Source: a bacterium | Lineage (GTDB): Bacteria; UBP7; UBA6624 | Length of the DNA stretch: 32,000 nucleotides | Assembly (NCBI GenBank): GCA_002716355.1 | Contig: PBAU01000002.1 | Coordinates: 60,001-92,000, forward strand | Reading direction: 5' to 3' | In this document: piece by piece, positions 1 to 32,000 of the stretch | How the letters are laid out: each line of letters begins with the position of its first letter | Position numbering within the stretch: position 1 is the stretch's first letter | Position numbers and translations under genes: made by a program | The notes under the pieces: model-generated | Database searches by the model: none | Told to the model about the DNA's origin: nothing | The model's input: the letters and a program-made list of their open reading frames with translations, nothing else

Positions 1-28
1 AAGTTCTAAAGGTTCTCATTACCAGGAC

Positions 29-2074
29 ATGCTGGACGAGATCCTTTCTGTTTTTGAGAAATCTAAAAAGATAACCAAGGTTCGATTCGAACTTAAAAAC
101 CCATATTGGATTAAGTCTGAAAGCCTGCCAAAGATAGATGTAAAAAAATTAGATCTAATTTTTCCACTCCCATATTCCGAACATCAGCTTTTGGGAGACG
201 ATATATTTAATGAAAATCTTTTTGCAAATCTCTCTGATCCAGCTTTGTATTGGTTGGACGGGGATTTTTCCGAACAGGGTTTTCCTGAGGTGGAGCCATT
301 GTTTATTTTAACTTTCAATGACTTTGTAAATGACGAGTTAAACTACATATCACAACCATTGGTTAATGCTATTCAGGCTTCATTGCTTGCATCTAATGAG
401 TGGGGTGAATTTGTTTTACAAACACCCGACAAGCAAGAGCTTTCTATTTTGATTAATTTTAAGCATCAAATAATTTCAGGTATGGCATCCTGGGTTAATG
501 GCTATGCCCAACCTGGTGATGTTTACAATTTCGAATATCTCGGATCATCTACTTTCAGGCTTGTAAAAAATAAAGAGATTAAAAATCCATCACTAGATGA
601 CGATGAACTAGAAAGATTACTCTCCTTACAGGCAGAGAGCAAACTAACACTCAAAAAACTTGTAATTGAAGTTTTAAAACATCACCCAGGTGGTTTAACC
701 TTCAGCGGTATATTTAATCGCTTAATGTTTATAAGAAGAATTTCAAGAAGATCTTTAATGAGTGAGTTGACAAAATTCTTTTGTTTTGATTGTAAAGATG
801 ATAAATGGAAATATTATGAAAAAAGATCTGACCTAGGAGAAAAGTTTTCTGCTAGCTCTTTTCCAATTGCTGGTTTAAATACCAATTGTTGGATATTGCG
901 TGAGGAAATGCAGCCCGAAGTTGGGGATTCATTGAATATGGTTTATGGGAAAGCAGCACATAATGATTTGTTTTGCATTGTTAATCCAAAAAATCAACTT
1001 ACCAGTGTGTTTCGATTAGCCGTTAAAGGTAAAAAATGCACAATTCAAGATATTACAAGCTGTGAGCCAATGCCTTTAGATAATTTTGATATCCCAAAAG
1101 CAGGTCTGAATCAGATTGAGAATTCAGTTTTTTGTGACATTAACGAAGAGCTTGAAAGGGAGGTTTTGGATTCCGAAGTTTACGCAGGAATTAAGCAGGC
1201 CTTCACGACATTTGAACCTAATCCAAGTGTAAACCAGGAGGTTACAAGAAGCTTAGAGGAGCTAGAGAGTCTTTTGGAGGATTCTGGTTCCGTTAGTCCA
1301 TTCGGTGGCTTGGCATGGCAACTTCAGCAAAAATTTACCTGGCAGGAATTTCAAAAAGTTTTAGACTCAAAGATTTATTCTCAAGAGCATGAGGACCGTT
1401 TGGATGCAGGCAAGTTTGCAAGCTGGATGGCGAAAAGACCAATAGCATGGGACTCCGAATCGATTGTTTATCCAGCTGGACATGGGGAATTGTCAATCTG
1501 CATTCTGGAAGCATTGATTTCCATAATGCAAAATGCTGATTACACCATAGAGGAAGATTCACTTAACATTAGAACAGCCCTTAATAGCGATTTTGTTTTT
1601 AACTGGAGCAAACTGTTGTCAGACCAAAGAAGAATCAAGAAGATTGTTGACATGGAAGATAGTTTTGAATTAGTTGAATTTTTATCTGGCTGGTTTAGAC
1701 GAGTAGCCAAGATTATTGAACCTAGAAAATTAGAAAGTGTAATTAACAGGTTAAGTTTTCACCTGAAAGGTATCGGATCTGTCGATATTAGCGATAAGGA
1801 TTTGCCAGAATATTTAAAATCAGAAAAATCTTCCCTGACAGGTCTAAGTCTTTCTGGAGACAAGCAAGAAAAATCTGCAACTTTGTTTGCAGATTTTAGA
1901 GGATTTTCAAAAGCCAAGATTAAGAAAACATTAAGCCTAGCACCTTCAGTTCTTGTTGATGGGGGACTGCTTGTTTTTGTTTCATTTGAAAATCAAAAAG
2001 TAAACTTTAAAAATGGAAAGCTAGAGGACCAGATCTCAATGGGTTCAATAGTTGCTAAATCTTATATCGTTTAA
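29..2074 (+). CDS. large hypothetical protein (at least 681 aa), possibly truncated at the 5' end by the window edge
   Basis: Long ORF. The frame stays open from nt 2 to the ATG at 29. The only SD-like AGGA (24-27) lies 1 nt from that ATG, so the true start may be upstream of the window. I saw no Walker A, HExxH or obvious nuclease motif. Residues about 206-262 (nt about 644-814, LTLKKLVIEVLKHHPGGLTFSGIFNRL...KWKY) resemble a winged-helix or HARE-HTH-type segment, which is a weak call. Confidence 0.55.
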   Translation: MLDEILSVFEKSKKITKVRFELKNPYWIKSESLPKIDVKKLDLIFPLPYSEHQLLGDDIFNENLFANLSDPALYWLDGDFSEQGFPEVEPLFILTFNDFVNDELNYISQPLVNAIQASLLASNEWGEFVLQTPDKQELSILINFKHQIISGMASWVNGYAQPGDVYNFEYLGSSTFRLVKNKEIKNPSLDDDELERLLSLQAESKLTLKKLVIEVLKHHPGGLTFSGIFNRLMFIRRISRRSLMSELTKFFCFDCKDDKWKYYEKRSDLGEKFSASSFPIAGLNTNCWILREEMQPEVGDSLNMVYGKAAHNDLFCIVNPKNQLTSVFRLAVKGKKCTIQDITSCEPMPLDNFDIPKAGLNQIENSVFCDINEELEREVLDSEVYAGIKQAFTTFEPNPSVNQEVTRSLEELESLLEDSGSVSPFGGLAWQLQQKFTWQEFQKVLDSKIYSQEHEDRLDAGKFASWMAKRPIAWDSESIVYPAGHGELSICILEALISIMQNADYTIEEDSLNIRTALNSDFVFNWSKLLSDQRRIKKIVDMEDSFELVEFLSGWFRRVAKIIEPRKLESVINRLSFHLKGIGSVDISDKDLPEYLKSEKSSLTGLSLSGDKQEKSATLFADFRGFSKAKIKKTLSLAPSVLVDGGLLVFVSFENQKVNFKNGKLEDQISMGSIVAKSYIV

Positions 2075-2570
2075 TTTTAGACCATGGAAATAATGGTCCA
2101 GGGTCCATTTTTCTTCCTGGAGCAATTTCGTTATGGCCTACAACATGCTTACATTGAGGATGTTGGCTGCGGATCCACAATAAAAGGGTATTAAGTGAAT
2201 TTAATTGTTGGCGAGGCCAGTTGCCCCATTTTCTTCCCGCTTGCACACTCCAGCCATATCGCCAAAAAGATTTTTTTTTATAAAAGCCAGGATTTATCAA
2301 TTCAATACCTATTGAAAAATCATTAACATTATCACGATCTTGAAAGCAAGAGGCCCCTGCGTGCCAGGCTTTCTTCTCGGTATCTAGCAACTGAAAAATT
2401 TTTCCATTATGGCTTAAAACAAAATGAACTGAAAGCCTTCTTGCATTAAGGATGTGTAATGTTTGAGCCATTGAAGTTGTTGCTGTGTAATGCAAAACAA
2501 CTAACTCAGGTTTAATTTCCATGTTTGGATGATGCGCTGTTGGTTTTTGGTGAGCGTTCTTGTAAATCAT
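2055..2570 (-). CDS. ampD: N-acetylmuramoyl-L-alanine amidase, amidase_2 / AmpD-like
   Basis: Aligns by eye to E. coli AmpD through VVLHYTA..., KKAWHAG, NDFSIGIEL and VVGHNEIAPGRKMDPGP. I chose the ATG at 2570 (MIYKNAH...). An upstream in-frame ATG at 2648 would overlap the divergent permease start by 27 nt. Confidence 0.8.
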   Translation of the reverse strand: MIYKNAHQKPTAHHPNMEIKPELVVLHYTATTSMAQTLHILNARRLSVHFVLSHNGKIFQLLDTEKKAWHAGASCFQDRDNVNDFSIGIELINPGFYKKKSFWRYGWSVQAGRKWGNWPRQQLNSLNTLLLWIRSQHPQCKHVVGHNEIAPGRKMDPGPLFPWSKIKRYKI

Positions 2571-2621
2571 CTTAGTGTCAATTTTATTCAGATTGTCTTG
2601 AATAAAATAGAATAAGCAACA

Positions 2622-5036
2622 ATGAGCAACCCCCAAAAAGGCCAACATGAAGAACTAGCAAGAACATTAGGACTTTATGACGTTACCATGATTGGCGTTG
2701 CTGCCATGATTGGTGCTGGCATTTTTGTTTTAACAGGAAAGGCCGCAGGCATTGCGGGTCCAGCTTTTCTATTGGCATTTTTTTTAAATGGCATTGTTGC
2801 AATGCTTACTGCTGGCGCATATGCAGAACTAGGAGCATCCTTTCCAGAAGCGGGAGGTGCTTTTATGTGGGTCGCCCAGGGTTACCGGAAAGTGGTTTCC
2901 TTTATTGCTGGGTGGATAGGATGGTTTAGTCATGTTGTAGCTGTTGCTGTTTATTCATTGGGCTTCGGTGTCTATATCTTAGAACTATTTAATTTTTTTG
3001 GATTGGTGGATCATCCAGAGGAAATGGGGTCCAGCTATCAGCTCTATGTCAAGCTTGGAGCAATAGCAATTTGTGTAATTTTATCTTGGGTCAATTTTGT
3101 TGGAGTGTCCGAAACTGGAAAATTTGGATCAATAATGAGCACAGCAAAAGTTGTCATCTTGCTTTTGTTTGCAGTTTTTGGATTCATGCGTATTTTTCAA
3201 ACTGATGGTTTTGTTCATTATGAACCTTTCTTTTTATCCACAGAAGAACACGCAAGTGCAATATTGGTTTTATTTGCAATGGGTATTACATATATGGCAT
3301 TTGAGGGTTATGAGGTAATTGTCCAAGCAAGCGAGGAAGTAAAAAATCCTGAAAAAAATATACCTAAAGCTATATTTCTGTCTATTTTAGTTGTACTGCC
3401 AGTTTATTTATTGGTCGGTGGAGCTTCGCTTGGAGCATTAAACATTGATGAGATTTCACCTTCTTTAAGTGCAGGTTTTTATGGCCTGGTTGAATCTTCT
3501 CAACAACCTGCAACCAATTACAATTTAATGGCATTTTTGGGCGAAAGGGCAGTCGTTGAATCTGCTAATCAATTTGTTCTGCCTTTCCCTTTTCCTGGCT
3601 CTAACTACACTGTGGGCATGTTTCTTGTTATATTAGCAGGCATAGCTTCAACAACATCAGCACTTAACGGAACACTGTTTTCTTCCAGCAGGGTTGCATT
3701 TGCAATGGGCAGGGAGGGTTTATTGCCTTCGATTCTTGGAAAAATTCATCATGTTAAACGAACGCCATATATGGGTTTATTTTTTACTGCATTAATTGTT
3801 CTTGTGATCGTGGTTGCATTACCGCTTTCAGCAGTGTCTGCAGCGGCAAATGTTATGTTTCTTTTATTGTTTACATTAGTGAACATGACTTTAATCAAGC
3901 TTAGAAAAACCAAACCAAAAGTGGCAAGGCCATTCAGGATGCCATTGGTTCCTCTGTTGCCATTTTTAGCCATAGTTTTACAGATAGTTATAGCTATTGG
4001 TGTATTCTTTATTCCAAATTCACCTTTTGATGCGCATGGTGGCCATTCTGCAGGTGCCATTGCCTGGGGTGTGACGTTAGCTTGGATTATCTTGGGTTTA
4101 TTGTTATATGTCGGCCCATTTAGAAAGCTTCAACCAATGTCTAGATCCAGGATTGCAAGTCAAGATACCATTCATACGCCGCAAGGAAATAGCATATTGC
4201 TTGCATTGCCAAATTCTAAAAATCAAAAACCTTTAACACATCTAGCTGCAAGCATTGCAAAAGCACAGGACAGTTTAATCCATATTGTTTCGATTGCAAC
4301 CATACCAGAAACTACACCTTTAACTTTCGCTCCAAAAAAAGATATTCAAAAAAGACATGACTTAATCTCTTCCGCAAAGCAGGAGTTAGAGAAAAGTAAG
4401 GTGAAAATTAACAGCAGTGTTGTGGTTGGAAGGCACCCTGCTGCAGTGATATGCAATGTCGCAGATTTAAGAGGTTCTGATTTGGTTTTAATGGGCTGGA
4501 GAGGCGGTAAAAAGAAAAAAGGGTTGTTTCTTGGAGACACCCTTGACAGGGTTTTGGCTGATTCCTCTAAAACTCTTGCAATATTAAAACAAGGTAAAGA
4601 AACTGAATATAAGAATGTTACTGTGGCTGTAGGTTATGGACCAAATACACAAAAATCAATTGAAATTGGGGCAAGAATCGTTTCGTCTAATCAAGGCTGC
4701 CTTACACTGTTAGCCGTTGCAAAAAATGCCGATGAAAAAGATTTTGCTAAAAAAAGGTTGCAGGCATCAGCAATAGAAATTCAGTCAGTGTATAAGGACT
4801 TAAAGGTGGTTCAGAGCATAATTAAATCATCCTCGATTAAGAAATCAATTATTAAATCATCCAAAGAAAGCGATCTTTTGATCTTAGGGGCAAGTGTAAA
4901 TGGTGTTTTGGATAAAGCCAGACTTGGAAATATCCAAGAAAGCATTGCAAGAGAGTCCAAAGGCAGTGTTTTAACTATTAGAGCGCCTGAGGGAAGGGTG
5001 AAAAGATGGTTACATAGGTTATTAAACGATGAATAA
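2622..5036 (+). CDS. APC-family amino acid/polyamine permease fused to C-terminal tandem universal stress protein (Usp) domains
   Basis: The N-terminal roughly 500 aa is polytopic and carries the APC signature-like GVAAMIGAGIFVLTG. The C-terminal roughly 290 aa contains two Usp-like repeats ending in DLVLMGWRG.. and DLLILGAS... Confidence 0.85.
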   Translation: MSNPQKGQHEELARTLGLYDVTMIGVAAMIGAGIFVLTGKAAGIAGPAFLLAFFLNGIVAMLTAGAYAELGASFPEAGGAFMWVAQGYRKVVSFIAGWIGWFSHVVAVAVYSLGFGVYILELFNFFGLVDHPEEMGSSYQLYVKLGAIAICVILSWVNFVGVSETGKFGSIMSTAKVVILLLFAVFGFMRIFQTDGFVHYEPFFLSTEEHASAILVLFAMGITYMAFEGYEVIVQASEEVKNPEKNIPKAIFLSILVVLPVYLLVGGASLGALNIDEISPSLSAGFYGLVESSQQPATNYNLMAFLGERAVVESANQFVLPFPFPGSNYTVGMFLVILAGIASTTSALNGTLFSSSRVAFAMGREGLLPSILGKIHHVKRTPYMGLFFTALIVLVIVVALPLSAVSAAANVMFLLLFTLVNMTLIKLRKTKPKVARPFRMPLVPLLPFLAIVLQIVIAIGVFFIPNSPFDAHGGHSAGAIAWGVTLAWIILGLLLYVGPFRKLQPMSRSRIASQDTIHTPQGNSILLALPNSKNQKPLTHLAASIAKAQDSLIHIVSIATIPETTPLTFAPKKDIQKRHDLISSAKQELEKSKVKINSSVVVGRHPAAVICNVADLRGSDLVLMGWRGGKKKKGLFLGDTLDRVLADSSKTLAILKQGKETEYKNVTVAVGYGPNTQKSIEIGARIVSSNQGCLTLLAVAKNADEKDFAKKRLQASAIEIQSVYKDLKVVQSIIKSSSIKKSIIKSSKESDLLILGASVNGVLDKARLGNIQESIARESKGSVLTIRAPEGRVKRWLHRLLNDE

Positions 5037-6078
5037 AAAAATATTATTTTTGCTGATTGGGTTTTTTGGTTTTTTTGGCTGCTACAAACCAACAATACCA
5101 TGGCAGATAACAGCCTCATCCATTGTTGACACAGGCCAACATGTAAGGGCAGCTGTTAACTGGAAAGGCGGGCCTGATGGAACACCAATCAATATCACTG
5201 TTATTTATGAGTTAAATATTGATGATAATCAAACAAATTGGCAGCCTATAGCTAGACACGATAATTGGAAAAATGTACAAAGTATTGATTTTTCAGAAGA
5301 CGGAAGCTTTGTCGTTTTGGCAGCTGATTCTAAAAATCGAGATATTTGGATTTGGGAAATAGGGAAACTACCGGTAGAGTTCACATCCAATAAAGATATA
5401 GAGGGTGATGTTACCTTGATTCAGGATTCGATTGCTTTTAGAAAAAAAGAAGGCAAGGCCCATAATTTATTTGTCAAATCGTTAAATGGCCTTGATAACA
5501 AAAGGTTAACCAATGGTAGCTCAACACGTTGGAATCTGAAAGCTTCAGAAAGAGAAGAGGGTGTTGTTCTTTTGCATAATGTTAGATCGAGAATGAATAT
5601 AGGTTTGTCTACTGTAGGAATTGATGGTTCTAAGCCACAACGTGTTTTTGATGAGGATGGACCTGAGGTTTCTTTTGATATTGCGGGAAACTATGTTGTT
5701 TTTTCCAATGAAAATAATTGGTTTTTGTGCTCTCCTGAAGCGGGAATGGATTTTTCAAACCCCGTATGTATCAAAAATGACGCCCCATCTGCTTTCGGTT
5801 GGATTGGGGATGTTTTCATAATTAATCAGGATCTTTATGGTGGGATAGTGGCAGATGAATCTTCGCCTAATGGTAATATTTTGTTATATGTTTTTAATAA
5901 TCAGATTTATGAATTTGCTTATGAGAATAATGTAATTAAACATGTGAAATCAGAAGGAGACAAGCTAAGTTTAAGCATCAACAACCCTATGTTTGGTGAT
6001 TTTTTTGCCATCCTTAAAATGGGTGAATTTGAACTTGAAGAACTTCCAGTTATTTACGCACCTGAATCTGATAGTTGA
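5029..6078 (+). CDS. putative lipoprotein, possibly a TolB/PD40-like beta-propeller
   Basis: Signal peptide plus Cys (LLIGFFGFFGC). Repeated beta-strand-rich segments such as SIDFSEDGSFVVLAADSKNRDIWIW. The start overlaps the permease stop by 8 nt (ATGAATAA), so the two genes are probably translationally coupled. Confidence 0.55.
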   Translation: MNKKILFLLIGFFGFFGCYKPTIPWQITASSIVDTGQHVRAAVNWKGGPDGTPINITVIYELNIDDNQTNWQPIARHDNWKNVQSIDFSEDGSFVVLAADSKNRDIWIWEIGKLPVEFTSNKDIEGDVTLIQDSIAFRKKEGKAHNLFVKSLNGLDNKRLTNGSSTRWNLKASEREEGVVLLHNVRSRMNIGLSTVGIDGSKPQRVFDEDGPEVSFDIAGNYVVFSNENNWFLCSPEAGMDFSNPVCIKNDAPSAFGWIGDVFIINQDLYGGIVADESSPNGNILLYVFNNQIYEFAYENNVIKHVKSEGDKLSLSINNPMFGDFFAILKMGEFELEELPVIYAPESDS

Positions 6079-7004
6079 TTTTTCAACGCCAACGTCTTAA
6101 GGTGCTGCCTAAGTATTGGCTTGGGGTAATTAGATAATATTTTTAAACTCCATCCGTCTGTTATCTCCGGTAAATCCATAAGCCATCCATCCAAATCAAG
6201 ATCAAAAGATTTTTTAATTATTTTAAAATTTTCACTTTTTAAACCATGTTGAAAGTAAACCATATAAATATAAGCATCTTTCTCTTTTGAAAGGTAACTC
6301 ACGAAGGCGCCTTTTGTTTCTTCCTCTTCGAGTTTGTGGGTGTTTAAATAAAATGTCCTTTGCCTTGTCGTCCCCAGTATTTCCTCAGGAAGAAAAAAAT
6401 CCTTTTTTGTGGTTTTCGTGGTAATTTTATAATTATTATTATTTTCAGGAGCCACAAATAAATCATCGTTTAACTCTTCTTCATTGATGCTGATCTCAAT
6501 AACATCAGTCAACGAATAACCTTCATTCAGCGTAACCCTCTCCCTTTTCATTGGCAGCTTGTATTCTTTATGTAGCCAGTAGGTTGTCTTGAAGCCTTGC
6601 TCTTCAAAATATGTATTGGAGTTTGAAATTGTCACAATCTCAACATCATTAAAAATGTCCTCTTTTTTTATCCATTGGTCATCATCTGGAGATATTTCTG
6701 CCACTTTGCCCCACACATGCCCAGGCTTTAAAAGGTTAAAGATTTCTTTGTTTCCCGGGAATAGAGCTTTTTCGAAAAAGATGTTTGTATTTATGTCTTG
6801 CAAAACATAGACATTGCCATCTTCCCTAAGTAGAAAAAATTCATTTTTTTTCTCTTCTAAACGAATGGAATTATTTTTTGCAAAGTAACGAAGTTCATTT
6901 TTCTCAATTGTTGTTTTTTGATTTTTTTTGTAAAAGTTTATTTCACCATAAAAGGAATTTTCAACCTGGAACACACTCAGCAGAATCAGGAGAAGCCCAA
7001 TCAT
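6054..7004 (-). CDS. secreted hypothetical protein, possibly a LolA/RseB-like (DUF4367-like) partner of the sigma/anti-sigma pair
   Basis: N-terminal hydrophobic signal (MIGLLLILLSVF). Its start codon directly abuts the anti-sigma stop (TAGATG at 7002-7007). The position matches rseB in rpoE-rseA-rseB operons. The fold assignment rests on position and composition only. Confidence 0.45.
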   Translation of the reverse strand: MIGLLLILLSVFQVENSFYGEINFYKKNQKTTIEKNELRYFAKNNSIRLEEKKNEFFLLREDGNVYVLQDINTNIFFEKALFPGNKEIFNLLKPGHVWGKVAEISPDDDQWIKKEDIFNDVEIVTISNSNTYFEEQGFKTTYWLHKEYKLPMKRERVTLNEGYSLTDVIEISINEEELNDDLFVAPENNNNYKITTKTTKKDFFLPEEILGTTRQRTFYLNTHKLEEEETKGAFVSYLSKEKDAYIYMVYFQHGLKSENFKIIKKSFDLDLDGWLMDLPEITDGWSLKILSNYPKPILRQHLKTLALKNQLSDSGA

Positions 7005-7436
7005 CTATGTTAAAAAGGGATCTTCAAGTAGTAATGTATTGAAGTCGGAAACGCCACCGCTCAGGCCTGTTTGCGAAGCTTGCTCAACTTTGTTTAGACT
7101 GTTGGCCATGTCAGTGTTATTTCGAAAAGTATCACGCACATAACCCCATCCAAAATAGGAAATCGACATTAGGCATATTGCCAATGTGGAAAAAGACACG
7201 CCGGCAAATGAGTTAATGGCCAATTTTCTTTGTTGAATTTTTATTTTTTGATCAACTATACCAAAAATGTCAATTTTGGAATTTTTTGTCATGCCGGACA
7301 ATTCTGGAACTTTTGGCTTCTCGTTTTCAATCAAATCACACAAGATGTCTTTGACCCTTTTGGGCTTTTTCTGGCCCTGGAGACCCTTTCTGACCTCAGC
7401 CAGGAAAGCTTTATTTCTATTTTCTGAAAAAAACAT
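7005..7436 (-). CDS. putative single-pass membrane anti-sigma factor
   Basis: Lies 3 nt downstream of the ECF sigma gene. One predicted TM helix (FAGVSFSTLAICLMSISYFGWGY). There is no zinc-binding HxxxCxxC motif, so the call is mainly positional. Confidence 0.5.
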   Translation of the reverse strand: MFFSENRNKAFLAEVRKGLQGQKKPKRVKDILCDLIENEKPKVPELSGMTKNSKIDIFGIVDQKIKIQQRKLAINSFAGVSFSTLAICLMSISYFGWGYVRDTFRNNTDMANSLNKVEQASQTGLSGGVSDFNTLLLEDPFLT

Positions 7437-7439
7437 TAT

Positions 7440-8030
7440 TTATTTATTATCCATATATTGTTTAAATTTTAATCTCGCTTTATGTATTCGCATCTTTACA
7501 GCAACAACAGAGCAGCCCAATATTTCGGCCACATCCAAGTAGCTTAATTCCGCCTGAACGGCAAGCATTAAGGCCTCTCGCAAATGAACAGGTAGCTTCA
7601 TGAGTACGATTCCAATTTTTTCAGCTTGATCCTGTTGGTTCAGCACTTGTTCGGGATTGAATTCTCGAGGGTCGCTTGGGTCAAAGGCGTTGTTTTCCGA
7701 ATCATTGGTGTTAAATAGACCTTCAATAGATCCCGGTCTTTTGTTTTGGGAGGTCAGTAACGTGTTGCCCTGGTTTCTGGCTATTGTGAAAAGCCATGTT
7801 TTGAATTTTTGTTTTGTGTTAAATTTTTTAGCATATTTCCACACTCTAAAAAACGACTCCGCCGCAGCTCCTTCCGCTGTGGCTGGGTCTTTGATGTATA
7901 TGCTCAAAAAGTTAAAGAGTGGCCCCTGGTATCTTTCGACAAGCTCATTCAAGGCATCATGATTGTTCTTTGCAACTAGCTCCATCAGTTTTTCATCCGT
8001 ATATCCATTTAAAGCCATACTAGGCTCCAT
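7440..8030 (-). CDS. RNA polymerase ECF-type sigma-70 factor
   Basis: Region 2 is recognisable (LVERYQGPLFNFL, FFRVWKYAKKF, TWLFTIARNQ), as is the region 4 HTH (LSYLDVAEILGCSVVAVKMRIHKARLKF). Confidence 0.9.
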   Translation of the reverse strand: MEPSMALNGYTDEKLMELVAKNNHDALNELVERYQGPLFNFLSIYIKDPATAEGAAAESFFRVWKYAKKFNTKQKFKTWLFTIARNQGNTLLTSQNKRPGSIEGLFNTNDSENNAFDPSDPREFNPEQVLNQQDQAEKIGIVLMKLPVHLREALMLAVQAELSYLDVAEILGCSVVAVKMRIHKARLKFKQYMDNK

Positions 8031-8100
8031 CTTATACTCATTCAGGCCGGGGTTTGTTTCTTGGAAATGTAGGTTTGATGAACTTGATTAAAAATTTCTA

Positions 8101-9462
8101 TCAATTATATTCTGGCTCTCTTATTGAAACTACAAATTCTTGTGTTGTCGTGGTGACTAATCTTGAATAGCCAATACGGAACCCATAATCTCCATGTTGT
8201 GAAAGGTTGCCATCAAATGACGGTTGCATGTTGATTGGCATGTCATCCATGCCAGAACCTGTAAAACTGATAAGCATGTCGCCACTCCAAAGGCTATTTA
8301 TTGAAAATCTGTGATGCAGCTTGAATGTGTTTGTTGCATTATGCTCCCCATGCTCCCACCAAAAAATATGCTTTCTGCCACTTGTCTCAATTGCGAGGGA
8401 TATTTGTGCTGATCTCAAGTTTATGGGAGCGTAAGCCATACCGATCCCCTCTCTCTCTGGTCCAGCTGTCCATGGGTTTGCGGGTGACCATTCTTTGTAA
8501 ACGATTTGCTCAGTAGAGTCATTTTGGTAAACCAGTGTCAGTTTAGATGTGAAGGGATTGATCTCAAAGCCAAAAGACTCAGTGACATCTTCAGCAATGG
8601 GAGAATAAATAGCATCTGCACCACTCCATTGTGAGATTTGACCGCAAGCACTTACACAATGGTAAAGTTTTATTTTCTTTTTTCCGCTAGCTAGATCCAG
8701 ATATCTGGCTGTTATATAGATTTTTGCACCGTTGGTTTTTAAAATTGGCGAACTGCCGACATATGACTGCAATGTGCCACCGCCATCAATAGACACTGGA
8801 GCATTCCAATCTGTAAAATCATAGGGGTTTGCTTGTAAATTTGCTAGCGGGTAGTCCATAAAGTTTAATCCCATATTAATTGGGTTGCCTAAATCGTCAA
8901 AACTTTCTTGCCAGGCCAGAAGAAGAGTGTTGTTTGTTGTGTCAATCGCAGCAGTTGGGGCCCCACCACCTACTGTGTTTGACAAACTAGACCCACAACC
9001 TTGCAAGCTACCTCCTGTTGACCAAGTTCCATCCCAGCACCAATACGTTACATAAGTGTCAGCAGTTGGAATATCCTCAGTTGCAAAAATATGCAGTACT
9101 CCACTATTTACTGAGTTATAAACTGAATTGTTATTATCGATAATTGCAGTCACCCCACTACATCCAATACCACCTCCAATTGTCATTTTTTCGGTTGTGC
9201 TAAAGCTCCCTGAGATGTCTTTGTAGATTTCAAGCTGACCGACACTCAGGCCACTTGAGTTGCACGCTAAAAGATAATTATTACCCTGAAAATCATAAAT
9301 ATAATGAGTTTCAGAATAGACTGCAGGAGTTTGGGAAGTTGGTGCAACTGAAAGATCTTGACCGTTATATGCTATTGGGTGTGTTGCGTTTGAATTGTTG
9401 TTACCGCCACATGCGGATATTGCGATAATTAAAATTGGTAAAAGTTTAATAATTTTTTTCAT
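8101..9462 (-). CDS. hypothetical lipoprotein, Gly/Ser/Thr/Asn-rich, probably a beta-propeller-like repeat fold
   Basis: Lipobox (ILIIAISAC). Repetitive beta-rich composition with many W/G/S/T/N residues. No catalytic motif recognised. Confidence 0.6.
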   Translation of the reverse strand: MKKIIKLLPILIIAISACGGNNNSNATHPIAYNGQDLSVAPTSQTPAVYSETHYIYDFQGNNYLLACNSSGLSVGQLEIYKDISGSFSTTEKMTIGGGIGCSGVTAIIDNNNSVYNSVNSGVLHIFATEDIPTADTYVTYWCWDGTWSTGGSLQGCGSSLSNTVGGGAPTAAIDTTNNTLLLAWQESFDDLGNPINMGLNFMDYPLANLQANPYDFTDWNAPVSIDGGGTLQSYVGSSPILKTNGAKIYITARYLDLASGKKKIKLYHCVSACGQISQWSGADAIYSPIAEDVTESFGFEINPFTSKLTLVYQNDSTEQIVYKEWSPANPWTAGPEREGIGMAYAPINLRSAQISLAIETSGRKHIFWWEHGEHNATNTFKLHHRFSINSLWSGDMLISFTGSGMDDMPINMQPSFDGNLSQHGDYGFRIGYSRLVTTTTQEFVVSIREPEYN

Positions 9463-9467
9463 AATAT

Positions 9468-10694
9468 TTAGTTTACCACTTTCTTGCCTTCAACAAACAG
9501 CATCTTCAGTTTGTTATTTTTTTCAAAAAATTTATCAATATTGTTTTTCCACACACCCAAATCGGCAATATAGCCTTTTTTGATTTTTCCAATTTTGGTC
9601 AAACCTATAGTTTTGGCAGGAATAGATGTGATTGATTTCAAAATTTCTTCATTTGTCATATTCAAGTCTCGCAAGGCCAGCCTTCCAATGTCTAATAAGG
9701 ATGTGCAAAAAGACGAACCTGCATTCAGGTCTGTTGCCAAAAACACTTCAACACCAGAGTCAATTAAAAATCTTGCATTTGGCTGGATGTTGGTGTCAAG
9801 TTCAATATTGCACATGGGTAAAATCCCAACCACAATTCCACTTTCAGATAGCTTTTCTACATCACCAGTTTTTAAATGTTCAGCATGATCAATTGATGAT
9901 GCTCCATATCTGACCGCAATGTCAACTCCATTCATTTCTGAAAATTGACCTGCATGCAATGTTATCTGATAGCCAAGTGAGCAAGCATGAGAGAGAAGGA
10001 ATTCAGTTTCCTCTTGGGAGAATGCGCCACTCTCTAAAAAGACATCAAATCTATTTGTTAGATTTTCTTGTCGTGCGATTTTAGCAGTATCTACCACTTC
10101 TTCAAGATATTCCTTTCTGTTTTTTTCATCTGGAACTGTATGTGCCATTAGCAATGTTGGGACTATTCGTGTTTTGTTCTCTTTTGACCATTCCGCATAT
10201 AGCCTTAAATGGTTTAATTCATCTTTTTTAGATAAACCATAACCAGTTTTTACCTCTATTGTTGTTGTGCCAGTCGCTTGCATTTTTAAAAATCTTGTAT
10301 CCATGAGTTTCTTAAGTTGTCTATTTGATGATTCACAAGTTTTTTGAACTGTATACTTGATCCCGCCACCTGCCTTCAGGATATCAATATAAGAGGCACC
10401 CTGTTTGCGCATTTCTTTTTCAAAATGTCGATTGCCTGCATGGAGAATATGGGTGTGTGCATCCACCAAGCCAGGCGTAATGAAGGATGCTCCAAGGTCG
10501 ATATGTTCCATATTTGCACCTTGCAACAATGACTGTCTGGCTTTCTCACCAGAACCGTGATTGTGAATAAGGCCATTTTTGACATGTATGGAATTAGGGC
10601 CTGGCACAATCCTTTCGCCATCCCATACATTGCCGCTTGTTGTTAGAAGGTATTCCACATAAGAATCATATTGTCGCATTGTAGAATTTTTCAT
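9468..10694 (-). CDS. hutI: imidazolonepropionase
   Basis: PGLVDAHTHIL, YIDILKAGGGI, TTTIEVKTGYGL, a metal-dependent amidohydrolase His/Asp pattern, and DLNAGSS. The track start at 10721 is a TTG. I prefer the ATG at 10694 (MKNST..), and 10679 (MRQYD..) is also possible. Confidence 0.9.
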   Translation of the reverse strand: MKNSTMRQYDSYVEYLLTTSGNVWDGERIVPGPNSIHVKNGLIHNHGSGEKARQSLLQGANMEHIDLGASFITPGLVDAHTHILHAGNRHFEKEMRKQGASYIDILKAGGGIKYTVQKTCESSNRQLKKLMDTRFLKMQATGTTTIEVKTGYGLSKKDELNHLRLYAEWSKENKTRIVPTLLMAHTVPDEKNRKEYLEEVVDTAKIARQENLTNRFDVFLESGAFSQEETEFLLSHACSLGYQITLHAGQFSEMNGVDIAVRYGASSIDHAEHLKTGDVEKLSESGIVVGILPMCNIELDTNIQPNARFLIDSGVEVFLATDLNAGSSFCTSLLDIGRLALRDLNMTNEEILKSITSIPAKTIGLTKIGKIKKGYIADLGVWKNNIDKFFEKNNKLKMLFVEGKKVVN

Positions 10695-10695
10695 T

Positions 10696-12198
10696 ATGAA
10701 TCCAAAAAAAGCTTTTTCCAAATTAAAAAAAATATCAGAAGACTCTCATGCAATTAGCGACGTAAGTGCAATTGTGAGCTGGGACCAGGAGGTAAACATG
10801 CCTCCAAAAGGTTTAGAGAACAGGGGCAGAATGATGTCCTGGCTTGCACAGCAAAGACACAAAAATGCAACTAATCCAGAGATTGGAGAGGCCTTGGAAA
10901 CAACCCGTTCTGGTGACTGGAACGAAAAGGAAAAAGCTTGCTTGAGGGAATGGCAAAGAGGTTGGGACCTTTCAACCAAGATACCGGCTGACTTGGTTCA
11001 AAGAGCAGCACTGGCTTCAGTCAAGGGGCATGAATCATGGAAGTCTGCCAGGGAGAAGAATGATTTTTCCATTTTTAGAGATGATCTAAAAGAGCTTATT
11101 GACCTCAGCAAAGAACGAGCCGAATGTATTGGTTATACAACTGAATCCTATGATGCGCTTTTGGACATGTACCAAGCTGGCATGAATGTTCAAGGTATTG
11201 ATGCATTATTTACAAATTTAAAAAACAAATTAACCCCTTTATTGGAGGAAATTCTTGATTGGCAGGGAGAGATTGAGGATGATCCTGTTGCAGGTCATTA
11301 CTCACAAGAAGAGCAGAAAAAATTCTGTGAGTGGGGTGCAAAGCATATCGGTTTTGATTTTGATGCAGGCAGGATTGACACTGCAGTACATCCATTTTGC
11401 TCTGGTGCTGGACCAGGTGACATAAGGCTTACAACAAGATACAATCTTGAAAATCCTTTTGACTCTTTCTTTGGTTCATTGCATGAAACTGGTCATGGAC
11501 TTTACGAACAGGGCTTACCTTCAGGAAAGGATGAGTATGGAACACCATTGAGTGAATCTGTTTCATTAGGCATTCATGAAAGTCAATCTTTATTCTGGGA
11601 ATCAATTGTTGGCCAAAGTCCCGAATTTTGGGAATACGTGCTTCCTTTTTTCAAAGAGCACTTCCCCGGCAGGGCTGATTCGGTCACACATGCACAAATC
11701 GTCAGGAGGACAAACAAGGTTTCAAGATCACTCATTAGGGTTGAAGCAGACGAGGTTACATATCCGCTTCATGTTATTTTGCGATTCGAAATCGAGAGGG
11801 ATATTTTTAGAGGTAATTTATCTGTAGACGATTTGCCTGACGCTTGGAACCAAAAGATGCAAGAGCTTATTGGTGTAACTCCACCCAACAACACTTTGGG
11901 CGTGCTGCAGGATGTGCATTGGTCAATGGGTGGTTTTGGGTACTTCCCAACTTATGCTCTCGGCAGGCTGTATTCAGCTCAATTCACAGAAACACTTTCC
12001 AAGGATGTTCCAAGCTGGAAAGATGATATGGCTAAAGGTGATTGTTCTCCAGCTTTGGAATGGTCACGAAAAAATATTCATTCAAGAGGTTCAATTTACA
12101 GAACTGAACAATTGATTGAAAAAGTGACAGGCACACCACCAAGTGAAGAGCCATTCTTGAATTATTTAAGAAAGAAATATAAGTCGATTTTTAGTTAG
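10696..12198 (+). CDS. M32 family metallocarboxypeptidase (carboxypeptidase Taq-like)
   Basis: HETGH zinc motif ([12 protein letters not shown]), HESQS, DVHW, and GYFPTYALG typical of M32. Confidence 0.9.
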
Positions 12199-13918
12199 CT
12201 AAGTCGATATTCATGTCAGAAGCATTTTGTATAGCGTCTTCATAACCTGCATCTGCATGTCTTGCAACACCGATTCCAGGATCATTGGTTAAGACCCTGT
12301 CCAGTCTTTTTTCTTTAGATTTGGTCCCATCAGCAACAACCACCATTCCTGCATGCATAGACATGCCCGTTCCAACTCCGCCTCCACTGTGAAAAGACAC
12401 CCAGGAAGCCCCAGATGCTGCATTTAGCGCAAAATTCAATAATGGCCAATCTGCAACAGCATCCGACCCATCAGCCATTGCTTCTGTCTCCCTGCTAGGG
12501 CTTGCAACCGAACCAGTATCCAAATGATCTCTACCTATAACAATAGGGGCATCAAGGGTTTTGTTTTTGACCATGTCATTCATCGCTAAACCCGCTTTAG
12601 CGCGGTCTCCATATTTAAGCCAGCAAATCCTTGTAGGCATACCTTCAAAAGGCACTCTAGTTTGGGCTAATTTAATCCATTGTGCTAAAAATTTATCATC
12701 CGGAAACAACTCCAGCATCCTTTTATCGGTTTTTTCTATATCTTTTTTGTTTCCAGATAATGCTGCCCACCTAAAAGGACCCATACCTTTTGAAAAAAGA
12801 GGCCTGATATAGGCCGGCAAAAAACCAGGATAAATATACTCATTCCCTTTTTTAACCTTTTTAAACCCAGCAAAATAAGCTTGATCCCTAAGGGCATTGC
12901 CATAATCAAAAGCAATTGATCCTCTTTTCTGCATGCCTAAAATTGCATCTACATGTTTCACTATGGTTTCTTGTGATTTTTTTGCATACTCTTTTGGATC
13001 AGATGTTCTAAGTCTATTTAGATCACCAAGATCTCCTTCCGGCCAGTATGACAAAAGGTTATGAGCCGATGTTTGATCTGTAACTATATCGGGAATCTCA
13101 TCTCGTTTAAGCAATTCTGTGGCAACTGTAGCTATATTGCCAACAAGCCCAACAGATAAACCTTTACCCTGAAGCACAGCTTCATCTTTCCACTTCAAGG
13201 CCTCTTCAAGGCTGTCTGTTATTTTGTCACAGAAACCTTGCTTGACCTTTTTTTCAATTCGTTCTTTTAAAACCTCAACACATATGATGCATGCTCCAGC
13301 CATTGCGCCTGCAAGAGGTTGTGCGCCACTCATCCCACCAACCCCTCCTGTTAATATCCATCTATTTGTTAGGTCAGTGGTTCCATATTCTTTTTCTGCA
13401 AGGGCAACAAATGTTTGGTATGTTCCCTGCAGTATGCCCTGTGTGCCTATGTATATCCATGATCCAGCAGTCATTTGGCCATACATAAACAAACCTTTTC
13501 TATCCAACTCATTAAAGTGTTCGTCATTAGCCCAGTTCGGAACCAAATTGCTATTTGCAATAATTACCCTGGGTGCATCTTCATGTGTTTTCCCTACGTA
13601 AACTGCTTTACCACTTTGAACACAGAGTGTTTCGTCAGGCTGTAATCTTTTAAGAGTATCGAGTATCCGAGCATATTCCTTCCAATTTCTTGCTGCTCTT
13701 CCTGACCCTCCGTATACTATTAATTTTTCCCAATCTATAGCCACTCTTGGATCAAGATTATTTTGAAGCATCCTGTAAGCAGCTTCAATATCCCAATTTT
13801 TACATGTTTTAGATCTTCCAACCGGAGCGCTGGGTGGTTTGTTAGGCTTGGCATCCATAAACATAGGCCTGCCGTAAAGAGATTTTTCGTTAAATTTGTC
13901 TGCTTGAAAAAAGTTCAT
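12191..13918 (-). CDS. hutU: urocanate hydratase
   Basis: Full-length urocanase-like sequence ([58 protein letters not shown]). The track start at 13924 is a TTG. The ATG at 13918 gives a 4-nt ATGA overlap with the upstream ORF. Confidence 0.95.
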
Positions 13919-14421
13919 TCCCAACTATCTTCTTTGATGTTTGGGGGTGTTATTTCATATTTTGAAGAAAGTGTTTTTTGCAAATAGAGTGAAGTTGTTG
14001 TGATTCTTTGTACTGATTCAATAATGCATTGCAATGTCAATTCACTCGCTTCTTTATTTTCACATGAATAGAGCCATCCATCGCCAGGAGCAGAAACATT
14101 TGAAAAACTTGAATGCGCAATTGATAAAGAATCTTTTAGAAATGCAATTCTTTTTTCTTGAGGGAATGGTAGGCATTGAGCTTCACTTTTAAAAACAACA
14201 GCTCCATTTTCATCTTTGTGAATTCCAAGAACCACAGGAACCGTTCGACGTGGCCAGAAGCCGATAGAAACACTGTCATCGTCATCTTCCATCGTGTGCT
14301 CCATGAAGTTTATTTTGAGTTTTTTGCAAACCTCCACGAGCAGCTCTCTTCCAAGCCCCAATTCATCTTTTAGAGGTTTTAAGTTGTCAAAAATATTTTC
14401 TGAACCCACTGGATTTATCAT
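13915..14421 (-). CDS. acidic hypothetical protein (168 aa)
   Basis: ORF with an ATG start. Its stop overlaps the hutU start (ATGA). It lies 18 nt downstream of the M24 peptidase gene. No family recognised. A YbjN or chaperone-like fold is only a guess. Confidence 0.5.
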
Positions 14422-14439
14422 AACAATTTAAATAAAAAA

Positions 14440-15606
14440 TTAAACTAAAAACCAATCTTTTTGTGGCTCTGTTGTGACAATTGGAAGAGGATTGATTACT
14501 AGGTTGATCTCACTTCGTATGCCCCATTCTGGATAATAAACACCAGGTTCAATCGTTCCTGCCCATCCTGGAAGCAGCGATCTTGTGTCTTTTGCCTCAT
14601 AGCTGTCTAGTTGAGCAGCATCACCATGGGCGCTTGTAAGTCCCAGATTATGGCCTGTCCTATGAATGAACCCCTCTCCAAATCCATGATTTTCAATTAC
14701 ATTTCTAACAGCCTGGTCAACCTCATAACCGGCAATCGATCTTTTCTCCAAAAAAGCTCTCTTTATTACCTGAACCCCCGCATCTCTGGCTTCTAAAACA
14801 GCATAAAAACCCTTGTCGATAACCTTGTCAACTTTTCCTCGTTTTGCCATCCATGTTATATCGGCATATGCAGGTTTGTCAGATTTTTTTGTTGCCCATA
14901 AATCTATAAGAAGCACAAAATTTTCTCCCAATCTTGCACTTCCCTCTTTTGGTGTTGCGTAATGGGGATCGCCAGCATTTCCATTAACTGCAACTACAGG
15001 TGGATGGTCAGTTGTCATGCCCATTTCTTCAAAACTTTCTAGTATCCAATTTTGAACCATTGATTCATCCAGTTCAAAAGGTTTTGCCTTAGACACTCGA
15101 TCAAAAACACCTTGGACTATTGATGTTAAATTTATTGCTGATTCACAATGGGATTCAATTGTTTTTTCGGACCATAGTAAAAGATGTTCCTGCGAGATGT
15201 TTTCACTACTTTTTAAACTGCAATCCATTGATCTTAGTAGGTCAATCAACCCCCCATCAAGATAAGAGAGATAGGGAATCTTGCCATCTTCACACCATTC
15301 CACATAAATGGTTTTTCCTGCAATCATTGATGTCAATGTTCTTTTCCAATCTTCAAAATTTTGATATTTTCTAATTTGCACATCAGTGAATGCCAGACTT
15401 TTTGATTCAATTCCATTGACAATCATTTCTGCTTTTCCTTTTTTTGGAATCCAGAGCGCCCATCGCCTGCTTAAAAACACATTATCTGGTAAAAATTTTC
15501 TAGCAATTGGATTATGTGAATGGAAATCTGCAACAAACCATCCATCAACTGCATGGCTGGAAAGGTTGTTTTGAATTTCTTTAATCAATAAATCGAGTTG
15601 TTTCAT
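14440..15606 (-). CDS. M24 family metallopeptidase (Xaa-Pro aminopeptidase/creatinase-like)
   Basis: C-terminal pita-bread domain motifs are present: LIDLWA..., HRTGHNLG, GTIEPGVYY, GIRSEINLV. Confidence 0.8.
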   Translation of the reverse strand: MKQLDLLIKEIQNNLSSHAVDGWFVADFHSHNPIARKFLPDNVFLSRRWALWIPKKGKAEMIVNGIESKSLAFTDVQIRKYQNFEDWKRTLTSMIAGKTIYVEWCEDGKIPYLSYLDGGLIDLLRSMDCSLKSSENISQEHLLLWSEKTIESHCESAINLTSIVQGVFDRVSKAKPFELDESMVQNWILESFEEMGMTTDHPPVVAVNGNAGDPHYATPKEGSARLGENFVLLIDLWATKKSDKPAYADITWMAKRGKVDKVIDKGFYAVLEARDAGVQVIKRAFLEKRSIAGYEVDQAVRNVIENHGFGEGFIHRTGHNLGLTSAHGDAAQLDSYEAKDTRSLLPGWAGTIEPGVYYPEWGIRSEINLVINPLPIVTTEPQKDWFLV

Positions 15607-15634
15607 TGTGGAAAATTTTATACTATGCTAAGTT

Positions 15635-16435
15635 ATGTTTTTTCTAATGATGTTGTTAATGAAACCATGCCTCGGGCATGATCAGCATTGTGACAAAAGA
15701 TACGACGAGCTTTCTTACCTTGTTACGCATAATGCGATGTCGACATCAGAAGATAGATGGCTTTTCCCCAACCAGGATCGAGGTCTCATTGCTCAGCTGA
15801 ACGATGGCGTTAGAGGCTTGTCGTGGGACATCTACGAGCATAATCAGGAGGTTTATCTTTGCCATGGTTATTGCTGGCTTGGAAAAAGGAAATTAATGCA
15901 TGACCTTGTTGAACTCAAAGGTTGGCTAGATGATAACCCCAGAGAGATAGTCTCGATTTTTTTTGAAAGCTATGTCGGGAAGAAGCCGGTTGTCGAGCTT
16001 TTTGAGCAGTCTGGAATGATTAGCTATGTTCACCATCAAGCCCTTGAGCAAGATTGGCCATCCATAATTGATATGATCGACAGCGGAAAAAGGGTTGTTG
16101 TTTTCACAAGTCGGGAAGGCGGTATTGACGACTGGTACCATGATGCCTGGAGGTATGTTTGGGATACAGATTTTTCATACAAAAGCATCGATGACTTTTC
16201 ATGCTCAAGGCTCAGGGGCCCAAAAGACCTTTCAGGTCTTTACAGCATAAATCATTTTTTGACAAACCCACTTGCCTCAAAAACACTTGCCTCAAAAGCA
16301 AACCCGTCTGTTTACAAAAGAGCTGAGAGCTGTTGGGTAAAGACTGGGCAAAGGCCCAATTTTATTTTTGTTGATTTTTATTCGGTCGGAAACACCTTGG
16401 AGGCGGTAAGAAAATTAAACTTGTTACATTTTTAA
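15635..16435 (+). CDS. PI-PLC X-domain-like phosphodiesterase (PLC-like phosphodiesterase superfamily)
   Basis: YLVTHNAMS, NQDRGLIAQLNDGVRGLSWDIY and LCHG resemble bacterial PLCXD-type proteins. A short hydrophobic N-terminus suggests export. Confidence 0.65.
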   Translation: MFFLMMLLMKPCLGHDQHCDKRYDELSYLVTHNAMSTSEDRWLFPNQDRGLIAQLNDGVRGLSWDIYEHNQEVYLCHGYCWLGKRKLMHDLVELKGWLDDNPREIVSIFFESYVGKKPVVELFEQSGMISYVHHQALEQDWPSIIDMIDSGKRVVVFTSREGGIDDWYHDAWRYVWDTDFSYKSIDDFSCSRLRGPKDLSGLYSINHFLTNPLASKTLASKANPSVYKRAESCWVKTGQRPNFIFVDFYSVGNTLEAVRKLNLLHF

Positions 16436-16444
16436 AACAAGTTT
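16417..16444 (+). promoter_or_regulatory. perfect 9-bp inverted repeat AAACTTGTT-N10-AACAAGTTT at the junction of the PLC-like gene and the PhoU-wHTH gene
   Basis: The left arm at 16417-16425 pairs perfectly with the right arm at 16436-16444, with a 10-nt loop containing the PLC-like stop codon (16433-16435). It could be an operator or an RNA hairpin. No downstream U-tract follows, so it is not a classical terminator. Confidence 0.4.
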
Positions 16445-17411
16445 GAATGCACATAACAAATATACAATTGAGAAGATGATGACAGAGGATCGTACAAACA
16501 AGGTTCATTTAAACGTTATCAGGTTAGGCAAGCTGGTTGTTTTTGCGTTAAAAAAAGCTCTTAAGGGTAGCACCTTTAACATAGATGCTTTTCTTGCAAA
16601 ATGCAGAGCAAGAGAGACTGAAATCAACCTGTTAGAGATGGAAATTGAACAGGATCTCCAGACTTTAATGAGACCAGAGCTGGAAGATAAAGATTGTCGT
16701 CACTTTACAGCGTTGTTGAAAATCAATAATGACCTTGAGAGGATTGGCGATTATGCCATGGCGATAGCTAAATATCTTGTTGATGTTGACATGTCAGAAA
16801 CGGTGAAAATTGAATCCAAATTTAAAAAATTATCAAAAGCATCTATAGAGATGCTTGAAAGATCCGTTAAGGCAATAGAGCTTGAAGATATCAACCTAGC
16901 CAAGCAGGTTATTCGTGATGACGATTATGTTGATAAATTGAACAAGGCAATAATCAAGATTCTTTTAAGCAGTAAAAATCCAGATATGGCTTCGGTTGTT
17001 TCGTTGGTTAATTTGTGTAGAAGATTGGAGAGGACAGCAGATCATGCAACCAACATAGCAGAAGATTTGGTTTTTTGGATAGAGGGTGATGTTTTGAGGC
17101 ATCCCACAAAAAAAAGATCCTTTATGTTTAATGAGATTGAAATATATCCAAACAGCAGAGAGATTAAGATTTCAGAAAAGGTCCATCTTTCTAAAAGTGA
17201 ATGGGAGATATTCATACACCTTATAGAAAGATCTCCAGACGGTGTTTCTAGAGAGGATCTTATGAAAAATGCTTTAGGCTACGACTCTTCTGTTGAAACT
17301 CGAACTATCGATCAACACGTGGTTAGATTGCGAAAAAAACTAGGCCACAAAAAAACACTTTTGAAATCTATAGCTGGATTCGGTTACAAAGTGGTTAATT
17401 CAAAGAATTAA
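16443..17411 (+). CDS. PhoU-domain protein fused to a C-terminal OmpR/PhoB-type winged-helix DNA-binding domain, with no receiver domain
   Basis: Residues about 12-220 align to the downstream canonical PhoU and include both ExxxD metal motifs (NDLERIGDYA, LERTADHATNIAEDLVFW). Residues about 226-318 match the PhoB C-terminal domain (LSKSEWEIFIHLIE, VSREDLM, ETRTIDQHVVRLRKKL, GFGYKV). The track start is a TTG at 16443, and the first ATG is at 16476 (MMTEDR..). Confidence 0.85.
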   Translation: MNAHNKYTIEKMMTEDRTNKVHLNVIRLGKLVVFALKKALKGSTFNIDAFLAKCRARETEINLLEMEIEQDLQTLMRPELEDKDCRHFTALLKINNDLERIGDYAMAIAKYLVDVDMSETVKIESKFKKLSKASIEMLERSVKAIELEDINLAKQVIRDDDYVDKLNKAIIKILLSSKNPDMASVVSLVNLCRRLERTADHATNIAEDLVFWIEGDVLRHPTKKRSFMFNEIEIYPNSREIKISEKVHLSKSEWEIFIHLIERSPDGVSREDLMKNALGYDSSVETRTIDQHVVRLRKKLGHKKTLLKSIAGFGYKVVNSKN

Positions 17412-17499
17412 AACAAATTTGTTACAAGTTTTTAAAAAATCACAAAGAATACTATTTAAGATTTCAACTTAAATCCAAAAAGGAGGATTTTATATAAAA
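17412..17499 (+). promoter_or_regulatory. pstS upstream region with a palindrome, shared sequence words and a strong Shine-Dalgarno
   Basis: Largest intergenic gap in the window. Contains a perfect 12-bp palindrome AACAAATTTGTT (17412-17423). TTGTTACA (17419-17426) and ACAAGTTT (17424-17431) are also present at 16421-16428 and 16437-16444. SD AAGGAGGA at 17480-17487 lies 12 nt before the ATG. Confidence 0.45.
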
Positions 17500-18384
17500 A
17501 TGAAATTTAAATTTTCAAGCTTTTTTATATTGTTAGTTTTAGTAGTTACCAGTTGTGCAAGGCCGCAGGATTCTGAAGGAAATGCCGCAGGAAGTAGTTC
17601 CTCGGGAAGCGAGCAAAGCATACAGGTGACAGGCTCTGACACCATGGTTAACTTAGGTCAAGCATGGGCTGAAGAATATACAAAAACGAACCCCAACGCA
17701 TATATTGCTGTTGGTGGCGGAGGCTCTGGTGTTGGGATCGCTGCCTTGATGAATGGAACTGCTGATCTCGCAAATTCATCCAGAGCAATTAAGGACAAAG
17801 AGATCTCAAAGGCAAACGAACTTGGCTTCGGTATCAAGGAGTATATTGTTGGTTGGGATGGGCTTGCTGTTGTCGTTCACCCAGATAATCCAGTTAACCA
17901 ATTGTCAATTTTGCAAATCGCAGAAATTTTTACTGCCAAAATTACAAACTGGAAAGAGGTTGGTGGTGATGATTTAGAGATTGTTTTGTTGTCACGAGAG
18001 GTAAATAGTGGAACACATGTTTACTTCAAAGAAAATGTCGTTGGATCTTTAGGTAAGGGTACTGAATTCAGCGAAGAGGCGTTATTGATGCCAAGTAGCC
18101 AAGCACTTGCTGATGAGGTAACAAATAATATTGGCGCAATTGGCTATTATGGCATGGGTTATTTGTCACCATCACAAAAGCCAATTGATGTATCTGTTGA
18201 TGGGGTTGTTTTTGTTCCACCAACTATAGAAAATGTTCTTAATAAAACATATCCAATTGCGAGACCCCTACACATGTTTTCAAGAGATAACATTTCTGCA
18301 GCAGCAAAAGCTTATATTGAGTGGATAATGGGAGAGGGGGGCCAGGCTGTTGTTGCAGCACAGGATTTTGTCCCCTTGAGCTGA
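17500..18384 (+). CDS. pstS: phosphate ABC transporter substrate-binding lipoprotein
   Basis: Lipobox (VVTSC). PBP-like-2 phosphate-binding motifs are present: GSDTMVNL, GGGGSGVGIAALMNGTADLANSSR, SREVNSGT. Confidence 0.9.
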   Translation: MKFKFSSFFILLVLVVTSCARPQDSEGNAAGSSSSGSEQSIQVTGSDTMVNLGQAWAEEYTKTNPNAYIAVGGGGSGVGIAALMNGTADLANSSRAIKDKEISKANELGFGIKEYIVGWDGLAVVVHPDNPVNQLSILQIAEIFTAKITNWKEVGGDDLEIVLLSREVNSGTHVYFKENVVGSLGKGTEFSEEALLMPSSQALADEVTNNIGAIGYYGMGYLSPSQKPIDVSVDGVVFVPPTIENVLNKTYPIARPLHMFSRDNISAAAKAYIEWIMGEGGQAVVAAQDFVPLS

Positions 18385-18415
18385 CTTTAGCCTGATTTGA
18401 TTAAGATTTGAACTT

Positions 18416-19327
18416 GTGAAAAATATAAAATTAAAAAAGCATAAAACAGAGACTTTCAAACAGCCTCTGTCTGAAAAAATAACAGAGGCATGCTTGCGTT
18501 TTGCAGCATGGCTATGCATCTTTTTTATTGCCTGCATTCTTTATTTTTTAGTAAAAGAAAGTGGCGGGGTTTTTTTTAGTGACATTTTTACTATTACAGG
18601 TAAATTTTGGAGACCAATCAGTGAACCTCCAGATTTTGGTGTTTGGGTATTGCTTGCAGGCAGTTTGGCAGTAACGTTAACAGCATCTCTAATCGCAGTG
18701 CCCCTAGGGATTTGTGCAGCTATTTTTATCGGCGAACTGCTGCCACAGAAATTTAGAGAATTTTTGAAAGTTATAGTTGAATTTCTAGCAGCAATACCAA
18801 GTGTTGTTATTGGGTTCTTGGGCATGATTATTCTTGCACCATACATCAAGGAAGCTTTTGACCTAAAAACAGGCTTAACGGCTTTTTCGGCAGCATTGAT
18901 GCTTGCATGGATGGCAATGCCGACAATAGTCAGTTTAACTGAGGATGCTCTCAGAAGTGTACCTGATACTTTAAGAGATGGGGCTCTTGCTCTTGGTGCT
19001 ACCAAATGGCAAATGATCACAAGGGTGCTTTTGCCAACAGCAAAACCAGGCATACTTGCTGCAGCAATGCTTGGTGTTGGAAGGGTGATAGGTGAAACAA
19101 TGGCGGTTTTAATGATTAGTGGTAATTCTGCCAGGATACCAAGTAGCATCATGGAGCCAGTCAGAACTCTCACTGCAACAATTGCTGCAGAAATGGGAGA
19201 AACAGTCAAGGGCGATGAGCATTATCAAGCCCTTTTTGGCTTGGGTGTTGTTTTATTTATTATCACATTGCTAATTAATACTGCAGCAGATAGGTTTATT
19301 AATAAAAAATACACAGAAGAATCATGA
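18416..19327 (+). CDS. pstC: phosphate ABC transporter permease
   Basis: Polytopic protein with an EAA-like loop (SLTEDALRSVPDTLRDGALALGATKWQ). GTG start. Gene order is pstS-C-A-B. Confidence 0.9.
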   Translation: MKNIKLKKHKTETFKQPLSEKITEACLRFAAWLCIFFIACILYFLVKESGGVFFSDIFTITGKFWRPISEPPDFGVWVLLAGSLAVTLTASLIAVPLGICAAIFIGELLPQKFREFLKVIVEFLAAIPSVVIGFLGMIILAPYIKEAFDLKTGLTAFSAALMLAWMAMPTIVSLTEDALRSVPDTLRDGALALGATKWQMITRVLLPTAKPGILAAAMLGVGRVIGETMAVLMISGNSARIPSSIMEPVRTLTATIAAEMGETVKGDEHYQALFGLGVVLFIITLLINTAADRFINKKYTEES

Positions 19328-20184
19328 ACTTTAAAAAACAAAATCCAATCAACCAGCAAAAAAGGGCCACTTTTGGCTTGGGGCTTATAACAGCCATTGT
19401 GGTTATTCCGGTTTTATTGATACTAGGTGTTGTTTTTGTTAAGGGTATTTCAGTTATAGATTGGAACTTCCTGACCACTGAACCCACCAATGGTTTAAGA
19501 GAGGGCGGGGTTTTCCCGGCCATAGTTGGAACATTGATCCTGGTTGTTGGGGCCGTGGTTTGGAGTGTCCCTTTTGGTGTGGCTACTGCAATTTATCTTG
19601 TTGAATATTCTCCAAGAAGCCGAGCAGCTAACTTGGTTAGGTTAGCAATCTTAAATTTAGCAGGAGTCCCCAGTGTTGTTTACGGGTTGTTTGGCTTGGG
19701 GGTGTTTGTCATAGCTTTAAAATTTGGCGCAAGCATTTTAGCGGGAACTTTAACCCTTGCTCTGATGGGTTTGCCAGTAATAGTCACATCAACTGCAGAA
19801 GCGTTAAAAGCTGTTCCTGATAGATTCAGAGAAGCAAGCTTGGCATTGGGTGCTAGCAAATGGCAAACAACTAGGCATGTTGTTCTTCCAAACTCCATAC
19901 AGGGAATTTTGACCGGAATAATTTTAGAAATTAGTCGTGCTGGCGGAGAGACTGCACCAATTTTGTTCACTGTAGCAGCTTTTTATTTACCAAGATTGCC
20001 ACAAAGTATCTTTGATCAGGTCATGGCGCTTCCAATGCATCTTTTTGCAATCTCAACACAGGTGCCTAACATAGGCTTGGATGTGAGATATGCAGTTGCC
20101 TTAACGTTGTTGTTTTTAGTTTTAGGCATCAATGCAGTTGCAATTTCCATAAGAGCAAAAATTAGGAAAAACAGAATATGGTAA
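19324..20184 (+). CDS. pstA: phosphate ABC transporter permease
   Basis: Polytopic protein with an EAA-like loop (STAEALKAVPDRFREASLALGASKWQ). ATGA overlap with pstC. Confidence 0.9.
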   Translation: MNFKKQNPINQQKRATFGLGLITAIVVIPVLLILGVVFVKGISVIDWNFLTTEPTNGLREGGVFPAIVGTLILVVGAVVWSVPFGVATAIYLVEYSPRSRAANLVRLAILNLAGVPSVVYGLFGLGVFVIALKFGASILAGTLTLALMGLPVIVTSTAEALKAVPDRFREASLALGASKWQTTRHVVLPNSIQGILTGIILEISRAGGETAPILFTVAAFYLPRLPQSIFDQVMALPMHLFAISTQVPNIGLDVRYAVALTLLFLVLGINAVAISIRAKIRKNRIW

Positions 20185-20927
20185 AAGAAATCATTATTAA
20201 ATCTTTGTCGGTTTCATATGGAAACAAACAGGCAATAAGAAATTTGTCTTTATCGGTTGAAAAAAATGAAATATTAGGAATCATTGGTCCTACTACTTCA
20301 GGAAAAACAACCTTACTTACAGTTTTAAACAGAATGATCGACACAATACCGTCAGTTGCGATTTCCGGCAATGTTTCCATGGGTGATATTGATGTTTTGA
20401 CAACACCAAACATCCATAGTCTCAGGAGGTCTGTTGGGATGATTTTTGCCCTTCCGGTCGCTTTGCCCATGACTATTAGGGAAAATGTTGAATATGGCCC
20501 AAAGATGGCTGGAGAGGCAAAAGGAGAGTTGGAGACAAGGGTTAAAGAAAGTCTTGTGCAGGCTGGATTATGGGATGAGGTGCACGACAGGTTGGACACC
20601 CCGGCATTAAAGCTTTCAGGCGGCCAGCAACAAAGGCTTTGCATCGCAAGGGCTTTAGCATTAAAGCCAAAGGTTTTATTGCTTGATGAGCCTTGTTCGG
20701 GGCTTGATCCAATCTCAACATCCAGAATAGAGGATACACTGAGTCAATTAAAAAATGACATGACTATCATCTTGGTCACAAACAACCCCCATCAAGCTGC
20801 TCGTGTTGCTCATCGAACAGCTTTTATGCTTAAGGGCGAGCTTATCGAGCTTGCTGACACAGACACACTGTTCACAAATCCTGCAGACAATAGAACAAAA
20901 GAATACATTGAGGGTAAATTTGGATAA
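20178..20927 (+). CDS. pstB: phosphate ABC transporter ATP-binding subunit, divergent paralogue lacking the Q-loop Gln and H-loop His
   Basis: Aligns to E. coli PstB along its full length. Walker A GPTTSGKT, signature LSGGQQQRL and Walker B LLLDEP are present. The Q-loop reads VGMIFALP (Ala codon at 20448-20450 where Gln is expected). The H-loop reads LVTNN (Asn codon at 20781-20783 where His is expected). Confidence 0.9.
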   Translation: MVKEIIIKSLSVSYGNKQAIRNLSLSVEKNEILGIIGPTTSGKTTLLTVLNRMIDTIPSVAISGNVSMGDIDVLTTPNIHSLRRSVGMIFALPVALPMTIRENVEYGPKMAGEAKGELETRVKESLVQAGLWDEVHDRLDTPALKLSGGQQQRLCIARALALKPKVLLLDEPCSGLDPISTSRIEDTLSQLKNDMTIILVTNNPHQAARVAHRTAFMLKGELIELADTDTLFTNPADNRTKEYIEGKFG

Positions 20928-21691
20928 TGGCAAAAACTCTAATTAAATCTGAAAAATTCAATTTGTGGTATGGTGACTTTCAAGCTTTAATTGATATAGA
21001 TCTCGACATACCAGAAAATCAAGTTACAGCTGTTGTGGGTCCTTCAGGATGCGGAAAAAGCACTTTTGTTCGTTGTATCAACAGGCTAAACGATCAAATA
21101 AACACAGTTAGCACCAAGGGTTCTATTTTTATTGATGGGACAGACATTTACCAATATACGGCTGATGAGGTTGTTGGGCTTAGGCGATCTGTCGGGATGG
21201 TTTTTCAGAGACCCAACCCCTTTCCGCTTTCTGTTTTTGAAAACGTTGCTTTTGGCTTAAAGACAAACCCCATGGTTCCTGATCATCAAACCATAAAAAA
21301 GGAAGTCAATAAAGCGCTGCAAGCGGTAGGTTTGCTTGAGGACCTAGACGGTAACCTTGCGAGACCAGGAACCAGTCTTTCCCTGGAACAGCAGCAAAGA
21401 TTATGTATTGCAAGATGCCTGCCAACAAGGCCCAAAATATTGCTTATGGACGAACCTTGTTCAGCATTGGATCCAAGCGATACCGATAAGGTAGAGGAGC
21501 TCATAAGGGAATTAAGGAAAGACTATACCGTTGTGATAGTGACCCACAACCTACAACAAGCTGGCAGAATTTCTGATCAATCTGTATTATTCCATTTGGG
21601 CAAAATTATTGAAGCAGCACCAACAGCAGATTTCTTCCAGAACCCGAAAGAAAAAAGAACAAGAGACTTTATTACAGGTCGTTATGGTTAG
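20927..21691 (+). CDS. pstB: phosphate ABC transporter ATP-binding subunit, catalytic motifs canonical but signature motif degenerate (LSLEQ)
   Basis: Walker A GPSGCGKS, Q-loop VGMVFQRPNPFP, Walker B LLMDEP and H-loop IVTHN are all canonical. The signature is LSLEQQQRL (21377-21391) instead of LSGGQ. The C-terminus DFITGRYG matches the PstB consensus. Confidence 0.9.
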   Translation: MAKTLIKSEKFNLWYGDFQALIDIDLDIPENQVTAVVGPSGCGKSTFVRCINRLNDQINTVSTKGSIFIDGTDIYQYTADEVVGLRRSVGMVFQRPNPFPLSVFENVAFGLKTNPMVPDHQTIKKEVNKALQAVGLLEDLDGNLARPGTSLSLEQQQRLCIARCLPTRPKILLMDEPCSALDPSDTDKVEELIRELRKDYTVVIVTHNLQQAGRISDQSVLFHLGKIIEAAPTADFFQNPKEKRTRDFITGRYG

Positions 21692-21700
21692 GAGTTAAAT

Positions 21701-22348
21701 ATGACTAAAAGATTAACAAAACTTATTGATAAAATCAAAGTAAAAACCTTGGCAATGGCTCAAGATGTTTGCAAATCAATGGATGATGCAATGGAGGCAA
21801 TTTTAAATTCTAGCGATGATAAATATCAAGCAATGAAACAACGAGAAGATAATATTGATTCGCTAGAAGTTGAGATCGAAGAATCCATACTTGGCACCAT
21901 TGCTGTCCATCAACCTGTTGCAGATGATTTAAGAATTCTTGCAGCAATGTTGAAGATTACAAATGACTTAGAAAGAATTGGTGATTATGCGATCAAAATT
22001 GCTCAAAGGGGCAAGGATATTGACGCCAACTTGATCAAGAGCATCAAAGCTCCTTTGTCTAAATTGGGAACATCTTCAATCCAGATGATTAAAGATGCAG
22101 TACAGGCTTTAGACGCAGGAGATGCAGATTTAGCCCAGAAGGTTAGAGATGCTGATGACCAGGTGGATGAGCTTAACAAATCCCTCATAAAGGAATTATC
22201 CAAAATCGATGATGATGACTTTGAGTCCTTGGTCGCACTGGTTTCAATATCCAGAAGATTCGAAAGAGCTGCTGATCATGCAACAAACATAGCAGAAGAT
22301 GTTTTGTTCTGGCTTGAAGGCAGGATATTCAGACACGGTGAAACCTAA
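21701..22348 (+). CDS. phoU: phosphate signalling complex protein PhoU
   Basis: 215 aa with two PhoU repeats (NDLERIGDYAIKIA and FERAADHATNIAEDVLFW). SD AGGAG lies upstream. It occupies the canonical position after pstB. Confidence 0.92.
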   Translation: MTKRLTKLIDKIKVKTLAMAQDVCKSMDDAMEAILNSSDDKYQAMKQREDNIDSLEVEIEESILGTIAVHQPVADDLRILAAMLKITNDLERIGDYAIKIAQRGKDIDANLIKSIKAPLSKLGTSSIQMIKDAVQALDAGDADLAQKVRDADDQVDELNKSLIKELSKIDDDDFESLVALVSISRRFERAADHATNIAEDVLFWLEGRIFRHGET

Positions 22349-22376
22349 ACCAGCACTTGGGCATAAAATTGCCTAA

Positions 22377-23264
22377 GTGAAAAAAGTTCGTTATTTTCAA
22401 AGACCATCAGAGTATTGGAAGGATCATGTTTTCCCAATGCGAAAAATGGATTTGTTGAAAAAACGTATCGAAGAATCGTTTTCAATTGATTTTGTTGAGC
22501 CTGACAGTTTGCCAGAAGGTTCAATTGCACTCACGCATCACCGCAATTTTATAAATCGTATACATTCATATTTTGATAACCCCGAAGCTTCTTATGGTGA
22601 GTTTGAAGCAAGATGTGACAGTTGGGTTTTTGAGAACGAATGCAAGGCGGTTGCCGGCACTTTGTCTGCATGCAGGGATGCCTTGCTGCAGGGTTGGGGT
22701 TTTAATATTGGCGGCGGATTGCACCATTCTTTCCCTGATCATGGAGAGGGTTTCTGTATCATTAACGATATTGCAATTTCAATTAACCAACTTATCAAAG
22801 AGGGCAATATCCATAATGCAGCTGTAGTCGATCTTGACGTGCATCAAGGCAATGGTACTGCTGTTTGTTTCCAAAATAGCCCAAATGTAAAAACAATCTC
22901 ATTGCATCAACAGCATAATTATCCATCCTGGAAACCTAAATCAGATTTAGACATTGGTTTAGACGACGGAACAGGTGATAGCGCTTATTTGCAGCATCTA
23001 TCAACTGCACTTGATTGGCTTTCAACACAAGATAAACCTGACTTGGTTTTATTTTTGGCAGGTGCTGACCCTTATCGAAAAGACCAGCTTGGAGGGCTTG
23101 CGCTCACAAAAGCGGGCTTAAGCTCAAGAGATAGGCTTGTAATAGAGTGGTGCAAAAATAAAAATTGCCCAGTAGCGATTGTTTTGGCTGGTGGCTACGC
23201 TAAGGATGTAAATGACGTTGTTGATATACACTTTAATACATTCAAATGTTTAATGGAGGTTTAA
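22377..23264 (+). CDS. histone deacetylase-family (arginase/deacetylase fold) zinc-dependent deacetylase
   Basis: HVFPMRKMDLL, GGGLHHSFPDHGEGFCIINDIAI, DLDVHQGNGT and GADPY are HDAC/AcuC-type active-site motifs. GTG start. Confidence 0.85.
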   Translation: MKKVRYFQRPSEYWKDHVFPMRKMDLLKKRIEESFSIDFVEPDSLPEGSIALTHHRNFINRIHSYFDNPEASYGEFEARCDSWVFENECKAVAGTLSACRDALLQGWGFNIGGGLHHSFPDHGEGFCIINDIAISINQLIKEGNIHNAAVVDLDVHQGNGTAVCFQNSPNVKTISLHQQHNYPSWKPKSDLDIGLDDGTGDSAYLQHLSTALDWLSTQDKPDLVLFLAGADPYRKDQLGGLALTKAGLSSRDRLVIEWCKNKNCPVAIVLAGGYAKDVNDVVDIHFNTFKCLMEV

Positions 23265-23265
23265 G

Positions 23266-24093
23266 GTGATGTTGTTAGGTTTGTTATTTATATCTAATCT
23301 TTTTAATTCAGACTGCACAGATGCAGAAAAATCCTTTAGGGGTTATTTAGCACATGAGTCAAAAAGCGAAATCACGATAGATGGAAAGTTGGATGATCTC
23401 TCATGGAGAAAAGCACTATGGTCGGATTGTTTTGTAGACATAGAGGGATCACTTCAGCCTAATCCAAAATATAAAACGAGATTAAAAATGTTATGGGATG
23501 AGAATTACTTTTACATCGCTGCACTAATGGAGGATCCTCATATTTGGGCCGTAAGCACAGAACGAGATTCTTATATTTGGCAAAATGAAGGGGATTTTGA
23601 GGTTTTTATAGATCCCGACAGTAATTCTTTGGACTATATTGAAATTGAAATTAACGCCATGGGAACAGAATGGGATCTTCTTATGGATAAACCGTATAGC
23701 GAAGGTGGCGTTAATGATGATAGTTGGGATATTCAAGGCCTTAAATCAGCAGTTACTATTGATGGAACCTTAAACAACCCTGAAGATATAGATAAAAAAT
23801 GGATAGTTGAAATTGCAATTCCCTGGAAAGGTATAAACCAAACCGCAAATGTTTCTATGCCGCCAAAAAATAATGATTCTTGGAGAATTAATTTTTCTAG
23901 AGTATGGTGGGATCACGAAGTGATTGATGGCCGTTATGTCAAGATTGGAGAGGCTTTTGAAGGCCTGGAGTCAAATTGGGTTTGGTCTGCACAGGGTGTG
24001 ATCAATATGCATGATCCTAGCCTTTGGGGCTTTGTAACTTTTAAAAAATTTGAAAAATCTCAAAATCGCATACTTGATTTTTTGTCTAGGTGA
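23266..24093 (+). CDS. secreted carbohydrate-binding family 9 (CBM9/DOMON-like) protein
   Basis: N-terminal signal-like segment. IDGKLDDLSWRKA, NYFYIAALMEDPHIW, DFEVFIDPD, YIEIEINAMG and RINFSRV are typical of CBM9-like domains. Confidence 0.6.
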   Translation: MMLLGLLFISNLFNSDCTDAEKSFRGYLAHESKSEITIDGKLDDLSWRKALWSDCFVDIEGSLQPNPKYKTRLKMLWDENYFYIAALMEDPHIWAVSTERDSYIWQNEGDFEVFIDPDSNSLDYIEIEINAMGTEWDLLMDKPYSEGGVNDDSWDIQGLKSAVTIDGTLNNPEDIDKKWIVEIAIPWKGINQTANVSMPPKNNDSWRINFSRVWWDHEVIDGRYVKIGEAFEGLESNWVWSAQGVINMHDPSLWGFVTFKKFEKSQNRILDFLSR

Positions 24094-24098
24094 ATTGA

Positions 24099-26036
24099 AT
24101 GAATGCTGGTCCTCTTGATTGGTTGATCATATTTGTCACTTGGGGTATTTTGGTTTTATCGGTTCCAATTGCCAAAAAATACATGAGGAGCGTTGCTGAC
24201 TACCTTTCTGCAGGAAGATCGGCAGGCAGATATATTTTATCTGTTGCTCAAGGTATAGCTGCGCTTGGTGCAATTTCTGTTGTAGCGATGATGGAACAGA
24301 ATTATGTTGCCGGTTTTTCAATGTCTTGGTGGGGGCTAACTATGAATCTTGTTGTTCTCGCTGTCACCGCTTCAGGTTGGGTCATTTATCGTTTTAGGGA
24401 AACCAGGTGTTTAACATTAGCAGAATTTTTTGAACGAAGATACAGTAAAAAATTTCGTATTTTTTCAGGGCTTATAGCTTTCATTTCCGGAATTGTTAAT
24501 TTCGGAATCTTCCCCGCAGTTGGAGCAAGGTTCTTTTTGAATTATCTTGGATTGCCAGGGCATCTCAGCCTGCTTGGCTTTGATATCCCCACTTTTGCAA
24601 TCCTGATGCTTTTTCTTCTTGGGACATCTTTGTATTTTGTTTTTTCTGGAGGGCATGTTGCAGTCACAATTGCAGATTTCATCCAAGGGGTCTTCAGCAA
24701 CGTGGTTTTCATTTGGATGATTTTGTTTTTCTTATTTAATGTTTCCTGGGATCAGATTTTTTATTCATTAAATCAGGCACCAGAAAATGCATCATTGATC
24801 AACCCATTTAAAACAAGCCAGGTCGAGGATTTTAACCTAGGCTTCTTTTTGATTGGTATATTGATTTACATTTATGGAACCATGTCTTGGCAAGGTACGC
24901 AAGCGTATAACGCCTCGGCCAAAAACGCACATGAAGCTAAAATGGGCAGCCTGTTAGGAAATTGGCGAAATATCCCCCAAAATCTTTTCATGCTTTTCAT
25001 ACCAATAATTGCATATACCGTTTTGCATCATCCGGACTTTAGCCTTCAGGCCGATTTTGTAAATTCAACCTTATCTAATGAGGAAAACAATGCAGTTGTG
25101 AATCAATTAAGAGTTCCTGCTGTATTGATATCAATGCTACCTCCTGGTCTAATGGGGGCTTTTGCCGCAGTGATGTTGGCTGCTTTTATTAGCACTCATG
25201 ACACTTACCTTCACTCATGGGGTAGCATCTTTGTTCAAGATGTATACATGCCCTTTCAAAAGAAACCTTTAACCCAAGAAAAACATTTAAAGATTTTAAA
25301 GTGGTCCACGATCGGTGTCGCTATTTTCATATTCATCTTTTCACTAATCTTTCAACAGAGTGAATACATCCTTTTGTTTTTTGCAATTACTGGTGCTATC
25401 TTCTTTGGTGGGTCCGGAGCTGTTCTGATAGGTGGTCTTTATTGGAACAAAGGCACAACCAAGGGAGCATGGTGGGCAATGTCATTAGGTGCGTCGCTAT
25501 CAGTTTTCGGCATCTTCGGTGAAAGGTACATTGAGGCTTGGCCTGACTGGTTGAATGGGCAGGTTATGACGGGTATTGTTATTTTGTGCTGTATTGTCAC
25601 ATATGTGCTTGTGTCTTTAAACTCAAAACAAGCCGGTATAGATTTAAATAAACTTCTTTATAGAGGAAAACATGAAACAGAAAAAGAAAAAAAATTAATA
25701 CAATTGCAAGTTCCGAGAGGGCTAAAAGCAATAGGCATCACTGAAGAGTTTACAAAATCTGATCGACGACTTTACTATATTACTTATACCTGGGTTATTG
25801 GTTGGTTCCTGACATTTCTAATTGGAACAATATATAACTTAAACAAGACTGTAGTCGATGATAGCTGGATTGCCTTTTGGAAGACTTATATGTGGATAAA
25901 TGTTGTTGTAGCTATATTGGTTACGATTTGGTTTACATACAATGGTTTTAATGATCTAAAAGGCATGTTGAAGGAATTGAAAAGAAAAAAGATAGACATT
26001 AAGGATAACGGTTTTATTTCAGATGACAACATTTAA
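24099..26036 (+). CDS. sodium:solute symporter (SSS) family transporter with a C-terminal extension
   Basis: Polytopic protein with SSS-like segments (ADYLSAGRSAGR, FFERRYS, GGLYWNKGT). After a charged linker (GKHETEKEKK) there are two further hydrophobic helices. Confidence 0.85.
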   Translation: MNAGPLDWLIIFVTWGILVLSVPIAKKYMRSVADYLSAGRSAGRYILSVAQGIAALGAISVVAMMEQNYVAGFSMSWWGLTMNLVVLAVTASGWVIYRFRETRCLTLAEFFERRYSKKFRIFSGLIAFISGIVNFGIFPAVGARFFLNYLGLPGHLSLLGFDIPTFAILMLFLLGTSLYFVFSGGHVAVTIADFIQGVFSNVVFIWMILFFLFNVSWDQIFYSLNQAPENASLINPFKTSQVEDFNLGFFLIGILIYIYGTMSWQGTQAYNASAKNAHEAKMGSLLGNWRNIPQNLFMLFIPIIAYTVLHHPDFSLQADFVNSTLSNEENNAVVNQLRVPAVLISMLPPGLMGAFAAVMLAAFISTHDTYLHSWGSIFVQDVYMPFQKKPLTQEKHLKILKWSTIGVAIFIFIFSLIFQQSEYILLFFAITGAIFFGGSGAVLIGGLYWNKGTTKGAWWAMSLGASLSVFGIFGERYIEAWPDWLNGQVMTGIVILCCIVTYVLVSLNSKQAGIDLNKLLYRGKHETEKEKKLIQLQVPRGLKAIGITEEFTKSDRRLYYITYTWVIGWFLTFLIGTIYNLNKTVVDDSWIAFWKTYMWINVVVAILVTIWFTYNGFNDLKGMLKELKRKKIDIKDNGFISDDNI

Positions 26037-26976
26037 CAGATATTCAAAAAATCCAATCATTACAAGGAAAGATATACCTTTAAGTTGCACAAATGGAATT
26101 GAATCAAGTTCGGTTTTCAACCCAGGTGCAATTCTTGACAATGGTGTTTTTCATTTGTTGTTAAGGGTGCAAAGCAGGCAAAGAAAAACTTTCTTAACCC
26201 ACTGCTCAAGCACAAATGGGCATGACTTTACTGTTGATGCTCAGTCTGTGAAAATCAACGGGATTAATGAATTGGGCTTCGAGATTTTCCACGTTTACGA
26301 CCCTAGGATTGTCAAAATTGAGGATGTTTTTTTGGTTTCAGCCGCAGTTGATGTTGAAGAGGGGTGCAGAACAGCAATTTTTTCAACTAAAGATTTCAAA
26401 GAGATGGATTTGATCCATATGGGAGATATTGATTCCAGAAACGGTGTTCTTTTTCCAGAGAAAATCAATGGCCATTATTGTCTTTTAGACAGGCCGAATA
26501 ATCAGTTTGCAGGAGGTGTAATGTCAGGTTCTCAGATTTGCTTTTCAGCATCTACCGATTTGGTCTCCTGGGGACGTTCGGTTCCAGTAATGAGTGGAAA
26601 TCATCATTATTGGGATGAGCTTATTGGCGCAGGCCCTCCGCCGATACGAACCAAAGAAGGTTGGCTGCTTGTTTATCATGGCGTTGCGACTCACTTTATG
26701 AGTAGCAACATATATCAAGCTGGTGTTGCTTTGTTGGATATTGATGAGCCACACAAGATTCTTGCAAGATGTCCAGCTAATATCTTTGAACCCAGAGAAA
26801 GTTACGAACTAACAGGACAGGTACCAAATGTTGTATTTCCCACAGGCTTGCTGGTTGATGCGTCTTCCAAAAACCCTGAAAACTGCAATGAGGTTCTAAT
26901 GTATTATGGTGCAGCTGATTCAAGTGTTTGTCTTGCCAAAACAACCATTCAAAAATTATTGGATTGTTTTAAATGA
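26023..26976 (+). CDS. glycoside hydrolase family 130 enzyme, probably a beta-mannoside phosphorylase
   Basis: NPIITRKDIP, SVFNPGAI, NGVFHLLLRVQ, the catalytic-type DPRI, SRNGVLFPEKINGHYCLLDRP and EGWLLVYHGV are typical of GH130. Confidence 0.85.
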   Translation: MTTFNRYSKNPIITRKDIPLSCTNGIESSSVFNPGAILDNGVFHLLLRVQSRQRKTFLTHCSSTNGHDFTVDAQSVKINGINELGFEIFHVYDPRIVKIEDVFLVSAAVDVEEGCRTAIFSTKDFKEMDLIHMGDIDSRNGVLFPEKINGHYCLLDRPNNQFAGGVMSGSQICFSASTDLVSWGRSVPVMSGNHHYWDELIGAGPPPIRTKEGWLLVYHGVATHFMSSNIYQAGVALLDIDEPHKILARCPANIFEPRESYELTGQVPNVVFPTGLLVDASSKNPENCNEVLMYYGAADSSVCLAKTTIQKLLDCFK

Positions 26977-29705
26977 TCAACCCACAAAAAGCTTTTATAG
27001 TCTCTCATACACATTGGGACAGAGAGTGGTACAGAACCTATCATGATTTCAAAGTCGATCTTTCAAATGTGGTTAGAGAAGTCTTAGATTTACTTGAAGG
27101 TGCAAATGATTTCAATCATTTTGTTTTGGACGGACAAACAATTATTTTGAGAGATTATCTTTCGCTTTTCCCAGAAGATGCACCTCGTATAAAAAAACTA
27201 GTTCAAAAAGGCAAGTTGTCACTAGGTCCTTGGTACATTCTTCCAGATGAGTTTTTAATTAGCTCTGAATCAACCATACGCAATTTGTTGCTTGGCTTCG
27301 CAACAGCTGAAGATTTCGGTGGTGTTCAGCGTGTTGGTTATATGCCTGATTCCTTTGGGCATGTTGCTCAGGTACCGCAAATATTGAAAAATATTGGTAT
27401 AGATTCATTTATTTATACACGTGGCTCAGGTCCAGAGATTGAGGACCTGGGTTTTGAGTATTTTTGGGAAGCCCCAGATGGCAGCAAGGTTCTTGCTGTC
27501 AATCAATGCAATGGTTATTGCAATGCTGCTGGACTTGGGCTCCATGAGATATGGCATGCCCACACAAATCGTAATGTTGATTTAGACCTGGCCTCCAAGC
27601 AGGTCAAAGATCTTTTTTCTAAAATGTCTGAATTGTCAAACTCCCCAATATTTTTATTGAATAATGGTTGTGATCATTTTCCACCACAAAAAGATTTTGA
27701 TGCAATTCTTGAAAAAATCAAATTAGATTTTCCTGAAACGAGTTTTGAGCATTCCGGATTTGATGCTTTTGTCAAGGAGCTTTATAAACATTCAGGATCT
27801 TTCAAAACCCACAAGGGAGAGTTGTTGTCAGGTTACCACCACTTCATTCTTTCTGGAGTGTGGTCTGCTCGAACTTACCTCAAGCAAATTAATGACAATG
27901 CGCAAACATGGCTATCTGGAATCCTGGAGCCCTTAGCTTCTCATTATCATTTTTCACTTTCAAAAACATATCCATCTGAACACATTTTTAATTCGTGGAA
28001 AAAGCTGTTAGAAAATCACCCACATGATTCGATATGCGGATGCAGCACAGATGAGGTTCATAGCGAAATGATCCCCAGGTTTAGAGCAGTTACAGAAACT
28101 TCGGAATCGGTTCTGCAAAAGATAATGAGCGAGATAACCCCCACTTTTGCAAGAGAGGAGAAAAATGATGAGCAAACATGTTTCACTGTGTTTAACGCAC
28201 TACCTGAAAAAAGAGAATGTGTGATCAATAGGCTGATCGTTTTGCAACCTTTTGAAGGGGATATTGAGGATTGGGTTCTTGTTGACTCCACCGGTGAGCA
28301 AATACCATTTCACATAACGGAAATATCTCATTTTGAAAGGTTTTGGGCGATTGACTATCGAAGAGAGAGCGACAATCACAAAAACATTAAACGTCTTCAC
28401 CTTTATCAAGATAAGTTCAAGCATAGGGTTGCTAGCAGCTCAAAACAAAAAGATGAATTCGACACATTTTTTAATATTCAATTTGTTGACACCTTACCTT
28501 CCGTGGGGCATAAGTTGTATTTCCTTAAAAGGGAAACACACCAGAAGAAAGCTGAGCAGAAGCTACAAATCGGTGTTGATTTTCTAGAAAATGATTTTTT
28601 AAAGGTTTCGATAAACGCTAATGGAACAATTAACATCCTCAACAAAGAAACACAGAAGAGCCATGAGGGTTTAAATATCCTAGAAAGCTCTGGGGATAAG
28701 GGGGATGAATATGACTATAGCCTATGTGGTAGCAGTCAAACCGTAACATCAGCAGAGACATCTGCTTCTATTGATATTGTTGAGGCGACCCCATATAAAG
28801 GCTCTTTGAGAATTAATTTTGATTTGAATTTGCCCAAGTCGATCGATGAGATCAGGCAAAACAGATCAAGCGAAACAGAAAAATGCAATGTTAAGATTGA
28901 TGTTTCACTGGAGCACCTTGAGCCCTACGTAAGGATTAAGACAAAATTCAATAACCAGGTAGAAGACCACAGATTGCGTGCAGGTTTCCCAATGCCTAAT
29001 TCAAACAGTGTTTTTTCAGATGGCCATTTCTATATCAATAAAAGACCTTCTGAGTTTCCTGTAGATGATAATTGGACTCAACCACATACAAGGACTTACC
29101 CGCAACAAGATTTTTCTTTTTGCCATGATGGCAAAAATGGATTGGCTGTTTTTTCTAAAGGTTTGCATGAGCTTGAAATCAAAAAAGGAACTCTTTGGTT
29201 GACTTTATTGAGGGCTGTTGGTTGGCTTTCTAGGGATGATTTTGAATCCAGAAAAAATAATAATGCGGGACCGACAATCTACACTCCTGACGCTCAGTGC
29301 AAAGGTGAAAATGCTTACGAGTATGCTCTTTATCCTTTTTCGGGAGATTGGGTTAAGTCCAAAGTTAAACATTGGGCCACAAGGTACAAAACAGATTTAA
29401 AGTCAATGCAGGGAGTTGTAGACGGGGCAATAAGCGACGATTGGCTTTTAGAAAAAAAGAATGATGCGGTTGCCATAACGGCAATTAAGAAACATGAATC
29501 TCGCAACACATTGGTTGTGAGAATGTTTAACCTCACCGATGAGGATGTTCTAGAAAAAATATCAACATCTAAACAAATCAAAACATGCTGGAAATTGAAT
29601 CTCATCGAATCCAGACAAAGCCAAATCAAGCATCAATTAAATGCTTTTCAGGTTACATTAAAAGCACATGAGATCGGCACTTTTGAGGTTGAGTTTGAAT
29701 CATGA
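26973..29705 (+). CDS. GH38 alpha-mannosidase, MngB (mannosylglycerate hydrolase)-like
   Basis: Matches E. coli MngB by eye along its full length: SHTHWDREWY, LDGQTIILRDYL, GPWYILPDEF, GYMPDSFGH, NHPHDSICGCSTDEVH, SGDKGDEYDYS, EDHRLRAGFP, LTLLRAVGWLSRDD. Confidence 0.92.
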   Translation: MINPQKAFIVSHTHWDREWYRTYHDFKVDLSNVVREVLDLLEGANDFNHFVLDGQTIILRDYLSLFPEDAPRIKKLVQKGKLSLGPWYILPDEFLISSESTIRNLLLGFATAEDFGGVQRVGYMPDSFGHVAQVPQILKNIGIDSFIYTRGSGPEIEDLGFEYFWEAPDGSKVLAVNQCNGYCNAAGLGLHEIWHAHTNRNVDLDLASKQVKDLFSKMSELSNSPIFLLNNGCDHFPPQKDFDAILEKIKLDFPETSFEHSGFDAFVKELYKHSGSFKTHKGELLSGYHHFILSGVWSARTYLKQINDNAQTWLSGILEPLASHYHFSLSKTYPSEHIFNSWKKLLENHPHDSICGCSTDEVHSEMIPRFRAVTETSESVLQKIMSEITPTFAREEKNDEQTCFTVFNALPEKRECVINRLIVLQPFEGDIEDWVLVDSTGEQIPFHITEISHFERFWAIDYRRESDNHKNIKRLHLYQDKFKHRVASSSKQKDEFDTFFNIQFVDTLPSVGHKLYFLKRETHQKKAEQKLQIGVDFLENDFLKVSINANGTINILNKETQKSHEGLNILESSGDKGDEYDYSLCGSSQTVTSAETSASIDIVEATPYKGSLRINFDLNLPKSIDEIRQNRSSETEKCNVKIDVSLEHLEPYVRIKTKFNNQVEDHRLRAGFPMPNSNSVFSDGHFYINKRPSEFPVDDNWTQPHTRTYPQQDFSFCHDGKNGLAVFSKGLHELEIKKGTLWLTLLRAVGWLSRDDFESRKNNNAGPTIYTPDAQCKGENAYEYALYPFSGDWVKSKVKHWATRYKTDLKSMQGVVDGAISDDWLLEKKNDAVAITAIKKHESRNTLVVRMFNLTDEDVLEKISTSKQIKTCWKLNLIESRQSQIKHQLNAFQVTLKAHEIGTFEVEFES

Positions 29706-31345
29706 AGATTAAATTTCCTATTTTTTTAATTTTCATTTTGGCAATGGGCCCACAAAAGGGAATAGTGGTTGCCGATAACCAGATTGCTGTTGATATCGGT
29801 TCTCAAATATTGAAAGAAGGGAATGCTTTTGATGCTGCTGTTACAACAGCTTTGATTTTAGGAATTACACACCCTCACAGTAGTGGCATTGGAGGAGGAG
29901 GTTTTGTTGTTTTTAAAAATGACAATGCAATTGGCTCTCTCGATTTTCGTGAAATGGCTCCTTCAAGCTTCTATCCAGAAGTGTTTATTGATGGTAGAAA
30001 TTCAAGATTAGGGGCATGGTCTGTCGGTGTTCCAGGAGAGCTTGCCGGTCTGTTTGAATTGCACAAAGGGCGTGGGGCTCTTCCATGGAGCGAAGTTGTT
30101 AAACCAGCAACAAGATTAGCGGAAGAGGGTTTTGTTGTCGGGCCCGTTCTTGCTGCTGCAATTAAATCCAATTTTGATTCAATTCTTAGCGACCCAGGCC
30201 TCAGCGTTATTTTTGCACCTGGTGGAAACATGCTAAAAGAGGGTGATCTTTGCCAACGACCCAATCTTGCAAAAACATTAAAAAAGCTTGAATTAGGTTT
30301 AGCGGATTTTTACAGTTGGGACACTGCTGAGAGGTCTGTTGTTTTTTTAAATTCCAAAGGTGGTGATTTTGGTTTGTATGATTTTGAATCTTATGAAACA
30401 AAATACAGAAAACCTGTTTCTGGATCTTTTCGTGATTTTGATATATACAGCATGCCCCCACCATCTTCTGGAGGTATCGCCATTGTGCAGATGCTCGGCA
30501 TATTTGAAGCTTCAGGATTATTTTTTGACAGAAGCTTAAATGCAACCAGATCTTTCCTTCATGCTATGACACATGCATTTGCAGATAGAGCTGCATATGG
30601 TGGCGATCCTGATTTTTCAGAAATTCCAATGGACAGACTTTTGGACTCTAGCTTGCACGCAACTCTATCTGTTTGGTCTCCTGAAAAGGGGCCTCAGCCC
30701 ACAATTGAAGCAGGGCTCGCTTCCATTAAGGGCGATTTGCCCATTGTCAATCAGGCTGACGATGACGGTACGACTCATTTCTCAATACTAGATAAATTTG
30801 GGAATGCCGTTTCTCTCACTTCAACCATCAACTTAGCTTTTGGATCCAAAATGATGGATCCGCAAACAGGTATTATCTTTAATAACGAAATGGATGATTT
30901 TGCAGCAAGGCCAGGTGTTCCGAATGCATTTGGTTTGATCCAGGGTGCAGCAAATGCTCCGAATGCAAAAAAAAGACCATTATCATCAATGTCACCAACG
31001 ATAGTTGTAAGCAACGGACAGGTCTATCTGGCCTTAGGCGCTTCTGGTGGCCCTAGGATTATCACCGGAACAATACAAACATTATTAACGATACTCGATG
31101 GCGGCTTAAGCCCTCAAGATGCACTCAGCCTTCCTAGACTTCACCACCAATGGCTTCCAGAAACAGTATGGCATGAACAGGGATTTGAGCCGATGGTTTT
31201 AGCAGAGTTGCAATCGGAAGGTTTTTTATTTAAGGTTGGATCAAGCGGTGTTGTGCAGGTTGCAATGTTTCAAGATGGAGAATTTAAAGGCGCTGCAGAT
31301 CCCAGGAAGGGTGCTGAAGTGAATATTTCAATTGTGCATGAATGA
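29702..31345 (+). CDS. ggt: gamma-glutamyltranspeptidase
   Basis: Signal peptide. SGIGGGGF. Autoprocessing/nucleophile site DDDGTTHFSILD. PSSGG, NNEMDDF, PLSSMSPT and GASGGPRI are also present. Confidence 0.92.
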   Translation: MKIKFPIFLIFILAMGPQKGIVVADNQIAVDIGSQILKEGNAFDAAVTTALILGITHPHSSGIGGGGFVVFKNDNAIGSLDFREMAPSSFYPEVFIDGRNSRLGAWSVGVPGELAGLFELHKGRGALPWSEVVKPATRLAEEGFVVGPVLAAAIKSNFDSILSDPGLSVIFAPGGNMLKEGDLCQRPNLAKTLKKLELGLADFYSWDTAERSVVFLNSKGGDFGLYDFESYETKYRKPVSGSFRDFDIYSMPPPSSGGIAIVQMLGIFEASGLFFDRSLNATRSFLHAMTHAFADRAAYGGDPDFSEIPMDRLLDSSLHATLSVWSPEKGPQPTIEAGLASIKGDLPIVNQADDDGTTHFSILDKFGNAVSLTSTINLAFGSKMMDPQTGIIFNNEMDDFAARPGVPNAFGLIQGAANAPNAKKRPLSSMSPTIVVSNGQVYLALGASGGPRIITGTIQTLLTILDGGLSPQDALSLPRLHHQWLPETVWHEQGFEPMVLAELQSEGFLFKVGSSGVVQVAMFQDGEFKGAADPRKGAEVNISIVHE

Positions 31346-31883
31346 TGTTAAGCCAACAATATTAGAGTTTTCCATAGGCTCCTTTTTTTCTGGATATAGA
31401 AAAATTGCTTGGGTCGATTCAATCTCTTATTCCACTATCAAAAAAATCAAGTGGCCCAAATGTAGAGATTGCTATTCTTCAATATGCAAGGATTGCTTTT
31501 CTAAAATCAGATTCCATTTCCACAAACGGCTTCATCGTTTTTACGCAAATAAAACCCCGCAAAATCCCGATAACTGGTTTCAATATGGTCACTCACCGTT
31601 TTCAAAAAAGCATCTTGAGGAAATTTCTCAAGATGCACTGTACCCCAACTATCTTCCTTGTTTGCTAAATCACCCTAGCGGGATTTTGCCTCGAAAAAAA
31701 GTTTGGATATATTTCTGGAAAGAGATGGACAGACTAGATATATGGAATTGGCAGAAATCATATCGCCAAATCGAACCTAATGACGGGCTTGAATGGGAAT
31801 TGAAAATCAAAAGGGCAGGCAGGAGGCATAGGCGAATCGTCGGGGGCAAGAGAGATACCCTAAAGGCTTTAACCAGTTTGTAA
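31338..31883 (+). CDS. hypothetical basic Trp/Lys/Cys/His-rich protein (about 181 aa)
   Basis: This is the only long open frame on either strand here. All three minus frames have multiple stops. The track start at 31332 is a TTG. The ATG at 31338 overlaps the ggt stop (ATGAATGA). No family recognised and the composition is unusual. Confidence 0.35.
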   Translation: MNDVKPTILEFSIGSFFSGYRKIAWVDSISYSTIKKIKWPKCRDCYSSICKDCFSKIRFHFHKRLHRFYANKTPQNPDNWFQYGHSPFSKKHLEEISQDALYPNYLPCLLNHPSGILPRKKVWIYFWKEMDRLDIWNWQKSYRQIEPNDGLEWELKIKRAGRRHRRIVGGKRDTLKALTSL

Positions 31884-31923
31884 AGATTATGGAAGGTCTA
31901 GCTTACACCCAACTTTGGCAATC

Positions 31924-32000
31924 ATGATCATTTTCCTTATCTCCCAAATGTTTTTTTACACTCAGCCAGAAGAGGTAAATGTCATGTCTTTCAATATCAG
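31924..32000 (+). CDS. 5' fragment of an ORF running off the window, possibly endonuclease/exonuclease/phosphatase (EEP) family
   Basis: ATG at 31924 gives MIIFLISQMFFYTQPEEVNVMSFNI.. A hydrophobic N-terminus followed by VMSFNI resembles the first EEP motif. The fragment is too short to be confident. Confidence 0.25.
   Translation, partial: MIIFLISQMFFYTQPEEVNVMSFNI

What the first reader, a model, noticed from the sequence alone, without database searches (positions are those of the whole stretch)
16443..17411. PhoU domain fused directly to a PhoB/OmpR-type DNA-binding domain: a candidate one-component phosphate regulator
Seen in sequence:
- One uninterrupted ORF joins a complete two-repeat PhoU domain to a winged-helix output domain through a short PTKKRS linker.
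- Both ExxxD motifs of the PhoU domain are intact (ERIGD, ERTAD), and the domain is closely paralogous to the canonical phoU at 21701-22348.
- The winged-helix domain aligns with the PhoB C-terminal domain (RTIDQHVVRLRKKL, GFGYKV).
- The position normally held by the phospho-receiver domain in PhoB is held by PhoU.
- The gene sits immediately 5' of pstSCAB-phoU.

Established knowledge: in E. coli, PhoU bridges PstB and the PhoR kinase to report transporter status, and PhoB then binds DNA after phosphorylation.

Inference: this fusion could couple Pst transporter or Pi status directly to promoter binding without a phosphorelay. I do not know of any characterised example of this architecture.
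Basis: partly seen in the sequence, partly recalled or inferred. Interest (0 to 1): 0.85.

Follow-up and report, generated by a model that had tools for sequence, protein, structure and literature searches.

The report
PhoU fused to PhoB-type DNA-binding domain
An uncultured marine bacterium encodes, directly upstream of its phosphate-uptake operon, a real and conserved protein that joins the phosphate-signalling protein PhoU to a PhoB-like DNA-binding domain with no phospho-receiver; this very rare design arose at least twice and probably lets phosphate status control genes without a kinase relay.

Summary
ORF 16443-17411 (the real start is probably ATG 16476, giving 311 aa) encodes two PhoU repeats plus an OmpR/PhoB-type winged helix and has no receiver domain. 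It sits directly 5' of pstS-pstC-pstA-pstB1-pstB2-phoU.

It is not an assembly artefact. The exact sequence lies in a cluster of 42 members at >=90% identity from independent assemblies. Orthologues with the same synteny occur in four further species-level MAGs. dN/dS is about 0.06 in both domains.

The architecture is extremely rare: 3 clusters among the top hits from 1.84 billion representative proteins. It arose at least twice. A GC-rich lineage (L083/L085) fused a near-canonical PhoU, sitting in the phoU slot after pstB, to a different winged helix that is also most PhoB-like.

The fusion-pstS intergenic DNA carries a strongly conserved palindrome and 11-bp-phased (G/T)TTACA-like hexamers. 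In one orthologue an exact 11-bp unit is duplicated. The independent lineage has three phased CT(A/C)ACA(A/T)T repeats at pstS.

No paper describing this architecture was found. The function, a one-component phosphate regulator of pst, is inferred and not shown. Its sign (activator or repressor) and whether phoBR is also present are unknown.

Verdict: a new variant of a known kind, of moderately high interest.

The parts
16443..17411 (+). PhoU-winged-helix fusion gene. This is the mechanical ORF from TTG; the probable real start is ATG 16476, giving 311 aa.
16494..17090 (+). PhoU domain (aa 18-216): two PhoU repeats forming a six-helix bundle, with both E/DxxxD motifs intact.
   Evidence: Pfam and NCBIfam; AF2; Foldseek matches to 1XWM, 1T72 and 4Q25; invariant motif residues
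17100..17120 (+). Short basic linker (HPTKKRS) between the domains. It is encoded partly by an A8 run at 17108-17115.
   Evidence: pLDDT <50 at aa 220-224; junction conserved in orthologues
17121..17393 (+). OmpR/PhoB-type winged-helix DNA-binding domain (aa 227-317). The recognition helix reads RTIDQHVVRLRKKL.
   Evidence: Pfam Trans_reg_C; best response-regulator families are the PhoB models; Foldseek matches to 1GXP/1GXQ; 34% identity to E. coli PhoB aa 151-224
17395..17411 (.). Perfect palindrome TTAATTC-N3-GAATTAA across the stop codon. It is a candidate operator for a symmetric dimer.
   Evidence: 15/17 columns invariant in 5 genomes although the reading frame ends differently; unique in the window
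17410..17437 (.). Three hexamers at exact 11-bp phase (AAAACA, GTTACA, TTAAAA). This is a candidate Pho-box-like binding array at the pstS promoter.
   Evidence: 25/29 invariant columns over 17412-17440; exact 11-bp tandem duplication TTTTTACAACT in L001; single match in the window
17457..17462 (+). Conserved TAnGAT (TAAGAT), the likely -10 hexamer of the pstS promoter. There is no recognisable -35.
   Evidence: 5/6 invariant; no consensus sigma-70 promoter in 15400-17700
16423..16439 (.). GTTACA-N5-AAAACA, the same two hexamers just upstream of the fusion gene and overlapping the end of the upstream ORF. It is a possible autoregulatory site, only weakly conserved in the other orthologues.
17500..21691 (+). 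pstS, pstC, pstA, pstB1 and pstB2, encoding the high-affinity phosphate ABC transporter. This is the presumed target operon and possible signalling partner.
21701..22348 (+). Canonical single-domain phoU (215 aa), the paralogue of the fusion's N-terminal domain.
   Evidence: TIGR02135 at 162 bits, above the cut-off; 38-40% identity to the fusion's PhoU domain
15635..16435 (+). Gene for a PI-PLC-X-like protein with a hydrophobic N-terminus that I read as a signal peptide (by eye; no signal-peptide predictor was run). It lies immediately upstream in all five genomes and may be a co-transcribed phosphate-scavenging enzyme.
   Evidence: weak Pfam PI-PLC-X hit; PF26178/PF26146 on the orthologue; synteny

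Best explanation
The gene encodes a one-component phosphate regulator. A PhoU sensor module takes the place of the phospho-receiver of a PhoB-type transcription factor.

Shown: the architecture, its conservation and its position next to pst. Also shown: a constrained, helically phased repeat element between the fusion gene and pstS.

Inferred:
1. The PhoU domain dimerises, as PhoU proteins do, and so presents two winged helices to the phased (G/T)TTACA-like hexamers and/or the adjacent palindrome, which span about -75 to -28 of a pstS promoter that lacks a -35.
2. The PhoU domain reports phosphate status. It could do this by binding cytoplasmic Pi or metal directly, as proposed for mycobacterial PhoU, or by docking on PstB of the neighbouring transporter, or both.
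3. When Pi is plentiful the protein is held inactive, either Pi-bound or sequestered at PstB. When Pi is scarce it is released, binds the array and activates pstSCAB-phoU, and probably its own transcription unit. It would thus do the job of PhoR plus PhoB without phosphotransfer.
4. The canonical PhoU encoded at the end of the operon could then compete for PstB or form heterodimers, giving negative feedback.

The stated confidence (0.42) is for the full activator version. The weaker claim that this protein is a phosphate- or Pst-responsive transcription regulator of the pst locus I put at about 0.7.
For: Both domains are detected with high significance and no receiver domain is found. The fold is confident and matches solved PhoU structures and the PhoB effector domain on pho-box DNA.

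The gene is real. It belongs to a cluster of 42 members at >=90% identity from Tara, JGI, ENA, Logan and NCBI assemblies. Orthologues at 72-98% identity with identical synteny occur in four other species-level MAGs. dN/dS is 0.056 (PhoU) and 0.061 (winged helix) against the closest orthologue. At saturation pN/pS is 0.13-0.28, with the winged helix the more conserved domain.

The design is convergent. The L083/L085 fusion has a PhoU domain 57-63% identical to ordinary PhoU proteins but only 31% identical to the window's. Its winged helix is 24% identical to the window's. It sits in the phoU slot right after pstSCAB. Its winged helix again scores best on the PhoB models (73.6 and 66.4 bits, next family 55.9). 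The window's does too (56.7 and 46.9 bits, next 42.7).

Cis element: the palindrome has 15/17 invariant columns and the phased box 25/29, against 8/16 in the neighbouring spacer, while synonymous sites are saturated (pS about 0.8). L001 has an exact 11-bp duplication that adds one in-phase unit. There is no consensus sigma-70 promoter in the region (0 found, 5.5 expected), as expected for activator-dependent promoters. The independent lineage has three CT(A/C)ACA(A/T)T units at exact 11-bp spacing upstream of pstS, and these are 3 of only 4 matches in 11 kb.

Literature: PhoU homologues homodimerise (PMC11705898). Purified M. smegmatis PhoU1 acts on its kinase only with Pi and independently of Pst (PMC12301784). 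In enterobacteria PhoU bridges PstB and PhoR (PMC9239213).
Against: No experiment supports DNA binding, Pi sensing or PstB docking for this protein.

The hexamer and palindrome patterns were derived from this sequence, and their counts in the window are not significant on their own. In AT-rich DNA such motifs arise easily, and a conventional PhoB, if the genome has one, could be what binds them.

I could not determine whether phoB/phoR exist elsewhere in these genomes.

PhoB residues reported (recalled from memory of the PhoB literature) to matter for sigma-70 contact and for minor-groove contact are not conserved. By eye on the alignment and its continuation, W184 is Leu and R219 is Ala. Activation in the manner of PhoB is therefore uncertain.

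PhoU is genetically a negative regulator in most bacteria, which fits a repressor at least as naturally.

The relative orientation of the two domains in the model is not confident (pTM 0.66, linker pLDDT <50), so it gives no structural hint of autoinhibition.
Confidence: 0.42

Rival explanations
1. Same protein and same sites, but the opposite sign. It is a Pi-dependent repressor, or an anti-PhoB. When Pi is plentiful the Pi-loaded or PstB-informed PhoU dimer places its receiver-less PhoB-like domains on the Pho-box-like array and blocks the promoter, or blocks a conventional PhoB. It leaves the DNA when Pi falls. This would turn PhoU's classical negative role into direct repression.
For: PhoU is a negative regulator of pho genes in E. 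coli, Salmonella and mycobacteria. A receiver-less PhoB DNA-binding domain would compete for PhoB sites. The PhoB transactivation-loop Trp is replaced in the fusion (by eye). In L083 the last repeat unit (4151-4159) lies only 6 bp from the TATGGT hexamer I read by eye as a -10, inside what would then be the spacer, a position compatible with occlusion. The conserved palindrome at 17395-17411 is typical of operators for symmetric dimers.
Against: The pstS promoter has no recognisable -35, so it needs some activator. That would require a separate PhoB that I did not find in 52 kb. The conserved array lies mostly upstream of and over the -35 position, not over the -10 or +1. In L083 the fusion occupies the only phoU slot on the contig, so a purely negative factor would leave activation unexplained there.
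Confidence: 0.28
2. The protein is a phosphate-responsive regulator, but pst is not its main target. It controls other genes, for example the upstream PI-PLC-like phosphodiesterase, polyphosphate metabolism or a wider regulon. The conserved DNA at pstS would then belong to another factor.
For: The fusion gene lies 7-40 bp downstream of the PI-PLC-like gene in all five genomes and may be co-transcribed with it. GTTACA-N5-AAAACA also occurs at 16423-16439. PhoU proteins have roles beyond pho repression, such as polyphosphate control and persistence (abstracts listed).
Against: Linkage to pst is the one feature shared by the two independent fusion lineages. The best-conserved non-coding element in the neighbourhood lies exactly between the fusion gene and pstS.
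Confidence: 0.12
3. The winged helix no longer binds DNA. The protein works as an ordinary PhoU accessory factor at the transporter, and the extra domain serves as a protein-interaction or dimerisation appendage.
For: Some PhoB DNA-contact positions differ (V197 is Gln, R200 is Val, R219 is Ala; by eye). The PhoU motifs are fully intact.
Against: The winged helix is the more conserved half of the protein (80-85% identity against about 70% for the PhoU domain; pN/pS 0.13-0.15 against 0.25-0.28). It keeps the family's recognition-helix signature RTxDxHxxRLRKKL and the GxGY wing. It folds confidently as a complete effector domain.
Confidence: 0.06
4. The ORF is an artefact: a chimeric assembly, a frameshift that fuses two genes, or a decaying pseudogene.
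For: An A8 homopolymer lies exactly at the domain junction (17108-17115), a place where sequencing or slippage errors could merge frames.
Against: The same junction is found in 42 cluster members from independent assemblies. It is found in four other species with A7 instead of A8 and the same frame. It is found in GC-rich lineages with no A-run at all. Purifying selection acts on both sides of the junction. There is no separate start codon or ribosome-binding site for the winged-helix part.
Confidence: 0.01

Closest known systems
PhoB, the OmpR-family response regulator of the Pho regulon (E. coli PhoB; PDB 1GXP, 1GXQ, 1QQI)
   Same: The C-terminal domain has the same fold (TM to target about 0.8). 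The PhoB models are its best-scoring response-regulator families. It is 34% identical to E. coli PhoB residues 151-224, with a shared RTxDxHxxRLRK recognition helix and GxGY wing. The gene is next to pst, and the promoter has 11-bp-phased direct repeats and no -35, like pho-box promoters. The comparison with pho-box promoter layout rests on my own knowledge.
   Different: There is no receiver domain and no phospho-acceptor Asp, so the protein cannot be a response regulator or be controlled by PhoR phosphotransfer. All PhoB models score far below their cut-offs. The sigma-70-contact Trp and the minor-groove Arg of PhoB are not conserved (by eye).
PhoU, the phosphate signalling complex protein (TIGR02135; PDB 1XWM, 1T72, 4Q25, 2I0M)
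   Same: The N-terminal 215 residues form a complete two-repeat PhoU six-helix bundle with both E/DxxxD motifs. The gene is linked to pstSCAB.
   Different: It carries a covalently attached DNA-binding domain. It scores just below the PhoU equivalog cut-off (122.3 against 130.25), and a canonical phoU is kept in the same operon. Known PhoU proteins act through PhoR/SenX3 and/or PstB, not on DNA.
Archaeal SpoVT/AbrB-PhoU transcription regulators (for example T. kodakarensis TK2245; the 'PhoU family' transcription factors counted in P. furiosus)
   Same: A PhoU domain is combined with a DNA-binding domain in one polypeptide and is annotated as a transcription regulator. TK2245 was recovered among chromosome-associated proteins, and 7 'PhoU family' transcription factors were counted in P. 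furiosus.
   Different: The DNA-binding domain is different (an AbrB swapped-hairpin, N-terminal, against an OmpR/PhoB winged helix, C-terminal), as are the domain order and the domain of life. No AbrB/MazE hit occurs in the window protein. As far as I could find, those archaeal proteins are not mechanistically characterised either.
OmpR-family winged-helix regulators without a working receiver (CadC/ToxR-type one-component regulators; atypical regulators such as GlnR, ChxR and HP1043)
   Same: An OmpR/PhoB-type winged helix is controlled by something other than Asp phosphorylation. The CadC and ToxR DNA-binding domains and GlnR appear among the structural matches (ranks 19, 41, 48).
   Different: Those proteins use membrane or periplasmic sensor domains or degenerate receiver domains. 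None uses PhoU as the input module (my own knowledge plus the negative literature searches).
Transporter-coupled transcription factors (MalT-MalK, Mlc-PtsG) as a functional analogy
   Same: In the proposed PstB-docking version, a transcription factor would be sequestered by the ATPase or transport component of the system it regulates. This analogy rests on my own knowledge.
   Different: There is no homology, and the docking is hypothetical here.

Membership tests
PhoU family (Pfam PF01895; NCBIfam TIGR02135 phoU_full) | Two tandem PhoU repeats detected by the family model | tested here: met
   PF01895 at E 4e-30, two stretches
PhoU family (Pfam PF01895; NCBIfam TIGR02135 phoU_full) | Six-helix (two three-helix) bundle fold | tested here: met
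   AF2 helices at 3-41, 47-75, 82-114, 121-147, 150-176 and 182-214; TM to target 0.84-0.88 against 1XWM, 1T72, 4Q25 and 2I0M
PhoU family (Pfam PF01895; NCBIfam TIGR02135 phoU_full) | Conserved E/DxxxD metal-binding motifs in both repeats | tested here: met
   D97, E99, R100, D103 and E196, R197, D200, N204, E207 are invariant in 52 sequences, including all the fusions
PhoU family (Pfam PF01895; NCBIfam TIGR02135 phoU_full) | Score above the curated equivalog cut-off, meaning the same function as canonical PhoU | tested here: not met
   122.3 bits against a cut-off of 130.25 for the window protein. The neighbouring phoU scores 162.4, the L083 fusion 200.2 and P0004 131.5
PhoU family (Pfam PF01895; NCBIfam TIGR02135 phoU_full) | Physical interaction with PstB and/or the Pho sensor kinase | not testable with these tools
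   No multimer prediction or experiment was available. The E. coli/Salmonella PhoR-contact residues A147/R148 are conserved neither in the fusion nor in the canonical paralogue by my by-eye alignment, so they are uninformative
OmpR/PhoB-family response regulators | C-terminal Trans_reg_C winged-helix effector domain | tested here: met
   PF00486 at E 3e-16, aa 245-316; fold match to the PhoB, ArlR, VicR and CovR DNA-binding domains
OmpR/PhoB-family response regulators | N-terminal receiver domain (PF00072) with a phospho-acceptor Asp | tested here: not met
   No Response_reg hit at E<=1. A phmmer search with the E. coli PhoB receiver finds nothing in the fusion ORFs but finds a receiver in 69 of the other 75 winged-helix loci. 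The N-terminal part is all-helical
PhoB equivalog (TIGR02154, NF053854, NF007546) | Full-length score above the curated cut-off | tested here: not met
   56.7, 46.9 and 26.9 bits against cut-offs of 270, 296 and 471. Only the DNA-binding third of the models matches, but these are the top response-regulator families
One-component signal transduction systems (an input and an output domain in one protein, with no phosphotransfer domains) | A sensor-type domain and a DNA-binding output domain in one polypeptide, with no HisKA, HATPase or receiver domain | tested here: met
   Domain content from Pfam and NCBIfam. That the PhoU domain acts as a sensor here is inferred from the literature
One-component signal transduction systems (an input and an output domain in one protein, with no phosphotransfer domains) | Signal-dependent DNA binding | not testable with these tools
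   Needs EMSA, DAP-seq or reporter assays
Archaeal SpoVT/AbrB-PhoU regulators | N-terminal SpoVT/AbrB (MazE_antitoxin) DNA-binding domain | tested here: not met
   No such Pfam hit in the window protein, P0004 or P0121

The most novel reading that the evidence does not exclude
The PhoU domain is itself the phosphate sensor and directly gates a PhoB-type DNA-binding domain. These bacteria would then run their Pho response through a single protein, with no PhoR kinase and no PhoB receiver. This short-circuit of the classic seven-gene Pho signalling pathway evolved independently at least twice. It would also provide a minimal natural system in which PhoU's long-debated input (Pi, metal or PstB state) can be read out directly as DNA binding.
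Probability: 0.3. Interest if true: 0.82.

Novelty: new variant of a known kind. Interest (0 to 1): 0.64.

Why it matters
How bacteria sense phosphate is still debated after decades. PhoU is required, but what it senses and how it passes the signal on are unclear. One view is that it bridges PstB and PhoR. A more recent view is that it senses Pi directly and independently of Pst.

A natural protein in which PhoU is wired straight to a PhoB-type DNA-binding domain gives a one-polypeptide read-out of PhoU's state. The test would be DNA binding with and without Pi, metals, PstB or the canonical PhoU.

The same solution arose twice, both times at a pst operon and both times with a PhoB-like winged helix. 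That argues the pairing is functionally meaningful. It is also 'Rosetta-stone' evidence that PhoU acts in direct functional contact with the PhoB output step.

The design could serve as a compact phosphate-responsive switch for synthetic biology.

The limits are that the family is tiny and known only from uncultured organisms, so its ecological weight is small, and that all functional statements are predictions.

Tried and rejected
1. **Combined alignment for structure prediction (A7).** I added winged-helix fragments to the fusion and PhoU sequences, but MAFFT placed the fragments on the PhoU region. I discarded A7 and used A8 instead.
2. **Metagenome scan for the P0004 lineage's context.** The only hit, L084, is an ordinary receiver-winged-helix regulator with its kinase downstream. 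P0004's own contig is 1.3 kb, so its context stays unknown.
3. **Motif enrichment in the window.** The hexamer-pair pattern gives 6 matches against 4.5 expected. The three-unit and palindrome patterns are single hits, and 6-12% of shuffles reach the observed count. These counts are not evidence by themselves, so I relied on cross-genome conservation. One pattern search across the loci used the wrong spacer length and is uninformative.
4. **RNA explanations for the conserved intergenic DNA.** There are no Rfam families and no tRNAs. The consensus fold is -4.7 kcal/mol with no covariation.
5. **Programmed slippage at the junction A8 run.** A9 would give a 218-aa PhoU-only product. The run is A7 in three orthologues and absent from the GC-rich lineages, so I treat it as Lys-codon usage.
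6. **PhoR-contact residues from Salmonella and E. coli (A147/R148, R184).** They are not conserved in the fusion or in the canonical paralogue, so they give no information on partner choice (plus a by-eye alignment).
7. **Search for phoB/phoR.** None is in the window or in about 10 kb on either side.
8. **Taxonomy.** NCBI labels the source only '[bacterium]'. Cluster mates at >=90% identity for two neighbouring genes are labelled Gemmatimonadota. I did not verify the phylum.
9. **Literature.** Five searches combined PhoU with winged helix, fusion, one-component, Trans_reg_C, domain architecture or AbrB/SpoVT. None found a description of PhoU plus an OmpR-type winged helix. The library holds only open-access papers and preprints.
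Full report

Yes. The window has one uninterrupted ORF at 16443..17411 on the + strand (322 aa from a TTG).

- Pfam finds PhoU (PF01895, E 4e-30, two stretches) and Trans_reg_C (PF00486, E 3e-16, aa 245-316). No receiver domain appears even at E<=1.
- NCBIfam matches the full-length PhoU model over aa 18-216 (122.3 bits, just under the 130.25 cut-off). For aa 222-316 the two PhoB models are the best response-regulator families (56.7 and 46.9 bits, next family 42.7).
- An AlphaFold2 model built on 52 sequences is confident (mean pLDDT 86). It shows six long helices (3-214), a disordered linker (220-224) and a beta-sheet/three-helix/hairpin domain (227-317).
- Foldseek matches the first part to solved PhoU proteins (TM to target 0.84-0.88). 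It matches the second part to OmpR-family DNA-binding domains, including PhoB bound to pho-box DNA (TM to target about 0.8).
- No PDB chain covers both parts.
- Immediately downstream lie pstS, pstC, pstA, two pstB genes and a canonical 215-aa phoU that scores 162 bits on TIGR02135.

Three corrections apply. The true start is probably ATG 16476, giving 311 aa, as in NCBI's MBG97609.1 and as in the L005/L006 orthologues. The paralogy to the neighbouring phoU is 38-40% identity, so it is the nearest relative but not a close one. The operon has two pstB genes.

**2. Is it an artefact?**

No.

- The exact protein is in the public collection, in a cluster of 42 members at >=90% identity assembled independently from Tara, JGI, ENA, Logan and NCBI data.
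- A scan of 185,579 species-representative genomes with the winged-helix part returned 79 loci. Exactly four of them (L004-L007, all uncultured marine MAGs, 79-98% identical in that part) have PhoU N-terminal of the winged helix. In 69 of the other 75 the same ORF carries a receiver domain. The remaining six include two cut at a contig end and four (L027, L037, L063, L065) with neither domain.
- All five genomes share the gene order PI-PLC-like gene, fusion, pstSCAB1B2-phoU, deacetylase, CBM9 protein, SSF transporter.
- Against the closest orthologue dN/dS is 0.056 for the PhoU part and 0.061 for the winged helix. At larger distances synonymous sites are saturated (pS about 0.8) and pN/pS is 0.25-0.28 (PhoU) and 0.13-0.15 (winged helix). 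Both halves are therefore under purifying selection, the DNA-binding half more strongly.
- The A8 run at the junction (17108-17115) is A7 in three orthologues and absent in the GC-rich relatives, and the frame is always kept.

**3. How rare is it, and how did it arise?**

A profile of the fusion proteins was searched exhaustively against 1.84 billion representatives at 50% identity. Among the best 150 hits only three proteins span both domains (P0001 for this clade, P0004 and P0121). Everything else is single-domain PhoU, apart from one odd protein with six tandem winged helices. Weaker fusions below about 118 bits cannot be excluded.

P0121 belongs to a GC-rich lineage with only one other cluster (P0373, 87% identical). 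Several facts mark it as a separate origin:
- On both of its contigs the full 322-aa gene sits directly after pstS-pstC-pstA-pstB, which is the normal phoU slot, and no separate phoU is seen on the 11-kb contig L083; the 2.8-kb L085 shows only pstA-pstB and the fusion.
- Its PhoU domain is 57-63% identical to ordinary PhoU proteins and passes the equivalog cut-off (200 bits), but it is only 31% identical to the window's PhoU domain.
- Its winged helix is 24% identical to the window's.

It is therefore an independent and apparently recent fusion. Its winged helix again scores best on the PhoB models (73.6 and 66.4 bits, next 55.9).

P0004 is GC-rich and 35% identical to the window protein. The two have reciprocally best-matching winged helices, and both PhoU domains are nearest to the same marine PhoU clade. 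This fits one old fusion shared with the window clade, but it is not proven. P0004's genomic context is unknown.

**4. The DNA around it**

- No consensus sigma-70 promoter occurs anywhere in 15400-17700 (0 found, 5.5 expected), and there is no terminator between the fusion gene and pstS.
- The 88-bp fusion-pstS spacer is far better conserved than neutral sites. A perfect palindrome TTAATTC-N3-GAATTAA (17395-17411) has 15/17 invariant columns, even though the ORF ends at different codons in different genomes.
- The next 29 bp (17412-17440) have 25/29 invariant columns. The following spacer has 8/16, and a TAnGAT hexamer (17457-17462) has 5/6.
- The conserved block contains hexamers at exact 11-bp phase (AAAACA 17410, GTTACA 17421, TTAAAA 17432). 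In L001 an exact 11-bp unit (TTTTTACAACT) is tandemly duplicated, giving five in-phase units.
- A one-helical-turn duplication that keeps phase is what one expects of an array bound head-to-tail by OmpR/PhoB-type domains. From my own knowledge, the hexamers resemble TT(A/T/C)ACA-type Pho boxes of Gram-positive bacteria.
- Taking TAnGAT as the -10, the conserved block spans about -75 to -28 and covers the missing -35.
- The pair GTTACA-N5-AAAACA recurs at 16423-16439, just upstream of the fusion gene, but it is only loosely conserved in the other genomes and overlaps coding sequence.
- In the independent L083 lineage, the pstS upstream region has CTAACAATT, CTCACATTC and CTAACAATT at 4129, 4140 and 4151, again exactly 11 bp apart. 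These are 3 of only 4 matches to CTMACAWT in 11 kb, and 1 of 200 shuffles reaches 4.
- Caveats: motif counts within the window are not significant on their own, and a conventional PhoB, if present, could be the binder.
- No RNA family, tRNA or covarying structure explains the conservation.

**5. Mechanism**

Established background:
- In E. coli and Salmonella, PhoU links PstB to the PAS and catalytic domains of PhoR and keeps the Pho regulon off at high Pi (PMC9239213, PMC4423584).
- S. aureus PhoU homologues are homodimers (PMC11705898).
- In M. smegmatis, purified PhoU1 pushes SenX3 toward phosphatase activity only when Pi is present and does so without Pst. This suggests PhoU senses Pi itself (PMC12301784).

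My best reading is a one-component Pho regulator. A PhoU dimer presents two PhoB-type winged helices to the phased array and/or the palindrome at PpstS. The PhoU domain reads Pi status, either directly or through PstB. At low Pi the protein activates pstSCAB-phoU and probably its own transcription. The co-encoded canonical PhoU gives feedback by competition or heterodimerisation.

The main rival is the same device with the opposite sign, a Pi-dependent repressor or PhoB competitor. This fits PhoU's classical negative role and the loss of PhoB's sigma-70-contact Trp (by eye). I give the activator version 0.42 and the repressor version 0.28. Smaller weights go to 'other targets' and 'non-DNA-binding appendage'. 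An artefact gets about 0.01.

**6. Comparison with what is known**

The protein is not a response regulator, because the defining receiver domain was tested for and is absent. By NCBI's cut-off it is not an equivalog of PhoU, although it is clearly a PhoU-family domain. It fits the definition of a one-component system by architecture.

The nearest precedents are:
- PhoB: same output domain, different input.
- Canonical PhoU: same input domain, no output.
- Archaeal SpoVT/AbrB-PhoU regulators such as TK2245: PhoU plus a different DNA-binding domain, N-terminal and uncharacterised.
- Receiver-less OmpR-type regulators such as CadC and ToxR.

Public databases call the window protein 'hypothetical protein' (NCBI) or 'phosphate transport system protein' (JGI). 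No paper describing PhoU fused to an OmpR-type winged helix turned up in five full-text searches, which cover only open-access papers and preprints.

**7. Verdict**

This is a real and conserved domain fusion that is very rare and has evolved convergently. I class it as a new variant of known kinds (PhoU-family signalling proteins and OmpR-type one-component regulators), not a categorically new system.

Its value is that it could make PhoU's disputed sensing function directly testable. The double origin next to pst, each time with a PhoB-like output domain, argues that the pairing is functional.

The weaknesses are that all function is inferred, the hosts are uncultured (NCBI label 'bacterium'; neighbouring genes cluster with a MAG labelled Gemmatimonadota), and the presence or absence of phoBR is unknown.

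Interest 0.64.

Noticed in passing
window 17395-17411: A perfect palindrome TTAATTC-N3-GAATTAA spans the fusion gene's stop codon. Its arms are invariant in all five genomes although the ORF ends at different codons (AAG AAT TAA against TAG in the loop), so the constraint is on the DNA. It is unique in the window.
   Followed up: partly
P0126 (692 aa): A protein made of six tandem Trans_reg_C winged-helix domains after a hydrophobic N-terminus that looks like a signal peptide. It has no receiver and no PhoU domain. The architecture is odd and unrelated to the finding.
   Followed up: no
L083 4129-4159: Three direct repeats (CTAACAATT, CTCACATTC, CTAACAATT) lie at exact 11-bp spacing upstream of pstS in the independent GC-rich fusion lineage. 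They are followed 6 bp later by TATGGT.
   Followed up: partly
window 15635-16435 (and orthologues in L001, L004-L006): A gene for a PI-PLC-X/Rv2075c-like protein with a hydrophobic, signal-peptide-like N-terminus (read by eye) always lies immediately upstream of the fusion gene, 7-40 bp away. It is plausibly a phosphate-scavenging phosphodiesterase in the same transcription unit.
   Followed up: partly
window 15607-15625 (alignment A6): GGAAAATTTTATAC is invariant in five genomes directly next to the start codon of the divergent M24 peptidase gene. It may be a promoter for a leaderless or short-leader mRNA.
   Followed up: no
window 17108-17115: An A8 homopolymer encodes the Lys-Lys-Arg of the interdomain linker. 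An A9 slip would give a 218-aa PhoU-only product. The run is A7 in three orthologues and absent in the GC-rich lineages, so it is probably just codon usage.
   Followed up: yes
window 15400-17700: The consensus scan finds no sigma-70-type promoter at all (0 against 5.5 +/- 2.3 in shuffles), although three gene starts lie here.
   Followed up: no
L027, L037, L063, L065: Four winged-helix ORFs related to the query had neither a PhoU nor a receiver domain by phmmer. They may be other non-canonical OmpR-type architectures or truncated gene calls.
   Followed up: no
L086 12223-13077 (about 0.9 kb beyond the window's 3' end): An Exo_endo_phos (PF03372) family gene lies a few genes downstream of the window. 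It may be another phosphate-related hydrolase in the neighbourhood.
   Followed up: no
L083 9070-11010 (- strand): A hybrid histidine kinase, read by eye from the translation as PAS, kinase core and C-terminal receiver (its Pfam domains were not looked up), converges on the L083 fusion gene. It is not PhoR-like in architecture, and its relation to the fusion is unknown.
   Followed up: no

Follow-up and report, generated by a model that had tools for sequence, protein, structure and literature searches.

The window analysed here, meaning the whole 32,000-nucleotide stretch of contig PBAU01000002.1 (assembly GCA_002716355.1), carries a pst operon with two adjacent pstB genes:

16443..17411, + strand: PhoU-domain protein with a C-terminal OmpR/PhoB-type winged-helix DNA-binding domain (Pfam PhoU in two stretches, and Trans_reg_C)
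17500..18384, + strand: pstS, phosphate-binding protein (TIGR02136, 236 bits, above cut-off)
18416..19327, + strand: pstC, permease (TIGR02138, 284.5 bits, above cut-off)
19324..20184, + strand: pstA, permease (TIGR00974, 280.3 bits, above cut-off)
20178..20927, + strand: pstB1, nucleotide-binding domain (NBD) protein of 249 aa (open reading frame translation, TIGR00972 as best match)
20927..21691, + strand: pstB2, NBD protein of 254 aa (open reading frame translation, TIGR00972 as best match)
21701..22348, + strand: phoU, canonical PhoU with a single domain pair (TIGR02135, 162.4 bits, above cut-off)

From pstS to phoU the genes are contiguous and lie on one strand, with junctions that are short or overlapping. 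The 3' end of pstA shares 7 nt with the start of pstB1 (ATGGTAA), and the pstB1 stop shares 1 nt with the pstB2 start (TAATG); these stop/start overlaps indicate translational coupling of pstA, pstB1 and pstB2. PstB1 and PstB2 are separate polypeptides that are not fused to transmembrane domains, so that this is no exporter architecture, and the permeases (PstC and PstA) and binding protein (PstS) are those of a type I importer. We propose that PstS, PstC, PstA, PstB1 and PstB2 would make up one phosphate importer, with pstB1 and pstB2 encoding its two different nucleotide-binding subunits.

The gene immediately 5' of pstS (16443..17411) is a putative regulator of the operon, as its product matches NCBIfam phoU_full at residues 18-216 and the C-terminal part of PhoB at residues 222-316. 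This combination of PhoU and a winged helix is a rare architecture. A tie between the fusion and the heterodimeric ATPase proposed below was considered and rejected, since the fusion is confined to the window's own lineage.

For both NBD proteins the best full-length match is the PstB equivalog TIGR00972, and both fall slightly below its cut-off of 343.2 bits (306.8 for PstB1 and 332.8 for PstB2) because the motif changes described below lower their scores. Such scores might be taken as a sign that PstB1 is a decaying duplicate, or that its deviations are artefacts of assembly or sequencing, but we give this explanation next to no chance. Neither gene has a disrupted reading frame, and the folds are predicted with confidence: the AF2 models have a pLDDT of 93.2 (PstB1) and 94.2 (PstB2), the top Foldseek matches of the PstB1 model are chains of E. 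coli PstB (9k3x_C, TM 0.94, rmsd 1.2 A; and 9k3s_C), and both proteins are thus confidently predicted to fold as PstB-like NBDs. Strong purifying selection acts on both genes, with dN/dS values of 0.076 for pstB1 and 0.025 for pstB2. Identical residues recur across many phyla, in contigs that are independent of one another and number in the hundreds. Sequencing noise is also an inadequate account of the substitutions because Gln to Ala and Gly to Leu each require at least two base changes, and because relatives at 96-54% identity have identical residues at these positions.

The motifs that distinguish the two proteins are as follows:

20286..20309, + strand: PstB1 Walker A, GPTTSGKT (Lys and Thr kept, inner Gly replaced by Thr)
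20448..20450, + strand: PstB1 Ala91 at the position of the Q-loop Gln (FALP; aligned to E. coli PstB)
20613..20627, + strand: PstB1 signature, consensus LSGGQ (motif mapping; assigned to the predicted catalytic site)
20676..20693, + strand: PstB1 Walker B, LLLDEP, with the catalytic Glu kept (motif mapping)
20697..20708, + strand: PstB1 D-loop, SGLD, which is SALD in canonical PstB (motif mapping)
20781..20783, + strand: PstB1 Asn202 at the position of the H-loop His (VTNN; aligned to E. coli PstB)
21377..21391, + strand: PstB2 degenerate signature, LSLEQ, with Leu-Glu for Gly-Gly (motif mapping; predicted to face the PstB1 P-loop)

A first, sequence-only reading of the window had pointed to Ala in place of the Q-loop Gln and Asn in place of the H-loop His in PstB1. 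These assignments match in position, and their registration is free of gaps: a phmmer alignment with E. coli PstB (9k3x/9k3s) runs ungapped from the Q-loop to the H-loop, pairs Ala with the Gln and Asn with the His of the E. coli protein, and leaves no Gln or His at the equivalent PstB1 positions. The same reading described the Walker B Glu and the LSGGQ signature of PstB1 as intact, with which motif mapping agrees, and PstB1 has Tyr14 as its A-loop residue. Its statement that PstB1 keeps Walker A holds for the general P-loop pattern GxxxxGK[ST] but not for the inner Gly typical of ABC proteins (canonical GPSGCGKS), which is Thr in the window's PstB1 and Asn in most of its relatives; the Walker A of the PstB1 type also carries family-specific Cys to Ser and Ser to Thr changes. 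PstB2 is as it had been described, with a LSLEQ signature among otherwise canonical elements (Walker A GPSGCGKS, Q-loop FQRP, Walker B LLMDEP, D-loop SALD and H-loop VTHN). In other words, neither subunit alone holds the complete consensus motif set that is present in all 76 canonical PstBs.

These features are shared by a large set of relatives. The Q-loop Gln is missing from all of the best 120 PstB1 homologues, a set that spans many phyla and reaches down to 54% identity; nearly all of them have Ala, and the same proteins show VTN[NLIH] at the H-loop, SGLD at the D-loop and LSGGQ as the signature throughout. About 105 of the best 120 PstB2 homologues have a L[ST]LEQ-like signature, with their remaining motifs at consensus. 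Across PstB1-type proteins the Q-loop position is Ala in 92%, as against Gln in 100% of canonical PstBs, and the H-loop position is Asn in 95%. Neither loss at the Q-loop or H-loop nor loss of the signature was seen in the roughly 76 canonical PstBs examined, all of which keep xSGGQ. An unbiased scan for class-specific columns found three PstB1-specific positions in Walker A, three in the Q-loop, two in the H-loop, one in the D-loop and two elsewhere, and for PstB2 both signature glycines and four minor positions.

The two types also occur together. When metagenome loci were chosen by the PstB2 signature alone, counting only those with at least 700 nt of upstream DNA, a PstB1-type gene lay immediately upstream in 86/86, and none was unpaired. 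Among the matches listed, the signature of the downstream partner is degenerate in 7/7 complete PstB1-type genome loci, as compared with 0 of about 70 loci with a single canonical PstB. The upstream loss of Q-loop and H-loop residues was thus accompanied in every case by downstream loss of the signature, which answers the call of the first reading for a survey of their co-occurrence. The same pstB1/pstB2 operon is found in a Firestonebacteria MAG and in a relative of the window (L081), and the phyla that carry the pair, largely uncultivated, include Planctomycetota, Omnitrophota, Desulfobacterota, Chloroflexota, Firestonebacteria, WOR-1, Chlamydiota and others. A survey of genome contigs returned at least 10 PstB1-clade loci and the roughly 70 canonical loci that served as controls, though its search pattern, GGQQQRLC, also matches canonical PstB and gives no estimate of prevalence; among the top 150 representatives at 50% identity, the PstB1 type makes up roughly ten clusters, a figure that bounds diversity and not abundance. 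Judged from these sequences, the pairing is a conserved and widespread variant of the Pst importer across many phyla, and not the curiosity of a single genome.

Phylogeny bears on how this pattern should be read. PstB1-type proteins group as one clade in 90-99 of 100 bootstraps and still do so in 72 of 100 once the motif columns are masked, which indicates that the PstB1 type arose once. Monophyly of the PstB2 type relative to canonical PstB is recovered in 17 of 100 bootstraps, and only the PstB1 type forms a clear clade. Since the covariation largely reflects one ancestral event, the many loci attest to its maintenance and not to independent origins.

In an ABC dimer the NBDs pair head to tail, such that each ATP site is built from the P-loop side of one NBD and the signature of the other (PMC4178940). 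Mapped onto this standard geometry, the deviations, including the altered Walker A residues of PstB1, come to lie in one composite site together with the PstB2 signature, and the other site is left at consensus. This is what the first reading had proposed, and the column scan agrees with it, as the PstB1 changes fall on the P-loop side and the main PstB2 changes are those in the signature. From the complementarity of the two proteins, their adjacency and the overlap of their codons, we infer a PstB1/PstB2 heterodimer. Pairing PstB2 with itself would put LSLEQ into both sites, and pairing PstB1 with itself would leave both without Gln and His, and so a consensus site can arise only in the heterodimer.

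We therefore put at roughly 70% the probability that PstB1 and PstB2 form an obligate heterodimer in which one site is catalytic and the other binds nucleotide but is non-catalytic or very slow, at a cost of about one ATP per cycle. Under this model the two NBDs would pair head to tail. In the catalytic site, PstB2 would supply Walker A, the Q-loop Gln, the Asp-Glu of Walker B and the H-loop His, and PstB1 would supply LSGGQ; being fully consensus, this site would hydrolyse the ATP that drives the transport cycle. The degenerate site would consist of PstB1's Walker A plus Walker B, its Ala (Q-loop) and Asn (H-loop), and the LSLEQ of PstB2. It would keep the residues for nucleotide binding (the A-loop aromatic, the Walker A Lys and Thr, and the Walker B Asp) and lack three elements needed for fast hydrolysis and ATP-dependent closure. 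Because these are missing, the site may be non-catalytic or very slow, with a structural or allosteric role; nucleotide binding with loss of hydrolysis is thus what we predict at the site made of the PstB1 P-loop and the PstB2 signature. Each turnover of the pump would then use about one ATP.

Tandem pstB genes as such were already known from Firmicutes (E. faecalis pstB1/pstB2 and B. subtilis pstBA/pstBB, the latter named by the first reading), where, as here, adjacent paralogues sit in a pstSCA-BB-phoU operon. AF2 modelling of the B. subtilis Pst complex assumed a heterodimer (PMC11466899). The E. faecalis PstB1 and PstB2 have identical canonical motifs and genetically non-equivalent roles (Healy et al. 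2025, PMC12096839): pstB2 is required, and the accessory pstB1 can be replaced by excess PstB2. By analogy, PstB2 homodimers might drive transport in our system with PstB1 as an accessory or regulatory protein, or each protein might homodimerise separately. We consider this very unlikely. The E. faecalis paralogues are a different case in that both are canonical and no degenerate site is reported for them, whereas both proteins of the window deviate. Homodimers would moreover have the doubly defective sites set out above, and would not account for why the two types are complementary, adjacent and found together in 100% of cases, or why their codons overlap.

A solved counterpart of the proposed heterodimer is E. 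coli PstSCAB (cryo-EM structures 9k3s, 9k3x and 9k3y), whose operon has the same components and whose NBD shares the fold (TM 0.94). Its PstB copies dock on the coupling helix of PstA or of PstC (9k3s, 9k3x, 9k3y), but PstB there is a homodimer with two consensus sites, each of which binds ATP. Among known degenerate-site systems, heterodimeric exporters (TM287/288, TmrAB, BmrCD, TAP1/2, CFTR and MRP1) come close: two different NBDs likewise concentrate their deviations in one composite site, the remaining site is fully consensus, and one ATP is expected to be hydrolysed per cycle (PMC3971661, PMC7756269). Those are type IV exporters with NBDs fused to the transmembrane domains, in contrast to the separate NBD polypeptides of this type I importer. 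They also usually lose the Walker B Glu, which PstB1 keeps; in the Pst pair the changes instead affect the Gln of the Q-loop, the His of the H-loop, the inner Gly of Walker A and both signature glycines. The likeness to non-hydrolytic heterodimeric sites suggested by the first reading is therefore borne out by the complementary pattern and weakened by the retained Glu. Since classical degenerate sites (TM287/288, TAP1, CFTR NBD1 and Pdr5) usually lack this residue, slow hydrolysis is possible in the Pst pair, and the term non-hydrolytic is less certain here than for TM287/288, TAP1 and CFTR NBD1. Bacterial importers with one degenerate site of two do exist in the CUT2 type (RbsA and NupO; PMC11466899), but these belong to another transporter class, have their NBDs fused in one polypeptide, and count loss of the Walker A Lys and of Walker B residues among the changes in their degenerate site.

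The PstB2 signature itself has a parallel in the fungal PDR exporters Pdr5 and Cdr1. Their deviant site NBS1 faces the partner signature LNVEQ, which resembles LSLEQ (L-x-[VL]-E-Q), and its H-loop His is also replaced; in Pdr5, ATP is held at this site unhydrolysed throughout the cycle. In Pdr5, however, the Lys of Walker A and the Glu of Walker B are missing as well, and the protein is a eukaryotic full-size type V exporter; the likeness of the two signatures must be convergent. In CFTR G551D and G551E, where an acidic residue replaces the second LSGGQ glycine, experiments show that the gamma-phosphate of ATP is repelled and that the site concerned fails to dimerise productively (PMC4178940). 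These CFTR changes are pathogenic or engineered and affect a catalytic site, whereas the PstB2 Glu is fixed, conserved and part of a site that is already non-consensus. The precedents for a signature Glu disagree with each other, with ATP stably bound in Pdr5 and repelled in CFTR G551E.

The fact that the replacement residues are themselves so well conserved could mean alternative chemistry in place of lost function. In PstB1-type proteins the Ala of the Q-loop, the Asn of the H-loop, the Walker A Asn and a Lys after the H-loop are nearly invariant, as a functional constellation would be. The A-loop Phe or Tyr is retained in 83/83 of them, and the Walker A Lys, Walker B Asp and catalytic Glu in 81/83. 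The signature Glu of the partner covaries with the H-loop Asn, which is present in 93/93 pairs with Glu, and both pairs with LSLGQ keep His. On this basis both composite sites might hydrolyse ATP, with Ala, Asn, Leu-Glu, the Walker A Asn or Thr and the post-H-loop Lys forming a co-adapted catalytic arrangement, perhaps slower or differently regulated. We regard this as improbable. ABC proteins tolerate few residue changes as poorly as those of the H-loop His and of the two signature glycines, as mutants of HlyB and MalK illustrate. The equivalent Gly to Glu change cripples site 2 of CFTR, the non-catalytic Pdr5 site has a similar signature, and canonical PstBs show none of these changes.

Another possibility, which is a sub-variant of the heterodimer model, is that the degenerate site acts as a regulatory sensor that binds, in a manner competent for closure, some ligand other than ATP-Mg, such as ADP, Pi, PPi or Mg-free ATP, where the signature Glu replaces or competes with the gamma-phosphate and import is gated by energy or phosphate status. 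The retained nucleotide-binding residues would suit such a role, as would a negative charge where the signature contacts the gamma-phosphate. Feedback control of Pst by PhoU is known, and phoU adjoins pstB2 in essentially all loci; in addition, several genomes carry a canonical pstSCAB-phoU operon directly beside the heterodimeric-type operon, which suggests different roles for the two. The argument is purely inferential, however, no extra domain is present, and other degenerate ABC sites are explained without a new ligand, which together make a sensor distinctly unlikely. The boldest form of our model would have this as the first dedicated family of type I (binding-protein-dependent) importers with an obligate NBD heterodimer, widespread and often encoded next to a canonical Pst operon, whose non-catalytic site senses nucleotide or phosphate status, with the signature Glu and the Asn residues of H-loop and Walker A closing the site in the absence of a gamma-phosphate, so that a one-ATP cost is combined with gating by energy or Pi. 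This we offer as an unlikely scenario.

In the literature searched, which takes in only a minority of subscription journals, we found no description of the PstB1/PstB2 degenerate-site family, in line with the remark of the first reading that it knew of no described Pst importer with a dedicated degenerate site. Tandem pstB genes appear there with canonical motifs only (E. faecalis, PMC12096839), and degenerate sites are treated essentially as a feature of exporters (PMC3971661, PMC7756269). As both subunits score just below the curated PstB cut-off, current annotation leaves the two subfamilies unseparated, and dedicated profile models for the PstB1 and PstB2 types would be easy to build.

The role of degenerate ATP sites is debated, with a hinge, an allosteric timer and energy saving all under discussion, and the work has been almost entirely on exporters. 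A simple importer of five genes with a natural and strongly conserved degenerate site would offer a clean bacterial model, because its NBD subunits come as separate, soluble proteins, structures have been solved for a counterpart that is homodimeric (E. coli PstSCAB), and both versions stand next to each other in some organisms. The proposed heterodimer would also bear on communication between PhoU and PstB and on the ATP cost of each phosphate imported, which is relevant to microbes limited by energy or by phosphate.

The two nucleotide-binding subunits PstB1 and PstB2 are encoded side by side in a compact plus-strand operon, the genes of which are as follows.

Genes of the operon (window positions, strand, product)
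16443-17411, +, fusion of PhoU domains with a DNA-binding winged helix
17500-18384, +, pstS
18416-19327, +, pstC
19324-20184, +, pstA
20178-20927, +, pstB1
20927-21691, +, pstB2
21701-22348, +, phoU

The last 7 nt of pstA (ATGGTAA) also belong to the start of pstB1, pstB1 and pstB2 share 1 nt (TAATG), and phoU follows pstB2 after 9 nt with a GGAG. No further PstB-like gene was found within the window. Around the operon lie unremarkable chromosomal genes (hutU, hutI and genes for an amino-acid transporter, for gamma-glutamyltransferase and for the catabolism of mannosides). The order pstS-C-A-B1-B2-phoU recurs in a Firestonebacteria MAG and in a close relative of the window, locus L081, which is 85-90% identical to it. 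On the PstB equivalog model of NCBIfam (TIGR00972), PstB1 (306.8 bits) and PstB2 (332.8 bits) both score just below the curated cut-off of 343.2 bits. Annotation pipelines will give both subunits generic labels, and NCBIfam has no dedicated model separating the two subfamilies.

Rechecking the motif coordinates of both proteins returned every position claimed by the sequence-only reading.

ABC motifs of PstB1 and PstB2 (residue and window positions where relevant)
PstB1 Walker A: GPTTSGKT, Thr40 at the inner-glycine position
PstB1 Q-loop: FALP, Ala91, 20448-20450
PstB1 signature: LSGGQ
PstB1 Walker B: LLLDEP, Glu171
PstB1 D-loop: SGLD
PstB1 H-loop: VTNN, Asn202, 20781-20783
PstB2 Walker A: GPSGCGKS
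PstB2 Q-loop: FQRP
PstB2 signature: LSLEQ, Leu153 and Glu154, 21377-21391
PstB2 Walker B: LLMDEP, Glu176
PstB2 D-loop: SALD
PstB2 H-loop: VTHN

PstB1 aligns without gaps to the PstB chains of the E. coli PstSCAB cryo-EM structures through both the Q-loop and the H-loop, with Ala facing Gln and Asn facing His. The AlphaFold2 models are confident (pLDDT 93.2 for PstB1 and 94.2 for PstB2), and that of PstB1 superposes on the PstB chain of structure 9k3x with a TM score of 0.94 and an rmsd of 1.2 Å. Alignment and models together thus show that a shift in register offers PstB1 no substitute Gln or His. The statement that PstB1 keeps Walker A stands for the general P-loop consensus, but not for the ABC-typical inner glycine, which is replaced.

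This pattern belongs to a family and is not the oddity of a single genome. The 120 best matches to PstB1 in the database reach down to 54% identity and include MAGs that bear the labels Firestonebacteria, Deltaproteobacteria, Armatimonadota, Actinobacteria, Chlamydiota and Eisenbacteria. All of them share it: Walker A is mostly GP[AS]NSGK[ST], the Q-loop Gln is missing throughout, its place nearly always taken by Ala (mostly as [FY]A[LM]P), and the remaining motifs are LSGGQ, DEP, SGLD and VTN[NLIH]. About 105 of the 120 best PstB2 homologues carry L[ST]LEQ or a near variant (LSGEQ, LSNEE), with their other motifs consensus. We also compared 77 PstB1-type, 98 PstB2-type and 75 canonical PstBs (those with full consensus motifs) without using the known motifs as a guide; a column counted as class-specific if canonical PstB conserves one residue there and one of the two classes conserves another. 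PstB1-specific columns lie in Walker A (G to N, C to S, S to T), the Q-loop (Q to A, K to L, F to L), the H-loop (H to N, Q to K) and the D-loop (A to G), and there are two more; the PstB2-specific ones are both signature glycines (G to L, G to E) plus four minor positions. Because a head-to-tail dimer holds each ATP between the Walker A/B side of one subunit and its partner's signature (PMC4178940), the motif changes share one composite site, the D-loop and a few minor positions excepted. The second composite site, made by the P-loop side of PstB2 and the LSGGQ of PstB1, is consensus as read from the sequences.

The two classes also occur together. Among the matches listed from the genome collection, a complete PstB1-type gene is followed immediately by a degenerate-signature paralogue (LSLEQ, LSLEA, LSGEQ, LSLGQ, LTEEQ or LSAEQ) in seven of seven loci, and xSGGQ is present in all of the roughly 70 loci whose one PstB is canonical. 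For the reverse test, metagenome contigs were scanned, blind to the partner, with a DNA pattern encoding only the PstB2 signature region. This gave at least 118 loci with a PstB2-type ORF, 86 of them with at least 700 nt upstream and the remaining 32 truncated. In all 86, among the matches listed, a PstB1-type gene lies directly upstream on the same strand; every one has xSGGQ and none has the Q-loop Gln or H-loop His. No unpaired PstB2-type gene was found among the at least 118 loci listed. Q- and H-loop loss thus co-occurs with signature loss in the partner in 86/86 metagenome loci; in the seven genome loci with a complete PstB1-type gene, Q-loop and signature loss are likewise paired, and two LSLGQ pairs (L006 and L033) keep the H-loop His. 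The two genes abut or overlap in every locus except L196, a single metagenomic locus where about 1.3 kb lies between them (~5850-7118, minus-strand frame coordinates).

We predict that PstB1 and PstB2 form a heterodimer, since this alone explains the pattern: a PstB2 homodimer would contain LSLEQ twice, and a PstB1 homodimer would be without Gln and His twice. Binding residues are kept in the PstB1 type (A-loop aromatic 83/83, Walker A Lys 81/83, Walker B Asp-Glu 81/83), and the degenerate site appears to retain the requirements for nucleotide binding and would presumably bind it. The same site is without the Q-loop Gln, the H-loop His and the second signature glycine. For hydrolysis the H-loop His is generally essential, as mutants of HlyB and MalK indicate. 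At the second signature glycine an exposed backbone hydrogen-bonds the gamma-phosphate, and CFTR G551E/G551D, a change at the same position as the Gly to Glu of PstB2, repels the gamma-phosphate and abolishes productive site closure (PMC4178940). In fungal Pdr5 a convergent LNVEQ signature occupies the deviant site, where ATP is held without Mg through the whole cycle. On the missing residues and these precedents, we favour, at a probability of about 0.7, a pair in which PstB2 P-loop side plus PstB1 LSGGQ would be catalytic and PstB1 P-loop side plus PstB2 LSLEQ would have lost hydrolysis or be very slow. With a single catalytic site, one ATP or so would be used per transport cycle. The E. coli PstSCAB structures contain a PstB homodimer with two ATP.

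The chief reservation is that PstB1 keeps the catalytic Glu, unlike TM287/288, TAP1, CFTR NBD1 and Pdr5. In addition, the replacement residues at the degenerate site are nearly invariant, and signature Glu covaries with H-loop Asn (93/93 Glu pairs have Asn). These three features leave room for two other readings: a co-adapted slow catalytic site, or a regulatory latch that depends on protein-protein contact or on ADP. The Walker A position turned Asn/Thr in the PstB1 type corresponds, we assume, to Ras Gly13, a position that faces the gamma-phosphate and the partner side; its change would fit co-adaptation with LSLEQ.

By analogy, the favoured one-catalytic-site pair would operate as heterodimeric ABC transporters with one degenerate site do, and both proteins are diverged members of the PstB family, outside the heterodimeric exporter families. 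Pdr5 fails to transport once its NBS1 has been rendered catalytic. Degenerate sites are frequent in exporters according to reviews (PMC3971661, PMC7756269), and among importers they occur in the fused-NBD systems RbsA and NupO (PMC11466899). In the searchable literature, which covers few subscription journals, we found neither importer degenerate sites beyond fused-NBD systems nor LSLEQ in any ABC context. Firmicutes are known to carry pstB genes in tandem, and a paper on E. faecalis states that such paralogues had not been studied earlier (PMC12096839).

Several related loci depart from the pair. In two Bacillota MAGs (L016 2632-3445, L024 1893-2655) a single PstB1-clade gene lies between pstC-pstA and phoU, with Walker A Lys turned Ile (GPAxSGIT), Walker B Glu turned Arg (LLDRP), Q-loop FDVP and H-loop APH[NT]; no second pstB was found in either locus, which looks like a Pst system in which the sole nearby NBD is unable to bind ATP or to hydrolyse it. 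The PstB1 types of L006 (Anaerolineae MAG) and L033 (Syntrophobacteraceae MAG) combine a lost Q-loop Gln with H-loops VPHN and VPHS and Walker A GPAAGGKT, and their LSLGQ partners have lost the first Gly alone. L006 and L033 cluster with the forms of L016 and L024 in 69/100 bootstraps, and these intermediates may mark a stepwise path to full degeneracy. Ten PstB-related cluster representatives (P0427, P0428, P0440, P0455, P0464, P0482, P0499, P0507, P0510, P0514) have other non-consensus signatures (LSIGQ, LSVGQ, LSAGQ, LTADA, LTRGQ), some with an altered H-loop; additional independent asymmetric PstB variants may exist.

Directly upstream of pstS, the gene at 16443-17411 (+) encodes a PhoU domain pair with a C-terminal OmpR/PhoB-type winged helix and no receiver domain. 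Among the best 120 matches listed from a collection of 5.8 billion proteins, only four clusters (97, 74, 73 and 35% identity) have this architecture and the others are plain PhoU; the fusion was absent from about 200 other pst loci. Its close homologues bear Tara (marine) source tags. No other gene of the operon evolves as fast, with 72% identity to the relative. The fusion might serve as a one-component Pho regulator, coupling Pst/PhoU status straight to transcription. Upstream of pstS in L081 (2505-2530) lies a direct repeat, TTTTACAAC-TT-TTTTACAAC, of 11-bp periodicity, much like a Pho-box-type site that an OmpR-family protein would bind. In the window, the matching place (17420-17450) has only a single clear TTACAAG copy.

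Measured against L081, pstB1 has a dN/dS of 0.076 and pstB2 one of 0.025, values resembling those of pstS, pstC, pstA and phoU. In seven loci (L003, L090, L109, L139, L181, L194, L195) a complete canonical pstSCAB-phoU operon, whose one PstB is consensus, adjoins pstSCA-B1-B2-phoU, and the PstS, PstC and PstA of the two-pstB operons resemble those of the window far more than do those of their canonical neighbours. The whole two-pstB operon is thus a distinct Pst lineage coexisting with the standard one. PstB2-type proteins are not separated from canonical PstB in trees. The PstB1 type, roughly ten clusters at 50% identity among the best 150 representatives listed, forms a single clade (bootstraps 90/100; 72/100 with motif columns masked; 99/100 in a second sample), and its many loci thus document a single ancient innovation that has long been kept, rather than several separate origins.
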